A stretch of DNA of 64,000 nt from an uncultured Methylomirabilota bacterium. GTDB lineage: Bacteria; Methylomirabilota; Methylomirabilia; CAVQYV01. The stretch is from NCBI GenBank assembly GCA_963718295.1, contig CAVQYV010000010.1, forward strand, positions 31,679-95,678. Reading direction: 5' to 3'. Positions within the stretch are counted from its first letter, which is position 1. Every line of letters starts with the position of its first letter. Shown piece after piece: positions 1 to 64,000 of the stretch. The notes below the pieces were generated by a model that saw only the letters and a list, made by a program, of their open reading frames with translations, ran no database searches and was not told where the DNA came from. Both the position numbers and the translations under genes were made by a program.

Positions 1-1194
1 TCATCCTCTTTGCCCTGGCGCTGGTGGGAGTCGCTTTATTCCACCGACACACCATGTATGTCGCCCTCATAGGGCTCGGCAGCATCCTGGCATTCAAGTT
101 CCTTTTTGTGGGGGGCTTTACTCTATTGGGACACCTCCTGGGACATGGGCAAGAGGAGGGGGAATGGAGGATCTTGCTGAATCTTCTCGGCCTTCTTTTG
201 GGCTTCGCCATCCTGGCCAGGCACTTCGAAGAGTCCAGGCTGCCCGATAATCTGCCCAACTTCCTGCCTGATGGATGGAAAGGCGGGTTCGTTCTCCTCT
301 TAATGATCGCTGTCCTCTCCTCATTCCTTGACAATATCGCTGCTGCCATGATCGGTGGGGCGATTGCCAGGATCGTATTCAAGGGAAAGATTGCATATCG
401 GCTTCCTGGCCGGGATCGTGGCCGCATCCAACGCAGGAGGGTCCGGCAGCGTGGTGGGGGATACAACGACCACCCTCATGTGGATTGATGGTGTGAGTCC
501 GCTGCAGGTCATTCATGCCTTCGTGGCTGCCATCCCGGCGTTGTTCATCTTCGGCATTGTGGCAGCCAAGCAGCAGGACAAGCTGCAGCCGATCGTGGAG
601 ACCAACGTCGATATCAAGGTCGATTACGGTAAACTGTTCATCGTTTTCATGATCCTGGTCGGGGCGATTGCCACCAACTGGCTTCTTGACTTCCCGGCAG
701 CGGGGGTGTGGATTGGTATTATCCTTGGGGCTTTGATCAGGCCGACACCCTGGAAGGAAATGAAAAACGCCTGGATGGGAACGGTCTTCCTGATGTCCCT
801 GGTCACCTGCGCCTCTCTTATGCCGGTAGAGGATTTACCCCCGGCTTCCTGGGTCACCACCTTCGCGCTCGGCTTCGTCTCGGCGGTCTTTGACAATATC
901 CCGTTGACCAAACTCTGCTTGGTGCAGGGCGGCTACGATTGGGGCATGCTGGCTTATACGGTTGGATTCGGTGGTTCCATGATCTGGTTCGGCTCCTCCG
1001 CCGGCGTAGCCCTGTCCAACCAGTATCCTGAAACCCGCTCCGCTGTAGCTTACGTGAAGAGCGGATGGCATGTCGCGGTGGCTTACATCGTGGGTTTCTT
1101 CATTCTTCTCGGCACTCTGGGTTGGTCTCCGGCTCCGAAGAGATCGGATCTGCAAAAATCAGAAATTCCTGTGGTGCAGATGGTTGAAAGGTAA
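1..1194 (+). pseudogene. NhaD/ArsB (ion transporter superfamily) permease, copy 1; 5'-truncated by the window edge, +1 frameshift near 389
   Basis: Motifs LSSFLDNIA, NAGGSGSVVGDTTT, SAVFDNIPL, GGSMIWFGSSAGVAL split over ORFs 24..488 and 355..1194. Reads AAGGGAAAGATTG where the intact copy has AAGGGAAAATTG. May be a sequencing indel. Confidence 0.8.
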
Positions 1195-1206
1195 GCCATC
1201 CACCGA
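1..1206 (+). repeat. Long direct repeat, near-identical to 8954..10157
   Basis: Alignment by eye shows scattered, mostly third-position substitutions. Similarity ends about 12 nt after the stop codon (GCCATCCACCG). Confidence 0.95.
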
Positions 1207-1280
1207 TGCAGAAAGGGCAGATTCTTTTCTAAGACGGCATGTGGATTCTGGAATCTTTTGAATCCTCGTCACCCGAATCA

Positions 1281-1315
1281 AAAGGGCCGGGAGGAATCCC
1301 CGGCCCTTCCTTTTT
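1281..1315. terminator. Probable bidirectional intrinsic terminator
   Basis: AAGGGCCGGG-loop-CCCGGCCCTT with flanking A/T runs, between convergent genes. Confidence 0.7.
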
Positions 1316-1332
1316 GTTTCTTACCGCTCCGG

Positions 1333-1927
1333 TTATTTCTCAATGATCTTGACCTTCATTTCCACCCGTTCATTGGGATTGTCCCGCTTGTCCCGGGGCT
1401 GGCCGACGATCTTATCCACCGCGTCCATCCCGGAGGTTACCTCGCCGAAAACCGTATATTGCTTATCCAGAAAAGGAGAATCGGCCACGCAGATGAAGAA
1501 CTGGGACCCCGCGCTGTCCGGATCCTGGGACCGGGCCATGGATACGATCCCCCGCTTGTGGGATTTGCTGTTGAATTCAGCCTTCACGTTGTAGCCGGGG
1601 CCGCCCATCCCATGCCGGGACTTATCCGTTTCTTTGGTGTTGGGATCGCCGCCCTGAATCATAAACCCGGGAATGACCCGGTGGAAAATAGTCCCGTCGT
1701 AGAATCCTTTTTTGGCCAGGTCGATGAAGTTGTTCACATGGTTCGGGGCCGCTTCGGGAAAGAACTTCAACTCGATTGTCCCGAACTTGGTTTCGATGGC
1801 CGCTTTCGTTTCCGTCATCTTTCTTAATTTCCTCCTTGGTAAAAGTTTTGGACCGCGTCTCTCCCATGGCCAGAACCGGAATCAGACACAAGAGCAGACT
1901 TAAGAAACCTGTTATTACCCTCTTCAT
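1333..1927 (-). CDS. Cyclophilin-type peptidyl-prolyl isomerase; signal peptide disconnected by a probable indel near 1820
   Basis: FHRVIPGFMIQGGDP, SMAR and AGSQFFI motifs in 1333..1818. The ORF from ATG 1927 (with GGAG RBS) encodes a signal peptide MKRVITGFLSLLLCLIPVLAMG...EEIKK that joins MTETK if one base is removed. Confidence 0.85.
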
Positions 1928-2000
1928 AGCTCCTCCTCGAGAAAATGGATCTTTTCAAACATAAGCGTTCATAGTAAGAGGAAGGGCGCTCCCGGTCAAG

Positions 2001-2052
2001 AAAATTGATGGGGAAATTGATGGAGCTGTCCCATTTTTGTCTGTCCCATTTT
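2001..2052. repeat. Stuttered short repeat (family B, GGGAC-type)
   Basis: AAATTGATGG twice and CTGTCCCATTTT twice; same style as 58012, 60292 and 63960. Confidence 0.55.
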
Positions 2053-2056
2053 GGTC

Positions 2057-2085
2057 TTGACTTGTTACGCAAGATTGAATATAAG
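2057..2085 (+). promoter_or_regulatory. Sigma70-type promoter candidate
   Basis: TTGACT-17 nt-TATAAG directly upstream of the tandem RNA element. Confidence 0.5.
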
Positions 2086-2108
2086 AAAGCCAACTTTATG
2101 AGTTTTGG

Positions 2109-2217
2109 AGCTTTCAATAAGGGTAACAGGGTCCGGAGATAGCCAGCTGTCTCCGGAGGGCAATGAGATCGAACGATAGTCGGGCCGCTATCCCTGAAAA
2201 GGGGTAGCGGCTTTTTT
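2109..2217 (+). ncRNA. Riboswitch candidate copy 1 (nhaA-I/Li+-I-like) with overlapping intrinsic terminator
   Basis: 84 nt identical to 2349..2432. Has GGGT...GTCGGGCCGC ends and the hairpin TCCGGAGATAG/CTGTCTCCGGA. Terminator GCCGCTATCCCT-GAAA-AGGGGTAGCGGC-TTTTTT uses the 3' end of the repeat. Confidence 0.65.
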
Positions 2218-2348
2218 GTTTATCGAACAATGCGTTCCTCTGGGAGTAGAGGTTGACTCTCTGCATGGGAAACCAGTGAAGCCAGGTAAAGAGGAGGTGT
2301 AATCCCCCTTTTCTCTTGGAATGGACAAGTCTCGCTAGTTCCTTGATC

Positions 2349-2460
2349 AGCTTTCAATAAGGGTAACAGGGTCCGGAGATAGCCAGCTGTCTCCGGAGGG
2401 CAATGAGATCGAACGATAGTCGGGCCGCTATCACAAATTTTGGTAGCGGCCTATTTTTTT
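2349..2460 (+). ncRNA. Riboswitch candidate copy 2 with its own terminator
   Basis: Identical 84-nt core; terminator GGCCGCTATCA-loop-TGGTAGCGGCC followed by TATTTTTTT. Confidence 0.65.
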
Positions 2461-2599
2461 GCGATAAAAGGAGACCTTCTCATTCCCATTCATATTCCTT
2501 CTTCCGCGCATCCCTTTCACTTCTATTGCTCGGCGCCTCACAAAGACCCGAGGCGTGAACATCCCTCAACCCAGTTTGTTACCGAAAGGAGGCGTATCC

Positions 2600-3184
2600 A
2601 TGAATTCAAGAAGGAGTATCGTCCAATTCTTCTGCGTTGCCCTTGCCATGCTGTTTCTTGTCATCTCCTGCTCCCGGGGTGAAAAATCAGAAGGCCCGAA
2701 GGAGAAAGGGACCAGTGCGGCCCTCGAACTGACAAGCCCGGCCTTTGTGCTTGGGGCTCCTATGCCTGCCAAGTACACATGCGACGGCGAGAACGTCTCC
2801 CCGCCCTTGAAGTGGACCGGCCTGCCACAGAGCTCCCAGAGCCTCGCGCTGATATGCGAAGATCCGGATGCCCCGGAAGGTTCTCGCGTCCTCTGGCTCG
2901 TCTACAACATTCCTCCTTCGGTGCCGGAACTCCCAGAGGCGAGCCCTGCGATCGGAGTCCTGCCTAACGGGGCCAAACAGGGGAAGAATGATTTCAAGAA
3001 CCTGGGATATACCGGCCCTTGTCCCTCCCCTGGCAAGATTCATCGCTGCGAGTTCAAGCTCTATGCCTTGGATGATATGTCCAAGCTTCCTCCAGGGATA
3101 TCGAAGAAGGAGCTCATAAAGACCATGGAGGGCCATCGTCTTGCCGAGAGACAGTTGATGGTGACCTGTGAGAAAATAAAGTAG
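2600..3184 (+). CDS. YbhB/YbcL (PEBP/Raf-kinase-inhibitor-like) lipoprotein
   Basis: AAGGAGG RBS; lipobox-like LVISC; YTCDGENVSPPLKW, EDPDAP and GYTGPCPSPG motifs. Confidence 0.9.
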   Translation: MNSRRSIVQFFCVALAMLFLVISCSRGEKSEGPKEKGTSAALELTSPAFVLGAPMPAKYTCDGENVSPPLKWTGLPQSSQSLALICEDPDAPEGSRVLWLVYNIPPSVPELPEASPAIGVLPNGAKQGKNDFKNLGYTGPCPSPGKIHRCEFKLYALDDMSKLPPGISKKELIKTMEGHRLAERQLMVTCEKIK

Positions 3185-3368
3185 TCTTAGGGGGGAAGGC
3201 AAGGATAAGCCTCTTGGAGGCGCTCAATCAGAGGGATCTACGGCCGCGAAGAGGTATAAGGTTTCCACCTTAAGCTGTGCGCCCTAAAAGCCGCTCTCAG
3301 CGAACTTTGGAACTCCGTGCCAGTTTGGCCATATGGTGAAGGTGGTGGGGAGAAAGGAGATGATTTTC

Positions 3369-3836
3369 ATGCCTGAGGTTTCCATTGAGTTCTTGATGCC
3401 CATCAAGGTGGCATCCTTAGAAAAGGAAGGACCACGCGAAGAAGTAGGAAAGGCCCTTCAGCAACTTGCCCAAATTCTCAAAGAAAAGAAAGTAAAGATT
3501 GCCGGTGACCCTCTGGCTATGTTCCAGGGTGATCCAAAAGGATGGGATTTCCAAAAGGCACATTATGAAGTCTGTTTTCCCATATCCGGGAGGATCAAGG
3601 GAGAAGGGGAGGTCAAGGGCAAGGAGTTGGCAAAGGGAGCCTTCGCCTGCATTACCCACTCCGGCCCGATTGAAAAATTGCTGGATGCTTATCGGGAAAT
3701 CTTGAAGTGGATCGAGGAAAATGGCTACCAAGTGAGTGGAGCCAGCCGGGAAGTCTACCACAAAGGAATCAGGGAAGCGGAAGGCAGCCTCCAAGAGTGC
3801 CTCATCGAGGTCCAATTCCCCGTAGTAGGAACATAG
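3369..3836 (+). CDS. GyrI-like small-molecule-binding domain protein
   Basis: ACITHSGPIEKLLDAYREILKWIEENGY...REVY pattern; start chosen from the AAGGAG RBS. Confidence 0.85.
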   Translation: MPEVSIEFLMPIKVASLEKEGPREEVGKALQQLAQILKEKKVKIAGDPLAMFQGDPKGWDFQKAHYEVCFPISGRIKGEGEVKGKELAKGAFACITHSGPIEKLLDAYREILKWIEENGYQVSGASREVYHKGIREAEGSLQECLIEVQFPVVGT

Positions 3837-4224
3837 CCGCAGGCAAGGGGTAACCCTTGGGGCGAAGACTTTACGAACTTCTCCCCCAAGCGAAGATGTG
3901 TAGTGCGGAATCTCCACAGGTTCCTGCGGCCCTGGTGGATGAAGATGGTGACAGAAATCCTTGCATTTGAAGGCTCCTCCCGGCCTGCTTTCAGGAGCAA
4001 CAATTCGTCTCAGGGCAGTTTCCGCTGTCCACCGTTGGCATTGGTTCGATTATTTCTCGCGGGCGCTTTCTATTTGGCTCGCTTGCCAGATGGGCAGAAT
4101 GACTCCACAGCTTTTGGAAGCAAGTGACTTAGGCTTACGCACACAGCGGGCGTGTTTAGATACAAGCGGAAAATGGACAAGAGGAGACGGGAGCGGTCGT
4201 TGGGGCTAAGGGAAGAGGGAAGGA

Positions 4225-4371
4225 ATGACGAAGAAGAGGATTGAGAGGAAAAAGCTCACCAGAAACCGGCGGCAGATGTTCGATGAAGAAAAGGCGAAAT
4301 TTGCCAGCCGGGGCAAAAATCCGACGAAGGTTCTGGAAGACGAGGTGAAGCGATCCACTGGGAGGCACTAG
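4225..4371 (+). CDS. Possible 48-aa basic small protein
   Basis: Purine-rich RBS-like context, then MTKKRIERKKLTRNRRQMFDEEKAKFASRGKNPTKVLEDEVKRSTGRH; below the ORF-track cutoff. Confidence 0.3.
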   Translation: MTKKRIERKKLTRNRRQMFDEEKAKFASRGKNPTKVLEDEVKRSTGRH

Positions 4372-4482
4372 ACCAGGACTCATGGAGGGATTGAGAGAGA
4401 CTTCGGAGACAAGAAAGGAGGTTGGTAGTACGGAAAGCACAATTGATGGCCGTAGAAATAACCTAGTTATAGGAGGTGCAAA

Positions 4483-6048
4483 ATGGCTCAAGATAAGATC
4501 AAAGCTCCACCGTTGTCCGATGCGATCCAATCCAGGAAGATAGGAGACATGATCAAATTCTTTGGCCCGGGTGCGATCATGGCCTCTCTGACGATCGGCT
4601 CGGGCGAGACCTTCTTTGCAGCTCGGGGCGGGGCCGTGTTCGGCTACGCCATCATGTGGACCTTCGTATTGGGGTGCTTCTTCAAGTGGGTCCAGTGCTA
4701 CACCGCCATGCGCTACCTGACCCTCACCGGCGAGCATCCCATCGACCGTTGGGCCCATTTCCCCGGCCCCAGAGGGTGGTTCCCCTTCCTGATCGCGGTC
4801 CTCAGCATCATGTGTTTTCCTTTCTGGTTATCCTTCCTGCCCTCCCTCCTGGGAACGCTCTGCAAGTGGATGTTCCATTTCGGGGATCACCTTTGGTGGG
4901 GGACCTTCTGGATCGTTTTCTTCGTCACCTTGACCCTCCTGGGGGGATATAATGCCCTGGAAAAGATCCAGCTGGCGATCATCACCGTGATGCTGGTGGC
5001 GATTCTCTTTGCTGCCGTCTACTTCAAGCCGGATTGGGGGGCAGTCCTCTCCGGGACCTTCATCCCCCGCATTCCCGACTACGCCCCCTGGATCTTTCAG
5101 AAATACCCGGAGGTAGCTGCTCGACCTCCCTGGGTGGAGGCGACCGTCTATATTGGGGCGATCGGCGGAGGGACCTACGATTACATCGGATATATCGGGA
5201 TGCTGAGGGAGAAGGACTGGGGGATGTTGGGACTCCCTAACTTGGCCGAGGTCCAACAGAGGATCCACGAGTTGGAAGAGAAGGGAGACCGAATCCCCCT
5301 CTCCGAGGAGGAGGAGGATGTGAAGACGGCCCTGGCCTGGACCAAGGCCCCCGCCATCGACTCAGTCGTCTCCTTTGCCTCGATCATCATTTTTGCCGCC
5401 GGATTCATGATCGGGGGCGCGCGCCTGCTCCATGCCGAAGAGCTGATTCCCTCCGGGTTGAAGCTCCTGGAATACCAGGCCCAATTTCTCACCCGGATTC
5501 ACGCCTGGTTGCTGCCCCTTTATGATCTGGGCGTCTTCCTGGCGGTCGCGGGAACGGTGTATGGGGCGTATGAGGTCTACACCCGCACCGCTTTCGAGTG
5601 CCTGCGCACCGTCTTCCCCGGACTGCGAAAGATCACCGTGAAGCAGGTCCGCCCCTGGGTCTGCCTCTATGTAGGCGTGGTCGGCATGTTCCTCATGTGG
5701 ATGACCCGGCTTCTGCCCAACGTGAAGCTCATCGATCTGCCCACCCCGGCCGGGATCATCGGAGGGGTCATGACCTGCGGCCTCTGGTGCTTCGCCATGA
5801 TCTGGACCGATCGAAGATATCTGCCCAAGCCCTATCAGATGGGGGGTGGCCTGGTCTTCCTGAATGTGATCGCCGGCATCGGCATGACCACCATGGGCCT
5901 CAAGGCCTGGTGGGATTACGGGGCGGACAAGCTCCACGGGGGCTGGACGGGTTATATCTTCCTGGCCGGCATGGTTGTCCTCTCCATGGTCGTCACGGCG
6001 ATCATCAATAGCTATTACCGGAGGAAAAAAGCGGCAACGACTTCTTGA
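4483..6048 (+). CDS. Nramp-related (APC superfamily) membrane transporter
   Basis: FGPGAIMASLTIGSGE motif, about 11 TM helices, AGGAGGT RBS. Confidence 0.8.
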   Translation: MAQDKIKAPPLSDAIQSRKIGDMIKFFGPGAIMASLTIGSGETFFAARGGAVFGYAIMWTFVLGCFFKWVQCYTAMRYLTLTGEHPIDRWAHFPGPRGWFPFLIAVLSIMCFPFWLSFLPSLLGTLCKWMFHFGDHLWWGTFWIVFFVTLTLLGGYNALEKIQLAIITVMLVAILFAAVYFKPDWGAVLSGTFIPRIPDYAPWIFQKYPEVAARPPWVEATVYIGAIGGGTYDYIGYIGMLREKDWGMLGLPNLAEVQQRIHELEEKGDRIPLSEEEEDVKTALAWTKAPAIDSVVSFASIIIFAAGFMIGGARLLHAEELIPSGLKLLEYQAQFLTRIHAWLLPLYDLGVFLAVAGTVYGAYEVYTRTAFECLRTVFPGLRKITVKQVRPWVCLYVGVVGMFLMWMTRLLPNVKLIDLPTPAGIIGGVMTCGLWCFAMIWTDRRYLPKPYQMGGGLVFLNVIAGIGMTTMGLKAWWDYGADKLHGGWTGYIFLAGMVVLSMVVTAIINSYYRRKKAATTS

Positions 6049-6221
6049 TCCCAACAGCGGCACTGCCGCTTCTATTGCGGGGAATAGTGAGGCCGCCCTC
6101 GGCATTGAAATTGCAGCCGAGGGCGGACGTCTCCTCGCTGGAGCCGCAATCATTTGGGTCTGCGAGATCTCTCTTGGTTTCCAGTCTATCCTCTTCCCTT
6201 CATCCAGCGAACTCTAGCTAA

Positions 6222-8825
6222 ATGAACAGCAATCCCATCAGCCAGGACCCCAAGAACGCGGGCAAGGCCAGGCGAGTGCTGGGCTCCTGGGCCCGTTTCT
6301 CCTATCGCCATCACCGCCTCGTTTTCCTCCTGGTTTTCCTCTCCCTGATCGTCTCCCTCCTGATCGCCAGTCGCCTCCAGATCAAGACCGACATATTTGG
6401 GCTCCTTCCCCAGGACAACGAGAAGGTGAATACCTTCCGCCAGGTCCTTCGGGATTATGGGAGCATGGACTACCTCCTGGTGGCGATCGAGTCGGAGGAG
6501 GGGAGCCCGGCAGATCGATTTGAAGGCTTCTCCGACCTGTTTGCCGAGGAGCTTCGATCCTCCCCCCTCATCGAATATGTGGAATACCGGATCTGGGAGG
6601 AGTCGGAAGATATGCGGCCCCTCCTGGGCAATGGCCTCCTCTACCTGTCTGAGCCCGAGATCGATTCGTTGGCCCATCGGCTCACCGATCAGGGAATTGC
6701 CGAACAGGCACAGCGGATCCAGGCCCTCCTGCTGACTCCAACGGCCCTGCCCATGAAGAGCCTCATAGAGAAGGATCCCTTCAATATCCTTCCCCTGGTC
6801 CAGGATCGCCTGCTCAAACGGGGGATGGATCTGCGCCTCTATCCCTATGATGGATACTACCTCTGCGAGGATCGGTCCATGCTGCTGATGGTTGCCCGTC
6901 CCATCAAGCCGGCGCAGGATCTCCTCTTCAGCAAGAAATTGATGGAGAGGGTGAAGGCGGCGGAGGGAAAAGCCCGCCAGAGGGTGGAGCAGGAGGATGG
7001 CCTCTCCCTGAGCCAGATGAAGGTGAGCTATGGGGGAGGGTATCTGATCGCCCTCAACGATTCCCAGATCATCCAGAGGGATATCCTGCGCAATTTCCTC
7101 ACCTCTTTCTTCGGGGTTCTCTTTCTGTTCCTGCTGGCCTTCCGGACGCTCAAGTCGATCCTGTTTGCGGGCTTGCCTCTGGTGGTGGGCATTTCCTGGA
7201 CCATGGCCTTTGCCGCCGTGGCCGTGGGAGAGCTCAATTACGCCACCAGTGGGTTTTCCGCCCTCCTCATCGGGTTGGCCATCGATCTGAACATCGTCCT
7301 CTACAATCGTTATCTGGAAGAGCGGACGGGAGGCAAAGATGCCCCGTCGTCGGTGGATCTGATGCTCGCTGAAACCGGGCGCTCGGTTTTCATCGGGGCC
7401 ATCACTACGGCCGCCGCCTTCTTTGCCATGATGGTCACCCGGTTTCGCGGTCTGGCCGAATTGGGCCTCCTCACCGGGACCGGGATCCTCTTCTGTCTTT
7501 TGGCCACCTACATCCTGCTCCCCGCCATGTGCGCCTGGGAGGAAAGCCGAAGGAAGGGGGACATCCGATCTCCGCGGATGAGGTCCTTTGGGCTGGGAAG
7601 ATCTTTTGCGGTCCTCTCCCGGGTGCCTCGGGGAATCATCGGGGTCTCCTTGGGGGTGAGCGTCTTCTTGGCCTTCTTTGCCGCCTCCCTCGGCTTCGAT
7701 GAAGACATCAGCAACATCCGTCCCCGGCACAATGAAGCCCTGGATCTCCAGGAGAGGATCTCCGAGAAGTTCGGCCTCTCCTATTATCACTTCGTGGTGA
7801 TCACCGAAAAAAAGACGGTGGAAGAGGCGTTGGAGGCCAATGAAAGGGTGGCTTCGGCTCTGAGATCCTGGAACCGGAAGGAGGGGATCGTCGGGTTCGA
7901 CTCCCTGGAGACCCTTCTTCCCTCGCAAGGCTCCCAGGAGAGGAGGCTGGCCCATATTCGATCCATGCAGGGCCAGGAATTAAACGGAGATCGCATCGCC
8001 AGGAGCTTTCGGAAGGCGTTGCAGGACTCAGGATTGCGACCTGCTGCCTTTGCGGACTACATGAAGAAGTTCCGCGAGTTCCTCTCTCCCTCCCAGAGGA
8101 TCCGCTGGGAGGAGGTGAAGAAATCCTCCCTGGGGCGGATCCTGAGTCGGTACCTGAAGGTGGATGATCAGGGGGTTCGGATAGCCACCTATGTCTATCA
8201 GGAGCGGAGCTCGTGGAAGGCGGGCCCACCTGCCCAGTTGGTGGCAGAGTTGATTTCCCTCGGCTCGGTGAAGGTGTCAGGGGTCAATATCCTCTCCCAG
8301 GAATTGAAGAGCAAGGTGTACCAGGATGCGAAATGGGCTACCCTACTTGCCTTGCTGGGGGTGTGCCTCCTCCTGTATCTGGACTTCAGGAACCTGAAGG
8401 ACACCCTCCTGTCGCTGATTCCCCTCGGTTTTGGTGTCCTCTGGATGTTCGGGCTCATGGATCTCTTCGGAATGAAGCTCAACCTCATGAATATCTTCGC
8501 CGTGATCATGATCCTGGGCATCGGGGTCGATTATGGGGTCCATATCCTGCACCGGTATTATGAGGGAGGAAAATTAGACGCAGCATTGGCCCTCAATCAG
8601 GTAGGAAAAGCGATTTTGATGGCAGCAATGACTACAACCGTCGGCTTCGGCACCATCACCTATTCCGATTATCCCGGCCTCGTCAGCATGGGGATCGCCA
8701 CAGTCATAGGAGTCACAACATGCACAGTCGCCTCTCTTGTTCTCCTCCCGGCGGTCCTCACCCTCTTGGCAAGATCTGGTGATTCCCACTCGGCCGGAGC
8801 ACTCCCCCCAGGTCGAAGATCATAG
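6222..8825 (+). CDS. MMPL/RND-superfamily transporter
   Basis: Two repeats of TM + large loop + 5 TM; GLAID and GIGVDYGVH motifs. Confidence 0.9.
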   Translation: MNSNPISQDPKNAGKARRVLGSWARFSYRHHRLVFLLVFLSLIVSLLIASRLQIKTDIFGLLPQDNEKVNTFRQVLRDYGSMDYLLVAIESEEGSPADRFEGFSDLFAEELRSSPLIEYVEYRIWEESEDMRPLLGNGLLYLSEPEIDSLAHRLTDQGIAEQAQRIQALLLTPTALPMKSLIEKDPFNILPLVQDRLLKRGMDLRLYPYDGYYLCEDRSMLLMVARPIKPAQDLLFSKKLMERVKAAEGKARQRVEQEDGLSLSQMKVSYGGGYLIALNDSQIIQRDILRNFLTSFFGVLFLFLLAFRTLKSILFAGLPLVVGISWTMAFAAVAVGELNYATSGFSALLIGLAIDLNIVLYNRYLEERTGGKDAPSSVDLMLAETGRSVFIGAITTAAAFFAMMVTRFRGLAELGLLTGTGILFCLLATYILLPAMCAWEESRRKGDIRSPRMRSFGLGRSFAVLSRVPRGIIGVSLGVSVFLAFFAASLGFDEDISNIRPRHNEALDLQERISEKFGLSYYHFVVITEKKTVEEALEANERVASALRSWNRKEGIVGFDSLETLLPSQGSQERRLAHIRSMQGQELNGDRIARSFRKALQDSGLRPAAFADYMKKFREFLSPSQRIRWEEVKKSSLGRILSRYLKVDDQGVRIATYVYQERSSWKAGPPAQLVAELISLGSVKVSGVNILSQELKSKVYQDAKWATLLALLGVCLLLYLDFRNLKDTLLSLIPLGFGVLWMFGLMDLFGMKLNLMNIFAVIMILGIGVDYGVHILHRYYEGGKLDAALALNQVGKAILMAAMTTTVGFGTITYSDYPGLVSMGIATVIGVTTCTVASLVLLPAVLTLLARSGDSHSAGALPPGRRS

Positions 8826-8838
8826 GAGGATTACGATT

Positions 8839-10146
8839 TTGTCCCTCAGAATGCTTTTGCTGACAGCCATGCTTTCCCTTCTCCCATCGTTTTGCCTTGC
8901 GGCGGTGGGAATGGTAAATGCTGTTCCGGCCATTTTCGGGATTCGCATCGAGTTCATCCTCTTTGCCCTGACGCTGGTGGGAGTCGCTTTGTTCCACCGA
9001 CACACCATGTATGTCGCCCTCATAGGGCTCGGCAGCATTCTGGCATTCAAGTTCCTTTTTGTGGGGGGCTTTACTCTATTGGGACACCTCCTGGGGCATG
9101 GGCAAGAGGAGGGGGAATGGAGGATCTTGCTGAATCTTCTCGGCCTTCTTTTGGGCTTCGCCATCCTAGCCAGGCACTTCGAAGAGTCCAGGCTGCCCGA
9201 TAACCTGCCCAACTTCCTGCCTGATGGATGGAAAGGCGGGTTCGTACTCCTCTTAATGATCGCTGTCCTCTCCTCATTCCTTGACAATATTGCTGGCGCC
9301 ATGATCGGTGGGACGATTGCCAGGATCGTATTCAAGGGAAAATTGCATATCGGCTTCCTGGCCGGGATCGTGGCCGCATCCAACGCAGGAGGGTCCGGCA
9401 GCGTGGTGGGGGATACAACGACCACCCTCATGTGGATCGATGGTGTGAGTCCGCTGCAGGTCATTCATGCCTTCGTGGCCGCCATCCCGGCGTTGTTCAT
9501 CTTCGGGATTGCGGCAGCCAAGCAGCAGGACAAGCTGCAGCCGATCGTGGAGACCAACGTCGATATCAAGGTCGATTACGGTAAACTGTTCATCGTTTTC
9601 ATGATCCTGGTCGGGGCGATTGCCACCAACTGGCTCCTTGACTTCCCGGCAGCGGGGGTGTGGATTGGTATTATCCTTGGGGCTTTCATCAGGCCGACAC
9701 CCTGGAAGGAAATGAAAAACGCCTGGATGGGAACGGTCTTCCTCATGTCCCTGGTCACCTGCGCCTCTCTTATGCCGGTAGAGGATTTACCCCCGGCTTC
9801 CTGGGTCACTACCTTCGCGCTCGGCTTCGTCTCGGCGGTCTTTGACAATATCCCATTGACCAAACTTTGCTTGGTGCAGGGCGGCTACGATTGGGGCATG
9901 CTCGCTTATACGGTTGGATTCGGTGGTTCCATGATCTGGTTCGGCTCCTCCGCCGGCGTAGCCCTGTCCAACCAGTATCCTGAAACCCGCTCGGCTGTAG
10001 CTTACGTGAAGAGCGGATGGCATGTCGCGGTGGCTTACATCGTGGGTTTCTTCATTCTTCTCGGCACTCTGGGTTGGTCTCCCGCTCCGAAGAGATCGGA
10101 TCTGCAAAAATCAGAAATTCCTGTGGTGCAGATGGTTGAAAGGTGA
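8839..10146 (+). CDS. NhaD/ArsB-type permease, copy 2 (intact)
   Basis: AGGAGGA RBS before TTG 8839; same motifs as copy 1. Confidence 0.85.
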   Translation: MSLRMLLLTAMLSLLPSFCLAAVGMVNAVPAIFGIRIEFILFALTLVGVALFHRHTMYVALIGLGSILAFKFLFVGGFTLLGHLLGHGQEEGEWRILLNLLGLLLGFAILARHFEESRLPDNLPNFLPDGWKGGFVLLLMIAVLSSFLDNIAGAMIGGTIARIVFKGKLHIGFLAGIVAASNAGGSGSVVGDTTTTLMWIDGVSPLQVIHAFVAAIPALFIFGIAAAKQQDKLQPIVETNVDIKVDYGKLFIVFMILVGAIATNWLLDFPAAGVWIGIILGAFIRPTPWKEMKNAWMGTVFLMSLVTCASLMPVEDLPPASWVTTFALGFVSAVFDNIPLTKLCLVQGGYDWGMLAYTVGFGGSMIWFGSSAGVALSNQYPETRSAVAYVKSGWHVAVAYIVGFFILLGTLGWSPAPKRSDLQKSEIPVVQMVER

Positions 10147-10306
10147 GCCATCCACCGTACAAAAGCTGAACTGAGAAGGCCCGGAAAGTGGGGAGAATTT
10201 TGCAGCAAATTGGGGAAAGTTGCCGAAGCACACCGTCCAAGCCCGCCCGATCAAGAAAGCCCGCCTAGAGTCTGCGACAGAATCGGGAAAGACCCTGAAA
10301 TTTCCC

Positions 10307-10355
10307 TTGACAAGGGATGATATCTCAGTTATATTGTTATTAGAATATTCGAATA
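10307..10355 (+). promoter_or_regulatory. Sigma70 promoter with putative ArsR operator
   Basis: TTGACA(10307)-17 nt-TATATT; near-perfect palindrome TATTAGAATATTCGAATA at 10338..10355. Confidence 0.7.
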
Positions 10356-10363
10356 GGCGGATA

Positions 10364-10681
10364 ATGAAGGAAGAGAACTCGTTGAATTTTGAAGAAGAAG
10401 CGGATCTGCTCCGGATGCTGGGCCATCCCACTCGCCTGAAGATCCTGCAGGTCCTGCAGGAAGAGGAGCGGTGCGTAAAGAATATTTGGGAAAGGCTCGG
10501 CCTGAATCAAGCCAATGTCTCTCAACATCTGGCCATGATGAAGCACAAGGGTATTCTGGGCGCGGCCCGGCGGGGAGGAAGAACCTGCTACTTCATCAAA
10601 GACCAGAGGGCTATTGAGGTCTTGAATTGCATCCGAGACCAGATGAGCGACCACGAAGAAAAGAGGGCGCCAGCCTTATAG
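10364..10681 (+). CDS. ArsR/SmtB family transcriptional regulator
   Basis: LGHPTRLKIL...QANVSQHLAMMK wHTH. Confidence 0.9.
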   Translation: MKEENSLNFEEEADLLRMLGHPTRLKILQVLQEEERCVKNIWERLGLNQANVSQHLAMMKHKGILGAARRGGRTCYFIKDQRAIEVLNCIRDQMSDHEEKRAPAL

Positions 10682-10696
10682 ATCGGGAGGAAAGGG

Positions 10697-11245
10697 ATGA
10701 AAAAGGAATTGCGGGAAGGGATCGTTGGACGATGGCTTATCATGCTGGCCCTGATGGCTTGCTTTTCCCTCTGGGCCATACCGGCTGGAGTTTCGAAGAC
10801 GACTGAAGGGGTAAATTGGCACGCCTATGAGGAAGGAGTAAAAAAGGCTCAGGACAGCAATAAGCCTATCGTGTTGCACTTTTATACCGATTGGTGCGGA
10901 TGGTGCAAGAAGATGGACCGCGAGACTTTTGCCAATCCCCGGATTCAGGAGGTTATGAATTTGAATTTCATCCCCATCAAGGTCAACGCCGAATCGAAGG
11001 AAATGATCAAGGTGGATGGGAAAGAGGTCAAAACCTCCGCACTGGCACGCAGTTTGAAAGTGGTGGGCTTCCCCACCACCCTGTTCCTCGAATCGAATGG
11101 AGCCGATATTGGGTCAGTGCCTGGCTATATCGACCAGGACCGGATGCGCAAGATACTGGTCTACGTCCAGGAGAAGGCCTACAAGAAGATGAGTTTTGAC
11201 GAGTTCACCAAACAGCGAATGGAATTTCGGAGTACCGGTCATTAG
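10697..11245 (+). CDS. Exported thioredoxin-fold protein (SoxW/DUF255-like)
   Basis: Signal peptide, WCGWCKKM, GFPT cis-Pro loop, VPGY. Confidence 0.85.
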   Translation: MKKELREGIVGRWLIMLALMACFSLWAIPAGVSKTTEGVNWHAYEEGVKKAQDSNKPIVLHFYTDWCGWCKKMDRETFANPRIQEVMNLNFIPIKVNAESKEMIKVDGKEVKTSALARSLKVVGFPTTLFLESNGADIGSVPGYIDQDRMRKILVYVQEKAYKKMSFDEFTKQRMEFRSTGH

Positions 11246-11259
11246 GAGGAGAAGAGACC

Positions 11260-11475
11260 ATGCCCATCTATGAATATCGGTGTAAGAGGTGTGAGAACTT
11301 GGCCGAGGTATTGCACAGGTCCAGCCGAGAGGAAAAGGCATTGAGTTGCCCCGCTTGTGGGCACGATGAGATGGAGCGCCAATTCTCCTGCTTTTCCAGC
11401 GGCAGGGGCTCGGGGGGAAATGCAGGATCTGAATCCGGATCGTGCAAGCCCTCTTCCGGCTTTCGCTGAGGCTGA
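11260..11475 (+). CDS. FmdB-family zinc-ribbon protein, probable C-terminal selenocysteine (TGA 11467)
   Basis: MPIYEYRCxxC...CPAC; ends SCKPSSGFR-TGA-GGC-TGA, with a hairpin downstream. The family call is firm; Sec is inferred. Confidence 0.8.
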
Positions 11476-11511
11476 TCCGGAGGGGCGGTCGGCCCCACCA
11501 TTTTTCGGATC
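11474..11511 (+). promoter_or_regulatory. SECIS-like hairpin
   Basis: GGGGC-GGTCG-GCCCC, with the G-initiated loop 17 nt after the TGA, inside an outer stem GATCCGGA/TTCGGATC. Confidence 0.6.
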
Positions 11512-11542
11512 CTATCTACACTTCGCATTGAAGGGACCTGGC

Positions 11543-11800
11543 ATGAATCACGCAGCACATCCGATGTTTTCGACTTTGGTTCTGCTCCTATTTCTTTTGG
11601 CCTGGCTTCTGCTCATGGGCTATATCCTCCCCAAGTTGGGGATCCCCACCTGAATTTCCCCCCAATGCCGGGTCGAGGATCGACCCCAGGGGAAAAAAGC
11701 TGATTTCTCTTCTAAAGATCCGAATGCTTCCTCCTCACAAGGGAGCAATGCGCCCACCTTGTCTTCTCCTCCGAAAAAGGAGGGGTCTGGCTCGAGATGA
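11543..11800 (+). CDS. Small single-TM protein, possible selenoprotein (in-frame TGA 11651, U-x4-C)
   Basis: GAAGGGA RBS; TM helix, then ILPKLGIPT-TGA-ISPQC. Frame stays open to 11800; hairpin GGGTCGA-GGA-TCGACCC at 11670..11686. Confidence 0.55.
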
Positions 11801-11883
11801 GCTATCGCAATCCACAAAAAGGGGCCAGGCAAATTTGCCTGGCCCCTTTTCCTTCCCTGAGACCTGCGAGACCCACCAACCAC

Positions 11884-12333
11884 CTACACCCGGCTGAGAC
11901 GCCTCTCGATTTCTGCCCGGGGAATGGTTCCCACCATGCGGTCCACCAATTTCCCCCCCCTGAAGATCAGAAGGGTAGGAATGCTCAAGATTCCATAACT
12001 GGCGGTTACCTCCGGATTATCATCGGTGTTGAGCTTGGCCACCTTTACCCTGCCGGAGTATTTCCTCGCCAATTGGTCAATGGTAGGAGCGACGATCCGG
12101 CACGGTCCGCACCACGGCGCCCAACAATCCACCAACACCGGGATCTGGGATTTGATCACTTCCTTTTCGAAACTGCGATCATCCACTTCGATCGGCTTGC
12201 CGTTGTTGGAATCTCCCAGGAGGAGCGGCCTTCTGCATCTGCCGCAGCGCAGCGTTCCCCCATTCCGTGCCTGAGGGACACGATTGGTTGTCCCGCAACT
12301 TTTACAAATCATATGATCATGTTGTGCGATCAT
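11884..12333 (-). CDS. trxC: Thioredoxin 2 (zinc-finger thioredoxin)
   Basis: N-terminal CxxC...CxxC and WAPWCGPC active site. Confidence 0.9.
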   Translation of the reverse strand: MIAQHDHMICKSCGTTNRVPQARNGGTLRCGRCRRPLLLGDSNNGKPIEVDDRSFEKEVIKSQIPVLVDCWAPWCGPCRIVAPTIDQLARKYSGRVKVAKLNTDDNPEVTASYGILSIPTLLIFRGGKLVDRMVGTIPRAEIERRLSRV

Positions 12334-12382
12334 CCCAACACCTCGCTCTTCAAGCTGACTGATTCAGGCCCCCGGCCTTCTC

Positions 12383-12589
12383 TTACCTTCAGCCAAAGGA
12401 CAGAGAGCATCGATTCTTCCGAAGCAATCTTAGCCAATCGAAATCGACCCTCTCTTGGGCCGGACCTTTCTCCAAAAGCTCCTCGCGGCCACAATGGGGA
12501 CAGCTACCTTGCTCCTTCGTATCTTTCTCCGACTGATAGCGCTCAAAGGAATGAAGACAGGATGGACATTCGTATTCGATCATCGGCAA
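12383..12589 (-). CDS. Second FmdB-like zinc-ribbon protein, possible penultimate Sec (TGA 12391..12389)
   Basis: GGAGGTG RBS, TTG start MPMIEYECPSC...CPHC; ends RCSLSFG-TGA-AGG-TAA, then AGGCC-GGG-GGCCT hairpin. Confidence 0.7.
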
Positions 12590-12794
12590 TGTGGTCACCT
12601 CCCCTCTATCCAATAATGATGCAGGGATGAAAGGGGAGGTTGCAGAGGAAGGACAAAGAAAGAAAAGCCGAGGATGGACAAACAAAGAAGATCCAGCGAG
12701 GGAGGGCGAGTCCACGGAAGGCCAAGTGGCCAGAGGGAATGCATTACTTCCGGGAGGATGAAATCGTACTTCTACACCATTCCCGGAGGGCCCT

Positions 12795-13040
12795 TCAGCC
12801 CGTCTGACCCTTCCACCGGTCTCGCAGAAGGCGCTGAAGGCGATCTTTCACCTCTGGAGGTATCTGGTACTCTTCGGGCAGGTTGTCCTTGAAGAGGGCG
12901 ATCGTCTTGCGGGTACCATCTATCACCACTCGGCAGGGCTCACAGCCCTCCAAGTGTGCCTCGATATCTACGCAGAGGGATTCGTCCAGTTCCCCATCCA
13001 CAAAATCCGACAGGACTTCCAAAAGGTCCTTACAGTGCAC
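12795..13040 (-). CDS. Zinc-binding anti-sigma factor (zf-HC2/ZAS)
   Basis: MHC...LSDFVDGEL...HLEGCEPC; overlaps the sigma gene stop. Confidence 0.9.
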   Translation of the reverse strand: MHCKDLLEVLSDFVDGELDESLCVDIEAHLEGCEPCRVVIDGTRKTIALFKDNLPEEYQIPPEVKDRLQRLLRDRWKGQTG

Positions 13041-13641
13041 CCTTTCCCTCCTTGACCAGGGCTGAGATCTGCTTTCTCAGAAAAAGCCTGGCCCGCATGA
13101 GTCGAGACTTGACTGCGGAGATCGTGAGGCCCATCATCTCCGAAACCGCCTTGTTGGAGAGGCCTTCCACATCCCGCAGGAGGAACACCGCACGATAGAT
13201 CTGGGGGAGGCTGGCAATGGCCCGCTCCAGTATCTCCACCAGCTCCTTCCTCTCCAGGATCTCGGCCGGGTTCACCGACCAATCGGCAATCTCCTGGGGC
13301 AAGGGGACACCATCTTCATTAAAGTGCTGGGGGTTGTCGAGAGAAACCTCATGAATTTTTCCCTCCTTGCGGAACTTCATCAGGGCGAAGTTGGTGGCGA
13401 TACGGGTGATCCAGGTGCGAAAGCTGGCCTCCTCCCGAAACCGGGAGAGGTTCTCGAAGGCACTGAGAAAGGTCTGTTGCAGTAAATCCTCCGCATCCTC
13501 TCGGTTTCCCAAGAGGCGGTAGAGGTACGAGTAGACCCTGCCGCCATGACGGCTCACCAATTCCTCAAAGGCGACGAAGTCGGCACCCTTCGCCAGCGTG
13601 ACGAGCTCTTGATCCGTTCTCTTCTGGCTATCGACGGTCAT
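13030..13641 (-). CDS. ECF sigma-70 factor
   Basis: DAEDLLQQTF...FRTWITRIATN (region 2); AVKSRLMRAR (region 4). Confidence 0.95.
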   Translation of the reverse strand: MTVDSQKRTDQELVTLAKGADFVAFEELVSRHGGRVYSYLYRLLGNREDAEDLLQQTFLSAFENLSRFREEASFRTWITRIATNFALMKFRKEGKIHEVSLDNPQHFNEDGVPLPQEIADWSVNPAEILERKELVEILERAIASLPQIYRAVFLLRDVEGLSNKAVSEMMGLTISAVKSRLMRARLFLRKQISALVKEGKGAL

Positions 13642-13663
13642 CTGATCTTAATCTCCTGGCCTC

Positions 13664-14374
13664 TTAGCGCTTGTAGCCGACGGGGAGAAGACAGATCGGA
13701 TCCTGCCCGACAGAGCACTTGAGGATGGATGCGATCTCTTTGTCTTCAAAAGCCCCCACAATCCCTGCCCCTAAGCCCAGGGCCTCTGCCTGCAACAAGA
13801 TATTTTGGCCTGCATGGCCAACCTCGATGAGAGCATAGCGAATGCCGCGTTCCCCATATTTCCGGGTGATCCTCTGATACTCGGCAGTGATGGCGACAAT
13901 GACAGGGGCATCCACCATCCACATCTGATGCAATGCCTTCTTCGCTATCGATTGACGCTGGTCTCCCCCCACTACCTTAGAGAGGGCATGGGTCTTGGGA
14001 AGATACCGATAGATGCCAGAATCCAGGCCACTCACCCCCTGATCTGCCACCACCGCATACAGGTCCAGGGGGTAGAGACCCCCTCCTGAGGGGGCGGCCC
14101 GCCTCTGAAATCCTCCCCTCTCCGTGACCCCCTGCCCAGCCCAGAGCAACTGGCCCAACTGGCTAAGGGAGAGGGCCTTGCCTTGGAAGTCGCGAATGGT
14201 TCGCCTTTCCCTGATAGCCCCCTCAACCGAGACCTGCCCCTCTTGATTGGGCCTGGGCAGGAGAATCTCCTGGGAGAATGATGTTCCCGAAGCGACCAAG
14301 AGCAGTCCCCCCAAGAGCAAGATGAACAGTAGATGGAGCTTGGACATAGTATTTCGCCGGGCCGCTTCCCTCAT
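13664..14374 (-). CDS. SagB/ThcOx-type nitroreductase family protein with signal peptide
   Basis: RRTIRDF, RAAPSGGGLYP and EVGHAGQNILL motifs. Confidence 0.9.
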   Translation of the reverse strand: MREAARRNTMSKLHLLFILLLGGLLLVASGTSFSQEILLPRPNQEGQVSVEGAIRERRTIRDFQGKALSLSQLGQLLWAGQGVTERGGFQRRAAPSGGGLYPLDLYAVVADQGVSGLDSGIYRYLPKTHALSKVVGGDQRQSIAKKALHQMWMVDAPVIVAITAEYQRITRKYGERGIRYALIEVGHAGQNILLQAEALGLGAGIVGAFEDKEIASILKCSVGQDPICLLPVGYKR

Positions 14375-14378
14375 TGCC

Positions 14379-15137
14379 TCAGATGCTCATCCCGCCATCG
14401 ATGAGGAGCGTCGTCCCAGTGATGAAGGCAGCCTCGTCAGAGGCGAGATAAAGGACTCCGGCTGCGATCTCCTCTTCCTTGCCCAACCGGCCCACCGGAT
14501 GTCGGGCAATGAAGTTAGCGAGAGCGGCCTGGGGGTCCTGGGAATTATCGATCCTCTGCTGAAGGGAGGGGGTATAGATGGTACCCGGGCAGATGCAGTT
14601 AACCCGGATATTCTCGGATGCGTAATCGGCGGCCATCGCCTTGGTCAGGGCCCAAACCCCACCCTTGGAGGCGGTATAGGCTGCCCGATCCTTCGCCCCC
14701 TTCACTGCCAGCACCGAGGCATTATGGATGATGACCCCTCCTCCCTGCTTGCGCATCTGCGGGATGGCATATTTGGACGGCAGGAAGACCCCTTTGAGAT
14801 TGACTGCCATGGTTTTGTCCCAATCTTCCTCCGAGGTATTCTCAATCCTTCCCGGGATCACGATTCCCGCATTGTTGAAGAGGATATCCAGCCTCCCGAA
14901 AGCCTTTATGGTCTCCTGCACCATTCGTTCGGCGTCTTCAGCCCGTGAAACGTCCCCCTGGATATAGATGCCTTGCCCGCCTCCATCCTCAACCTCTTTC
15001 AGGGTTTCCTGTCCGTGGGCAGGGGTGAAGGAGTTGATCCCTACCTTGGCCCCCTCCCTGGCGAAAAGGATGGCTGTAGCCCGGCCAATGCCCATCCCTG
15101 CACCCGTGATCAATACGACCTTTCCCAGAAATCGCAT
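14379..15137 (-). CDS. Short-chain dehydrogenase/reductase
   Basis: TGAGMGIG, NNAG and YTASK motifs. Confidence 0.95.
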   Translation of the reverse strand: MRFLGKVVLITGAGMGIGRATAILFAREGAKVGINSFTPAHGQETLKEVEDGGGQGIYIQGDVSRAEDAERMVQETIKAFGRLDILFNNAGIVIPGRIENTSEEDWDKTMAVNLKGVFLPSKYAIPQMRKQGGGVIIHNASVLAVKGAKDRAAYTASKGGVWALTKAMAADYASENIRVNCICPGTIYTPSLQQRIDNSQDPQAALANFIARHPVGRLGKEEEIAAGVLYLASDEAAFITGTTLLIDGGMSI

Positions 15138-15229
15138 CGTTGGCCTCCCTATGCTGACGGGACCGAATGAAGGGCCCAGGGCATTCAGCTCCCCTTATGG
15201 GCGATCACTGATCCCTATGGGCCACTCCC

Positions 15230-16192
15230 CTATTCCTTCTCTTTCTCCTTGCCCGGTCCCCCCTCCCTCGGTCCTTTGGGTCCCGATTCCCTCCGATTCT
15301 GTCGCAGGAACTGTTCGATCTCGGTCATTAACTCCGAAGTGCTGGGGAGTTCCAGGCCAGCTTCCCCCGATGCCTCCTCGTCCTTATCCCCTTCACGATC
15401 TCGCTCTTCCAGCTGTTTGACATGCTGAGCCACATTGGGATTTTGAGCCAGAATCTCCGTCAGTTGTGCATCGAAACGCCCGGCAGATTCCTCTAAGATG
15501 GTCAGATCGGCCTTCCAATCCAAGAGGTCCAGAACGCGCTGGACCAGCGCCAGGATCGCATGGGGGTTGCGGACTTCAGAGACATAATGAGGCACCTGCG
15601 CCCATAGGCTGATGGTAGAGAGGTTCGCCCTGCGAGCCGCATCGTTGAGAACGCCAACGATTCCGGTGGGGCCCTCGTAACGAGTGAATACCGCCTGGAG
15701 GCGGCCCGCCAGCTCGATGTCGGTCGTGACGCAGGAGACCTTGGTTGGCCGAGTATGGGGGACATCGGCCAGGAAGGCCCCCAACGTCACGATCCTGCTT
15801 ACCTGGCATTGGCTCGCGAGATCCAGCACAGACCGGCAATAGGCCTTCCAGCGCAGATGGGGCTCAACCCCAATCCCAATGATCACATCGCGGGGAAGGC
15901 CAGAGGCCTGGCTCTGATAGAAATGATTGGCAGGCCAGATGATCTCCCTTTCCCGGCCCGTTTTCTGTTTGAACCGGACCGTCGGCCGCAACAGGGCGAA
16001 ATGGTAGAACTCCTCAGCATCGATATAGGCGAATCTCTTCCCAGACCAGCACTGCACCAAGAACTCCGCCGCCGCCGTGGCGGACTCGGCCGCATCGTTC
16101 CATCCAGCAAAGGCAAGGATCATCACAGGCTCTCGCCATTTCTCAGGCATTCGTTCCACGATCAAAGCTTCCGTCGGCACCCTCTCGCTCAC
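15230..16192 (-). CDS. PAC2 family (proteasome assembly chaperone-like) protein
   Basis: AFAGWNDAA, EPHLRW, LADVPHTRP, YEGPTGIVGVL, VPHYV motifs and C-terminal EIEQFLR. Confidence 0.85.
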   Translation of the reverse strand: MSERVPTEALIVERMPEKWREPVMILAFAGWNDAAESATAAAEFLVQCWSGKRFAYIDAEEFYHFALLRPTVRFKQKTGREREIIWPANHFYQSQASGLPRDVIIGIGVEPHLRWKAYCRSVLDLASQCQVSRIVTLGAFLADVPHTRPTKVSCVTTDIELAGRLQAVFTRYEGPTGIVGVLNDAARRANLSTISLWAQVPHYVSEVRNPHAILALVQRVLDLLDWKADLTILEESAGRFDAQLTEILAQNPNVAQHVKQLEERDREGDKDEEASGEAGLELPSTSELMTEIEQFLRQNRRESGPKGPREGGPGKEKEKE

Positions 16193-16337
16193 CTCTCGAT
16201 CCCATTCATGAACCCGAAGAACCGATTTTCCGATCCAGGACTCACCTTATATCTCACCTTTTGCTTCAGGTCAAATCAGATCCGCCTTTTCTCATGGACC
16301 CCGCATCGCTTGCCGACAATCGCGACCCATGACTTCT

Positions 16338-17369
16338 TCAAGCAGATGCCCTTTCTTCCAGCCGTTTCATCTGCTTTGGCTCCCCCAGGGCCACCAACCG
16401 ATCCCCCGGCTCCATTAAGACCTCCGGGGAAGGGTTGAAAACCATTCGGCCCGAGGCCTTCTTGACGGCGACGATGATTACCCCGTGCTCTTGCCGAATC
16501 CCCGAATCCCTCAGGGCCAAGTGGGCGAGTCCAGAGGAAGGGTGGATCTGAATCTCTTCCATCTCCAGTTCCAGGCTCTCGCTATGGGTGGCGATCTCTA
16601 TGAAGTCCACGACGGTCGGTTTCAATATGGTATGGGCCATCCGCAGTCCCCCAATCTGGTAGGGAGAGATCACTTTGTTGGCTCCCGCGCGCCCCAATTT
16701 TCGCTCGGATCCCTCCTCTTCTCCTCCCCGGGCCAGGATATAGAGCTTAGGGTTCAGGTCGCGGGCGGTCAACGTAATGAGAAGGTTTTCGGCATCGGAT
16801 GGCAGGGCGGTGATCAATCCCTTGGCCCTGCTCACCCCAGCCTGTACCAAGGTCCCCTCTTCGGTGGCATCTCCCTGGATGGTTAAGAGCCCCTCCCATT
16901 GGTGCCGCGATAGGGTCTCCTTGTCCTTCTCGATCGCGACAAATGGGACCTTGTGTTGGCTGAATTCCTTGGCGATCAGGCGACCGACCCGACCGAATCC
17001 GCAGAGAATATAATGATCCTGCAACCTGTCGATCCTCCTCTCTGCCCTTTTCCTGCCCAAGAGCCGCTGCAGTTCTCCCTCGATTACCCACTGGGTGATG
17101 CTGGTAAAGACCAAGAAGGCACAGCCAACCCCAAAGACGATCAGAATGATCGTGAACAGGCGACCGATCGAAGAGAATTCTGCCACCTCCCTGAATCCCA
17201 CGGTCGAGACGGTAATCACTGTCATGTAGAGGGCATCTAGGAGGGTGAGATGCTCCAGGAGATGATACCCGACCGTTCCCCCAACGATGACCGAGAGGAG
17301 CAGGCAGAGGGAAATACTGAGTCGCCTTCCAGGGTCCATCGGCCTCCTGAGATCAATCGGGGACTTCAT
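16338..17369 (-). CDS. Potassium channel with TrkA-N/TrkA-C (RCK) domains
   Basis: TVSTVGF pore signature; CGFGRVG Rossmann motif. Confidence 0.9.
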   Translation of the reverse strand: MKSPIDLRRPMDPGRRLSISLCLLLSVIVGGTVGYHLLEHLTLLDALYMTVITVSTVGFREVAEFSSIGRLFTIILIVFGVGCAFLVFTSITQWVIEGELQRLLGRKRAERRIDRLQDHYILCGFGRVGRLIAKEFSQHKVPFVAIEKDKETLSRHQWEGLLTIQGDATEEGTLVQAGVSRAKGLITALPSDAENLLITLTARDLNPKLYILARGGEEEGSERKLGRAGANKVISPYQIGGLRMAHTILKPTVVDFIEIATHSESLELEMEEIQIHPSSGLAHLALRDSGIRQEHGVIIVAVKKASGRMVFNPSPEVLMEPGDRLVALGEPKQMKRLEERASA

Positions 17370-17756
17370 CCCCCGGGTTCATGGAAAATACCGGATACCG
17401 GCGTATTTTAACGACAGAGGGAGGATTTGGCAAAGAAAATCATCGTATAACTCAAAAAACTTGACCGCTTTGCAAGCCGAATGTTATGATATGAGGTACG
17501 AGCAAAACCGCTACCCCCCTTCATCAGGAGGGGGGTCTTCTTGGCTGCCAATCTCAGGTGAGATTCATTTCTGCGCCCCACGGATAGAGGGCCTTGATCC
17601 TCATCACGGAAAACGTCAGAGCTTTGCGGCCTCGATGATTCGTTATCCATAAACGCTTATCACCGAATTCCACTGCGGAATGAACCAGAGGCCTCTCGGC
17701 GATGATAAGAAAAAGCGCTTTCGGAAACTCATTCCGAAGGCAACTTAGGAGGATTC

Positions 17757-18794
17757 ATGCAAAGAGTACCGGGAATGTTGCGCTTGATCATGATCGTGAT
17801 CCTGGCCCTGGCCGCAACCCCTCTGGGTTTTCTCGAATCCAGAGCCGAGCAGTCTGAGCCGGCTTCACCCACCATTGCACAACCGGAGAACAAAGCGATG
17901 GCAACGGTAAACGGAGTCACCCTTTACGAGGTGGACCTTCGGGGAATGACAGAGGCCCTCTGGAAAGGCTCCGGAAAACCCGACGCCCCTCCGGAGGGAG
18001 ATCTTGCGCTCCGCAGGGAAGCGCTGAAACAGCTCATTGAATATGAGCTTCTATACCAGGATAGCCTCACCCTCGCGCCCGAGGAATTGGAGAAGATAGA
18101 AAAGCAAGTGGAAGAGACGGTTTCAAACGCGGAAAAACAATCAGGCGGCAGGGAAAAGCTCGTCGAGCAATTGGCGCAGGGTGGGCTCACGCTGGAGCGG
18201 GCCCGGGATACCTTGAGGAAGAACCTCTTGGTTCGAGGCGATGTCGAACAGAAGGTGATATCCAAAGTCCAGGTGAGCGAAGAAGAGATCGGGGCCTTTT
18301 ACCAGGCCAACACCGAGAGGTTCAAACATGAGGAGTTAATAGGGGCACGCCACATCTTGATCTTGGTGCCCAAGGATGCCACGGAGGAGCAGAAAAAGGC
18401 TGTCCTGGAGAAGATCTCCGCCCTGCGGAAGGAGATCTCGGGGGGCAAGGAGTTCGCGGAAGTTGCCAAGGCGAGTTCGGAATGTCCCAGCAAAGAGCGC
18501 GGTGGCGACCTGGGATATTTCCCTAAGGGCACAATGGTGCCGGAGTTTGAACAGGTGGCCTACTCCTTGAAGGAAGGGGAGGTGAGCGAGCCGGTGCTGA
18601 CCCAGTTCGGCTATCATCTCATCCTGGTCTATGGGAGAAAACCTGCCGGGGTTTCGCCCCTTGAGGAGGTCCGTGGGACCGTGGAAACGGACCTTAGGAA
18701 CCAGAAAACTCAGGAGGCTTTCAACTCGTACACGGAGAACCTCCGCAAGGTTGCGAAAATCACGATCTTGGATCAAACTCTGGCGCAAGATTAG
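17757..18794 (+). CDS. PrsA/SurA-like parvulin (PpiC) PPIase, paralog 1
   Basis: Signal peptide; ARHILI, GGDLGYF, MVPEFE and FGYHLI motifs. Confidence 0.9.
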   Translation: MQRVPGMLRLIMIVILALAATPLGFLESRAEQSEPASPTIAQPENKAMATVNGVTLYEVDLRGMTEALWKGSGKPDAPPEGDLALRREALKQLIEYELLYQDSLTLAPEELEKIEKQVEETVSNAEKQSGGREKLVEQLAQGGLTLERARDTLRKNLLVRGDVEQKVISKVQVSEEEIGAFYQANTERFKHEELIGARHILILVPKDATEEQKKAVLEKISALRKEISGGKEFAEVAKASSECPSKERGGDLGYFPKGTMVPEFEQVAYSLKEGEVSEPVLTQFGYHLILVYGRKPAGVSPLEEVRGTVETDLRNQKTQEAFNSYTENLRKVAKITILDQTLAQD

Positions 18795-18909
18795 GATTCC
18801 CTTTTGAATGAGAAAAATGAGGAAGGGATTGGAAATAGGAGTTGAGTTAAGTTCCAAAGTTCGAAACGAAGGCTGTACGAATCAGCCAACGGCTGAGGAA
18901 AACCCAATT

Positions 18910-20193
18910 ATGAAATACGTTCTCACGTCTAAACGAAAGGGCTGGATCACTTCACATCAGGGGTATCTGCCTGCGGTCTGTCTCGCCTTGTTGATGGCGA
19001 ATCTGATTTTCTTCGGGGGATGCTCCAGCGGGAAATCTGAGGTGCCAACCACCAGGCCGCCCGTGCCCGTCGCTGCGGCTGTGGTCATACAAAAGACTAT
19101 GCCGGTGCAGATTCGCACCATTGGCAGCGTGGAGGCCTATTCCACAGTCTCGATCAAAGCCCAGGTGGGAGGGACGCTGACCGCCGTCCACTTCAAAGAA
19201 GGACAAGATGTAAAGAGGGGGGATCTCCTCTTCACCATTGACTCACGGCCCTTGGAATCCGATCTAAAGCGTGCCGAAGCCAACCTGAACCGCAACATGG
19301 CGCAGTTGAAGCAGGCTCATGCTAACCTGGCAAGGGATATGGCCCAGTTGAAAAATGCGGAGTCGGAGGCTCGCCGTTTTGCAGACCTGATCAAGGAAGG
19401 TATTGCCACCCAACGCGACTATGATCAGGCCGGCACCAACGTCGAGGCGCTGCAGGCTGCCGTCGGCGCCGACAAAGCGGCGATAGAAAACGCGGAGGCG
19501 GCGATCCGGGCCGACAAAGCGGCGGTGGAAAGTGCAAAGCTGTCCCTGGCATACTGCTATATTCGCTCTCCCATGGATGGGCGCACCGGAAGCCTGATGG
19601 TCAATCAGGGAAATCTGATCAAGGCCAACGACACCCAAGCTCTGGTAGTCATCAACCAGATCAGCCCGATTTACGTCAATGTATCGATTCCCGAGAGGGA
19701 TCTTTTCCAGATCAAGAAGTATATGTTGGCTGGCAAGCTCGCGCTGGAGGCCATCATACCCAGCGACGGGGAGAAGTCCGAAACCGGATTCATCAGCTTC
19801 GTGGACAACGCCGTGGACCGTTCCACCGGCACCATCCGTCTCAAGGGAACCTTTGTCAATCAAGAAAAGCGGCTATGGCCCGGACAGTTCGTCCAGGTGG
19901 CCCTGACTTTGGCCATACAGCAAAACGCCGTAGTGGTGCCATCCCAGGCAGTTCAGGCGGCGCAGAAAGGGCAATACGTTTTCGTGGTCAAGCCCGATCT
20001 CTCCGTGGAAGTGCGGTCCGTAGCCGTAGGTGCCACGCTCAGTGGTGAGACCGTGATCGAGAAAGGGCTGCAGCCTGGCGAGAACGTGGTAACCGACGGT
20101 CAGCTTCGGCTCGTTCCGGGCGCCAAAGTAGAAGTGAAGAGCGGACCTGAGACCCTCCAAGGTCCCCCGGGCAGCAGGCAAAGCCCCACTTAA
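18910..20193 (+). CDS. RND efflux membrane fusion protein (MdtA-like)
   Basis: Lipobox FGGC; VDNAVDRSTGTI and LWPGQFV motifs. Confidence 0.9.
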   Translation: MKYVLTSKRKGWITSHQGYLPAVCLALLMANLIFFGGCSSGKSEVPTTRPPVPVAAAVVIQKTMPVQIRTIGSVEAYSTVSIKAQVGGTLTAVHFKEGQDVKRGDLLFTIDSRPLESDLKRAEANLNRNMAQLKQAHANLARDMAQLKNAESEARRFADLIKEGIATQRDYDQAGTNVEALQAAVGADKAAIENAEAAIRADKAAVESAKLSLAYCYIRSPMDGRTGSLMVNQGNLIKANDTQALVVINQISPIYVNVSIPERDLFQIKKYMLAGKLALEAIIPSDGEKSETGFISFVDNAVDRSTGTIRLKGTFVNQEKRLWPGQFVQVALTLAIQQNAVVVPSQAVQAAQKGQYVFVVKPDLSVEVRSVAVGATLSGETVIEKGLQPGENVVTDGQLRLVPGAKVEVKSGPETLQGPPGSRQSPT

Positions 20194-20215
20194 AAAGCAT
20201 ATCGGGTAAAGATAA

Positions 20216-23200
20216 ATGACGCAGAACCCTCTGGGATCTAAAGATGCCTCCCCGCAAACGCGGGGAGGCAATGTGTCCGAGCTGTTCATTCGCCGACCGG
20301 TGATGACCACCCTCATCATGCTGGCCATCCTGCTATTCGGCGTCATTGCTTATCGGGTCTTGCCGGTGAGTGACCTGCCGAATGTGGATTTCCCCACCCT
20401 CTTGGTGAACGCCAGCCTGCCTGGGGCCAGCCCGGAAACGATGGCCTCGGCGGTGGCAACCCCTCTGGAGCGGCAGTTTTCTACCATCGCCGGCCTGGAT
20501 TCCATGAACTCCACCAATGGTCTGGGGGTGACTTTAATCACCCTCCAGTTCAGCCTGGACCGGAACATCGATGCCGCCGCCCAGGATGTGCAGGCGGCCA
20601 TTACCAAAGCCACAAAACAGCTCCCCCAGAATATGCCCACTCCTCCCGCTTACCAGAAGGTTAACCCTGCTGACCAACCCGTTCTTTATCTGAGCCTGAG
20701 CTCGCCTATCCTTCCTCTCTCTACCATAAATCGATACGCAGATACATTCATTGCCCCGCGAATCTCGATGATCAGCGGTGTGGCCCAAGTTCAGATCTTT
20801 GGCTCCCAGAAGTATGCCGTTCGAGCCCAGCTCGATCCGCAAGCCCTGGCTTCGCGCGCCATTGGAATCGACGAGGTAGCCTCTGCCGTAGCAAAGGGGA
20901 ACGTGAACCTGCCTACCGGGACTTTGCAGGGAGCCCACCGGGCCTTTACGGTACAGGCCAATGGGCAACTCACCGAGGCGGCTGCTTACCGTCCCCTGAT
21001 CGTAGCCTACCGTAACGGTCAGCCCGTGAGGCTGGAAGAGCTGGGGAGGGTCATCGACAGCGTGGAAATGGACAAGGTGGCCAGCTGGTACAATGAAACC
21101 CGCGCCATCGTCCTGGCCATCCAACGTCAACCGGGTACGAACACGGTGGAAGTGGTAGATGCGATTCAGAAACTCTTGCCCACTTTTAAGTCGCAGCTCC
21201 CGGCCTCGATTGCCCTGGACACGATCTATGATCGCTCCATGTCGATTCGGGAGTCGGTCAGTGATGTCAAGTTCACCCTCTTCCTGGCGATTTGCCTGGT
21301 CATCTTCGTGATCTTTCTCTTTCTGCGCAACCTCTCCGCCACATTGATTCCCAGCCTGGCACTGCCTTTTTCGATCATCGGCACCTTCACCGTTATGTAT
21401 CTTCTGGGCTACAGCCTGGATAACCTCTCCTTGATGGCTTTGATTCTCTCGGTGGGCTTTGTGGTGGACGACGCCATCGTCATGCTGGAGAATATCGTGC
21501 GGCACTTGGAGCAGGGGGAAAAACCCTTGCAGGCGGCCCTGAACGGATCCAAAGAGGTTGGCTTCACGATTGTTTCCATGACCCTTTCCCTGGTGGCGGT
21601 TTTCATCCCGGTCCTCTTCATGGGGGGAATCCTGGGACGATTGCTCAATGAATTCGCCGTTACGATCAGCGTGGCTATCTTGGTCTCCGGCGTAGTCTCC
21701 CTGAGCCTCACCCCGTTGCTATGCAGCCGTTTCCTGCGGCCCCCCAGCGGGCAGAAACATAATCGCCTCTACGCGGCCTCCGAGCGAGTCTTCCAATGGA
21801 CGCTCGACTTTTATGGCAGGAGCCTGAGAGGGGCATTGAAGCACCGCCGGGCCACTATGATCATTATGGCTGTCACTCTCGTCGCTACGGGATACCTTTT
21901 CGTCAAGGTTCCCACGGGATTCCTGCCGAACGAGGATACTGGTGCCATCTTTGGCTTCACGGAGGCGGTCCAAGGAATTTCTTTTGACGACATGGCGCGA
22001 CACCAGCAGCGCATTGTCGAGGCCATCCGGAAGGATCCCAACATTGCCTCCGTATTCTCCAGCATTGGGGCTAGTGGTAACTGGGTGGGGGCCAATAGCG
22101 GTCGAGTCTTTATTCGCCTTAAACCTCGCTCTGAGCGCAAATTGAACGCGGACGCCATTATTCAGGAGTTTAGGAAGAAAGTAGTGGGGATCCCTGGAAT
22201 CCAGGTGTTCCTGCAGAATCTTCCCCCCATCCGGATCGGGGGACAGCTGACCAAGAGCGTATATCAGTTAACCCTGCAGGATCCGGACACCCAGGAGCTT
22301 TACCGATATGTTCCCATACTGGAGGAGAAGATGCGGGCGCTGCCCGGACTCCAGGATGTGACCTCTGACCTGCATATCAAGAATCCTCAGGTGAACGTCG
22401 AGATCGACCGGGAGAAGGCCGCTGCCCTCGGAGTTACCGCAGAGCAGATCGAAGATGCCCTGTACACCTCTTATGGAACCCGTCAGATCTCGACCATCTA
22501 TGCGCCCGATAATCAGTATATGGTGATCATGGAGCTCTTGCCCCAATACCAGCTGGATCCCTCGGTCCTATCCATGCTTTACGTGCGCTCCTCCAAAGGT
22601 CAACTCGTGCCTTTGAATGCGGTGGCGGATCTGTCCACAGGTCTGGGGCCTTTAACCGTAAACCACCTGGGCCAACTTCCTGCTGTTACCATCTCCTTCA
22701 ACCTCAAACCAGGCGTCTCTCTGGGCGATGCAGTTGCTGCAGTAGAAGAACTGACCCGTAGCACTTTACCGCCCACCATCAGCACGAGCTTTCAAGGCAT
22801 GGCCCAGGCATTTCAATCCTCCATGAAGAATCTATGGATCCTCTTGATCATGGCCATCCTGGTCATCTACCTGGTGCTGGGCATCCTCTACGAGAGCTTC
22901 CTCCACCCTTTGACGATCCTTTCCGGCCTGCCGGCTGCCGGGTTCGGTGCCTTGTTGACCCTGCTAATCTTTCATAAGGATCTGAACCTTTACGCCTTTG
23001 TGGGCGTCATCATGCTGGTAGGTCTGGTGAAGAAGAACGGCATCATCATGATCGATTTCGCCCTGGATGCCCAGAGAAAGGAAGGGAAAAATCCTTTTGA
23101 TGCCATTCATGAGGCGTGCGTGGTGCGATTCCGTCCTATTATGATGACCACCATGTCCGCCCTCATGGGCACTTTACCGATCGCCTTGGGCTATGGGGCG

Positions 23201-23389
23201 GGAGGGGAAGCACGGCAGGGCCTGGGCCTGGCCGTAGTGGGAGGCCTGCTCGTCTCCCAATTGCTGACCCTCTATATCACCCCGGTCGTTTACACCTACA
23301 TCGAATCTTTCCGGGAAAGGACTGCCAATCGAGCCCGGGTCCGACGCCGGCTGACACCGGAGGCCCAGATCGCACCCGCCGCCGAGTAA
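20216..23389 (+). CDS. RND efflux permease (MdtB/MdtC-like)
   Basis: FIRRPVMT, GFVVDDAIVMLEN and RFRPIMMTT motifs; 1057 aa. Confidence 0.95.
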   Translation: MTQNPLGSKDASPQTRGGNVSELFIRRPVMTTLIMLAILLFGVIAYRVLPVSDLPNVDFPTLLVNASLPGASPETMASAVATPLERQFSTIAGLDSMNSTNGLGVTLITLQFSLDRNIDAAAQDVQAAITKATKQLPQNMPTPPAYQKVNPADQPVLYLSLSSPILPLSTINRYADTFIAPRISMISGVAQVQIFGSQKYAVRAQLDPQALASRAIGIDEVASAVAKGNVNLPTGTLQGAHRAFTVQANGQLTEAAAYRPLIVAYRNGQPVRLEELGRVIDSVEMDKVASWYNETRAIVLAIQRQPGTNTVEVVDAIQKLLPTFKSQLPASIALDTIYDRSMSIRESVSDVKFTLFLAICLVIFVIFLFLRNLSATLIPSLALPFSIIGTFTVMYLLGYSLDNLSLMALILSVGFVVDDAIVMLENIVRHLEQGEKPLQAALNGSKEVGFTIVSMTLSLVAVFIPVLFMGGILGRLLNEFAVTISVAILVSGVVSLSLTPLLCSRFLRPPSGQKHNRLYAASERVFQWTLDFYGRSLRGALKHRRATMIIMAVTLVATGYLFVKVPTGFLPNEDTGAIFGFTEAVQGISFDDMARHQQRIVEAIRKDPNIASVFSSIGASGNWVGANSGRVFIRLKPRSERKLNADAIIQEFRKKVVGIPGIQVFLQNLPPIRIGGQLTKSVYQLTLQDPDTQELYRYVPILEEKMRALPGLQDVTSDLHIKNPQVNVEIDREKAAALGVTAEQIEDALYTSYGTRQISTIYAPDNQYMVIMELLPQYQLDPSVLSMLYVRSSKGQLVPLNAVADLSTGLGPLTVNHLGQLPAVTISFNLKPGVSLGDAVAAVEELTRSTLPPTISTSFQGMAQAFQSSMKNLWILLIMAILVIYLVLGILYESFLHPLTILSGLPAAGFGALLTLLIFHKDLNLYAFVGVIMLVGLVKKNGIIMIDFALDAQRKEGKNPFDAIHEACVVRFRPIMMTTMSALMGTLPIALGYGAGGEARQGLGLAVVGGLLVSQLLTLYITPVVYTYIESFRERTANRARVRRRLTPEAQIAPAAE

Positions 23390-23678
23390 AGCCGGCCGCT
23401 GAGCTCACCAGGAGGATCGACAGGAAACGGAGAGGAAAATAGGCAGACCAGTGGGAAAGAGGCCTATGGGAAAAGCTTGGAAGAACTGCTGGAGGTTCCT
23501 GTCCTTCTGGGCTATGAAGCCTTGAAGGCTGGACGACCGCTGGGGGAAAGGGATAAATCTATCGGCAGGTAGGCACCGGACAGATCAGATCTCGGAGGAT
23601 CGCGGTGCCTATTCTATTCATAGGGGGGGGATCTCTTCCCCCATGAGAGCTACAGCCAAGGGAAAACGGATATCCCGG

Positions 23679-25370
23679 CTATTGCTTCTTCTCCGCCTTC
23701 GCGATCTTGGCCCATGGATCCACCAAGGTCACGGCCCGGTTGAATACCAACCTGCCGTTTACGGAATCAGGATCCACGCAGAAATAGCCCAGCCTCTCGA
23801 ACTGGTGGTGGCTGCCCGGCATTGCACCCCTCAAGCTGGGCTCCATCTGGCAGCCTGTTAATATCTCCAGGGAATTCGGGTTCAAGGAGAACCTGAAGTC
23901 CTCATCCTCTTCACCTGGATTGGCCTTCCGGAAGAGGTGGTCGTAGAGCCGGACCTCCGCCGGAATCGCATGGGCAGCCGAAACCCAGTGCAGTGTCGCC
24001 TTGACCTTCCGTCCGTCCGGCGCGTCCCCTCCCCGGGTCTTGGGGTCATAGGTGCAGTGCAATTCGACCACTTCGCCGGTCTCCTCGTCCTTCACCACCT
24101 CCACACATTTGACGAAATAAGCATAGCGTAGCCGCACCTCGCGCCCCGGGGCCAGACGGTAGAACTTGGGAGGTGGATCCTCCCGAAAGTCCTCCCGCTC
24201 GATGTATAGCACCCGGGAGAAGGGGACCTTGCGCGTGCCCATACTGGGATCCTCCGGATTGTTGACGGCATCCATCTCTTCCGCCAGACCTTCCGGATAG
24301 TTCTCTATCACCACCCGAAGGGGGCGCAGGACTCCCATCGCCCGAGGGGCGCGCTTATTCAGATCTTCACGAAGAGAATCCTCCAGCAGGGCGATGTCCA
24401 CAATACTGTTATTCTTGGCCACCCCGATTCGATTGCAGAAGGCTCGGATGGATTCGGGAGTATACCCCCTCCTCCGCAGACCTGAGAGGGTAGGCATGCG
24501 GGGATCGTCCCAGCCCTTCATATGTCCCTCGTTTACCAACAGAAGCAGCTTTCGCTTGCTCAAAACCGTATAGCTCACATTCAGGCGCGCGAACTCGATC
24601 TGTTGAGGATGATAGACTCCCAACTCATCCAAGAACCAATCATAGAGTGGGCGATGATCCTCGAATTCCAGCGTGCAGATGGAATGGGTGATGCCTTCGA
24701 TGGAATCGCAGAGGCCATGGGCGAAATCATACATGGGATAGATGCACCATAGCTCGCCGGTCCGGTGATGTTCCAGGTGAAGGATGCGGTATATGACCGG
24801 ATCTCGCATATTTAGATTGGCAGAGGCCATATCGATCTTCGCCCGAAGCACGTGGGCACCGTTTTCAAACTCGCCGGCCCGCATGCGCTGGAATAAACCC
24901 AGGTTCTCCTCGAGGGAACGGCTCCGATACGGACTCGCCTTGCCCGGTTCGGTCAGAGTGCCTCGATACTCTCTGATCTCATCTGCACTGAGGCTGTCCA
25001 CATAGGCCTTCCCATTTTCAATGAGCTTGGCGGCGTATCCATAGAGCTGCTCGAAGTAGTCGGAGGCGTAAAAGAGGCGATCATCCCAATCGAACCCGAG
25101 CCATCGGACATCCTTGATAATGGAATTCACATACTCGATGTCCTCCTTGCTCGGATTGGTATCATCGAATCGCAGATTGCACAGGCCCTTGAATTCGGCA
25201 GCCAGCCCGAAATTGAGGCAGATCGATTTGGCGTGTCCAATATGCAGATATCCATTGGGCTCAGGAGGAAATCGGGTATGGACCCGGCCTCCGTACTTGT
25301 TGGTCGCCATATCCTCGATGATGATATTGCGAACGAAGTTGGGGGGGGCAATGGAATCCGGTCTGCTCAT
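23679..25370 (-). CDS. glnS: Glutamine--tRNA ligase
   Basis: [20 protein letters not shown] and FERLGYF motifs. Confidence 0.97.
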
Positions 25371-25668
25371 ATGAAATGCTCCATCCTCGTTTCTTCCATC
25401 GGTTTCATCCGATCCAAATTCAGAAGTTAGCCTTCCCATTCCTTTCAAAGGCTCTATTGTAAGGCGAAACGGGAGATTTGGCAAAGAAAATCTCTTATGA
25501 GTCTAAGCCTTGCTGTTGACTTGTAACCTCTGGTTCCAGTATGGTTGGACCCGACAGGATCTGAGTGATCCACTCCTGCTCCGGAGCGCCTCCGAGGTCT
25601 GCTGGCATCAGGGATATAGGGCTTGGGGCTCACCCGGGCGGGCGCAATGACAGAATCGAGGAGGAATC

Positions 25669-26709
25669 ATGACCCGAAATAGGCAGGTCTTAACGCTTGC
25701 TTTCGCCTTGGTCATAATCGCATTTGCAGCTGCTTTGGCCTTTTCCGAGGAAAGCGCTCCGGCATCGAAGCCGACTCGATCGGAAAAGGCTGCCCCCAGT
25801 CCTGCCCCTGGCACGGTCGCCACTGTAAATGGATCCAAAATCTCAGAAAAGGATCTTCGTTCAGCGATAGAGGCCATAAGGAGAGGTTCTCCCGGATCCT
25901 ACCAGTCTCCCAGGGACGATCCAAAACTGCGCAAGTTAGCTCTGAACCAACTTATTGCCTACGAGTTGCTTTACCAGGATGCCATCACCCTGGGGATCAA
26001 GGACATAGACAAGCGGGCCAACGATATGCTGGCGGATGCGGAGAGACAGGCCGGGTCCAAAGAAGAATTCAAGAAGCAGTTGGCCCAGGAGAAAATGACC
26101 ATTGAACAGGCGCGCAGGAACATGAAGAAGAATCTCCTAATACAGGCCTACGTGGAGAAAAGGATCGTCCCCAGAATCAAGGTGACCGAAAAGGAGATCC
26201 AGGCTTATTACCAGGGGAACAAAGACCGATTCAAGCACGACGAGCTGGTAGGGGCCCGCCACATCTTGATCGCAATTCCCAAAGACGCGACCGAGCAACA
26301 GAAGGCGACGGCCCAAGAGAAGATCTCCTTGCTGCGCCAGGATTTAATAGGGGGCAAGGACTTCGCAAATCTGGCGAGGATCTATTCGGATTGTCCCAGT
26401 AAGGATCGGGGCGGAGATCTGGGATATTTCTCCCAGGGAACCATGGTGCCCGAGTTTGAGAAGGTTGCATTCTCCCTGAAGGAGGGTGAGATCAGTGAAG
26501 TGGTACAAACCGCACACGGCTACCATCTGATCCAGGTCTATGGGAGAAAACCCGCCGGAACCTTGCCGCTGGGGGAAGTGACAGACCAACTGGAAAAAGA
26601 ACTGAGAGGCAAGAAGACCGGCGAGGCGGTGAACGCAAGGGTCCAAAGCTTAGCAAAAAAGGCAAAGATCGAGATTCTGGACCAGAAGGCCGGTGGCAAA
26701 GAGAGGTAA
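25669..26709 (+). CDS. PrsA/SurA-like parvulin PPIase, paralog 2
   Basis: GAGGAGG RBS; same motifs as 17757..18794. Confidence 0.9.
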   Translation: MTRNRQVLTLAFALVIIAFAAALAFSEESAPASKPTRSEKAAPSPAPGTVATVNGSKISEKDLRSAIEAIRRGSPGSYQSPRDDPKLRKLALNQLIAYELLYQDAITLGIKDIDKRANDMLADAERQAGSKEEFKKQLAQEKMTIEQARRNMKKNLLIQAYVEKRIVPRIKVTEKEIQAYYQGNKDRFKHDELVGARHILIAIPKDATEQQKATAQEKISLLRQDLIGGKDFANLARIYSDCPSKDRGGDLGYFSQGTMVPEFEKVAFSLKEGEISEVVQTAHGYHLIQVYGRKPAGTLPLGEVTDQLEKELRGKKTGEAVNARVQSLAKKAKIEILDQKAGGKER

Positions 26710-26766
26710 GCGACCGGAATCATTGCTGCCTGTTCTTTCTAATGAATCATGAAGCGTTCCAGTTCA

Positions 26767-27720
26767 TTAGCCAATGGATTCCTTGGGAAACTCGACTCCC
26801 GCCGTGTAGAATAAGGGCATCTCCGGGATCATCTGATAGATGTGGACCTTGACGCCCGGGTTTACTGCAATCTGAAGATAAGCATCCCGCTGACTCATCT
26901 GATGCTCCTCCACCAGCCATTCCATCAGAAGGAAGGCCGCCTTCGTGACCGCATGTTCGAGAGGCCGGGAATTATAGAGAGCAATCAGGCTGGTGGGTGT
27001 CTCGATCCGCGGATAGGGGATCTTCTTGCCTGGGATCACTTCCACCGAGAGGGTGACCTCGGCCCTGGTCTCCGCCGCCACCGAGGAGAACTCGGTATCC
27101 CCCTGGCAGGCATGCACATCCCCGACGAAGAGAAGCCCCCCTTCATTCTGGCTGTTCACGAAAAAGGTGTTCCCGGGTTTCACGTCCTGGCAATCGAGAT
27201 TTCCTCCTCCGATCCCCTGCCCATAGATGCTGGTAAGGACTTCTCGCTCGGGGGCTACCGCGATCGTTCCTATGAAAGGGGCAGCCGCCCAGGAGATCCT
27301 TTCGTTGAACCAGATCCTCCCATCCCTCATCGTGCCGCTTGGCCCGGGTTGGTGGCGCAGCACATGCGTCCAGGGCACAGCGGCCTCGGACCACTTCAGG
27401 GTATCGTGCAGGGGCCCGCGGCGATCTGAGAAGGTATAGCTTTGATCCTCAGCCACTAAGATATCATCTATCTTGATAGCCAATAAATCACCCCGTCTCG
27501 CCCCTTCGATGAAGATCGGTCCGCCCACCGGATTGGCCGAAGGTGGCCAGGTATCGAGGAGCGGCCGGTCCAGAGGAGACTTCCCCTCCTCCCGCAGGTA
27601 TCCGGAGGCGGCGTCTTCGGTCTCGACCACAAACTTCTCTCCGGGGGCCACTCGCAATTTGGGAGGCAGGGCACGATCAAAAACATACACTTTGGCTTGG
27701 TCGCGAGGTATGCGCTTCAT
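26767..27720 (-). CDS. Acetamidase/formamidase family protein
   Basis: NPVGGPIFIEGA, GGNLD and GDVHACQGDTE motifs. Confidence 0.9.
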   Translation of the reverse strand: MKRIPRDQAKVYVFDRALPPKLRVAPGEKFVVETEDAASGYLREEGKSPLDRPLLDTWPPSANPVGGPIFIEGARRGDLLAIKIDDILVAEDQSYTFSDRRGPLHDTLKWSEAAVPWTHVLRHQPGPSGTMRDGRIWFNERISWAAAPFIGTIAVAPEREVLTSIYGQGIGGGNLDCQDVKPGNTFFVNSQNEGGLLFVGDVHACQGDTEFSSVAAETRAEVTLSVEVIPGKKIPYPRIETPTSLIALYNSRPLEHAVTKAAFLLMEWLVEEHQMSQRDAYLQIAVNPGVKVHIYQMIPEMPLFYTAGVEFPKESIG

Positions 27721-28031
27721 GTAGTTCCCCCTCTCATGAAATGAGTCTGTGCATGGGTATACATGATGTGCGGGGTTCAAATCAACCCCCTTTCTGTGAC
27801 AGCCAAGCGTCTCTTCCGGATTGCAGCTGCCCCAGATTCCGAAATCAACGAGCTCTGCCGCGGGGGAGTTCCAGCAGGAAATGCCAATATAGAGTTGACA
27901 AAGATGCGCAAAAAAAGTAAATAACCCATCTGGAAGCTGCTGGCGGCAAGCTGCGAGGATTGTGCTCGCCATGCATTCCAGATTCGATCTGAGCCCACGC
28001 CACTATGGGCGCCTTACGAAAGGAGACGACC

Positions 28032-28790
28032 ATGAATTTAAGATTTGAACCCGTGAAAAGGATGGCAGTAGTGCTCGGGATCCTCCTCGCCGTTCTTCAA
28101 ATGGCCTCAGGGGCCTTCGCGCAGGAAGGACAGAAGAAAAAGTGGAGCGATCAGGCAGAGTTTACCTTCGTGGATACCGGGGGAAACACCGATGTAACCA
28201 CGATCGCCGGTAAGAATACCCTGAAATATGATTTTACGGACAAGTGGATCGCTTCGTGGGTTATTGGTGCGCTATACGGCAAGGACCATGGGGTGAGGAC
28301 GGCGGAGAGATATTATTCCGATCTCAGGCTGGACTACCTGTACACGGATCGGCTCTATTTCTACGGCCTCGCAGGGTGGATGAAGGATACCTTTGCCGGC
28401 ATCGATAATCGCTACTATGGCGGGCCCGGAGCCGGCTATAAGTTCGTGACCGGACCGAGGCACTTCCTGCTTGGTGAGCTGGGGCTGAATTACGCCAAGG
28501 AGGATTACACCGATGGCACTGATAATGACTTCCTCCAGGGCCGGGCTTTTGGCCAATATATCTGGGCTTTTACGGATAAGACCCGGTTTAGCCAGGACCT
28601 CGAGTTCCTCTATGATTTCTCCGATTCGGAAAACTACGGCATCAATTCGATCACGGCACTTACCACTGCCCTGAACAGTTTCCTCTCCCTGAAGGCCAGT
28701 TATGCGATAAGGTACGATAATGAACCGGTGCCCGACAATCTGAGAAAGACGGACACCATTCTTGCGATCGCACTGGTAGTAAACTATTAG
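28032..28790 (+). CDS. DUF481/YdiY-like outer-membrane beta-barrel
   Basis: Signal peptide, DTGGNTD, alternating aromatic strands, C-terminal LVVNY. Confidence 0.85.
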   Translation: MNLRFEPVKRMAVVLGILLAVLQMASGAFAQEGQKKKWSDQAEFTFVDTGGNTDVTTIAGKNTLKYDFTDKWIASWVIGALYGKDHGVRTAERYYSDLRLDYLYTDRLYFYGLAGWMKDTFAGIDNRYYGGPGAGYKFVTGPRHFLLGELGLNYAKEDYTDGTDNDFLQGRAFGQYIWAFTDKTRFSQDLEFLYDFSDSENYGINSITALTTALNSFLSLKASYAIRYDNEPVPDNLRKTDTILAIALVVNY

Positions 28791-29016
28791 GTATGGGGAG
28801 CGATTTGCCGGCCCGAGCGTCGCGAGTAATCCCATCCGAGTTGGCGGTTCAGAGAGCGGGCACAACCAGGACGTGAGAGGCAGGTTTTCGGCAAGGAGGG
28901 GTTGATTGGGCTTGAGGTGAGTTCAGGAGGGGTATGGGCTTAGTTAGCAGATCCCCAAAAGGGGGAACCTGAAATTAGGCCCTTGATTTGCCAATGGAAG
29001 GAAAGGGTGATCTTAC

Positions 29017-29544
29017 ATGGAGCAATCGCCCCAAAGATTCTTCGATCCATCCATCATAAGGACCCTGATTCGGATGGAGGAGATCCAGTTTCGAGGGCAG
29101 GGGACATCGCCAGAGAAGCTGAGGGCCATCAAGAAGGGGCTTCTCACCTTTCATGATCTGGAGACCATGGCCGCCAATCTCTACAAATTTCAACTGACAA
29201 GGGGCCCCTCGGAGCTCAATCGTCAGCTGCTCGCTGCCATGTGCAACGAGATGACCCATATCGAGGACTTCCAGGTCAAGCTCTATGAATACGGCTGGAG
29301 GCCGAACAAATTCCGCTGGGCCTTCTGGATTGTGGGTTTTGTCATCGGATTCGGTTCTCGTCTTTGCGGTCCCCGTTCCATTTTGAGGGCAGCCCGCTGG
29401 GTGGAAACCAAGGCCGTTCAGCACTATGGAGAACTGCTTCTATCCGTAGATTGGGATGAGGACACCCGAGCTGTCATAGAAAAGGACCGATCGGACGAAA
29501 TCGGGCATGTCAATCGATGGGATACGCTTCTGAAAACGATGTGA
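29017..29544 (+). CDS. Ferritin-like diiron protein (COQ7/demethoxyubiquinone hydroxylase family)
   Basis: LETMAANLY...NEMTH...VETKAVQHY...DEIGH diiron ligand pattern. Confidence 0.75.
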   Translation: MEQSPQRFFDPSIIRTLIRMEEIQFRGQGTSPEKLRAIKKGLLTFHDLETMAANLYKFQLTRGPSELNRQLLAAMCNEMTHIEDFQVKLYEYGWRPNKFRWAFWIVGFVIGFGSRLCGPRSILRAARWVETKAVQHYGELLLSVDWDEDTRAVIEKDRSDEIGHVNRWDTLLKTM

Positions 29545-29586
29545 GAAAGCCCGTGCGATGGAGAGGGTGGGGGTGATATCATGCCT

Positions 29587-30600
29587 TCACGCTAACTTGG
29601 AACGCCGGACATAGTCAGCCGCCATCAAAATCGCCTCCTTCATGCTGACTGCGCTGGCTGTCCCCCTGCCTGCGATGTCGAAGGCAGTTCCATGATCCAC
29701 CGAGGTCCGAAGGAAAGGCAGCCCCAGGGTGACAGAGATGGTCCGTTCGAAGTCGACCATCTTGGTGGCAATGTGGCCCTGGTCGTGGTAGAGAGACAAA
29801 ACCGCACTGTATTGGCCCTGGAGGGCCTGGTGAAAGACCGAGTCCGCAGGTAGAGGGCCTACCACCGGGAAACCCAGACGCTGGGCCTCCTGGATGGCGG
29901 GCTCGATCTGGTAAACCTCCTCCTCTCCAAAAAGGCCGTGTTCGCCGCTGTGCGGGTTGAGACCCGCGACTGCCAAGCTCCCCTCCCTCACTCCGAGTTG
30001 GAGCAGGGCCTCCGAGCACCGTTGAATGTAGGATAGCAGCCGCTCCCTAGTGACCATCTCGCAGGCCTTGCCAAGGGATACATGCCGGGAGAGGAAGAAA
30101 ACCCTCAGCGTGCGGACCTGGAACATGGTCAAAGGATCATGGCTTGCCGTGAGAGCCGCGAGAATCTCCGTGTGGCCGATGAAATCCACCTCGGCCTCCT
30201 TGAGGGCCTCCTTATGGATGGGGCCCGTGGCGATCGCTTCCACCCGGCCGGAGGAGGCAAGCTCAACAGCCTTCTTGATGTATTCAAAGGCCGCCCGCCC
30301 ACACATTGCCTGAACCGCTCCCATTTGCAGTGAATCCTGATCCACATTGCTCAGGTCCAGCAGGTTGATCGTTCCAGGCCTATACGCTCCCTCCTCCGGG
30401 CCCGTGATAACCCTGATTTCTGCCTGAACGCCGTAGGATTTGGCAGTCTGCTTCATTACCCCCCAGTCACCGATTACCAGGGGTCTGGACGCGGCCACCA
30501 CTCCCTGATCCTCCAGCGCCTTGAGGGCGATCTCCGGCCCGATTCCTGCCGGATCACCCATGGTAACTACTATGAGGGGCCTCTCTATCTTCCACTCCAC
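29587..30600 (-). CDS. pdxA: PdxA-family dehydrogenase (PdxA or PdxA2)
   Basis: [28 protein letters not shown] and [14 protein letters not shown] motifs. Confidence 0.93.
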
Positions 30601-30729
30601 GGATTGGGGAACGTTCTCATTTTCCTCATCCCTGTGAAATCACGACCCGCCCGTTCCGGATGGGTCGCTCTGCCATGGAGCTACTTCGCCTCGAAAAGCA
30701 AGAGAAAACACCAACGCCGGATTTCCCCT

Positions 30730-31236
30730 TCAAAATTTCAACTCCAGGCTGAAAACTATGCTTTGGTCCTGGATGAAGGGCTCATCTCTATCCGGCTTCA
30801 TGGTCTGCGTCTCTGAAGCATCTTTGGAAAACAGATCATGGATCATATCGGGGTCGATGGTTCTCGTCACCACCCCTATCTGGGTATTCAGACTGAAGGT
30901 GTATTTCTCACGCAACGTGTAGATCTCCTGGCTGTTCTGTAACCGAACGGAGTATCTGGCCTCCTGCTTCGGGTCCGCTAACGGGCCTTCGGCTTTGATT
31001 TTTTCCAGGGTGATGGATTTTATGTATTGGAAGGGAATCGTCTTGTCTTGATGATCTTGGGAAGAAACCGCGATCTCCTTCGGAGCAGAACGCAAGTATC
31101 CCTCCCATTTCCCTCCTTGGGCATCCTGCATCACCGCCAGGAGATTCGGCGTCTCCTTTGCTTCTCCAGTTTGACCCAGGACAGTTGAATGAAAGAGACA
31201 TAACATCACAGCCAATAGGAAAAGCTTCCCCCTCAT
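30730..31236 (-). CDS. Hypothetical exported protein
   Basis: AAGGAGGT RBS and signal peptide MRGKLFLLAVMLCLF; no recognised domain. Confidence 0.6.
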   Translation of the reverse strand: MRGKLFLLAVMLCLFHSTVLGQTGEAKETPNLLAVMQDAQGGKWEGYLRSAPKEIAVSSQDHQDKTIPFQYIKSITLEKIKAEGPLADPKQEARYSVRLQNSQEIYTLREKYTFSLNTQIGVVTRTIDPDMIHDLFSKDASETQTMKPDRDEPFIQDQSIVFSLELKF

Positions 31237-31365
31237 CAGAAAATTACCTCCTTCGGCCTCTGGGGCAATACACCCTGAATCCTGTGGGCCTGTCATTGAT
31301 TCAGGAGAGAAGATATCGCAACTGGTATTGGCAAGAGGCACTCTTGGGCCGGATCCCCGAGCCGG

Positions 31366-32665
31366 CTAACGCCCTCGCTCTTCCCATGTCGGCATGGGCC
31401 AGATGACCCTGGCTCTTGCAGGTCGGGCGCTCACGGGATAGAGAGGAATCTTCTCCCCCTTCTGGTTCTGGGTGATCATCCCATGGGAAAAGGTATTCTG
31501 ACCCTGCCCATCGAACTTGATGCGGCTGAGGCCGCGAATGAGGGCCGGGCAGAAGACTTTGCCACCTGACTTTCTTTCGATTCGTTTGCAGCCCTTGGCC
31601 GTGATGTCAGTGGCCGCTATGGCATCCCGAATCTTGTCCCGGTTGCTCGATCCGGCGCGCTCCAGAATGTCTTTCACCAGGTACATCGAAGCGTATCCGA
31701 CGGCGGTATAGGCGTTGAGTCCATAGCCCAGCCTGGCCCTGACCTTCTCGTTGAGTTCCGGGTACCAGGGTTTTTGGGACGCCGCGATGTCCCAGTCGTC
31801 CTGCACGAACATATACTCTACTGCCTTCTGCGGGACCGCCTTGTAGAAAGCTGGATCCTCCGTCCCCGCTCCCACGGACCAGAGTCCATAAGGCAAGTAG
31901 AGCTTCTGTTCCATCTGTTGCTTGTTGAACAGGATATGATCGGGGGTATAGGAGGCGACGAGGAGGAGATCCGGCTTGGCTGCCTTGATCTTCAGGATCT
32001 GAGGGGTGAAGTCGGCAATTCCCGACACATAGGATTCCTCTAAGGCCAGCTTGCAGCCCATCTCCGGAAAGAACTTCTTGGCAAATTGGGCCGAGGAGCG
32101 GCCCCAGTCCGTCCCCTCGTAAAGCAGTGCGAAAGTCTTGGGCTTCTTCCCCGTTTCCTCCGAGAACTGCTTCGCGGCGGAATACATCTCTTTCAGGTCG
32201 TAGCTGGCCTTGTTGCAAACCCGGAAGACATACTTGAAGCCCCGCTCCGTGATCTCATCCTTGACCGCCTGGTTCACAATCCAGGGGCATTTGTACCTTT
32301 CGGCGATCTCGGTGGAGGGGAAGGTAACCCCGCTCTGGTAAGAGCCCAGGAGGATGGAGACCTTCTCCCGGGTGATCAGACGTTCCGTTTCGGCGGCCCC
32401 ACCATCCGGAGTGCTCTTGCTATCGCCGAACACCAATCTGATCTTGGCTCCGCCCATGGAAGAGATCCCGCCTGCCGCATTGATCTCCTCTACGGCGATT
32501 TCATCTCCCGTCCGGATCTGTAATCCCCCGGTGGCAGCTATGCCCGACAAGAGGGAGGATTTCGCCAATGACCACTTCTTCAGCAGCCCTGGCGATAGCC
32601 GGACCCAAGGGCATCAGGCACACCACGAAGACAAACGCCAAAAGCAGATAGGCTGATTCTCTCAT
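31366..32665 (-). CDS. LivJ-type ABC substrate-binding protein; probable indel near 32552
   Basis: Signal peptide from ATG 32665 (…EEVVIGEILPL) joins LSGIAATG…AVEEINAAGGI if one base is removed. No permease genes adjacent. Confidence 0.85.
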
Positions 32666-32690
32666 ATTCCTCTCCTCTTGTGGCAGTCAG

Positions 32691-32714
32691 GGGGTCAAGT
32701 CTTGCTTATTGACA
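32691..32714 (-). repeat. Family A repeat (inverted orientation)
   Basis: GGGGTCAAGTCTTGCTTATTGACA, the reverse complement of TGTCAATAAGCAAGACTTGACCCC. Confidence 0.7.
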
Positions 32715-32806
32715 ATCCTTGGAGTGCCGGGAACCATCCAAGAGTGGTAGAGGCAAGGCAATTCCTGCCGTCCGCGGTCCCTCCTGACGATGAAGGTTGC
32801 ATGCGT

Positions 32807-33913
32807 TCAGTGCTTGTCTTCGAAAAGCTTCAAGTACTGCCCGTAACCTTCCTTCACCAAATCCTCTTGGGGAATGAACCTCAGGGCCGCAGAATTCATG
32901 CAATAGCGCAGCCCTGTGGGCCGTGGCCCATCGGGAAAGACATGGCCGAGGTGGGAGTCCCCATACTTGCTTCTCACTTCGGTACGGGTCAAAAGGTGGC
33001 TTACATCTTCCTTCTCCACAATGTGGCCCGGCTCCAGAGGGCGGGTGAAACTCGGCCATCCTGTTCCGGAGTCATATTTGTCCAGGGAGCTGAATAGAGG
33101 TTCTCCAGACACGATATCGACAAAGATCCCCTCCCTCTTGTCGTCCCAGTATTCATTTTGAAATGGGGATTCCGTGCCCATCCTTTGAGTAACCTCATAC
33201 TGGAGAGGCGTCAGCTGACTCTTCAGGATTGCGTCATCCGGTTTCTGATAGGTCTTCTCCCCCCTGGTGGTCGATCCCCCGCTCCCCCTACCCCAGAATT
33301 CATCCAGGAAGTGGTCGCGCCCCGATCCGTCTCTATAGGATTTGTATCGAAGAGGGCTCTTCCGGTGGAAGTCCTGATGATAGTCCTCTGCTTCGTAGAA
33401 TGCGGTCAAGGGCCTGATTTCCGTAGCCACGGGCCTTGGCAAGTGTCCAGACCTGTTCAGTGCTTCCCTGGATTGTTCCGCCAGCCGCCTTTGTTCATCG
33501 TCGTGATAGAAGATGGCAGTCCGATATTGAGGTCCGCGATCCACGAATTGCCCCTCGGGATCCATAGGATTGATATGCAGCCAGAATGCCTGGAGCAGAT
33601 CTTCATAGCTGATCCGAGATGGATCGTAATGGACCTGAATCGCCTCCCAATGACCCGTCTTCCCGGATGAAACCTCTTCGTAGGTAGGATTCTCCTTTTG
33701 CCCTCCCGTATAGCCTGAAACCACCTTGAGGACGCCAGGCAATTTCTCGAAGTCGGCCTCCGTGCACCAAAAACAGCCACCAGCAAATGTGGCCTTACGA
33801 ATCGTCGCACTCTCCCCCCTGTCCATCTCAATGCTCCCATCCAGGCCCTGACCCGATCCTTGGCAACTTCCAATCGTCAGAGCCAGCATAGATATGAAAA
33901 AGAGCCTCTTCAC
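32807..33913 (-). CDS. msrAB: Bifunctional methionine sulfoxide reductase MsrA/MsrB, lipoprotein
   Basis: GCFWC (MsrA); [17 protein letters not shown] and RYCMNS (MsrB); GTG start with lipobox-like IGSC. Confidence 0.95.
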
Positions 33914-34167
33914 GCAACCTCTCCCTCCCCTTGTCCTTTTCATGGTTTGAACCTGTCCCCAAAGGTGTTCCGCATGATGGTTTCTCGTGCTCCTGTCTCT
34001 TAGATGAATGGGGCCAGCACGCGATTCTTCGCAGCCAGTTGGGACAAGATGGCAGCAACCGGGAGGAGGCGGGCGTTGGCTCATGGCAGGCTGTTGAAAA
34101 ACAGGGCAAAAAGGCGGCAGGGCGTGGAACTGAGTGTCGCAGATCAGGAGCCGCTTTTCGGCATTCC

Positions 34168-35019
34168 CTATCTTTTCTCACTGATCATGCGACTGATGGT
34201 AGAATAATGAAGACCCAGGTGATCAGCGACCTCCCTCTGACTATACCCATATTTCTCCACCGCCTTCCTGGTCTGGTCGTCCCTTCTTTTCTTCTCTGCC
34301 AAAATCTCCCTTGAGAACAGATCCTTCAGGTTCGGTCGGCCGAGATACCTCTGCTCCTTCGGGATCTTCCTTGCCTTCTCGGGTTTTTCCAGATGGCCCA
34401 GGATGCGATCGACGAAGTCCTCCTGACCGAGGAGACTCTGGCCTTTCACCTGATCCCAGATCGATTGTTCGCCGATCCCTTCTCGAACGAATTCCCTGTA
34501 CCCCTTCTGGGAGGAAGTCCGCTTGGACCCGAAGCGTCCCAAGACCTCCTCCAGGGTCAGGCAGAGATGGGGCTTCTCCCGGCCCGCGGCCGCCCGATAG
34601 CTGCTCCATCGCCATTCACTGGGGTCTTGGGCCAGCATGGCCCTTACCGGATTCAGCACCACATAACGGCAGGCCTCCAAGAAGTGGCTCTCCTTTTGTA
34701 CCAGGATGGCCTTGTATCGGCCCTGAAAGAGATGTCCCACACTTTGATGCCTCTGGTTGAAATGCTGGGTGTAGACCCCATTGAGCTGCCTCATTCCGAG
34801 GGAAAGATTCCCCTCCGGGGTCTCGGTGATCAAGTGATAGTGATTGTCCATCAGGCAGTAGGCGTGACAGAGCCAATGGTACCGTTGATTGACCTTGCTG
34901 AGGAGATTCAGAAAGGCCACGCGATCCTGGTTGTCCCGGAAGATAGGATTCTTGGCATTTCCGCGAGAGGTAAGATGGTAGAGGGCTCCCTCGTACTGGA
35001 TCCGCAAAGGTCTGGCCAT
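34168..35019 (-). mobile_element. Y1 HUH transposase (RAYT-like) with C-terminal HTH
   Basis: MARPLR...YHLTSRGN, YCLMDNHYHL (HUH), GHLFQGRY, YVVLNPVRA, WRWSSY; C-terminal SQREVADHLGLHYSTISR. Confidence 0.9.
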
Positions 35020-35042
35020 ACCAGAATGTTATCTCATCCTGG

Positions 35043-35072
35043 GGCGGATGTCAATAGTAAAGACCTGACCCC
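35043..35072 (+). repeat. Family A repeat; contains the -35 box of the putative transposase promoter
   Basis: GGCGGATGTCAATAGTAAAGACCTGACCCC; the minus strand reads TTGACA-17 nt-TAACAT-6 nt-ATG. Confidence 0.8.
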
Positions 35073-36173
35073 TTACCTTAGCGGCAGATGGGCCTTTTCC
35101 AGGATGGAGGTCAAGGTGATGAGATTCTCGTTGGAGACAGGGTTCTCGCTGGACATCGCTATAGCGACCCTGTTGCCAGGGATGGCTTCCCGGAGGAGAC
35201 TCGAGGCGCGCTCTCTCGTCGCCTGCGGCCCCAATTGATACACGGCATCAGGGAAGCCAATCCAGATGGCCTTGTCCTTCCACAGAGAGAGTGCCTCATC
35301 GAGGAGGAGATCCCCCATCGGGAGTGGGTGGAATCCCTCGATGATATCTATGGGGGTCTTGGGGATCAGCTCTTTCAGGACGGCCAGCCTGCCATCCATA
35401 TGAACGGCCATGAGTTTGCCGTGCTGGTGTAACACCCTCGCCTGCTTCTCGTACTCGGGCATGAAGTACTTCTCGAAGATTCTCGGGCCAACGAGAGCCC
35501 CGTCAACGTTGTCCCCGCACATGGAGATGGGTGCCGGCGACTTTGCGGCTATCTCGTACAAGGGCTCCCGACTCTTGGAGGTGGCACGCAGCAGGCCTTC
35601 CACCAGATCCGGGTAGTCAGCCAAGTGGAAGAAAAACCGTCCCCCCTCGCTCCCGACCCAGTAGATCAGCATCATCTGCAAAGGGGAATGGGGCAGATTA
35701 TCCAGCACCACCCCTTCATCTCCGAGCCAGTCCATAGCCTGTTCAACGGGGAAGTAGTCGGCCAGATACTCCGTGTTCTCTACGATATGCTGGACCACCT
35801 CATAATCCTCGGGTCCCTTGATCAAGTGGGAGGTCAGCCAGGGAGTCACCCCTCGCCAACTGCGGTTGGCGTGCCACTGACCCACACCAGGCTCTCGCCA
35901 CTCCTCTTCGTAGACGCTGCCCACGGGGGTCGAGTAGGTGCGACGGATGACACTTTTCCCCTCCACCACAGCAGGAGTCTCGGTGATCTGAACCGCGTGC
36001 AGTCGGGTCACGTATGGGGGCCGAAGCCAGTTCATGCCCATCCCTCGGTTCCGACATTCCCTTTCCGCCCAACCGGTCTGGCAGTGTCTCCAATAGTGGT
36101 AAAAGGGCAGCTTGTCGGCTTGCTGCCTGAGGGCAGACGCCATGATCCTTTCGCGACGGGTCATCTCGGCCAA
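35073..36173 (-). CDS. Uroporphyrinogen decarboxylase/MtaA-CmuA superfamily protein
   Basis: MTRRERIMA, GDNVDG...FEKYFMPEY and HMDG motifs. Confidence 0.75.
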   Translation of the reverse strand: MAEMTRRERIMASALRQQADKLPFYHYWRHCQTGWAERECRNRGMGMNWLRPPYVTRLHAVQITETPAVVEGKSVIRRTYSTPVGSVYEEEWREPGVGQWHANRSWRGVTPWLTSHLIKGPEDYEVVQHIVENTEYLADYFPVEQAMDWLGDEGVVLDNLPHSPLQMMLIYWVGSEGGRFFFHLADYPDLVEGLLRATSKSREPLYEIAAKSPAPISMCGDNVDGALVGPRIFEKYFMPEYEKQARVLHQHGKLMAVHMDGRLAVLKELIPKTPIDIIEGFHPLPMGDLLLDEALSLWKDKAIWIGFPDAVYQLGPQATRERASSLLREAIPGNRVAIAMSSENPVSNENLITLTSILEKAHLPLR

Positions 36174-36458
36174 GAGATATCCTCCTCTTCTGTAAAGCGT
36201 GGACGGAACGATGGGAATTTGCTTTTGGGTCGGGTCGGGGTCCGGGATCCGTTCAGGCTGTGATCCCCCCTTTTACCCCGGATATTTCTATACCAGCATC
36301 CGCAGAAGAGTCAATGGAAAAGGAATCGAGGGAATGGGATGCCGGAACTGAAGAGGCCGCCTTTCCCTGATAATTGAGGCTGGATGAAGATATCCGGCCG
36401 GGAAAGACGGGAAAGATGAAAAAGCTCTTGAGAAAATTGGCCGAACGTATTATGAGTA

Positions 36459-36474
36459 TACCGGCCAGACGGTA
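36459..36474. promoter_or_regulatory. Putative TetR operator
   Basis: Inverted repeat TACCG-GCCAGA-CGGTA just upstream of tetR. Confidence 0.55.
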
Positions 36475-36531
36475 CAAATGCCAGGAAATGCCAATAGGGT
36501 TGAATCAAGATTGAACGAGGGAGTGTGTTCC

Positions 36532-37134
36532 ATGTGTTCACTGCCGAATTCCCAGGATGCCATTGTCGATGCCGCCGAGGCCGTGGTGCTCGAGGGCGGC
36601 GCCGCCCACATGACGCTTCACGCCGTGGCTGCGAAAGCGGGCGTAAGCAAGGGGGGTTTGCTATACCACTTCCCGACGAAAGAAACGCTCCTGAAGGCAA
36701 TGCTGGATCGACGCGTGCAACGTTACGAGGAATCGCGCAAAAGGAAATACGCAGAACTCCCAGCGGAGCCGGCCCGCGAAGTCAAGGCTTACGTCCTCTC
36801 AACCTTGGATCGCGACCGCAAGACGGACCGCATCGGTGCCGCCATCCTGGCTGCCGTCGCACATGATCCCAGCCTGCTGGAGCCTATACGCGACGACTAC
36901 CAGAGGCGCCTGGCCAAGCTGGCACCATCCGGCATCAGGTATGAGCGAGCGGCGGTCATTGCCCTCGCAGCAGATGGCCTGCGACTTCTGGAGATTCTGT
37001 CTCTCTCCCCGCTGGAGGACAGGCAACGGAAACAGGTGATTGAGGAATTGCTCAGGCTCGCTGAAGAAGAAAGTCAAAATGCCGCAAAATGCAAACATTC
37101 GGGAAGGAAGATCCTCCGGAGGAAAAGCGGGTAA
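36532..37134 (+). CDS. TetR/AcrR family regulator
   Basis: TLHAVAAKAGVSKGGLLYHFPTKE motif. Confidence 0.93.
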   Translation: MCSLPNSQDAIVDAAEAVVLEGGAAHMTLHAVAAKAGVSKGGLLYHFPTKETLLKAMLDRRVQRYEESRKRKYAELPAEPAREVKAYVLSTLDRDRKTDRIGAAILAAVAHDPSLLEPIRDDYQRRLAKLAPSGIRYERAAVIALAADGLRLLEILSLSPLEDRQRKQVIEELLRLAEEESQNAAKCKHSGRKILRRKSG

Positions 37135-37241
37135 GGCATGGGTGAATGCGTCTCATTGCTCCAGAGAAGACAACGCATTTCCAATGGGCCTTTTGCATCG
37201 CCAAGGGAAAGCGCGCAGACAGGAACAAGGAGGAGCCTGGA

Positions 37242-38618
37242 ATGACATGGAAAGCATGGACGAATAGGAGGCCACGGTTCTGTTCTGTGAGCACCCTCAT
37301 AGGGATGGCCTTTGGCTTAACGCTCCTTCTTCTGTCTGGATGCGAAAAGGGACGAGGACAACAAGCACCGTCCGCCCCAACCGTAGAGGTGATGGAGGTG
37401 ATTCAGAAGGATGTTCCGGTCTATTCTGAATGGATCGGCTCAACGGATGGCTCTGTAAACGCCACGATCCGCGCGCAGGTCCAAGGGTATCTGATCAAGC
37501 AGCTTTACCGGGAAGGAGATCTGGTCAGGAAGGGGCAAATTCTCTTCGAGATCGACCCTCGGCCCTTTCAGGCTGCACTGGACCAGGCCAAGGCGGAATG
37601 CGACCAGGCAAAGGCTTCTATGGATAGGGCAAAGGCCAGTTTGGACCAGGCAAAGGCGGATGTGGCTCGGATGGAAGCGCAGTATGCGACCGCCAAGGCC
37701 AACCTGAGGCGAATCAAAGATCTTGTCGAACAGGATCTCATGAGCCAGAAAGACCTCGATGAAGCCGTCGGCACCGAGCAGTCGGGGGGGGCCTCGGTCA
37801 GTGCAGCCCAGGCCGCCGCCAGTGCAGCCCAGGCCTCGATTTCTGCGGTCCAGGCCTCGGTCAGTGGGGCCCAGGCCGCATTGGAGAGGACCCGGCTCAG
37901 CTTGGGTTTCACGAAAATCATGTCGCCCGTCGACGGCATCGCGGGCATTGCCAAAGCGCAGATCGGAAATCTTGTCGGCCCTGGATCCGTGGAGGAACTG
38001 ACAACCGTTTCCAACGTGAATCCCATCAAAGTCTACGTCCCCATGAGCGAGCAGGAGTATATGAGGGACGGGCAGAACGTTGGGGCGCGCACTCAGCAGG
38101 TACTCGCGCTGATCCTTGCTGATGGCAGCGTTCATCCTCACAAGGGCACGTTTGCCTTTGCAGACCGCGAGGTGGATGTGAGGACCGGCACGATCAAGGT
38201 CGCCGCCCTCTTCCCCAACCCGGGAAATCTCCTCCGGCCCGGACAATTCGCCCGGGTCCGTGCCCAGACCAGGATCAAGAAAGGGGCACTGCTGGCGCCC
38301 CAGCGGGCGGTCATGGAACTCCAGGGAAGCTACCAGGTGGCAGTGGTGGGCTCGGACAACAAGGTCGAAATACGGCCGGTGAAAGTGGCCGAGCGCGTCG
38401 ATACTCTCTGGGTGATCGAGGAGGGGTTGAAGCCAGGGGAGAGGGTGGTAGTGGAAGGGGTCCAGAAAGTCAGACAGGGGATGAATGTAAATCCGAAGCC
38501 CTTTGGCGGCGAACCTGGCGCCAGGCCGGAGATCAAGCCCCAAACCAAGCCAGAGGCGCCTGCCAAGCCTGAGCCGGAAGAAAAAACCGCAGCGCCAGCA
38601 AAAACCGAGAAAAGGTAA
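37242..38618 (+). CDS. RND membrane fusion protein (AcrA-like)
   Basis: Lipobox LSGC; IRAQVQGYL and LRPGQFARV motifs. Confidence 0.92.
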   Translation: MTWKAWTNRRPRFCSVSTLIGMAFGLTLLLLSGCEKGRGQQAPSAPTVEVMEVIQKDVPVYSEWIGSTDGSVNATIRAQVQGYLIKQLYREGDLVRKGQILFEIDPRPFQAALDQAKAECDQAKASMDRAKASLDQAKADVARMEAQYATAKANLRRIKDLVEQDLMSQKDLDEAVGTEQSGGASVSAAQAAASAAQASISAVQASVSGAQAALERTRLSLGFTKIMSPVDGIAGIAKAQIGNLVGPGSVEELTTVSNVNPIKVYVPMSEQEYMRDGQNVGARTQQVLALILADGSVHPHKGTFAFADREVDVRTGTIKVAALFPNPGNLLRPGQFARVRAQTRIKKGALLAPQRAVMELQGSYQVAVVGSDNKVEIRPVKVAERVDTLWVIEEGLKPGERVVVEGVQKVRQGMNVNPKPFGGEPGARPEIKPQTKPEAPAKPEPEEKTAAPAKTEKR

Positions 38619-38624
38619 GCTGCC

Positions 38625-41600
38625 ATGTCAAGGTTCTTTATCGATCGTCCCATCGTGGCCATGGTCATCTCCATCATCTTCGTCATCTTGGGCCTCGTGG
38701 CCTTGGTGGGATTGCCGGTGTCTCAGTTCCCGGAGATCATCCCCCCGGAGATCCAGCTCCAGACTGCCTATGTCGGTGCGGACGCAGAAACGTTGGAGCA
38801 GGCCGTCGCCATCCCCCTGGAGCAACAGATGAGCGGCGTCGATAATATGAACTACATGTATTCCATAAACGCCAATAATGGCGTGATGAGGATGTTCGTC
38901 AACTTCGACGTGAAAAGCAATCCAAACACGGACCATGTCCTCACCGTGATCAGACAGAATCAGGCCCAATCCCAGTTTCCTCTGGATGTCCGCAATTATG
39001 GTTTCACCATCCAGAAATCTCGATCCTCCGTGTTGATCCTATTTGCCCTCACCTCGCCTCATGGGACCTACGATGGCGAGTTCCTCTCCAACTACGCCAT
39101 CATCAACCTCATAGACCCACTTCTGCGCGTGCCCGGCATTGCCATGGTGAATGTCTTTGGTGCGGGCCAGTATGCGATGCGGATCTGGGTGAGGCCCGAT
39201 ACGCTGGCCAAGCTCGGCATCACCGTCGCCGAAATCGTCAGTGCCGTCCAGAAGCAAAATGCGGTCAATCCGTCTGGACAGCTCAGCGGAGAGCCGGCCC
39301 CCCCAGGGCAGGAATTCACCTACGCGGTCCGCACCCAAGGCCGCCTCATCACGAATGAGGAGTTCGGCCAGATCGTTGTTCGTGCTCAACCCGACGGATC
39401 GATCGTTCGCTTAAGGGACGTGGCTCGGATCGAGTTGGGGGCGCAGGCCTACAGCATCAGGGATCGGCTGGACAGCCAACCTGCTGCGGGGATGGCGATC
39501 TACCAGTTGCCGGGCTCCAATGCCATTGCCACAGCCAAAGCCGCTAGGAAAGTGATGGAGGAGGCCAAGAAGCGATTCCCGGCCGATATGGACTACGGGG
39601 ACGTCCTCGACACCACCCGGAGCGTCACGGAGGGGATCAACGAGATCACCAAGACCCTCTTTCAAGCCTTGTTACTCGTGATCCTGGTCGTATTCCTCTT
39701 TTTGCAGAACTGGAGGGCAACCCTCATCCCCGCCCTGGCAGTCCCCGTCTCCCTCATCGGCACCTTTGCTGTCTTCCCGCTTCTCGGATTCTCGATCAAT
39801 ACCCTGTCCCTCTTTGGCCTGGTTCTGGCCATAGGCCTGGTCGTTGACGATGCCATCGTGGTGGTGGAGGCGGTCGAACGCCATATCGAGGAAGGCATGT
39901 CCCCCAAGCAGGCGGCGTTCCAGGCCATGGAAGAAGTTTCGGGGCCGGTGGTGGCCATTGCCTTGATCCTCTCGGCCGTATTCGTTCCCACGATCTTCGT
40001 TCCGGGCATCACCGGCAGGCTCTACCAACAATTTGCCGTGACGGTAGCCATCTCAGTCCTCATCTCGGCCTTTAACGCTCTCAGCCTCAGTCCTGCGCTT
40101 TGTGCCCTCCTCCTCAAGCCAAGACAGGAAGCACGTGGACCGCTGGCCCCCTTTTTTAGGGGGTTCAACCGCCTCTTCAAGAGGGCCTCTAACGGCTATC
40201 TTGGCGTGTGTGGCACTCTGATTCGCAAAAGTGTCTTCAGCCTCCTATTCCTGTTGGGAATCGCGATCTTTGCGGGACTGATCGGCAAAGGAATCCCCAA
40301 GGAGTTCCTGCCGGAAGAAGATCAAGGTTACCTTTTCGTGAATGTCTCCTTGCCCGATGCCGCCTCGCTGCAGCGCACCGACGATGTCTGCAGACAAATT
40401 GACGAGATCGTCAAGAACACCCCCGGCGTTGAACACTACCTGACGGTCGTTGGCATCAGCTTGCTGAGCATTGCTCAGAATACATACAACGGGTTCTATT
40501 TTGCGCCCTTGAAGCACTGGAAAGACCGGAAGAAGCCCGAGGAGAAATACCAGGCCATCATGGCCCATCTGAACCGGGAACTCGCTAAATTGCCACAAGC
40601 CATCGCCTTTTGCTTTCCTCCCCCTGCCATTCCGGGCATCGGAACGGCCGGAGGCGTCACGATGGTCCTCGAGGACCGAGCGGGTAAGGACATCCCCTTC
40701 CTCGCGCAGAATGTCAATAAGTTCATCGAGGAGGCGCGCAAGAGGCCGGAGCTCTCGCGCGTGACGACCACCTTTCTCCCCTCCGTGCCCCAAGTTTACG
40801 TCAACGTAGATCGGGACAAAGTGCTCAAGCAAGGCATCGATCTCGCAGAGGTCTATCAAACTCTTCAGGCCTTCATGGGAGGAACCTTCGTCAATTACTT
40901 CAATCGCTTCGGTCGGCAGTGGCAGGTCTACGTTCAGGCGGAGGGAGAATTCCGTACCAAGGCAGAGAACGTGGGGCAGTTCTATGTGCGCAATAATAGG
41001 GGTAATCCTGTGCCCCTTTCATCGGTGACCAGCATTGAGTCCCGTGTCGGTCCTGAATTTACGATGCGATACAATCTGTATCGGTGCGCCCAGATCAATG
41101 CCATGGCCAAGCCCGGCTTCAGCTCCGCGCAGGCCATGAAGGCGCTCGAAGAGGTCTTTGCCCAGAAGATGCCGAAAGAGATGGGTTACGACTACCTCGG
41201 CATGAGTTTCCAGGAGAAAAAGGCTCAGGAAGGGATATCGGCGTGGGTCATCTTCGGGTTCTCCCTGCTATGCGTTTTCCTCATCCTCGCCGCCCTGTAT
41301 GAGAGCTGGTCGCTGCCCCTCAGCGTCTTGCTCGTAACCCCCGTCGCCGTCTTTGGGGCCTTGGCCGCGATCTGGCTGCGCGGCCAGGCCAGCAACGTCT
41401 ATGCCCAGATCGGCCTCATCGTGCTCATTGGTCTCTCGGCGAAGAATGCCATCCTGATCGTCGAGTTTGCCAAGAAGCGGCACGAGTTGGGGAAGTCCCT
41501 TACTGATGCCGCCCTGGAAGGGGGCCGTTTGCGTCTGAGGCCCATCCTCATGACCTCGTTTGCCTTCATCTTTGGGGTCATGCCCCTTGCCTTTTCTACC

Positions 41601-41777
41601 GGGGCCGGGGCGGTGGCGCGACAGATCATGGGCACTGCCGTCATGGGCGGCACTGCTGCTGCATCGCTGATCGCCATCTTCCTCATCCCCGTGACCTTTT
41701 ACGTGGTCGGAAAACTCTCTCGTCGTGGCAGGCAAGAAGAACAACAGACGAAAAAAGGGCGGAAAAGCCACGAGTAA
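38625..41777 (+). CDS. RND efflux permease (HAE1, AcrB-like)
   Basis: MSRFFIDRPI, GLVVDDAIVVVE, KNAILIVEFA and RLRPILMTS motifs. Confidence 0.95.
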   Translation: MSRFFIDRPIVAMVISIIFVILGLVALVGLPVSQFPEIIPPEIQLQTAYVGADAETLEQAVAIPLEQQMSGVDNMNYMYSINANNGVMRMFVNFDVKSNPNTDHVLTVIRQNQAQSQFPLDVRNYGFTIQKSRSSVLILFALTSPHGTYDGEFLSNYAIINLIDPLLRVPGIAMVNVFGAGQYAMRIWVRPDTLAKLGITVAEIVSAVQKQNAVNPSGQLSGEPAPPGQEFTYAVRTQGRLITNEEFGQIVVRAQPDGSIVRLRDVARIELGAQAYSIRDRLDSQPAAGMAIYQLPGSNAIATAKAARKVMEEAKKRFPADMDYGDVLDTTRSVTEGINEITKTLFQALLLVILVVFLFLQNWRATLIPALAVPVSLIGTFAVFPLLGFSINTLSLFGLVLAIGLVVDDAIVVVEAVERHIEEGMSPKQAAFQAMEEVSGPVVAIALILSAVFVPTIFVPGITGRLYQQFAVTVAISVLISAFNALSLSPALCALLLKPRQEARGPLAPFFRGFNRLFKRASNGYLGVCGTLIRKSVFSLLFLLGIAIFAGLIGKGIPKEFLPEEDQGYLFVNVSLPDAASLQRTDDVCRQIDEIVKNTPGVEHYLTVVGISLLSIAQNTYNGFYFAPLKHWKDRKKPEEKYQAIMAHLNRELAKLPQAIAFCFPPPAIPGIGTAGGVTMVLEDRAGKDIPFLAQNVNKFIEEARKRPELSRVTTTFLPSVPQVYVNVDRDKVLKQGIDLAEVYQTLQAFMGGTFVNYFNRFGRQWQVYVQAEGEFRTKAENVGQFYVRNNRGNPVPLSSVTSIESRVGPEFTMRYNLYRCAQINAMAKPGFSSAQAMKALEEVFAQKMPKEMGYDYLGMSFQEKKAQEGISAWVIFGFSLLCVFLILAALYESWSLPLSVLLVTPVAVFGALAAIWLRGQASNVYAQIGLIVLIGLSAKNAILIVEFAKKRHELGKSLTDAALEGGRLRLRPILMTSFAFIFGVMPLAFSTGAGAVARQIMGTAVMGGTAAASLIAIFLIPVTFYVVGKLSRRGRQEEQQTKKGRKSHE

Positions 41778-41969
41778 CGTTATCGGGGAAGCACTGGAAA
41801 AGGGGATCGCCCGCTAAGTTCGGACAAGGACGAGGGGGGTTATTCTCACGGCAACCAAAGGCGAAACAGGATCTCGGCTTTCCTGCCTGCGATGACCGAC
41901 TGGTTTGGGATGTATGGATGTCTTCCTATCATTCAACATAACAGGGAACCCATCGATGAGGAGGATAAC

Positions 41970-42431
41970 ATGAGCGCGGAAAAAAGGTTGAAGGAAATGG
42001 GGATCTCGTTGCCGGCGACCCCGAAACCGGTAGCCAATTACGTACCCTCTGTGAGGGTGGGAAATCTTCTTTTCGTTTCCGGGCATGGACCCTATAACGA
42101 TGGAAAGGCGATGATTTCGGGAAAACTGGGAAAAGATCTGACCGTGGAAGAGGGTTATCAGACGGCCCGCAACGTCGCCTTGAATGCCCTCTCCTCGGTC
42201 AAGGCCGCGCTGGGGGACTTGGACAAAGTCCGGCGCGTGGTCAAACTCCTGGGGATGGTCAACTGTACTGAGGACTTCAAAGATCAACCGAAGGTGATCA
42301 ACGGGGCCTCGGACCTGCTGGTAGAGATCTTCGGGGAAGCAGGGAAGCATGCGCGCTCGGCCGTAGGAATGCAAGCCTTGCCCAATGGAATTCCAGTAGA
42401 GATCGAGATGATCCTGGAAGTCGGTTCATAA
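41970..42431 (+). CDS. RidA/YjgF family protein
   Basis: PVANYVP, VINGASDL and HARSAVG motifs. Confidence 0.92.
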   Translation: MSAEKRLKEMGISLPATPKPVANYVPSVRVGNLLFVSGHGPYNDGKAMISGKLGKDLTVEEGYQTARNVALNALSSVKAALGDLDKVRRVVKLLGMVNCTEDFKDQPKVINGASDLLVEIFGEAGKHARSAVGMQALPNGIPVEIEMILEVGS

Positions 42432-42577
42432 CTTGATGCTGACCTCCGGAGTCTTGGTCGGGATATGTCGGCAGGATCTGCTCGTCGGAGTCAGTTGAGG
42501 GTGCGATTCAGGGTTTGCCTTTTGCCTTTTCGTCTTCTTTCTTGTTAGAGGGGATGATGGCGAGCAGCAGCTAAGGA

Positions 42578-42638
42578 GGCGGATGTCAAGAGTAAAGACT
42601 TGACCCCTTTGGTCCCCCTTTGGTCCCCCTTTGGTCCC
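42578..42638 (+). repeat. Family A repeat plus three TTTGGTCCC(CC) tandem units
   Basis: GGCGGATGTCAAGAGTAAAGACTTGACCCC followed by TTTGGTCCCCC TTTGGTCCCCC TTTGGTCCC. Confidence 0.8.
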
Positions 42639-43877
42639 TCATACTGCAGGTTTTGCCTTGAAGACCGACATTTCACTTTCTGTCTTGGTGACCTTGTGAA
42701 CCAGGATGCCGGCATAGGGGTTGTATATGCCCCCGCGCCCATTGATGATGATGCGCGCATCCGTCAGCCACCGGTCAACCCCTGAAAACTGTGGATGATG
42801 CCGGGGATTCTTGTCGATTGGGTAAAGGATGTATTTGGCGGCACAATAGTCCAAGGCCACGGGGTCCTGGCTTGCCATAATCTGGTTGGTCCGAATGGTA
42901 GTGTCTGAAGGGTAGCCCTTGAGGGAGAGATGGGAGGCCCAGATTGCATCCACTATATTCAGTATCGGGGTTCTGATCGAAACCACCATCTTTCCGCAAG
43001 TCCCCCCGAGCCCGCTGTAGTGGCGCCAGTCTTTGTGTCCGTCGACCATGGATAGAATGCCGTAGAAGTGTTTGAGGGATTCAGTGATCTCCGATCCGCC
43101 CTCGTCGTGGTGTTTGAGTACGGGAACATTGATCAGCTTGAGATTCTGTGTATACCCGTTTCCCTGCCAGATTCCCTCCCGCAACTCCACTCTATGGCCG
43201 CCCTTTGTTGTGAAACAAGGATAGGAGACATTCTCAAAGGTCCGATACCCGTCGGTAACATGGTCATCAGCCCCGATGAACTTGTTTCTTATGCTGTCCA
43301 GAAGATAGTAGGATACCCTGGAGTCCTTGAAGATTTGATCCACGAGGTGGACAAAGCTATGGGTCGTATCATTCGCATTGGCCTGGACGCTCCCATCAGG
43401 GTAGCCCGACTTGGTATCGCAATTGAGACTCCCGCGACCCTGGCCGTTCTCGATGATCACCACCTCGCCTCTAAACCTGCCTGGATGATCCCGAATTCTC
43501 TGGATGAGCCCGCGGATCAGGTCACTGTTCGTACATCCACGATACTTCCATTGTGCGTTCACTTTGATCAGAACTACATCGTCTGCTTCGATCATTCCCC
43601 AAGGACCACTCGTCGTGGTCAGCAAATTCGAGCGATAGAACTTTAGCCCTTTCATCCCCATCCAATGGAGAAGAGCGTCGATTCCCTTATGCCGGTTGGG
43701 CCGACGGGGATCCACAAAAGGGTCATCCGGGATGCTCCAGATCCAAAAGATCGGATTGGACGTGGAGGTCGCCGCTTTCACCTGGCGAATAGAAGGGAAC
43801 GAAAGCAAGGAAAGGGTTCCGGCGGCCGATTGGATGAGGAATTTTCTCCGGCTGATACATTCGCTTGAAAAACCCAT
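42639..43877 (-). CDS. DUF362-like protein with Tat signal
   Basis: SRRKFL twin-arginine motif; VLIKVN, INVPVLKHH and SQDPVALD motifs. Confidence 0.8.
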   Translation of the reverse strand: MGFSSECISRRKFLIQSAAGTLSLLSFPSIRQVKAATSTSNPIFWIWSIPDDPFVDPRRPNRHKGIDALLHWMGMKGLKFYRSNLLTTTSGPWGMIEADDVVLIKVNAQWKYRGCTNSDLIRGLIQRIRDHPGRFRGEVVIIENGQGRGSLNCDTKSGYPDGSVQANANDTTHSFVHLVDQIFKDSRVSYYLLDSIRNKFIGADDHVTDGYRTFENVSYPCFTTKGGHRVELREGIWQGNGYTQNLKLINVPVLKHHDEGGSEITESLKHFYGILSMVDGHKDWRHYSGLGGTCGKMVVSIRTPILNIVDAIWASHLSLKGYPSDTTIRTNQIMASQDPVALDYCAAKYILYPIDKNPRHHPQFSGVDRWLTDARIIINGRGGIYNPYAGILVHKVTKTESEMSVFKAKPAV

Positions 43878-44195
43878 TCTATCCTCCTCTTGTGTATTTC
43901 TAGGGCAGATCGCTGCGTCGCCAGATCGCCGCTTGCCTACCCCCAGACGATGCCGACAGCCAGGAGACGACCAAAGGACACAGTAAAGACCCAAGGCAAG
44001 CAATTGTTTTTGTGAACAGAAACAATTGCGCGAAAGAAATGGCTTTGGTTGGTTCTCCTCTTCGCGTCCGCGCATCGCAGCACGGGCTATTCCCAGGAAT
44101 TCCAATCGACAATCGCCCTTTTCTGGTTGGCCCGACGGACCGTAGAGTAGCAGTTGAGGGAAGGGGATGTCAAGAAAAGGCCTGTGTCGCTTTGC

Positions 44196-44244
44196 ACCTG
44201 ACCTCGATGTCAATAAGAGATGTCAATAGTAAAGACCTGACCCC
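44196..44244 (+). repeat. Family A repeat with partial duplications
   Basis: ACCTGACCTC-GATGTCAATAAGA-GATGTCAATAGTAAAGACCTGACCCC. Confidence 0.8.
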
Positions 44245-44372
44245 CTTTTGGCTTTACAAAGGAAATGAGATGTGAAATAGTCTTATTGCGTCAAGAAGTC
44301 CGGCGCTCGCTTCTTTTCTCTGGCCACGGATTGGTTTTCCGTTCCCCCCTATAGAACACAAAAGAGGCAGAG

Positions 44373-46124
44373 ATGGCAACAAAAAAGCTGTTACGGGAAG
44401 AGGTCTCGGTTCCCGAGGCGATCGTGCGCGTCCTGGAGGAGGCCGGCATCGATTTGGTGTTCGGGATGCCTGGCGGCAACGCCATGCTCATCTTCGATGC
44501 CCTGTACAGCCATAAATCAACCATCCGGACGGTCCTGGTGCGCCACGAGTCCTTTGCCGGGATCATGGCCCAGGTATACGGGCGCCTGACTGGAAAGCCG
44601 GGAGTGGCATTGGGACAAGGGGCCTTCATGCTGGCCAATGCCCTCCTGGGGGTGATCGAGGCGCACGCGGGCAGCTCCCCAATGCTCTTGCTGGCTGACC
44701 TGTCGGACAATGCCCCTTTCTCCCATCATGCGCCCTACCAGGCCGGCACCGGGGAATACGGCAATTGGGATGCCAAGCGCAGCTTCTCCGGGGTCACCAA
44801 ATTGACCATGGAGAGCCGGGAGGGGGCGGGGGCGGTTCAAAATACGCAGTTGGCCCTCAAACATGCCCTGAGCGGGGAATGCGGGCCGGTGGCCTTGCTC
44901 TATCACAGCGCCGCCCTCGCCGGCCGCGTGGGACCGCACACGGTCCCCTCCCTGTATCCGACGCAATCGTACCTGCCGGGTCCCCCTCCCCAGGCCGACC
45001 CCGCATCGATATCCGCTGCGGCGCGCGCCCTGCGCGAAGCCCAGCGGCCGGTCATCATCGCCGGAGGCGGTGTACGGGCCGATAATGCCCGGGCGGAGTT
45101 ACAGCGCCTGAGTGAATGGCTCAGTGCGCCGGTGGTTACGACGGCATCGGGAAAGGGGGCCTTCCCCGAGGATCACGCGCTTGCCGGAGGCGTCTTCGGG
45201 ACCTTCGGCCTCCCGGCCGCCAACTCCCTGGTGTCCGAGGCGGATCTACTCCTGGTGGTGGGATCCAGGCTTGCCCCCACGGACACGGCCCGGGAAAACC
45301 CCGGGCTCATCGACCCGTCGCGGCAGGTCCTCATCCAGATCGATATCGAGCCCAAGAACGCCAGTTGGACCTTTCCCTGTGATCACGTGGTCCTGGGTGA
45401 TGCTGCGGTCGCCCTGTCACAGATGAGTGCCGCCCTTCGCGACGGGGGAGCCCTCCCCGCTGACCTACTCGAGGCCAGTAGGGACCGGGTGGACGCGGCC
45501 CGCAGGGAGCATGGATTCTTCGATGGCCCCGAGTTCCACTCCGGGGAGGTGCCCCTGCTTCCGCAGCGGATCATCGCGGAGATTCGCAAAGCCTTGTCGG
45601 ACGATGCCGTCGTCGCCTGTGACGGGGGAGAGAACCGGTTATTCATGTCCCGCTTTTATCAAATCAAGCGCCCGGGGATCTTTCTCTCTCCCGGATCCAC
45701 CGGCGCGATGGGATATGCCATCCCGGCGGCGCTGGCGGCCAAGCTCCTTTATCCTGATCGCCCATGCGTGGCCGTGTGCGGAGACGGCGGCTTCTCCATG
45801 ACCCTGAGCGCTTTGATGACCGCCTGTCAGGAGCGCATCCCCATCGTGACCGTCGTTCTGAACAACAGCGCCTTGGGTTGGGTCAAGCATTTTCAAAAGG
45901 AACGGGTGATCGCCTCCGAGTTCCCGGATCAGGATATGGCGGAGATCGCCCGGGCCATGGGTTGCCGGGGCTTTCGGGTGGAGCAGCCAGATGATCTGGC
46001 AGGGGCATTGACCGAGGCGCTGGCCGGCGAGGTCCCGGCGGTCCTGGACGTGCGCACCTCCCTCCGGATTGGCTATGAGGACCTCGTATCTCCGTTTCTC
46101 ACCGCTCCTGTGATCGGCCGGTAA
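44373..46124 (+). CDS. Thiamine-diphosphate-dependent enzyme (acetolactate synthase-like)
   Basis: VFGMPGG, VRHE, GAMGYAIPAA and GDGGF...NN TPP motif. Confidence 0.92.
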   Translation: MATKKLLREEVSVPEAIVRVLEEAGIDLVFGMPGGNAMLIFDALYSHKSTIRTVLVRHESFAGIMAQVYGRLTGKPGVALGQGAFMLANALLGVIEAHAGSSPMLLLADLSDNAPFSHHAPYQAGTGEYGNWDAKRSFSGVTKLTMESREGAGAVQNTQLALKHALSGECGPVALLYHSAALAGRVGPHTVPSLYPTQSYLPGPPPQADPASISAAARALREAQRPVIIAGGGVRADNARAELQRLSEWLSAPVVTTASGKGAFPEDHALAGGVFGTFGLPAANSLVSEADLLLVVGSRLAPTDTARENPGLIDPSRQVLIQIDIEPKNASWTFPCDHVVLGDAAVALSQMSAALRDGGALPADLLEASRDRVDAARREHGFFDGPEFHSGEVPLLPQRIIAEIRKALSDDAVVACDGGENRLFMSRFYQIKRPGIFLSPGSTGAMGYAIPAALAAKLLYPDRPCVAVCGDGGFSMTLSALMTACQERIPIVTVVLNNSALGWVKHFQKERVIASEFPDQDMAEIARAMGCRGFRVEQPDDLAGALTEALAGEVPAVLDVRTSLRIGYEDLVSPFLTAPVIGR

Positions 46125-46209
46125 ACGAAGGCCATTGGCGGGCAAACCCAGCACACTCCAGACTGCTCCGGGGACGGATCATTCCGTTTCCAATTTTGGG
46201 GGATAGAGA

Positions 46210-47008
46210 ATGAAGCTCAAGGGCAAAGTGGCACTGGTGACCGGTGCCGCAGGCGGTATAGGCCGATCGCATGCGCTGCGGCTGGCGCGGCCTCGGTGCC
46301 GATGTGGTGATCAACGACATCGATTTGGAAGCTTACAGGAAATACGGGGAAGAGATTACAGCCGATTCCGTCGTGGGTGAAGTTCGTAAGCTGGGGGTCC
46401 GTTGCATCGGTATCCAAGCCGACGTATGCCAGAAGGGGCAGGTCGAGGGTATGGTGAGAAGGGCACTGGACGAGTTCGGGCACCTCGATATCCTGATCAA
46501 CAACGCCGGTGGACTGGCCGGTGAGGTGTCGGGGAGCTTTGCGTCCTCGGTCTCGGAGGAGGATCTGAGGGCCACCCTCGATCGGAACCTCATGGGGACC
46601 ATCTTCTCCTGTCAGGCAGTCGCCGATTCCATGAAAGCCCAACGATGGGGCCGGATCGTGAACACCGCCTCCCAGGCTGCGCTTCAGACCATGAAAGACG
46701 GAAGTTTCTCTTCCTACGCTGCGGCTAAGGCCGGGGTCATCGCCTACACCCGGTACCTGGCGCAGGAGCTCGGCCCCTACGGCATCACCGTCAACTGTAT
46801 CTCTCCCGCCTACGTCAGCACCGCCCGGGTGGAGAAGATTCTCTTTTCCCTTCCCGGGAAGAGGGAGCAGTTTCTATCCCAAATACCCTTGGGGAGAATG
46901 GCCGTCCCGGACGACATTTCCAAAGGGGTGGAGTTCTTGGTCACCGATCTCGGGGACTACGTCACGGGACAGTGCTTGAGCATCTGCGGGGGTGCAATCA
47001 AGTTCTGA
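46210..47008 (+). CDS. Short-chain dehydrogenase/reductase; probable indel near 46290
   Basis: MKLKGKVALVTGAAGGIG from ATG 46210 is out of frame with LGADVV...NNAG...YAAAK. Confidence 0.88.
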
Positions 47009-47136
47009 CAGAACAAAGCCAACCACCTATCCGTCCTCATCCTCATCCTGAAGATGGCACAGCAGGCTGGTGCGTCCGATCAGTGGCGTCCCTGACCTCC
47101 GATTCGCTTTAAAAGCCTTCACGGGTGATGGCCCTT

Positions 47137-47931
47137 CTATCTCCTTCCCACCGGTGCCAGATAGATCGTGAATTCCTCCCTGCCATCGATCCTCAGGAGC
47201 CGATCCACCGCTTCCTGGTCATAGGCGGCGATGGCACAAGTGCCTGCCCCGATGGCCTCACAGGCCAGATACAGATTCTGACACACATGGCCCGCGTCCA
47301 GGGCAATGACCTTGTGGGCAGCCATGCCGTAGCGCCATTCCATCCGGTAGGGAATGGCCGTCCATATGAAGGTCACCGCCGCGCCCCCTGGATAGGGCTG
47401 TCCAAAGACGGCCTTGACCAGTTTCCCGGCGAGGCGATCTTCGCTGAACTCAAAAAGAAGCTGATGTTCCAGGGGAAGATAGCGGTAGATGCCCTGGTCG
47501 AGATCCCTGATGTTTAGAACACACAGGTAGGTCTCCAGGGCATGCCGGCATCCTGCCGACGGCACGGTTCTCAAGGCATGACCTGCATCCAGCCTCTGCC
47601 TGATCCCCTGGGTCGCCCATAACAGGAAGGAGAGCTCGGCCAAGGTCAGGGGATCAGGAGCATAGTCTCTCCGGCTTTGTCGGTTCTTGATGGCCGAAAA
47701 AAGGTCGAGCCTCCCCAGATCTTGGAGTTGATGGGGAGGGATCAGATCGATCCGGCTGGCTTTTTCTACAAACGGTTTCTCGACCGGGGGCGGGGCAATG
47801 CCGCGATGCTGATCGGTCTGGGAGAAGTCAACCCTTTTCCGGATCGTATCCTTGAGGAACAACCGGAACTGCTCGATCATATTTTCGTCGCTCGAGCTGC
47901 CGCTGGCTCCACTGTGGTCACCCTCTATCAT
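47137..47931 (-). CDS. SagB/ThcOx family nitroreductase
   Basis: LLWATQG, RTVPSAGCRH and LDAGHVCQNLYL motifs. Confidence 0.9.
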   Translation of the reverse strand: MIEGDHSGASGSSSDENMIEQFRLFLKDTIRKRVDFSQTDQHRGIAPPPVEKPFVEKASRIDLIPPHQLQDLGRLDLFSAIKNRQSRRDYAPDPLTLAELSFLLWATQGIRQRLDAGHALRTVPSAGCRHALETYLCVLNIRDLDQGIYRYLPLEHQLLFEFSEDRLAGKLVKAVFGQPYPGGAAVTFIWTAIPYRMEWRYGMAAHKVIALDAGHVCQNLYLACEAIGAGTCAIAAYDQEAVDRLLRIDGREEFTIYLAPVGRR

Positions 47932-47980
47932 CTTCCCGTCTCCTGTTGGATTCGAATCAGTTTGAAATAGGGATTTTCCC

Positions 47981-49342
47981 TCACCGCACCCTTCCCCGGG
48001 CCAGGGAGGCGAATATCCCGGCGCAGCAGAGCAGGGCAAAGAGGAGGAAGGCAGCCCTGGTGCTCTGCAAAAGGAGGGGATAGCTCTCCGGACCCATCCG
48101 GCCCCTTCCCACAAAGAGGGTGATGAGGAACATCGCCACCCCCATGCTGAGCATCTGCCCGACCAGCCTCATCGTCCCCAGGGTCCCCGAGGCTACCCCA
48201 TAGGACCTTTTCTCCACGGAGCCCATGATGGCATTGGTATTGGGAGAGGAGAAGAGGGCCAGGCCCAAGCCGAGGAGGGCCAGGCAGGCCACCAGGAACC
48301 CATCGGGGGTCGCGCTTCCCAGAAAGGCGAAAAGAGCCAGGGAGATCATGGTCAGGGCCATCCCGGCGGAGGCCACGATCCTCGGTTCCCAGCGGTCGGA
48401 GAGCCTCCCGGCGAGAGGGGAGAGGATCGCCATAACCACTGGCTGGGAGACCAGGATCAGGCCAGCCTGCTGTGGACTTAGCCCTTTGATATACTGCAGA
48501 TAAAGGCTCAGGAGGAAGCCGACGGCGAAGGTGGCGCTGTAATTGATCAAGGCCGCCAGGTTGGACAGGGCAAAGACGCGGTTGTCCCAAAACAGGTTGA
48601 CTTCCAGGATCGGGCTCTCTGTCCTTGCCTCCCACCCCAGGAACCCCAGGATTCCCAGGACGCCCAGAAGTAGAAGCCACAGCCCCCAGAGGGACGGCAG
48701 GAGGGAGAGTCCGCTCATGATGGCAACGAGCGCCAAGCTGTAGAGAAGGGATCCCCTCCAATCAAACCGCTCTCCCCTGGCCTCCGCCCATTCCCCTCCT
48801 GCCCTCCGGGACAAGAGCATGACCGCCAGGCCGAGGGGCACATGGATGAGCAGGGTGCTCCTCCATCCCAGGTGTTGGGTGAGGAGGCCGCCCAGAAAGG
48901 GGCCCAGAGAGAGCCCAAGGTAGACAGCTGCTACGTTGATCCCCAACACCCTACCCCGCATCGTTGGGGGAAAGACCGAGGCCAGGATCGCCGCTGCGGT
49001 GCCGAAAATCATGGCACTCCCGATCCCTTGTAGGGTCCGGAAGGATATGAGGAGGGGGGCCGAGGGGGAGAGGCCAGAGAGCAAGGAAGCGACGGTGAAG
49101 ACGAAAATGCCCCAGGTGAAGATCCTCTTCTTCCCCCAGATGTCGGCAATCCGGCCGAAGGGGACGAGGAATGTGGCGGCAGAGAGGAGGAAAGAGAGGG
49201 CAATCCAACCCAACTGGGCCACATTCAGAGCGAACTCCTTCCCAATCGCGGGCAGGGCAATGTTGATGGAGGAGCCCATGAAAGGGGTCAGAAAGGAACC
49301 CAAGGTGGTCAGGATCAGGATGTCTCGCTGGTGATGATCCAT
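47981..49342 (-). CDS. MFS transporter (DHA2/EmrB-like)
   Basis: GRIADIWGKKR motif A, about 14 TM helices, FSSPNTNAIM. Confidence 0.92.
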   Translation of the reverse strand: MDHHQRDILILTTLGSFLTPFMGSSINIALPAIGKEFALNVAQLGWIALSFLLSAATFLVPFGRIADIWGKKRIFTWGIFVFTVASLLSGLSPSAPLLISFRTLQGIGSAMIFGTAAAILASVFPPTMRGRVLGINVAAVYLGLSLGPFLGGLLTQHLGWRSTLLIHVPLGLAVMLLSRRAGGEWAEARGERFDWRGSLLYSLALVAIMSGLSLLPSLWGLWLLLLGVLGILGFLGWEARTESPILEVNLFWDNRVFALSNLAALINYSATFAVGFLLSLYLQYIKGLSPQQAGLILVSQPVVMAILSPLAGRLSDRWEPRIVASAGMALTMISLALFAFLGSATPDGFLVACLALLGLGLALFSSPNTNAIMGSVEKRSYGVASGTLGTMRLVGQMLSMGVAMFLITLFVGRGRMGPESYPLLLQSTRAAFLLFALLCCAGIFASLARGRVR

Positions 49343-49509
49343 GATAAACAGAGCAGGGCGAGGGAATCGCCCTGGAAAAACGTGTCCTCGCTAAAAACCG
49401 GCCGAATGGGCCGCCCCAAAAGATCCTCGAGGGTTATGATATGGCGGCAAGCCGTTTTTATCCCATAGAGATGCGTTATTTTAGCACAGGATGCTCCCTG
49501 CGTGCCCCT

Positions 49510-50486
49510 CTACAAATCGGGCACCCTGCTGATCTCCTCGTAGCCCGCCGGCTCGTCCGTTCCCACGATGCCCACCAGCATGTGCTCGCGGAAGATGGGG
49601 TGGTAGCGGAACTCCTTCAGCAGCCGAAAGCGCTCGATCTGGCCCGAGTGCTTCACGTGGGTGCGCGTGCCGGTGCAGGGGATCTGGTGCTCGCCGATGG
49701 CGATCCGGTTCTCGCCCGCGGGCGCGATGGGGACGTCGGCCGCGATAATCTCCTTTACCCCCGCCTCCAGACGGTCGAGGTCGATCGCCGGTTTCTCCTG
49801 AAAGCTGATCACGAAACCGTGCTTCACGTCGGAGTGGTGCACGGGGATGCTGTAGTTGTAGTCCCGCTCCAGCACGAAGCTGGTGATGTCCTCGGCCGAG
49901 TGGGCCATGAGCCGATACTTGATGGTGCGGTCCACCACGGCCTTGATGGAGGCGGGGAAGGGGCCGAAGACGCTCGGCCGGGCCACGATGACCTCCTCGC
50001 CGATGCCGAAGATGATCTGCGCGTTGTAGCCGAGCGCCTCGTAGATGAGGTCGAAGTGCTCGACGACCACGCGCCGGCCGTGGGAGACCGCAGCGGTGAT
50101 GGCCTCGGCGATCTGCCAGTTCTGCTGGAAGGCCCGCTCGTAGCGCACGTCGATGTGGAAGGTGTGCGGGGCGAAGTAGTCGTCGGGGCTGAAGCGCGTA
50201 GAGCTGGGCCGGCCGGACGTTGACGCCGTCGTCGTCGTTGGTCAGCTCGAGGCCCGGGAAACAGCCCCTTGATGAGCGTCGACTTGCCCGAGCCCTCGGC
50301 GCCGATGATGCCGATCAGCAGGTCGCTGGGGTACAGGTAGCGGCGGGAGAGCTCCGCGCCCAGCATGTACAGGCGCTGCCGCCCGCGCGGCGCGTAGTAG
50401 GTGGAGTAGATCAGGGTCTCGGAATGGTAGAGCCGCGCGGAGGAGGTCTGCTGAAGGAGACTGATGTCGGGCTTCTTCGGGTCCAT
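49510..50486 (-). CDS. P-loop plus tRNA-synthetase second-additional (AlaX-like) domain protein, frameshifted near 50200-50260
   Basis: AGGAGG RBS; GAEGSGKST Walker A; C-terminal MAHSAED and IPCTGTRTHV...IERFRL. Confidence 0.7.
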
Positions 50487-50494
50487 GACGCCTC

Positions 50495-50815
50495 CTATTC
50501 CTCGAACTCGATGGACAGCAGCGGGGCGTGCTGCTGCGCTCCGTAGATGTCCGTGTCCCCCGGCTGCCCCCGAGGGGATCCGACGCCGGAGGGTGACCTT
50601 CACCGCGTTGGACTGGCTCGAAGTACACGATGCCCAGCACGTCGGCCGGCGCCACGCCGTACAGGCTGGCCCACCAGGGCGACGTCGATGATGCCGCGCG
50701 ATCGGAAGAGCTCGAAATACCGGCGGTCGTTGAACATGATGTCCAGCGTGAGCTCGTAGGGGCCGGAGTTCTTCGACCGTATGACCCGTGCCACATCGAG
50801 GATGCTCTTTTTCAT
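50495..50815 (-). CDS. DUF4387-like protein, frameshifted
   Basis: VIRSKNSGPYELTLDIMF N-terminus; D(I)YGAQQHAPLL-type C-terminus recoverable across indels. Confidence 0.75.
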
Positions 50816-52187
50816 CGCGCTTCCTCCCGCCGACCGGCACGATCTGCAGGGGGAATCCTGCCGGGTCGTCGATCTCCATGAGGTGGTAGACCGAGAACTC
50901 GTAGACCTCGCCCATGCGGATGTCGGAGGGGGAGAAGGGAAAGGCGAGGTTGCCCGCCGTGGAGATGCGTCCGGGATAGCCGTAGTGCAGCAGGGTGGAG
51001 CGGGTGACGCTGACGAGCGAATCCGCTTCCTCCTGCGTGGGGGATACGGCCTCGATCACGATGCCCAGCTCGTGGGACTGCGGTCCGCTTCACCGGCTCG
51101 GCGGGCCCCATGACGCCGTCTTTTCCGTAGACATGGAAGTGCAGGGTGCCGCGGAAGGCGCCAGCGGCCATGGATTCGACCTGCCTTTGCACCGCTTCGA
51201 GGATGCCCCCGATATTGCCGACCATGACCGGGTCGCGGGTGCCGGCGATGCTGATCGATCTGCAACCCGATCCTGCGCGCGCCCTCGAGCTTGACCTTGT
51301 AGACAGGTGAGCGCTCGTGCCTGCTCCCCCGCACCTCGACCCGCCCGTCCCCAAGCTCGGTAAAAGAGCAGCCGGTGAGATCGATGAGGCCGCCGGGGCC
51401 GGGCAGCCGGTAGGGGTCGGATTTCTCGTAGAGGGTGTGCGCGGCGGCCGACTCGCATGTGAAGCGGCGCTTGGGGTTCAGCGCCTCCAGCACGAAGCGG
51501 TCGTCGTACAGCGTGGCGAAGGCGCAGTCTGCGCCGCTTCCCGGTGTGGCCGCGATGGCTCCGCACTCCAGGATCTTTCCCATGTGCAGGGCGAGCCCCT
51601 CGTCAAACCCCTGCGCGATGGGCAGCGCCGCGAAGTTGGCGGGATCGTAGCAGCGGCCGGCGAGCACGACATTGCAGCCGGCCGCCAGCGCCTTGAGGAG
51701 CGGTTCGCATCCCATCTGCGCCACGATGTGGGTCGATTCGTCGATCGCCTCTTCGGTCAGCTCAGGGACGAAGGCCAGCGGGCTGATCCGTCCCGCACGC
51801 AGGGCGTTTTTCACCACATCCTTCTCCAGGTCGGCAGAGATGATGCCCATCGGTGAAGGAGAGCTTCTCCTCCCGGGCGATCTCGTCGACGATAGACCTG
51901 CACCAGGCGAGGTGGGGAGCGGCGCCGGCCCCGCCCGCGGTGCCCACGATCACTGGCACCCCGAGCCGCAGGCCCTCCACCAGCATGAAACGCAGGTCGC
52001 GCTTGACGAATGCCCAATCGGTGAAGGACTTTCCGCTGCCCAGGTAGTGAGGCCCGGGATCGGTGGAACCAGCGTCGCAGGCGATGAGGTCGGGCTTCTT
52101 CGCTAAGCCGTTCTGGAAGGATTCCTCCGGAAACCCGTACCCGAGGATGGCGGTCGGGGAGAGGACCCTGAACTCACGTCCGCTCAT
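50812..52187 (-). CDS. AtuA-like (DUF1446) protein, several frameshifts
   Basis: LSPTAILGYGF, DAGSTDPGP, GKILECG, AHTLYEKSDP and STAGNLAFPFSP motifs across frames. Confidence 0.8.
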
Positions 52188-53462
52188 CGTCTCACCTCCG
52201 TTCCCGCCTTTTTATCAGGTGCACGTTGCCCGATCAGGACGCGGATGCGCTCCATCTCGTTCTTCACGACCGTGAATCCCTCGTCGAAGCCCATGCCTGG
52301 CTTGGCAAGCATGCGCTCGGGGTGTGTTGCCATGGCGAGGTGCACGCAACACTGGGCCGAGATCTCGGTCTCGTTGCAGGTGCCGCCCTGGTAGGCTTCC
52401 ATGCCGTGCTTCTTGCAGTACAGGACGCTTTCCACGATGTCCTGTATGCCGCCGAGGTCGGGGGTCTTGATCTGCACCATGTGGCAAGCTTCGGCATCGG
52501 TGAACTCTCGCACGTCCTCCAGGGTATTGCACCACTCGTCGGCAACGATGCTTCGCCGGCGAGCCCAGCCGCTCCAATTCCTCCCTGATTGTGCGCAGAG
52601 CCTTCGATCTGCCGGGGCTTTTCCTCCCTGTCCACGGGTCCCTCGATATACAGCCGATGGCGTCCCGCGTCCTCCTGGAGGCCGGCGAGGTAGGCGGCGA
52701 CCCTTTGTCCTTCGTTGCCGAAAATAAGGCCGATGGTGCCGTACACGTCGATGTGGATGTCGGGCCGGTATGCAGGATCCGGTGCGAGCGTTCGCGATCC
52801 GGGCAGCAAGCCAGCGCACGTACTCCTTCAGCTTCCCGCCGTCACGGCCAAGCTTGTCTTCGACGGAATTGATGAGCCCGTGGGGCAGGGCATCGACGCC
52901 CTTGAGGATCATCTTGTCCACGTTCTCGTACCGGTTATCCCCGGATTGTCCGAAGATCGGGACAGCTGATGCATCCACGGCAAGGTTCCACTCCCCGCAG
53001 ACCACCTCGCATTTCGTTGTTTGCAGGGAGCGCGCCCGGGCGTCGAGAAGGGCCTGCGTGATCCCATAGCGCAGCGCGGTGTGAAGCGGCCTGTCATCCA
53101 CGCGCAGGCCGCATACCGCATCGGCAAGGGAACGGAACCCGGCAATCTCCGCGCCTTCCAGGAGCGGCCGAATGTGCTTCTCCAAAAAAGGCACCGCTGT
53201 GGCCGCCTGGAACAAGGGATCCCGACCCCCCGCCCCCGAGTACTGCACTGCCGCACAATCCCCGACCGCGACCTGGCCGTCCTCGAGGACGAGAAGCACC
53301 GAGATACTCTCCCCCGGCACCCGGATGCGCCGGAATCCCGGCGTGGCGGGGGTGCCTTCATAGTCGAATCCGTCGTACGCCGCGCCGGCCTTGATGGCGC
53401 GCTGGTCGTCGAAGAAAAACGCCGATATGCCCGGCGCGAAGAGTGTCTTCGCTGATCCTCAT
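52184..53462 (-). CDS. mal: Methylaspartate ammonia-lyase, frameshifted
   Basis: FFDDQRAIK, GDCAAVQYSGAGGRDP, LPHGLIN, QIKTPDLG, GGTCNET and KPGMGFDEG motifs. Confidence 0.92.
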
Positions 53463-54904
53463 CTCGGCCTCCCCACAAGGTGTCCCTTGCTGATCGCGTA
53501 GATGTCATCGGTCACCATCTGGAAGGAAACGCTCCTGCCCTCGGCCCGGGCGCGCTCCTCCAGCTTGTCGCGGTGCCAGGCGGCAAGCTCCTCGTCGAGG
53601 GCAGTGCCCCCCGGTTGAAAATCCTGATACAGCCGGTCGTTGTCGCGCATGGGAAGGATCTTCCCCTTGTTGTGGATCGAGGGGGCGAACGGGACGTCGA
53701 GGACGCCCGCCTCGAAGGCCGCCGTGGCCCCCTCCGCGGGGTCGCCGCCGCCCATCTCCAGGACCTTGCCGAGGATGCAACGCACCTCCCGTCTGATGAT
53801 CTCCTTCTCCCTCTGGATTTCCATGGTCTGGAGCTTCTCCTGATCTGCCAGCATGTTGATGACCTGCCGGGAGGCTCTCAGGCCCTGGGCGTTTGCTTCC
53901 TTTGTTGGAATGCCCATGGCCTCATGGGGCGACTTCACGATGACCTTGTCCGCCCCGCCAAGGCAGGCCACCGCCGCACCCCAGCAGATGATGGAGAACG
54001 CGCGCGACTCATCCTCGGGGAACCCGCCCATCCATTGGTGAAAGACTATCGTAAGGTCATAGCCGGAATATCCCGCTTCCTGGAAATACTCGTGCGCCAT
54101 CTCGCGCAGGCTGTGAACGGCAGCAATGTCCTGCGCCATGTTTCCACCCTGGCCGTAGCCGAGGGTAAGGGAACGCACGCCCTGTTCCAGGGCGAGGAGC
54201 CCCTCGAGAATGCCCACCGCATGCCCAATGCAGGGGGGAACGAGGGTGCCGGTGAGGGGACCGAATGGCTCGCGGTTGATGGACACCCCGTTTTCCTCGT
54301 ACCAGCCGCACAGCCTGTCCACGTACTTCCAGTCCGCTATGGAAGAGCGAAGGGGCACATTCTTGGTGTAGGGGATGTTGTACGAGATGCCTCCCCCCTC
54401 GAAGCTCGTAAAGCCACCGGCAAGGGAGATTTCAGCAAGAAGGCGCGCATCGGGTGTGCCGTGGCGCACCTGCACCGGACGGGAAAGACTCTCGGTAACT
54501 CTCCGGCACCCCGGAACGCCATGGTTGACGACGGGGAAACCGTTCAGCAGCGATGTGCCGGCGTTTTCCGATCTCTCGATGCCCTTCGCAGCTTCTGCAT
54601 AACGGTTCTGCCGTGTATATGCGTCGATGGTCGTCGGCAGAAGGTCCGCCTCGCCTTCCGTTTCAAGAAAACGCAGCAGCCGGATGTGCTCGTCGATCAG
54701 GGCCACGCCCGCGCGGGGCTGAATCAGGAGCCGGCCCGCATCGCGCGCCGCGCTCACGGTTTCGGCAAAGCGCTTCTCCTTCGCGATTGCCCGCTGGTAG
54801 CACAGCGCCTCGTCGAGGTCCACTGCAGCGCCCGTGGGCCACCCGGAGAGCACGCCGGCACGCTCCGCCATGAACTGCGAAATCGGGATACGCTTATCCT
54901 GCAT
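53459..54904 (-). CDS. glmE: Glutamate (methylaspartate) mutase epsilon subunit
   Basis: QPRAGV, TIDAYTRQNRY, SLLNGFPVVNHG, QVRHGTPDARLL and FHQWMGGFP motifs. Confidence 0.96.
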   Translation of the reverse strand: MQDKRIPISQFMAERAGVLSGWPTGAAVDLDEALCYQRAIAKEKRFAETVSAARDAGRLLIQPRAGVALIDEHIRLLRFLETEGEADLLPTTIDAYTRQNRYAEAAKGIERSENAGTSLLNGFPVVNHGVPGCRRVTESLSRPVQVRHGTPDARLLAEISLAGGFTSFEGGGISYNIPYTKNVPLRSSIADWKYVDRLCGWYEENGVSINREPFGPLTGTLVPPCIGHAVGILEGLLALEQGVRSLTLGYGQGGNMAQDIAAVHSLREMAHEYFQEAGYSGYDLTIVFHQWMGGFPEDESRAFSIICWGAAVACLGGADKVIVKSPHEAMGIPTKEANAQGLRASRQVINMLADQEKLQTMEIQREKEIIRREVRCILGKVLEMGGGDPAEGATAAFEAGVLDVPFAPSIHNKGKILPMRDNDRLYQDFQPGGTALDEELAAWHRDKLEERARAEGRSVSFQMVTDDIYAISKGHLVGRPR

Positions 54905-56269
54905 GAATGGTCTCCATCGCAAGGCTTGCCCGGACAAGTGCCGCCATCTCCACCGGGTATTCCGCTGCCAGGTTTCCCAGAAGGGGAAGGAGGTTGTGGC
55001 AGTCCGTGAGCACCAACGGTCCATCGGGAAGCAGGCTCGCTCCGGCGGAGTCCCTGCCGGCGGCCGCCAGGGCGCAAGTACCGGGGTGGGAGAAGAGAAA
55101 CGGGCAAGCCAGCCGCCGCTTGCCACGATACGGTGAATGCCCCGCAGGTCCTTTCCGTGCTGGACCCTCACTTTCCCGCCCGGCGTCCACACTTCCTCCC
55201 CCGTGCCCGCGTGGCGCAGGAGCGCGTGGTACAGGCAGGCCTCCGCGAGAATTTCGTCGAACCGCTGTTCCTCTGCAGAGCCAGGAAGCGTCTCGGGAAG
55301 CGCGGCCACGCGCTCGACCCACGCGGCAAAGCAAGAGGGGACGGCAGCAACCTCCCCGAGGCGCCTCTGGATGTAGACGCTGCCCGTGTCCGCCGCCGCG
55401 CGGGCGCTCACCCGCATCCCAAGGTCGCCTTCCACACTGCGCTTCAGTGCCGGCTCCTCGATGCCCCGCAGCACCATGCCTTCCTCCCCGCGGAAGGCTT
55501 GGCACAGCGAGTACACGTCGGTGGTGGCCCCGCCCATGTCGATGAGGAGGGTGTCCGTCCAGCCGGCGCGTTCGGCGCTGAGCGCTTCCGCAAGCTGGTA
55601 GACCGCAAGCGGGGTCGGCTTCGGGGCGGCGGCGCACATCCGTGCGGCTTTCGCGAGTCCGTGTCCCTCGATGATGCGTTCCAGGAAGATCGCACGGATC
55701 GCCGCGCGGGCGGGCTCGATGTTCAGGCGGTCGATTTCGGGCATTACGTTTTCCGTCACGACCAGGATCCTGCCCCCGAGGATTTCACACACCTCCTCCT
55801 GGAGCGACGCGTTTCCTGCATACAGGATCGTAGAGTAGAGTGCGGATGACGCTATTGCGCGGGCGTTTTTGAGAACGAGCCTCTCGTGACCACCGTCCGT
55901 TCCCCCGCACAACAACACGATGTCGGGCCGCAGGGCTTCGAGTTCCGCGACTTGTGCGCTCGTAAGACCATAGGAGTAATGAGCGGCGATTCTTCCGCCG
56001 GCGGATGCGGCTGCCAGGCGTGCGACGCTCGCCGTGAGGTCGGGCACCACGCCGATGGCCGCAATGGCAAGGCCTCCCTTCGCGGAGGAACAGAGGTGAA
56101 TGGGAATGTCGCCGTCGGCGAGGCCACGCACGACCCGCTCGAACCCGACGGAGAGGTCCTGCTGCGTTGTCGGCCACTGGCCCTGCCGAAGCACGGCTGG
56201 CGCGTCGAGGTCAAGCAGGGCCGCCTTCGTGTAGGTCGAGCCGATGTCGACGCTCAGGATTCGCCTCAT
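54894..56269 (-). CDS. glmL: Glutamate mutase reactivation/accessory protein; indel near 55075
   Basis: [34 protein letters not shown] and VEGDLGMR motifs; natural C-terminus lies in another frame (…LGNLAAEYP…IHAG stop). Confidence 0.9.
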
Positions 56270-56697
56270 GCGCGCTTCTCCCCTGCAGTGCCCGCGATGT
56301 CCGCCCGCAGAAGCCGTGCGGCCTCCTCCAGGTCGTCCCCGGGCATGAATACCCTGTCGAAACCCATGGCCAGAAACCGTGAAACCACGCTTTCCCGCGC
56401 GACTTTTCCCACCACCAGATTTCCCCCTCCGTAGAGGATGATGTCCTCCAGACCACGCTCCACGCACCTGTCCCGAAATCCCGCGCAGTCGATTTCACCA
56501 TGACCGTAGAGGGAGGAAACCAGGATTGCCGCGGCTCCGGTCTCGATGGCCGCATCGATGAACTCGTCCTGGCTCACCATGACACCGAGATTCACCACGT
56601 TGAAGCCCTTCTCCGTGAAGAATGCGTTGAGGATCGTGTTGCCGACCGAATGGCAATCGGCACCGATCACTCCCAGCACGATCGTTTTATCGCTCAT
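56266..56697 (-). CDS. glmS: Glutamate mutase B12-binding sigma subunit
   Basis: [10 protein letters not shown] (DxHxxG), [11 protein letters not shown] and GGNLVVGK motifs. Confidence 0.96.
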
Positions 56698-57713
56698 GCG
56701 CGCGCCCCGTTTGCTGCGTCCACCCGCGCCTTGAGAATCGATCCGATGCGCTCTTCCACATGCACCAGCGAGCCTTTATCGATCTGGTAATCGAAGACGA
56801 CGACGAGGCCACCCCGACCAGTGAACTCCTGCAGGGCACGGGCCTCCTCCCTGGACGGTGAGGCGCGTCCCGCCGGCGGCACGATGAGCAGGCTCCGATC
56901 CCGGAGGAACTCTGCCAAGGCCCCCTGCGGCCTGGGGGGAAAAAGCGCGTCCAGCGGTCCTGCGATGCGCATCTCTTTCAGACGACCGCCAATGATCGCC
57001 AGAAACTGCCGGCTCTCGCAGAGAACACCGATCGCCTGCCCGGGCTTCACGGTGGCGAGCTGCATGACGGTTTCCCGGCTCGGGGACACCGCAACCGCAA
57101 GGATGCGTTCCGAAAGCCGTGGCGCCATGGCGACCAGCTGCGGATGGTGGGTGGTGGTGGTAAGGACGAGGTCGAATTCGCCGAGCCTGCGGGCGGGATC
57201 GGGATCACGGGCAAGCTCGTCGAGGAGGTAGGTCCGCACGCTGACGTGGGAGAGCATGCCAATCTGCCGCTCGAAGCTGCCGAGGGTTTCGGGATTGCAG
57301 TCGACTGCGGCAACGTTCAGGCTCAAGAGCTTCTCTTCGCGCTCGCGGATGGCCAGATCGATCATCACCTTCATCTCAGGCAGGGAGAAGCGCAGGCGGT
57401 CCAGTTTCTCCACCAGGGCGGTGATCAACGCGGCTGCCTTCTCCTTGCGGCCCTGCCCCGCAGCTTCCGGCAACCCGGATACGGTACTGCCCCGTCCTTG
57501 CATGCGAGTGATAAGGCCTGCCTGTTCAAGCTCTACATATGCCCGGGTGATGGTACCCCGCGCGAGCCCAAGGGATTCGGCGAGCTCCCGTTCCGTGGGC
57601 AGCTTGTGGCCGGGCTTCAGGCTGCCTTCTCCAATCAGCGCCGCAATCTTTTCCACGATCTGCCTGAATGCCGGCACGGCTCTTTTCTTGTCAATCTTGA
57701 TCTGAATTGCCAT
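56694..57713 (-). CDS. GntR-family regulator with C-terminal effector domain
   Basis: [23 protein letters not shown]...QGRGS; stop overlaps the glmS start. Confidence 0.9.
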
Positions 57714-57725
57714 ACTGCCTCCATA

Positions 57726-57785
57726 TGGACTATTCCAAATTAGTATGGAATAATCCAATTATGCGCATCGTTTCGGTTTTGTCAA
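57726..57785 (-). promoter_or_regulatory. Operon promoter with inverted-repeat operator
   Basis: Minus strand TTGACA-16 nt-CATAAT; TGGACTATTCCA-N8-TGGAATAATCCA at 57726..57757. Confidence 0.65.
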
Positions 57786-58011
57786 CAGATTTTTTCGTTG
57801 CAATCTTGGCAAATGATGCGTTGGGGAGCAGGAACTCATCGATACAGATGGAGGAAAAACAGGAAGGATCGTGTTCTCACGGGATGGGTTGCGGCATGCG
57901 CGCTCGTGTTCTGGGCCGACCTGGCATTCTCGCCGATTGCACTGGGAAATACACTCGGCTTCGAGGTCGGCCCCATCATGCAGAGGCTTTTTCCTACGCG
58001 GAGACCGGCAT

Positions 58012-58058
58012 GGGGAAATTAGGGGAAATTGGGAAATTAGGGACACATCCCTATTTTC
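58012..58058. repeat. Family B stuttered repeat
   Basis: GGGAAATT three times, then AGGGACACATCCCTATTT. Confidence 0.7.
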
Positions 58059-58160
58059 CTCCTGATTTCCCCATGGGACGATGAGGAGCCTCGATCCTCC
58101 CGGCGACCCATCCGATGACCGGGCCGCCGGATGGTTGATGATAGGTGATATGCTCCCGGG

Positions 58161-59552
58161 CTAATCTTCCCTTCGGGTGCTGGAGGCGACCCACTCGGGG
58201 AAATGGATGCGGGCCTGATCCCACATCTCGTCATCCGAGATGCCCGTGATCCGACCCTGCTGGTACTGCTCATCCACCCAGTCCTTGATGGCCATGACAC
58301 GCCGATCTGCCTTGTCCACCTTCGCCTCCTCGGGAAGATGAAGGCGGGCGTTGATCCAATAAGCGATCCCGGCCAATCCCGACTTGTCGGTGATGCCGAT
58401 ATCGGGCGGCCGGTTGAGCACCTTCTCGGTATCGAAGATGTTATAGATCTCCTGGTCCTTCATCAGGCCGTCGGCGTGGATCCCAGCCCGGGTCACATTG
58501 AAGTTGGCACCCACCAGGGGCTGGTTGTGGGGGATCTTGTAGCCGATGTCTCGCTCGAAATATTCCGCGATCTCGGTGATGACCGAGGGATCCATCCCAT
58601 CTGCCGTGCCGCGCAGACCCATATATTCGATCACCAGGCCCTCGATGGGCGTATTGCCGCAGCGCTCTCCAGTGCCCATCAGCGCCCCATTGGCCGAGGA
58701 GCACCCATAGAGCCAGGCGGCCACTGCATTGTTCAGGCCTCGATAGAAATCGTTGTGCCCGTGCCACTCCAGCCTTTCCGAGGGGACACCGGCCAACTGC
58801 GTCAGTCCGTAGATGATCCCGTTGACATTGCGGGGGAGCATCACCCCGGGGAAGCTCACCCCATAACCCAAGGTATCACAGGCCCGGACCTTTACCGGGA
58901 TGCCGTACTCCTGGGAGAGACGCATCAGTTCCTGGGCAAAGGGGACCACGAAGCCGTAGAAATCGGCCCGGGTGATGTCCTCGAAATGGCAACGAGGGAT
59001 GATGCCCTCGTCCAGGGCGGCGCGGACGATGCCCAGGTAATCCTCCAGCGCCTGTCGCCGGGTCTTCTTCAATTTATTGAAAATGTGGTAATCCGAAGCC
59101 GAGGTGAGAATGCCCGTCTCCTTCAACCCCATCTCCTTGACCAGCTTGAAGTCCGCCTTCACCGCCCGGATCCACCCCGTGATCTGGGGATACTCATACC
59201 CCCGCTCCTGGCATTTGCGCACTGCCTCCTTGTCCTTGTCGGTATAGACGAAAAACTCCGATTGACGGATCTTCCCTTTGGGCCCCGACAGCCTGTGCAG
59301 CAGGTCGAAAAGATGTAGGATCTGTTCCACGCTAAAGGGAGGCAGGGCCTGTTGCCCATCCCGAAAGGTGGTATCGGTGATCCAGATCTCCTCAGGAGGA
59401 ATCATGGGGACCACCCTGTGGTTGAAACACATCATAGGCGGCATTTCGTAGGTGAAGATGTCCCGATAGAGGTTCGGCTCCTGCACCTCCTGAAGCTCGT
59501 ATCGGTAATCCTCTCGTTCGAGCGTCCGGCGCTGCGGGTTGAATTTGATCAT
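58161..59552 (-). CDS. DRE-TIM metallolyase, Re-citrate synthase-like
   Basis: EPNLYRDIF, ITDTTFRDGQQ, PRCHFEDITRAD, WHGHNDF and TRAGIHADG motifs; no LeuA regulatory domain. Confidence 0.8.
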   Translation of the reverse strand: MIKFNPQRRTLEREDYRYELQEVQEPNLYRDIFTYEMPPMMCFNHRVVPMIPPEEIWITDTTFRDGQQALPPFSVEQILHLFDLLHRLSGPKGKIRQSEFFVYTDKDKEAVRKCQERGYEYPQITGWIRAVKADFKLVKEMGLKETGILTSASDYHIFNKLKKTRRQALEDYLGIVRAALDEGIIPRCHFEDITRADFYGFVVPFAQELMRLSQEYGIPVKVRACDTLGYGVSFPGVMLPRNVNGIIYGLTQLAGVPSERLEWHGHNDFYRGLNNAVAAWLYGCSSANGALMGTGERCGNTPIEGLVIEYMGLRGTADGMDPSVITEIAEYFERDIGYKIPHNQPLVGANFNVTRAGIHADGLMKDQEIYNIFDTEKVLNRPPDIGITDKSGLAGIAYWINARLHLPEEAKVDKADRRVMAIKDWVDEQYQQGRITGISDDEMWDQARIHFPEWVASSTRRED

Positions 59553-59791
59553 GGCGCTCGTCTCTCCTTCCTTGGGTAAATTATCGCCCAATATATGAAG
59601 GGCATGGGAGGATGTCAAGCACGGAAAGCAATTGAATGGGGAGAGGGAAATATAACCGATGTAGTATTCGGGCGGCTTGGCCCTAATCGATATCCGGAGA
59701 GGAACGAAGAGATAGGGAAGGAGTGACACTCCCCCAGCAGGAGCTGGGGGCATCTTGGCCCATCACAATGAGGAAACGAATGGGCTAAGGG

Positions 59792-60181
59792 CTAACCTTT
59801 CTTGCTGTCCTCGTCAGACATGCCCACGCGCTCGCGAGCGGAGTCCACGGCCTTCTCGGCGGCACCCCTGGCTTCCCCCAGTTTGGCCTTGGCTTGGTCT
59901 GCCACCTCGCCCAGCTTGGCTGTCGCCTGCTCAAACTTCTCCTGGGCCAGACCAGCAACTTCCTTGGCCTTTTCCTCGGCCTGTCCGGCCAGCTCTTTGG
60001 CCTTGTCCTGCACCCCTCCAGCCAGCGTCTTGGCTTTCTCTGTCAGACCTTCCATGGCGTCAGGAACGTTGTCGTGGTCCTTGTCCAGAGTCTCGCGGGC
60101 GTCTTTGATCTTGGCCTCGGCCTTTTCCTTCAGGTCTTCGGCTGCATCCTTTACTTGATCGACGATTTTTTTGAGGTCCAT
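59792..60181 (-). CDS. LEA/CsbD-like helical repeat protein
   Basis: GGAGGTG RBS; 11-residue A/K/E-rich repeats (…KAKELAGQAEE KAKEVAGLAQE…). Confidence 0.7.
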   Translation of the reverse strand: MDLKKIVDQVKDAAEDLKEKAEAKIKDARETLDKDHDNVPDAMEGLTEKAKTLAGGVQDKAKELAGQAEEKAKEVAGLAQEKFEQATAKLGEVADQAKAKLGEARGAAEKAVDSARERVGMSDEDSKKG

Positions 60182-60291
60182 GGGTCCCACCTCCGAAATT
60201 TATTCTTGCCGCTGTAAATATACGCAATTAATGCTTGTGTGTCAATCAATATTAACCGCAACATGCGGGGGTGTGGTTCCGACAGCAGTGG

Positions 60292-60371
60292 AATTTAATG
60301 GGGAAAATTTAATGGGGACACATCCCATTTATAAGAAATAGGGATGTGTCCCTAATTTGCCCTAATTTGCC
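60292..60371. repeat. Family B paired inverted repeat (REPIN-like)
   Basis: AATTTAATGGGG twice; GGGACACATCCC...GGGATGTGTCCC inverted pair; CCCTAATTTG twice. Confidence 0.75.
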
Positions 60372-60386
60372 TATGGGTCAGAGTGA

Positions 60387-60414
60387 AGAAACCGGCGGTC
60401 TCCCGCCGGTTTCT
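60387..60414 (-). terminator. Intrinsic terminator of csp
   Basis: AGAAACCGGCGG-TCTC-CCGCCGGTTTCT just past the stop codon. Confidence 0.75.
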
Positions 60415-60431
60415 CGTCGACTTACTGACTC

Positions 60432-60632
60432 TTAGGCCCTGGTTACGTTATCCGCTTTCGGACCCTTGGGGCTATCAACCACCTCAAAGCTCACTGCGTC
60501 TCCCTCGGACAAGGATTTGAAACCATCGCCGCGGATCGCAGAAAAGTGCACGAAGACGTCGTTGCCATTCTCCTGCTCGATAAACCCAAAGCCCTTCGCG
60601 TCATTGAACCACTTCACAGTACCTTGCGCCAT
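60432..60632 (-). CDS. cspA: Cold-shock protein
   Basis: [15 protein letters not shown] and DVFVHFSAI motifs; 66 aa. Confidence 0.95.
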
Positions 60633-60711
60633 CTACTTTCTCCTTTTTCCTGAAGGTATGATACGGAAATGACGGGGGTCACCCGCCGAAGCTATCAGGG
60701 CTCTTGGGCAT

Positions 60712-60750
60712 AAAAAAAAGCCGCAGAGCTTCAGGGGTCTCTGCGGCTTT
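60712..60750 (-). terminator. Terminator-like hairpin inside the csp 5' leader
   Basis: Minus strand AAAGCCGCAGAG-loop-CTCTGCGGC followed by T8. Confidence 0.7.
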
Positions 60751-60789
60751 CGCTTATACGACACAAAAAACGCCTGCAACTTCGGCGTG

Positions 60790-60818
60790 ATAATAGCGTG
60801 CATAATCCGTTCTGTCAA
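60790..60818 (-). promoter_or_regulatory. Sigma70 promoter for csp
   Basis: Minus strand TTGACA-17 nt-TATTAT. Confidence 0.75.
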
Positions 60819-60948
60819 GGGAAATCGGAGAAGTGGGCAACAAGCCCTCAACGGCCTGTTATTCGAATCACATAGCGCAACCCTTTGAATAATGCTATAA
60901 TTCTTATGGCTATAATGTGGCAAGAATACCTCCGAAAGTAGTGTGACC

Positions 60949-62745
60949 ATGGATACCATCAGGAATTTCAGCATCATCGCCCATATCGATCACGGCAAGT
61001 CCACCCTGGCGGACCGGATGATCCAATACACGGGAATCGTCGATGCCCGCAATTTTCAGGACCAGATCCTGGACACGATGGACATCGAGCGGGAACGGGG
61101 AATCACAATCAAGAGCCAGGCCGTCGCCCTCCCCTACCGGGCCCGGGATGGCCGCATCTACACCCTGAATCTCATCGACACGCCGGGGCACGTGGACTTC
61201 ACCTACGAGGTCTCGCGTTCCCTGGCCTCCTGCGAGGGAGTCCTGCTCCTCATCGACGCCGCCCAGGGAGTCCAGGCCCAGACCTTGGCCAACCTCTACC
61301 TGGCGATGGAGCACGACCTCACGATCATCCCCATCATCAATAAGATCGATCTCCCCTCTGCCGACGTGGAGCGGGTCAAGACCCAGATCGACGGGGAGCT
61401 CGGTCTCGACTCCGAGGCGGCGCTCCTCTGTTCCGCCAAGGAGGGCACGGGGGTCGAAGAGATTCTCGAGGCGATCGTGACCCGGATCCCACCGCCCAAG
61501 GGCGATCCCGAGGCGCCGCTGGCCGCCCTCATCTTCGATGCCAAGTACGATTCCTTCCGGGGTACTGTGATCCACTCTCGCCTCTTCGCCGGCACCCTGC
61601 GTGCGGGGGAGATCATCCGCTTCGTGCACAACGGCGCCACGTACAAGGTCGAGGAGGTGGGACATTTCCTTCTCCAGCGGGAGAAGAGGGAGCACCTCGC
61701 CGCGGGCGACGTCGGCTACGTCATGGCCGGCGTCAAGACCGTCTCCGACGTGCGGACGGGCGACACGATCACCCACGAGGATCGCCCGTGCGCTGAGCCT
61801 CTTCCGGGCTTCAAGGAGGTCAAGCCCGTCGTCTTCGCTTCCATTTATCCCATCGCCTCGGGTGACTATGAGGACCTGGCAGCTTCCTTAGAGAAATATA
61901 CGCTCAACGACGCCTCCTTCGTTTACGAGCATGACTCCTCCGCCTCACTGGGCCAGGGTTTCCGCTGCGGGTTCCTGGGTCTCCTCCACCTGGCCATCGT
62001 CCAGGAGCGCCTGGAGCGGGAGTACGACCTCTCCATCATCCTGTCCGTCCCCAGTGTCTGCTATCGGTTCACCCTCAAGGACGGGACCCTCCTCGACGTG
62101 GATAACCCGGCCCACTATCCGGACCCCATTTCGATCGCCCACTCCGAGGAGCCTTACATTCTCGCCCGGATGATGCTCCCGGAACGCTACCTCGGCGCCG
62201 TCATGAAGCTCTGCATGGATAAGCGCGGGTCGAACTCGAAGCTGAACTATCTCGATCCCAACCGGGTGGAGCTCTCCTACGAGATGCCTCTGGCGGAGGT
62301 GATCTACGATTTTTATGACCGCTTCAAATCCCTCACCCAGGGTTACGGGTCCTTCGACTATGATCTCATAGATTACCGGGAAAGCAACCTGGTCCTGCTC
62401 GATATCCTCGTCAACGGGGAAAAGGTCGACGCCCTATCCCAGATCGTCCACCGGGACCGGGCGCGGGCCCGGGGACTCCAAGCCTGCGACCGTTTGAAGG
62501 ACGAGATCCCCCGGCAGATGTTCAAGATCGCCATCCAGGGGGCCATCGGCGGTGAGATCATCTCCCGTTCCACCATCTCAGCCTTCCGGAAAGACGTGAC
62601 GGCGAAGTGCTACGGAGGGGACATCTCCCGGAAGCGCAAGCTCCTGGAAAAACAGAAGAAGGGAAAGAAGAGGATGAAGATGATCGGCCAGGTCTCCATC
62701 CCCCAGAGTGCCTTCCTGGCCGTCCTCAAGTCCGACGTGGATTGA
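60949..62745 (+). CDS. lepA: Elongation factor 4
   Basis: IRNFSIIAHIDHGKSTLADR, GFRCGFLGLLH and KCYGGDISRKRKLL motifs. Confidence 0.98.
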   Translation: MDTIRNFSIIAHIDHGKSTLADRMIQYTGIVDARNFQDQILDTMDIERERGITIKSQAVALPYRARDGRIYTLNLIDTPGHVDFTYEVSRSLASCEGVLLLIDAAQGVQAQTLANLYLAMEHDLTIIPIINKIDLPSADVERVKTQIDGELGLDSEAALLCSAKEGTGVEEILEAIVTRIPPPKGDPEAPLAALIFDAKYDSFRGTVIHSRLFAGTLRAGEIIRFVHNGATYKVEEVGHFLLQREKREHLAAGDVGYVMAGVKTVSDVRTGDTITHEDRPCAEPLPGFKEVKPVVFASIYPIASGDYEDLAASLEKYTLNDASFVYEHDSSASLGQGFRCGFLGLLHLAIVQERLEREYDLSIILSVPSVCYRFTLKDGTLLDVDNPAHYPDPISIAHSEEPYILARMMLPERYLGAVMKLCMDKRGSNSKLNYLDPNRVELSYEMPLAEVIYDFYDRFKSLTQGYGSFDYDLIDYRESNLVLLDILVNGEKVDALSQIVHRDRARARGLQACDRLKDEIPRQMFKIAIQGAIGGEIISRSTISAFRKDVTAKCYGGDISRKRKLLEKQKKGKKRMKMIGQVSIPQSAFLAVLKSDVD

Positions 62746-62746
62746 C

Positions 62747-63931
62747 ATGGCCCTCCCCGGCCTTTACCTCCACATCCCCTTTTGCCGCAGCAAGTGCTCT
62801 TACTGCGGTTTTTACTCCATCACGGACCTCGCCCCGGTACCGTCCTTTCTGGGGGCCCTGGCGGCGGAGATCGCCCTGTACCGGGAGCACTTCCCCGCCT
62901 TCGATACGGTCTACATCGGCGGAGGTACTCCTTCCGTTCTCGCTGCCGGCGAACTGGAGGCGATCATCGGGGAGGTCCGAAAGACCTTCGCACTGCCCGA
63001 TGGGGTGGAGATCACCCTGGAGATCAATCCCGGAGGCGTAACCCCGGGATCCCTGCAGGCCTTGCGCCGCAGCGGTGTGAGCCGACTCAACGTAGGCGTC
63101 CAGTCCTTCGACGATGCTGCCCTCGCTTTTCTCGGGCGGCGCCACACAAGCCAGCAGGCCGTGGAAACCATCCTCCTGGCCCGGGAGGCCGGCTTCGACA
63201 GCCTGGGCCTCGATCTCATCTACGGCCTCGCCGCTGTGGACGGGAAGAAACATGGGGAATCTCGTGCTGAAAGAGGGGGCCCGGCAGCAGAATCCCTTTT
63301 TTCGCGCTGGCAGGACACGCTGAAGGTAGCCTGCTCATTCCGGCCGGAGCACCTCTCCTGTTACGAGCTCACCGTCGAGGCCGGCACTCCCCTGGCGGCG
63401 ATGATCGCTGCCGGTGATCACGCCTTGCCCGACGAGGACCTCCAGTGCCGGTATTTCCTCCGCACCTCGGAGGTGCTCGAGGAGACGGGCTACCTCCACT
63501 ACGAAGTGTCGAATTTCGCCCGGGAAGAGCGCTTCCGGTCCCGACACAACAGTAAATACTGGGACCATACACCCTACCTCGGACTCGGCCCCGGCGCCCA
63601 CTCCTTCGACGGCACGAGGCGCTGGTGGAACCACCGGAACGTGGCGGTTTACATCCAGGAGCTCCGGGCCGGAAAACGACCTGTCGTCGCGGAGGAGGAG
63701 CTCGACACCGAACAGTTGCGCCTGGAGGCCCTGTGTCTGGGGCTCCGGACGGCAGCGGGGATCGATGTTCGGGAATATCGCGAAAATTACGGATACGATC
63801 TGTTGATGGAACGGGGAGAGGCCATCGACAGGCTCCTTGGGGAGGGACATCTCAAGAGACGAGAAGACCGGATTGCGCCCACTCGAAAAGGACTCGCCGT
63901 CGCCGACGCCATGGCCCGACTTCTTTCCTGA
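62747..63931 (+). CDS. hemW: Radical SAM heme chaperone HemW
   Basis: LYLHIPFCRSKCSYCGF, GGGTPS, HYEVSNFA and HNSKYW motifs; follows lepA. Confidence 0.92.
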   Translation: MALPGLYLHIPFCRSKCSYCGFYSITDLAPVPSFLGALAAEIALYREHFPAFDTVYIGGGTPSVLAAGELEAIIGEVRKTFALPDGVEITLEINPGGVTPGSLQALRRSGVSRLNVGVQSFDDAALAFLGRRHTSQQAVETILLAREAGFDSLGLDLIYGLAAVDGKKHGESRAERGGPAAESLFSRWQDTLKVACSFRPEHLSCYELTVEAGTPLAAMIAAGDHALPDEDLQCRYFLRTSEVLEETGYLHYEVSNFAREERFRSRHNSKYWDHTPYLGLGPGAHSFDGTRRWWNHRNVAVYIQELRAGKRPVVAEEELDTEQLRLEALCLGLRTAAGIDVREYRENYGYDLLMERGEAIDRLLGEGHLKRREDRIAPTRKGLAVADAMARLLS

Positions 63932-63959
63932 CGCCCTCCTGTCCCCTCGTTCCTTTCGG

Positions 63960-63980
63960 AAAATAGACTAAAATAGGGAC
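63960..63980. repeat. Family B-like stuttered repeat (partial)
   Basis: AAAATAG twice, then GGAC. Confidence 0.35.
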
Positions 63981-64000
63981 GATCTTCGGATGGCATCGTG

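Follow-up and report, generated by a model that had tools for sequence, protein, structure and literature searches.

Upstream of a gene for a YbhB/YbcL (PEBP family) protein in the 64-kb window (the whole stretch of DNA analyzed here, 64,000 nt) lie two identical units that we interpret, with moderate confidence, as serial nhaA-I riboswitches, each overlapping its own terminator and likely acting as two Na+ ON gates for this gene and its GyrI-like neighbor. As a switch it is ordinary: its RNA class and both the terminator-bearing and the tandem arrangement have been published. What is new here, judging from the loci compared, is the conserved YbhB-GyrI target of an nhaA-I switch.

The promoter-like site, the switches and the genes behind them lie on the plus strand. 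A promoter-like site, likely of the sigma-70 type, consists of TTGACT (2057-2062) and TATAAG (2080-2085) separated by 17 nt. The first-pass annotation had proposed a promoter here, and although the site is absent from the list of a consensus scan, which demands a T at the last -10 position, two related loci (L153 and L161) retain the hexamers at the same 17-nt distance while most of the letters between the hexamers differ, which lends the promoter support. Behind it, a repeat finder recovers the two 84-nt units that had been noted, 100% identical and 240 nt apart from start to start (2109-2192 and 2349-2432). Each consists of a 20-nt leader and an nhaA-I aptamer (2129-2193 and 2369-2433). In unit 1, P1 lies at 2133-2156 and P2 at 2175-2192; mapping via the wild-type and M4 templates discussed below places the specificity position at U2180, and the equivalent U of unit 2 is at 2420. 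Terminator 1 (2182-2221) is a hairpin of 14 pairs (2182-2213) followed by a T run, and terminator 2 (2422-2460) a hairpin of 12 pairs (2422-2452), also followed by a T run. The YbhB gene (2600-3184) starts 139 nt after terminator 2 on the same strand, a cis arrangement that is kept in relatives. The spacer between the switches (2222-2348) is present as a single copy in the genome and contains a -35-like hexamer near 2321-2326. No real open reading frame was found in it when six frames were checked, tiny membrane-protein genes included. An 80-codon frame (2440-2682) was rejected as a small gene, as it begins within terminator 2 and overlaps YbhB. A derivation of the spacer from the sequence ahead of unit 1 or behind unit 2 was also rejected, with 31, 171 and 326 of 500 shuffles scoring equally.

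Both copies match the whole nhaA-I model (RF03057, positions 1-55 of 55) with 40.5 and 41.4 bits against a cut-off of 37, which rules out a new RNA class, and they are the only Rfam family matches at cut-off in the window. Among the three models named in the first-pass annotation (nhaA-I, nhaA-II and DUF1646), a cmscan comparison thus recovered nhaA-I only: the DUF1646 (Na+-I) and nhaA-II (Li+-II) models gave no match at E up to 5 in positions 1-6000, and the DUF1646 motif gave none at cut-off in the full 64 kb. A match to BcKCsr2 (28 bits, cut-off 40) was merely the terminator hairpin. The conserved GGGU, AGG and CGGGCC loop and the stems P1 and P2 are all present in both copies. The 11-bp hairpin described earlier is P1, with 11 pairs by RNAfold and 10 if, following the Rfam model, the U of the initial GGGU is kept out of the stem. 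The unit had also been judged longer than nhaA-I. Against the Rfam model this holds, the aptamer being 10 nt longer with 8 of these inserted in the linker, but it does not make a new variant: the P1-P2 linker is 18 nt here, or 15 nt by the count that gives 14-16 nt in YbhB-linked relatives, and because the extra length is common to all of these (nine relative copies) it marks the YbhB clade and not a new class. An extra stem in the long linker, a 3-pair hairpin by RNAfold, was set aside, its letters not being kept in relatives; RNAfold also predicts, in both copies, a weak upstream hairpin able to hide the leading GGG. Across 11 copies from the clade, 98.7% of cells pair in P1 and P2 and 90.1% in the terminator, against 29-56% in slid controls. 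Covariation in the same 11 copies is thin: P1 has one two-sided change and a score reached by 117 of 500 shuffles, and the terminator two two-sided pairs and a score reached by 10 of 500.

The first-pass annotation had described tandem nhaA-I-type switches with a terminator each in an ON layout, and the Rfam match together with terminators that overlap P2 agrees with this description. Both terminator hairpins start in the GGGCCGC of the unit and differ in their inner stems and loops. In both copies the left arm of the terminator is the P2 loop and 3' arm of the aptamer, so that P2 and the terminator are mutually exclusive. Of 200 shuffles, none folded as well as unit and terminator together (z = -4.41 for the first copy and -4.39 for the second); for the unit alone the folding signal is weak (z from -1.1 to -2.1). 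Predicted energies are -26.1 kcal/mol for terminator 1 versus -3.6 for P2 in the first copy, and -20.8 versus -4.0 in the second, from which we infer that the switch must act during transcription.

We propose that the polymerase likely starts near 2092 and meets gate 1, then gate 2. Without ion each terminator would form; with ion, by the mechanism that we carry over from White et al. 2022 (PMC9646797), the aptamer would be stabilized co-transcriptionally, hold P2 long enough to block the terminator and allow read-through. With two successive ON gates, the transcript would extend into the YbhB and GyrI-like genes chiefly at high cytoplasmic Na+, and it likely runs on into the Nramp-like, MMPL and NhaD-like genes. 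By simple arithmetic, placing two equal independent switches in series would reduce the 10-90% range from 81-fold to 40-fold, raise the midpoint 2.4-fold and square the leak. Tandems with such pseudo-cooperative behavior have been described (PMC9481103). As in those arrangements, the window holds two complete, independent switches of one class in series, with a terminator each, no open reading frame between them and one downstream gene; the kind is identical, and the class subtype and the target are new here. One 136-nt contig from an RNA run (X19) lies at 2545-2680, past both terminators; it may be DNA and shows no ends. A second RNA run (X18) yielded no contig for the locus.

The first gene behind the switches is indeed a YbhB/YbcL gene and not a cation antiporter, as had been noted: its product matches PF01161 (E = 6e-36, 124 bits) and TIGR00481 (118 bits versus a cut-off of 57.75), with solved relatives 3n08, 1fux and 1fjj. 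From its hydrophobic N-terminus and an invariant Cys24 we predict a lipoprotein. Five near-invariant polar residues (two Asp, two His and one Arg) are described for the family, whose function is open (PMC8793217). Four of the five are kept here (D88, D90, H148 and R149) and the first His is replaced by Leu98; Leu occupies this pocket position in 14 of 15 rows of the clade. The proteins of the switch-linked clade (the window protein and P0001-P0014) also often carry Cys instead of Tyr after His-Arg.

This clade comprises 14 proteins at 63-96% identity, and a metagenome scan with its alignment yielded 11 loci. In eight of them an nhaA-I element above cut-off and a terminator lie upstream, either directly before YbhB (five loci) or before an intervening GyrI-like gene (three loci). 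Two of these eight (L156 and L157) are near-identical, leaving seven distinct switch-bearing loci. The other three start too close to the gene to show a switch, one of them (L152) beginning in the T run of terminator 2. Two of the eight switch-bearing loci are tandems. Gene order and upstream neighbors vary among the clade loci and the switch stays; in L161, for instance, the order is switch, CPA2 antiporter, switch, GyrI, YbhB, Nramp. The element was found in none of five more distant YbhB loci (about 50% identity), which include the paralogue of this genome; two further partial loci lay outside these five. A literature search in which subscription papers were thinly covered returned no salt role for YbhB/YbcL proteins, no riboswitch-YbhB link and no salt role for GyrI-like proteins. 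A mention of the link may be hidden in print, because the 2022 table of downstream genes contains 52 'Other' and 171 'Hypothetical' rows that are not itemised.

The history of the tandem can be followed in other strains and loci. Single contigs from three runs of two studies (X1, X2 and X3) reach from the last part of aptamer 1 across terminator 1 and the spacer to the far end of aptamer 2; contigs from X4, X5 and X7 cover other parts of the locus only. In L153 both copies are complete and lie 237 nt apart; in L158 a truncated copy precedes a complete one. The spacer and terminator 1 are orthologous across the window, L153 and L158, and on this comparison the tandem is older than the divergence from these two loci. 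In the strain of X1 the first copy has six changes and the second equals that of the window, and the two copies of L153 differ from each other in leader and linker. The duplication is therefore older than the perfect identity, since contigs from other strains hold the tandem with non-identical copies. Two features shared by both window copies, a G-C pair in P1 and GC after AGG, occur in none of nine relative copies. The exchange of G-C for A-U at 2135/2154 is a two-sided change that is also seen in X1, X2 and X3, and in these strains one upper P1 pair is disrupted by further changes. Later homogenisation, most simply by gene conversion, is the likely source of the perfect 84-nt identity, which may instead be a polishing effect of the assembly. 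The first-pass annotation had taken the differing yet paired terminators as a sign of selection on structure. Compensatory change after a recent duplication does not account for them, because both terminators are old and common to relatives and the aptamers were made alike later.

These comparisons also bear on three readings that would alter the architecture itself. That the duplication is an assembly artefact could be suspected from the perfect identity, from near-identical gene copies elsewhere in the assembly and from a frameshift nearby, but the spanning contigs of X1, X2 and X3 and the two full copies of L153 refute it; barely any credence is left to it, and a polishing effect could at most explain why the two copies match perfectly. 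Highly improbable, too, is the idea that the switches were stranded when an antiporter gene was lost and control YbhB by accident. L161 does hold a CPA2 antiporter between its switches, ahead of GyrI and YbhB, and L153 keeps the end of this antiporter gene just upstream of the promoter where the window has none; yet all eight loci long enough to tell, with YbhB proteins 63-80% identical, keep the switch and terminator before YbhB or GyrI-YbhB. Given this constancy, the suggestion that the switch had become separated from its original target is not supported. It is somewhat more conceivable, though still quite unlikely, that the pair behaves as a single switch, either because a promoter in the spacer serves unit 2 separately or because one copy is a dispensable leftover. 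The -35-like hexamer lies about 42 nt before aptamer 2 (TGGACA here, TTGACA in L153), five of the eight switch-bearing clade loci have one switch (L154, L155, L156, L157 and L159), the two switches of L161 flank an antiporter gene, and terminator 2 is weakened in L153 by a broken T run. Against this, neither the window nor L158 offers a matching -10 hexamer, the consensus scan found no promoter in the spacer, and the window, like the X1, X2 and X3 contigs, has the two aptamers and the two terminators intact. We therefore retain the reading of two gates in series and turn to the ion that would open them.

Several published classes are candidates for comparison. The nhaA-I motif was validated as the Li+-I riboswitch, and a terminator-bearing variant from Desulfobulbus propionicus, turned on by Na+ with a KD of about 1.4 mM, was named Na+-II; a C54U mutant of the latter (M4) answers Li+, Na+ and NH4+ (White et al. 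2022, PMC9646797). Comparison of the wild-type and M4 templates identifies position 54 as the base directly 5' of CGGGCCGC, which is U2180 and U2420 in the window. The core of the window units resembles M4, with the same C-G pair at the base of P1, the same closing pairs of P2 and, at the single position for which an effect on ion choice has been demonstrated, U instead of the C of Na+-II. After AGG the units have G, and every validated aptamer has U there. Na+-II itself shares with our units the nhaA-I fold, the P1-base C-G, the P2 closing pairs, the loop, a terminator over P2, ON logic and a target of unassigned function (YbhB/YbcL and GyrI-like here), but differs in C54, in the U after AGG, in a shorter linker, in not being listed in tandem (Table 3 of PMC9481103) and in its deltaproteobacterial hosts, the present host likely lying outside this group. 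According to PMC9646797, terminator variants are confined to Deltaproteobacteria, where they precede genes without an assigned function.

Li+-I (RF03057) shares the Rfam cut-off that our copies pass, U54 and the invariant loop, and doublets and a terminator-bearing triplet are described for it: PMC9481103 counts six doublets and one triplet, and PMC9646797 reports several tandems, including a triple with one terminator each before nhaD, and assigns no ligand to tandem and terminator-bearing copies. Nearby pairs of nhaA-I had been noted before, and the P2-terminator logic is described for Na+-I (PMC5737381, PMC9337991). Unlike in our locus, where both copies are followed by transcriptional terminators, ribosome-site control is presumed for most Li+-I members (PMC9646797). 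A cation-transporter gene (mostly nhaA) would be expected directly downstream of a Li+-I switch; the gene here matches PF01161, and the NhaD-like gene lies 6.4 kb on. YbhB/YbcL is not among the named gene classes of Supplementary Table I of PMC9646797, whose 'Other' and 'Hypothetical' rows are not itemised, and the P1 base pair of our units is flipped with respect to the Rfam consensus of RF03057. Na+-I (the DUF1646 motif; PMC9337991) likewise has a two-stem aptamer with P2 over the terminator, is a Na+ ON switch and controls osmotic-stress genes, but the window units do not match the DUF1646 motif. The units belong to the nhaA-I family, and we class them neither as Na+-II, since C54 is replaced, nor as typical Li+-I, since they carry terminators and the transporter does not come first. 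In their proposed operation they resemble a Na+-II switch in duplicate. The literature searched contained no later structural or ligand paper on these switches.

Sister switches in other genomes help to narrow the choice. A GTDB pattern scan with a fixed C-G at the P1 base gave 120 loci from about 12 of 64 parts; 82 of them failed a stem filter, and the 38 that passed were scanned with Rfam. All but two of the 38 (L096 and L120, with no Rfam match) were nhaA-I at E up to 0.01, 35 of these 36 lying above cut-off. When the pattern loci were combined with 60 relatives of the same class (8 with a match) and the YbhB loci, we obtained 72 distinct aptamer-like rows, which include repeats and close kin. 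A terminator was found in 54 of the 72 by a heuristic that misses some visible terminators, and among these 54 position 54 is U in 49 and C in 5; because the pattern fixes the P1 base, it gives no comparison of P1 types. Besides deltaproteobacterial records, those named as Nitrospirae, Thermodesulfobacteriota and Omnitrophota contain terminator-type copies. That such copies mostly carry U54 and are found outside Deltaproteobacteria is, on the records scanned, new here. With the same P1 base, sisters precede genes resembling trehalose-6-phosphate synthase (L080, L088) and glucosyl-3-phosphoglycerate synthase (below cut-off; L025, L034, L046, L070), as well as MscS (L079, L097), NhaD (L062), NhaA (L008, L012, L016), Na/Ca exchanger (L015) and CPA2 antiporter (L161) genes; further targets are DUF1646 and trehalose phosphatase. 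Other targets have no obvious connection with salt (TetR, cytochrome c, SPFH, pentapeptide, OmpA, MMPL and FGE-sulfatase domain proteins), and 20 of 44 downstream proteins in one scanned set had no Pfam match.

The genome of the window contains a third copy (L003, G000:C8:321634-321696) with C54 and a terminator (34.2 bits, below cut-off), which precedes DUF5752, TreT, GT20, trehalose phosphatase and Usp genes. A genome of the same family (G001, 170 contigs) showed no switch, and its two YbhB matches lie at contig ends. Genomes of the same class (L005-L020 in G003, G005, G007, G009, G011 and G013) have one to six terminator-type copies each, some starting with AGGU, before NhaA, cytochrome c, TetR, SPFH, MMPL and trehalose phosphatase genes; the AMO/pMMO family is present in the two tested, G007 and G013, and on this basis we read these genomes of 2.5-3 Mb as probable Methylomirabilia. 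Longer arrays also exist. L138:296-702 is a quadruple U54 terminator-type array in which three of the four copies pass the Rfam cut-off and the fourth scores 36.5, and L062:501-794 is a triple U54 terminator-type array before an NhaD-family gene. In a Desulfobacterales record, L112:296-351 and 410-464 (minus strand) form a tandem of C54 nhaA-I copies with one terminator each, a Na+-II-type doublet, which is the form listed as not found in tandem in Table 3 of PMC9481103. In L044, L071 and L078 the switch is followed by 45-55 aa open reading frames with ribosome sites, predicted to encode one-helix membrane proteins; those of L044 and L071 precede CitMHS-family transporters.

By analogy with M4, Na+, Li+ and NH4+ are all probable ligands of the U54 aptamer, and Na+ would be the dominant one inside cells. 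Our best guess for the cellular signal is Na+, because the osmolyte and channel genes behind sister switches are more in keeping with Na+ or salt stress than with Li+ export, and the M4 response is in line with it. The first-pass annotation had allowed for a variant with another ligand; a ligand other than Li+ is indeed expected, but not a new one, since Na+ sensing by terminator-type nhaA-I RNAs is already in the literature (Na+-II). An unlikely alternative keeps the same tandem ON layout and makes the aptamers Li+-preferring, true Li+-I members, with YbhB, the GyrI-like protein and the transporters as a lithium-defence operon. U54 is indeed the base of the validated Li+-I aptamers and published tandems are filed under Li+-I (PMC9646797, PMC9481103), and the same-strand run ends with an NhaD-like gene. 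In the tested RNA that comes closest to ours, however, U54 gave a broad and not a Li+-only response, and the P1 base (C-G) and P2 (A-U) match the Na+-II RNA and not the three Li+-validated RNAs (PMC9646797); moreover, U54 terminator-type sisters control osmolyte and MscS genes. We regard as very unlikely a signal that is neither Na+ nor Li+, most plausibly NH4+, of which the odd targets would be a reflection. M4 did respond to NH4+ (PMC9646797), and 49 of 54 terminator-bearing copies carry U, many of them ahead of non-transport genes, but the same aptamer type also precedes NhaA, NhaD, CPA2, Na/Ca exchanger, DUF1646 and osmolyte genes, and no ammonium transporter or nitrogen-assimilation family was found among the downstream proteins scanned.

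The GyrI-like small-molecule-binding protein (3360-3836) is the constant partner of YbhB behind the switch. A Nramp-family transporter (4483-6048) likely belongs to the same transcription unit; Nramp-like genes also follow in L160-L162, 100 nt behind YbhB in L160 and L161, and here after a gap of 646 nt following GyrI. An MMPL/RND-type membrane protein (6222-8825), possibly in the same unit, has counterparts 60 nt behind GyrI in L154 and directly behind the switch in L013, and the NhaD-like ion-transporter gene (8837-10146) is the last of the run, all on the plus strand. The scan found no strong terminator in this run, and one transcript from the switches through the latter, across the 646-nt gap, is plausible. 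NhaD-like genes had been noted on both sides of the switches; both are present, but they match NhaD models only below cut-offs, and the upstream one (1-1194) is frameshifted by one extra base near 389, a sequencing error or a pseudogene. It was rejected as a target, lying before the promoter and beyond an opposite-strand cyclophilin gene. Further promoter-like sites were seen at 1999-1971 (minus), for the divergent cyclophilin gene, and at 10307-10335 (plus), for an ArsR-family gene after the NhaD-like one. The window stretches with the Nramp-like (4383-6026), MMPL (6264-8759) and NhaD-like (8837-10157) genes have gene-sized counterparts in the assembly, with 95.6% identity on C11, 96.8% on C9 and 97.9% just upstream on C10, respectively, and the run looks as if it had been stocked or kept alike by copying.

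Our findings connect alkali-ion stress with a YbhB/YbcL protein, a member of a family of debated function, and with a GyrI-like protein, via a link that holds across at least seven distinct loci. They also provide a natural test of Li+ versus Na+ sensing, since one genome carries both a C54 single switch and a U54 tandem. A joint reading, which we offer tentatively and hold to be possible rather than probable, combines U54 terminator-type switches as a widespread subtype of their own, C54 and U54 tiers within this genome, and a cation-stress operon. If it is true, the U54 terminator-type would be the natural form of M4, with an ion response broader or weaker than that of Na+-II. The single C54 switch would open the trehalose operon at modest Na+, and the doubled U54 switch would respond at a higher and sharper threshold. 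The genes behind the tandem would then form a new cation-stress operon, in which a YbhB lipoprotein lacking the pocket His is joined by a GyrI-like binder and by transporters of the Nramp-like, MMPL and NhaD-like types.

Follow-up and report, generated by a model that had tools for sequence, protein, structure and literature searches.

A candidate thiol/selenol redox locus with three TGA-interrupted mini-genes in an uncultured Methylomirabilota bacterium

Three tiny genes of an uncultured Methylomirabilota bacterium each end at a TGA near a Cys codon, which raises the question of whether these TGA codons encode selenocysteine (Sec) and, if so, what the locus around them might do. The window, i.e. 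the whole stretch of DNA analysed, comprises 64,000 nt of contig CAVQYV010000010.1. An earlier note on this DNA had described two convergent gene runs with ArsR, two thioredoxins, three TGA mini-ORFs and an ECF/ZAS pair, and this gene content was confirmed. The + strand run consists of arsR, a thioredoxin-fold gene (trxL), the zinc-ribbon gene ZnR1 and the gene of a one-helix mini-protein (TM protein); the - strand run consists of genes for an ECF sigma factor and a ZAS protein, followed by ZnR2 and trxC. Between them lies a palindromic element resembling a bidirectional terminator (11816-11850, no strand; self-match to the opposite strand, query 1618-1651), and the relative G001 has an analogous element. 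Conservation of gene order, which the earlier note had proposed to check, was found in part: a Trx/ZAS/TM-protein core is present in further phyla, but the complete two-operon arrangement recurs in G001 alone.

The + strand run is preceded by a sigma-70-like promoter (TTGACA-17-TATATT, hexamer matches 11/12), which together with a 10-bp palindrome spans 10307-10355; five promoter-like sites were found versus 1.7 expected in shuffles. The palindrome, TATTCGAATA (10346-10355), lies immediately 5' of arsR and may serve as an operator, which is an inference. The regulator (10364-10681, + strand) belongs to the ArsR/SmtB family (HTH_5, 50.2 bits; NF033788, 75.3 bits, cut-off 55) and contains Cys37, Cys75 and Cys89 without a CVC arsenite site in its sequence. 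It stays under the cut-offs of the BigR (44.2 against 155) and TsoR (43.2 against 115) models. The product of trxL (10697-11245, + strand; Thioredox_DsbH 65.5 bits, Thioredoxin_2 59.9 bits) has a WCGWC motif and a hydrophobic N-terminal segment, from which we infer that it is probably exported or membrane-anchored. On the - strand, the ECF-type sigma gene (13030-13641; Sigma70_r2 71.6, r4_2 62.8, TIGR02937 106.2 bits) overlaps the start of the ZAS gene (12795-13040). According to domain scans, the latter encodes an RsrA-type anti-sigma protein (zf-HC2, soluble) that contains C3, C23, H29, C33 and C36, of which C3, H29, C33 and C36 are invariant in an alignment of 19 sequences. The run ends with Thioredoxin 2 (TrxC; 11884-12333, - strand), recognized by NF008229 (128.9 bits, cut-off 125) and Thioredoxin (100.7 bits); its N-terminus carries a CxxC..CxxC zinc finger, and the active site is WCGPC.

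Sec insertion depends on dedicated machinery, and the earlier note had named its presence as a check. All parts were found in the genome: selB (370.9 bits), selA (575.4 bits), tRNA-Sec (71.1 bits) and selD (396.6 bits), the last itself with one in-frame TGA, followed by a hairpin with loop GGUCU. TGA is the commonest stop codon of this genome, and because it ends 1634 of 3029 long frames, its occurrence at mini-ORF ends alone means little. As a chance control, a hairpin rule was fixed as follows: the stem has 5 bp or more, of which 4 or more are GC pairs; the loop measures 3-7 nt, has G in its first two positions and starts 14-26 nt after the stop. The rule was satisfied by 71 of the 1634 TGA-ending long frames (4.3%) and, among 20000 TGA trinucleotides picked at random, by 729. 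All three mini-ORFs satisfy it, in agreement with the G-loop hairpins that had been noticed behind them earlier; the hairpins are of GC type, their first two loop positions are G, and the loops start 17 (ZnR1), 21-23 (TM) and 15 nt (ZnR2) after TGA. Their folding energies are unremarkable for two of the three when compared with shuffles (z of -1.26, -2.68 and -0.28, respectively), and an Rfam scan of the region gave no family above chance and no SECIS family match. Among relatives, hairpin positions are conserved, the absence of which the earlier note would have counted against its proposal; their sequences differ, and no T-runs stand behind them. The TGA of the ZAS gene was also considered as a Sec codon and rejected as an ordinary stop: it does not meet the rule, no hairpin lies 3' of it, and in G001 TAG comes right after TGA, so that read-through is not conserved.

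The TM protein (..LLMGYILPKLGIPT-U-ISPQC..; 11543-11800, + strand) represents the strongest of the three cases. Its mini-ORF reads ..GIPT-TGA-ISPQC.., with the putative Sec codon at 11651-11653, after which the frame remains open to the stop at 11798-11800. The SECIS-like hairpin GGGUCGA-GGA-UCGACCC (11670-11686, + strand) has its loop 23 nt after the UGA, and its stability is equalled by 3 of 200 shuffles. In 28 of 30 fetched class loci, TGA occurs at the same column; the frame continues open behind it, and a hairpin satisfying the rule is present in every one of the 28, with different stem sequences. The internal codon is TGA in 28/28, while final stops vary; in one subgroup, exactly 20 further open codons precede TAG or TAA in all 13 members. 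Residues L29, P30, G33, T36 and U37 are invariant in the 28 sequences. A search with the family profile retrieved 1377 cluster representatives at E<=0.001, and among 75 fetched homologues Cys occupies the TGA column in 60 (motif ..G-I/V-x-T-C-M-S-G-A-C), so that the Cys-aligned homologues sought by the earlier note are abundant here. The others end just before the column (6) or carry W (4), G (1), R (1), S (2) or L (1); we interpret W, G and R as TGA read under other codes. Stubs of 29 residues, named 'hypothetical protein' in public records, made up 84 of the best 120 word-search matches, which bears out the expectation that standard annotation would miss the Sec residues. Scans of Pfam and NCBIfam yielded no model for the family. 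The TM protein thus belongs to a large family of small membrane proteins that has no name and whose members are truncated in public annotation. Several members (L054, L058, L062, L070 and L073) lack a Cys after U, and another (L052) has a single one 16 residues further, not at the usual distance; since several members have no Cys after U, a U/C redox pair cannot be universal in the family.

ZnR1 (11260-11475, + strand) is a zinc ribbon of FmdB type (TIGR02605, 57.6 bits) with the tail ..SCKPSSGFR-U-G, encoded as ..SCKPSSGFR-TGA-GGC-TGA (candidate Sec codon 11467-11469, stop 11473-11475). Its SECIS-like hairpin GGGGC-GGUCG-GCCCC (11482-11496, + strand; outer stem 11474-11511) shares the loop GGUC with the hairpin after the genome's own selD TGA. 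It scores as terminator-like as well, fitting the consensus because of its T-run; in G001, R-TGA-GGC is retained and the T-run is absent. Of 30 ZnR class loci, 23 combine the TGA with a hairpin and reach their next stop in no more than 6 codons. The internal codon is TGA in all 23 hairpin-bearing loci and in 6/6 further loci of genus g4; neither here nor in the TM family was the position filled by TAA or TAG, a use that would have spoken against the earlier proposal. Stops after the internal TGA vary (TAA, TAG, TGA), and the codons following it differ synonymously (Gly GGC/GGG/GGT, Thr ACC/ACG, Cys TGC/TGT, Ala GCA/GCG/GCC/GCT). There are also all-Cys relatives (..CCGGGGCGCH) ending in TAA, TAG or TGA, giving the ZnR tail pattern C-x4-(U/C)-x-C with Cys aligned to Sec. 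All 5 close database homologues of ZnR1 end at ..GF(R/C).

As for ZnR2 (12383-12583, - strand), it scores 32.4 bits with TIGR02605 against a cut-off of 31.3 and remains under the Pfam cut-off (30.4 against 34.4). Its mini-ORF ends ..NRCSLSFG-TGA-AGG-TAA (putative Sec codon 12389-12391, stop 12383-12385; predicted tail ..NRCSLSFG-U-R), and the hairpin AGGCC-GGG-GGCCU follows at 12366-12378 (- strand). It remains a serious possibility that only the membrane protein and ZnR1 contain Sec, and that the TGA of ZnR2 is a plain stop whose hairpin acts as an mRNA-processing or stability element before trxC. Of 251 genomes, only this one (G000) and G001 have the ZnR2-specific tail (elsewhere no match extended beyond the N-terminal zinc-ribbon part), the stem has 5 bp only, its stability is equalled by 68 of 200 shuffles, TGA is the prevailing stop, and coding conservation cannot be assessed because a single codon remains after TGA. 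Moreover, a protein word search with ZnR2 returned only itself, and homologues with Cys aligned to its TGA are not known. What argues for Sec is that the hairpin satisfies a rule met by few TGA ends, and that G001 retains FG-TGA-AGG-stop together with a hairpin (GGGCC-GUA-GGCCC) in which the outer pair is changed from A-U to G-C in a compensated manner. In addition, ZnR-Sec genes of genus g21 have tails ..A/G-F-G-U-A-stop similar to ..S-F-G-U-R-stop of ZnR2, and a TrxC homologue follows in 4 of 9, as with ZnR2. Based on this one relative and on the analogy with g21, a Sec codon in ZnR2 is probable, not demonstrated. A more radical explanation, that all three TGAs are ordinary stops with no selenoprotein among the genes and that terminators or attenuators merely happen to lie behind small genes, seems scarcely credible to us: the TM frame stays open behind TGA over a fixed length, Cys takes the exact column in most TM homologues, third positions vary synonymously behind the TGA of ZnR tails, final stops change whereas the internal TGA does not, and relatives' hairpins lack T-runs. 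These observations have to be set against the predominance of TGA among stops, the terminator-like ZnR1 hairpin, the missing Rfam SECIS match and the entirely computational nature of the evidence. Overall, the TGA of the three tiny genes very probably encodes Sec, although selenium incorporation remains unmeasured.

The possible role of the locus was approached through 47 loci of other phyla with Cys-form TM homologues. Directly upstream, a ZAS homologue was found in 18 and a thioredoxin in 7 more; ZAS of the same type stands directly before the small membrane protein in other phyla or is fused to a sigma factor. Downstream genes include DsbD_TM+Trx, Pyr_redox_2+rhodanese, TauE, YgaP-like_TM and DUF302. 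One of these loci (L203) has a classical CVC-type ArsR adjoining a 380-residue membrane protein, which by eye, without tool support, we take to be ACR3-like. A thiol/selenol redox role is inferred because Cys-form TM genes adjoin ZAS, thioredoxin, DsbD-type and persulfide-handling genes in several phyla. It is unlikely, though it deserves consideration, that the Sec/Cys motifs instead act as binding sites for soft metals or metalloids (As, Hg, Cu, Zn) without redox cycling, as part of a metal-handling module under an ArsR-type metalloregulator. The regulator does belong to ArsR/SmtB, an ArsR homologue is nearby in 7 of the 47 loci (with the L203 pair as one example), metal binding is typical both of zinc ribbons and of tails rich in Cys/Sec, and known selenoproteins listed in Table 1 of PMC13188914 include MerT-like and metal-binding families. 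Yet the ArsR of the window has no CVC arsenite site, the commonest neighbours are thioredoxins, RsrA-like ZAS, DsbD-type proteins, rhodanese/persulfide enzymes and TauE rather than metal pumps, and fusions of the TM module to Trx are known (one among the 47 loci, L223, and another in the protein library, P0059). We regard it as very improbable that a RiPP-like, selenium-containing product is made from the zinc-ribbon tails, which would then be precursor peptides rather than redox tails. No maturase (radical SAM, cyclodehydratase) was found among the 8 locus genes or the neighbours scanned, and thioredoxin is the conserved partner, although a nitroreductase-family gene adjoins the locus and the description of TIGR02605 reportedly likens FmdB tails to bacteriocin precursors. 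Some ZnR tails contain SGUG, the motif given for 'selenobacteriocin' TIGR04081 in Table 1 of PMC13188914, but this model matched neither ZnR1 nor ZnR2 at E<=10.

We consider it likely that the two convergent operons together form a thiol/selenol redox module in which at least two, probably all three, mini-genes encode selenoproteins; the main inference of the earlier note is supported in this respect. SelB and tRNA-Sec would read UGA with the aid of the G-loop hairpin 15-23 nt downstream. The TM product would be a membrane-anchored peptide with U-x4-C right after its single helix, predicted on the cytoplasmic side by the positive-inside rule, and the ZnR products would be two FmdB-type zinc ribbons with flexible tails ending C-x7-U-G (ZnR1) and C-x5-U-R (ZnR2). 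Upon oxidation, Sec and the nearby Cys might form a selenenylsulfide, which the co-encoded thioredoxins could re-reduce, and expression may be governed by the RsrA-like ZAS/ECF sigma switch and the Cys-bearing ArsR-family repressor. The Sec machinery, the conserved TGA with downstream frame and hairpin, the Cys homologues at the TGA column and the Trx/ZAS/persulfide linkage have been established at the level of sequence; the stress function and the re-reduction by TrxC, as proposed in the earlier note, are inferred from gene context only (Trx, ZAS/ECF, DsbD-type and persulfide genes), without direct evidence.

A 2026 review catalogues 119 families of bacterial selenoproteins (PMC13188914, Table 1). 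These share with the locus the in-frame UGA, the G-loop hairpin 15-23 nt downstream, same-column Cys homologues, the U..C motif beside thioredoxin-fold genes and a complete sel machinery. The products of the locus, however, are micro-proteins of about 50-85 residues, unlike the catalogued families; the TM protein matched none of them in the NCBIfam/Pfam scan, and no such protein is described in Table 1. ZnR1 and ZnR2 belong to the same zinc-ribbon family (TIGR02605) as selenoproteins reported as 'Putative regulatory protein, FmdB family' (Zhang and Gladyshev 2008, PMC2398784) and listed with 'UxxU' in PMC13188914. In these published forms the Sec motif (CxxU/UxxU) is taken, from what the two sources give, to lie within the zinc ribbon, whereas here both CxxC motifs are all-Cys and Sec would be located 1-5 residues from the C-terminus in a Cys/Gly-rich tail. 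The Tso operon (TsoR; NF045707, NF045694 and further models) is likewise headed by an ArsR-family regulator and combines several small selenoproteins with a Trx/DsbD-like module. The locus differs in that all Tso models scored far below their cut-offs (for example TsoB, 67 against 805), and TsoA, TsoC, TsoX and TsoY did not match the read-through proteins. The YgaP-like transmembrane domain (PF11127/DUF2892) resembles the TM family in the C-terminal motif ..W-I/V-L-x-x-x-G-x-x-x-C after a helix, and its gene directly follows that of the small membrane protein in 3 loci; still, the family has no Pfam match, the profile-profile probability is 30.6% over 14 columns, and PF11127 has two helices versus one.

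SigR-RsrA-thioredoxin is the thiol-oxidative stress circuit of actinomycetes. Our locus resembles it in the ECF sigma factor paired with a small soluble ZAS (C-x25-H-x3-C-x2-C) and in the thioredoxin gene of the same operon. It differs in that the ZAS fails the RsrA equivalog model (36.6 bits against a cut-off of 62.5), that an additional zinc-ribbon gene is inserted between the ZAS gene and trxC, and in the ZAS arrangements of other phyla given above. Finally, the eukaryotic SELENOK and SELENOS have in common with the TM protein one membrane helix and, behind it, a disordered and charged tail in which Sec is located. The likeness of the TM protein is an analogy only, with no sequence relationship claimed: Sec directly follows the helix in the bacterial family and is found at the C-terminus in SELENOK/SELENOS, whose G-U-G-type C-terminal motifs also occur in ZnR tails.

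The locus consists of two convergent gene runs. On the forward strand, a near-consensus sigma-70-type promoter (10307-10335) and a 10-bp palindrome lie ahead of a gene for an ArsR/SmtB regulator (10364-10681). This is followed by trxL (10697-11245), whose product combines a thioredoxin fold of DsbH/Thioredoxin_2 type with a hydrophobic N-terminus, by the FmdB zinc-ribbon gene ZnR1 (from 11260, ending ..SCKPSSGFR-TGA-GGC-TGA), and by a membrane ORF of 36 codons with one hydrophobic helix (from 11543, ..GIPT-TGA-ISPQC..). The reverse strand encodes an ECF-type sigma factor (13030-13641), a zf-HC2 anti-sigma (ZAS) protein that is small and soluble (12795-13040), ZnR2 as the second zinc ribbon (its end at 12583, ..NRCSLSFG-TGA-AGG-TAA), and thioredoxin 2, TrxC (11884-12333). 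Between the runs lies a palindromic terminator-like element (11816-11850), and the membrane ORF stays open after its TGA for 48 further codons, to 11798-11800, just short of this element. The layout described in the earlier note, i.e. two convergent runs and three TGA-ended mini-ORFs, each with a G-loop GC hairpin behind it, was thereby borne out. An Rfam scan of 10200-13800 returned a single chance-level miRNA match and nothing further. On either side of the locus, a 469-residue, clearly multi-helix membrane protein without a Pfam match at E<=0.001 is encoded just upstream of arsR (8737-10146, forward strand), and a nitroreductase-family gene (13664-14374, reverse strand, 111.5 bits) adjoins the sigma factor gene. 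The product of the latter has an N-terminal hydrophobic signal-like segment, and its C-terminus is kept at the same place in G001, the closest relative.

The host genome possesses the machinery for selenocysteine (Sec, U in the motifs below), on which the proposal of the earlier note depended: selA (575.4 bits), selB (370.9), selD (396.6) and tRNA-Sec (71.1) all scored above curated cut-offs. The selD gene itself contains one in-frame TGA, and the loop of the hairpin behind it reads GGUCU, that of the ZnR1 hairpin being GGUCG. In a genome of 57% GC where TGA terminates 1634 of 3029 long frames, this codon is uninformative by itself. We therefore applied a fixed hairpin rule of our own, modelled on bSECIS criteria, which required a stem of 5 bp or more that includes four or more GC pairs, and a 3-7 nt loop that begins 14-26 nt past the stop and has G in its first two positions. 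All three candidates satisfied this rule for a SECIS-type hairpin, against a background of 71 of the 1634 TGA-ending long frames (4.3%) and 729 of 20000 random TGA trinucleotides. By folding energy alone, ZnR1 (z = -1.26) and ZnR2 (-0.28) were unremarkable, and the membrane ORF did better (-2.68). The ZnR1 hairpin with its T-run also fits the terminator consensus. Given these weak folding energies and the terminator-like ZnR1 hairpin, the argument must rest on comparison across genomes. The ZAS gene was considered as a fourth selenoprotein gene and rejected, since its own TGA end lacks a rule-conforming hairpin and G001, with TAG after TGA, does not conserve the read-through.

In a DNA search of 41 genomes, the entire locus was found only in G001, which belongs to the same family and a different genus. 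Its copy, spread across two contigs, shares about 70-75% nucleotide identity with that of the window and keeps all three TGAs with the following codons and hairpins at the same places. ZnR1 of G001 reads R-TGA-GGC with a stop two codons on. The membrane ORF, with ATT/ATC and CCC/CCG as synonymous changes, reads T-TGA-ISPQC(G)VEDRP.., and its read-through likewise terminates just before the terminator-like element. ZnR2 reads FG-TGA-AGG-TGA, followed by a hairpin with a compensated outer pair.

The strongest case is that of the membrane protein. When the 251 genomes of the class were searched in six frames with the read-through protein, many matches spanned the TGA. Twenty-eight of 30 fetched loci were clear family members (L067 and L074 were left out as non-members), and all 28 had TGA at one column, with no TAA or TAG at the position, so that the refutation envisaged in the earlier note did not materialize. 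The family consensus is ..L-N/M-R-W-V-L-P-R-F/L-G-I/V-x-T-U, with a Cys 5-6 residues further on in most members. In one subgroup, all 13 sequences run for exactly 20 codons past the TGA and end at TAG or TAA. The hairpin rule was met in 28/28 family loci with stems of varying sequence, e.g. GGGUC/GACCC, GGACC/GGUCC, GAGGCC/GGCCUC and GCUCC/GGAGC. A profile of the 28 sequences, run against 1.84 billion representatives, detected 1377 at E<=0.001. The predicted Cys-aligned homologues were among them: 60 of 75 sequences read carry Cys exactly at the TGA column, in the motif ..G-I/V-x-T-C-M-S-G-A-C (CxxxxC). Six of the other 15 end just before the column, and the rest have W (4), S (2), G, R or L (1 each). 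We interpret W, G and R at this column as TGA translated under other codes; the public records concerned (W: P0011, P0012, P0047 and P0048; G: P0032; R: P0009) probably come from gene calling with alternative genetic codes, a second route of mis-annotation. Such a combination classically marks a selenoprotein family, and we hold the reading of the membrane protein TGA as Sec with high confidence.

In public databases the family is largely hidden. A word-based search returned 2511 proteins, and 84 of the best 120 were 29-residue stubs; all names in these records were 'hypothetical protein', bar one evidently spurious transporter label. No model in Pfam or NCBIfam matched the Sec form or the Cys form, and in the ESM Atlas we met only one cluster without a name, labelled 'hypothetical protein' (score 0.85) and most common among Planctomycetota. 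No Pfam hit to the YgaP-like transmembrane domain (PF11127) was obtained at E<=1, and the hhalign probability of 30.6% for this pairing was kept as a lead only.

For the zinc ribbons, family membership of ZnR1 is unambiguous (TIGR02605, 57.6 bits, cut-off 31.3; PF09723, 53.9 bits, cut-off 34.4). Its five close database homologues share an identical end point, ..C-K/R-P-S-S/T-G-F-R/C. Among the best 30 class-wide loci, 23 have TGA as the first stop, a hairpin, and the next in-frame stop within six codons, and six further loci of genus g4 (6/6) also have TGA, which again is not the free use of TAA and TAG that would have spoken against Sec. The tails differ between genera of the class: ..GGCG-x4-G-F/L-G-U-G-F/V-stop in g21, ..GCGCAPSG-U-GTC-N/S-stop in g10, and ..SSCAPSG-U-GSCAN-stop and ..GGCAPGG-U-ACA(G)-stop in g4. 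One locus (L085) ends ..GGGCGTSPTGFR-U-G-TGA, the tail type of ZnR1 in the window. Synonymous variation is seen in the codons behind the TGA (Gly GGC/GGG/GGT, Thr ACC/ACG, Cys TGC/TGT, and, in the six further g4 genomes, Ala GCA/GCG/GCC/GCT), and TAA, TAG and TGA are all used as final stops. ZnR1 and ZnR2 of the window have a single codon each beyond the TGA. The seven loci without the signature comprise four long acidic FmdB proteins (one of them, L100, from a genome flagged as unpublished) and three all-Cys tails. All-Cys relatives end ..C-C-G-G-G-G-C-G-C-H, then TAA, TAG or TGA, with the hairpin absent; aligned by eye only, they fit C-x4-(U/C)-x-C and so provide the Cys-aligned homologues sought for this tail. 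In two loci further TGAs occur: L102 (genome G023) has a second TGA in place of the tail Cys codon of its relatives (..G-U-G-T-TGA-N-TGA), and L093 (G037) has two in-frame TGAs (..GGG-U-GGCGAGG-U-GCAH-stop). These are possible double-Sec tails. Altogether, we regard Sec as the likely reading of the ZnR1 TGA.

To our knowledge, the function of the FmdB zinc-ribbon family is still unknown. The family is already among the predicted selenoproteins, with the Sec motif CxxU or UxxU (PMC2398784; PMC13188914, Table 1). We take this motif to sit in the zinc ribbon itself. On this view, Sec of the published form is in the ribbon CxxC, whereas both N-terminal CxxC of ZnR1 and ZnR2 consist of Cys codons throughout and the TGA is in the C-terminal tail; in neither protein does Sec replace a ribbon Cys. 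The FmdB of PMC11227280 is formylmethanofuran dehydrogenase and has no bearing here. NCBIfam selenoprotein models (UXX-star families, TsoA/C/X/Y, dual-CXXC small protein and selenobacteriocin) did not match the read-through proteins at the thresholds used. NF041211 hit no ZnR read-through; its matches lie elsewhere in five genomes, never at zinc-ribbon genes, and its own name points to a glutaredoxin type.

ZnR2 is less well supported. It scores just above the cut-off of TIGR02605 (32.4 vs 31.3) and below that of PF09723 (30.4 vs 34.4). Its C-terminal half was found only in the window's own genome and G001, with weak N-terminal ribbon matches otherwise, and searches of the class genomes and a protein word search gave no Cys-aligned homologue of its TGA. 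The TGA is conserved in 2/2 genomes. With two genomes, one post-TGA codon and a 5-bp hairpin, the direct evidence is thin. In genus g21, a TrxC homologue follows four of nine ZnR-Sec genes on the same strand (E 1e-37 to 1e-42), matching the order ZnR2-trxC of the window, and g21 tails of the form ..A/G-F-G-U-A-stop resemble the ..S-F-G-U-R-stop of ZnR2. This pairing and likeness raise the odds of Sec in ZnR2, which we favour with some reservation.

Finally, we examined the surroundings of the membrane protein family. With one genome per species, 47 Cys-form loci were obtained, from Planctomycetota, Acidobacteriota, 'Deltaproteobacteria'/Myxococcales, Omnitrophota and Nitrospirota according to record titles. 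A close homologue of the window's ZAS lies directly upstream on the same strand in 18 of them, and a thioredoxin in 7 further ones. Homologues of the ECF sigma factor recur in 10 loci and of ArsR in 7, and the membrane CxxxxC module is fused to a thioredoxin (WCGPC) in L223 (2066 onward) and in the database protein P0059. Neighbouring ORFs were sampled by eye as plausible genes, excluding ZAS genes already identified and spurious-looking ORFs. The 28 downstream ORFs (27 of 44, plus one added) included DsbD_TM+thioredoxin (6), cytochrome-bd-subunit-I-like (5), TauE (4), pyridine-nucleotide-disulfide oxidoreductase+rhodanese (4), DUF302 (3) and YgaP-like TM (3) proteins, and the 23 sampled from the upstream genes of the 47 loci included thioredoxin (8), Usp (4), metallo-beta-lactamase+rhodanese (4) and AcrB-type (3) proteins. 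As for the Sec form, two class loci come after an ECF/ZAS pair, and in 17 (L049, L055-L061, L063-L066, L068-L072) a gene for a PDO-type two-domain thioredoxin-fold/glutaredoxin-like protein lies right before, about 220 nt upstream, with TGA in its own active site (..VTIKVF-T/A-TPT-U-PHCPRAV..). This PDO-type family, TIGR02187, is a known selenoprotein family (PMC13188914). ArsR, thioredoxin, ZAS, ECF sigma factor and the small membrane protein thus form a recurring set. Conserved gene order, for which the earlier note had called, thus held in part: the component set recurs elsewhere, whereas the exact two-operon, two-zinc-ribbon arrangement was seen only in the window's genome and G001. A metagenome scan with the Trx-like protein yielded 80 loci (31-43% identity), none with any other gene of the locus, and so added nothing on ZnR2.

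Several arrangements were seen besides. In L047, L048 and L062, an extra tiny one-helix ORF ending ..WDLVFCGGRRC.. is located just upstream of the TM-Sec gene, and in L048 an ECF sigma/ZAS pair precedes both. Five loci from Planctomycetota have a single ORF of about 280 residues that spans both ZAS domain and ECF sigma factor (L203:4790-5626, L206:4733-5572, L207:4634-5473, L211:2803-3645, L217:4784-5623), which would be anti-sigma and sigma factor in one polypeptide; at these loci the gene of the small membrane protein is preceded by another ZAS gene, which stands alone. L203 also encodes (740-2320, reverse strand) an ArsR of the CVC type together with a membrane protein of 380 residues, which we take, by eye, to be ACR3-like, divergent from a Trx-ZAS-TM-YgaP-like operon.

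Among the regulators and thioredoxins of the window, the ZAS protein matches PF13490 (43.9 bits, cut-off 22.2) and contains H-x3-C-x2-C as HLEGCEPC; an alignment of 19 sequences shows no change at C3, H29, C33 and C36. Against the RsrA equivalog TIGR03988 it scores 36.6 bits, below the cut-off of 62.5. TrxC meets NF008229 (128.9 vs 125) and has an N-terminal zinc finger and WCGPC, Zn_ribbon_Thio2 falling just short (25.0 vs 27.1). The ArsR-type protein, with three Cys and no CVC site, meets the general ArsR/SmtB model (75.3 vs 55) and stays under the equivalog cut-offs of BigR (44.2 vs 155) and TsoR (43.2 vs 115).

Our mechanistic model is inferred throughout. SelB would decode UGA as Sec by way of the downstream hairpins, for which no Se-incorporation data exist. 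By the positive-inside rule, the short N-terminus of the membrane protein is predicted to be outside, and the basic R-W-V-L-P-R-F-G stretch to be cytoplasmic together with U and the charged tail. Oxidised U could form a selenenylsulfide with the nearby Cys, to be reduced by TrxC or, in relatives, by PDO- or DsbD-type proteins. The ZAS/ECF pair might operate as an RsrA/SigR-type thiol switch, and the ArsR-type protein may repress its own operon. The chief functional alternative to such a relay is that the Sec/Cys motifs bind metal. The downstream Cys is absent in several members of the membrane family, so the U/C pair cannot be the full explanation. The recurrent association with genes for thioredoxin, RsrA-type ZAS, DsbD-type and persulfide-handling proteins makes it directly testable how thiol or persulfide stress may be sensed or relayed at the membrane. 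A complex prediction for the L203 ZAS and small membrane protein with Zn gave no answer (score 0.00) and is neutral on binding. The machinery is present, TGA, frame and hairpin are conserved, Cys aligns at the TGA and Trx, ZAS and persulfide genes are linked; as to a redox-relay function, we consider the question evenly balanced.

Sec takes the place of functionally critical Cys, and in both families the TGA therefore points to the residue that is likely active. We can only speculate, and tentatively, that the membrane ..P-x-x-G-I/V-x-T-(C/U)-x4-C and the Cys/Sec-tailed FmdB families, both huge and without a known function, are thioredoxin-coupled redox relays with the (C/U) motif as working end, their Sec variants marking the catalytic residue. 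The membrane protein would then act at the inner membrane face as sensor or substrate, with an RsrA-like ZAS and Trx/DsbD, as a bacterial counterpart of SELENOK/SELENOS. A locus with three Sec micro-proteins would be a natural place to test this idea. If the Sec readings are true, an unnamed micro-protein family, whose Cys form spans several phyla, joins the bacterial selenoproteome, and the C-terminal tail becomes a new Sec position for the FmdB zinc-ribbon family. Annotation is also systematically in error: dozens of public entries are stubs of 29 residues for genes that encode a protein of about 50.

A literature search on transmembrane selenoproteins gave no paper, and neither the membrane family nor tail-Sec FmdB was found described in the literature searched, in the 119-family table of PMC13188914 or in Pfam/NCBIfam, though the supplementary tables of surveys may list them. 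In kind, the system is ordinary bacterial Sec decoding in thiol-redox proteins. What appears new is a selenoprotein and small-protein family without model or name, a Sec position in the FmdB zinc-ribbon tail that is widespread in one class, and the presence of three such genes inside 1.3 kb beside an RsrA-type switch.
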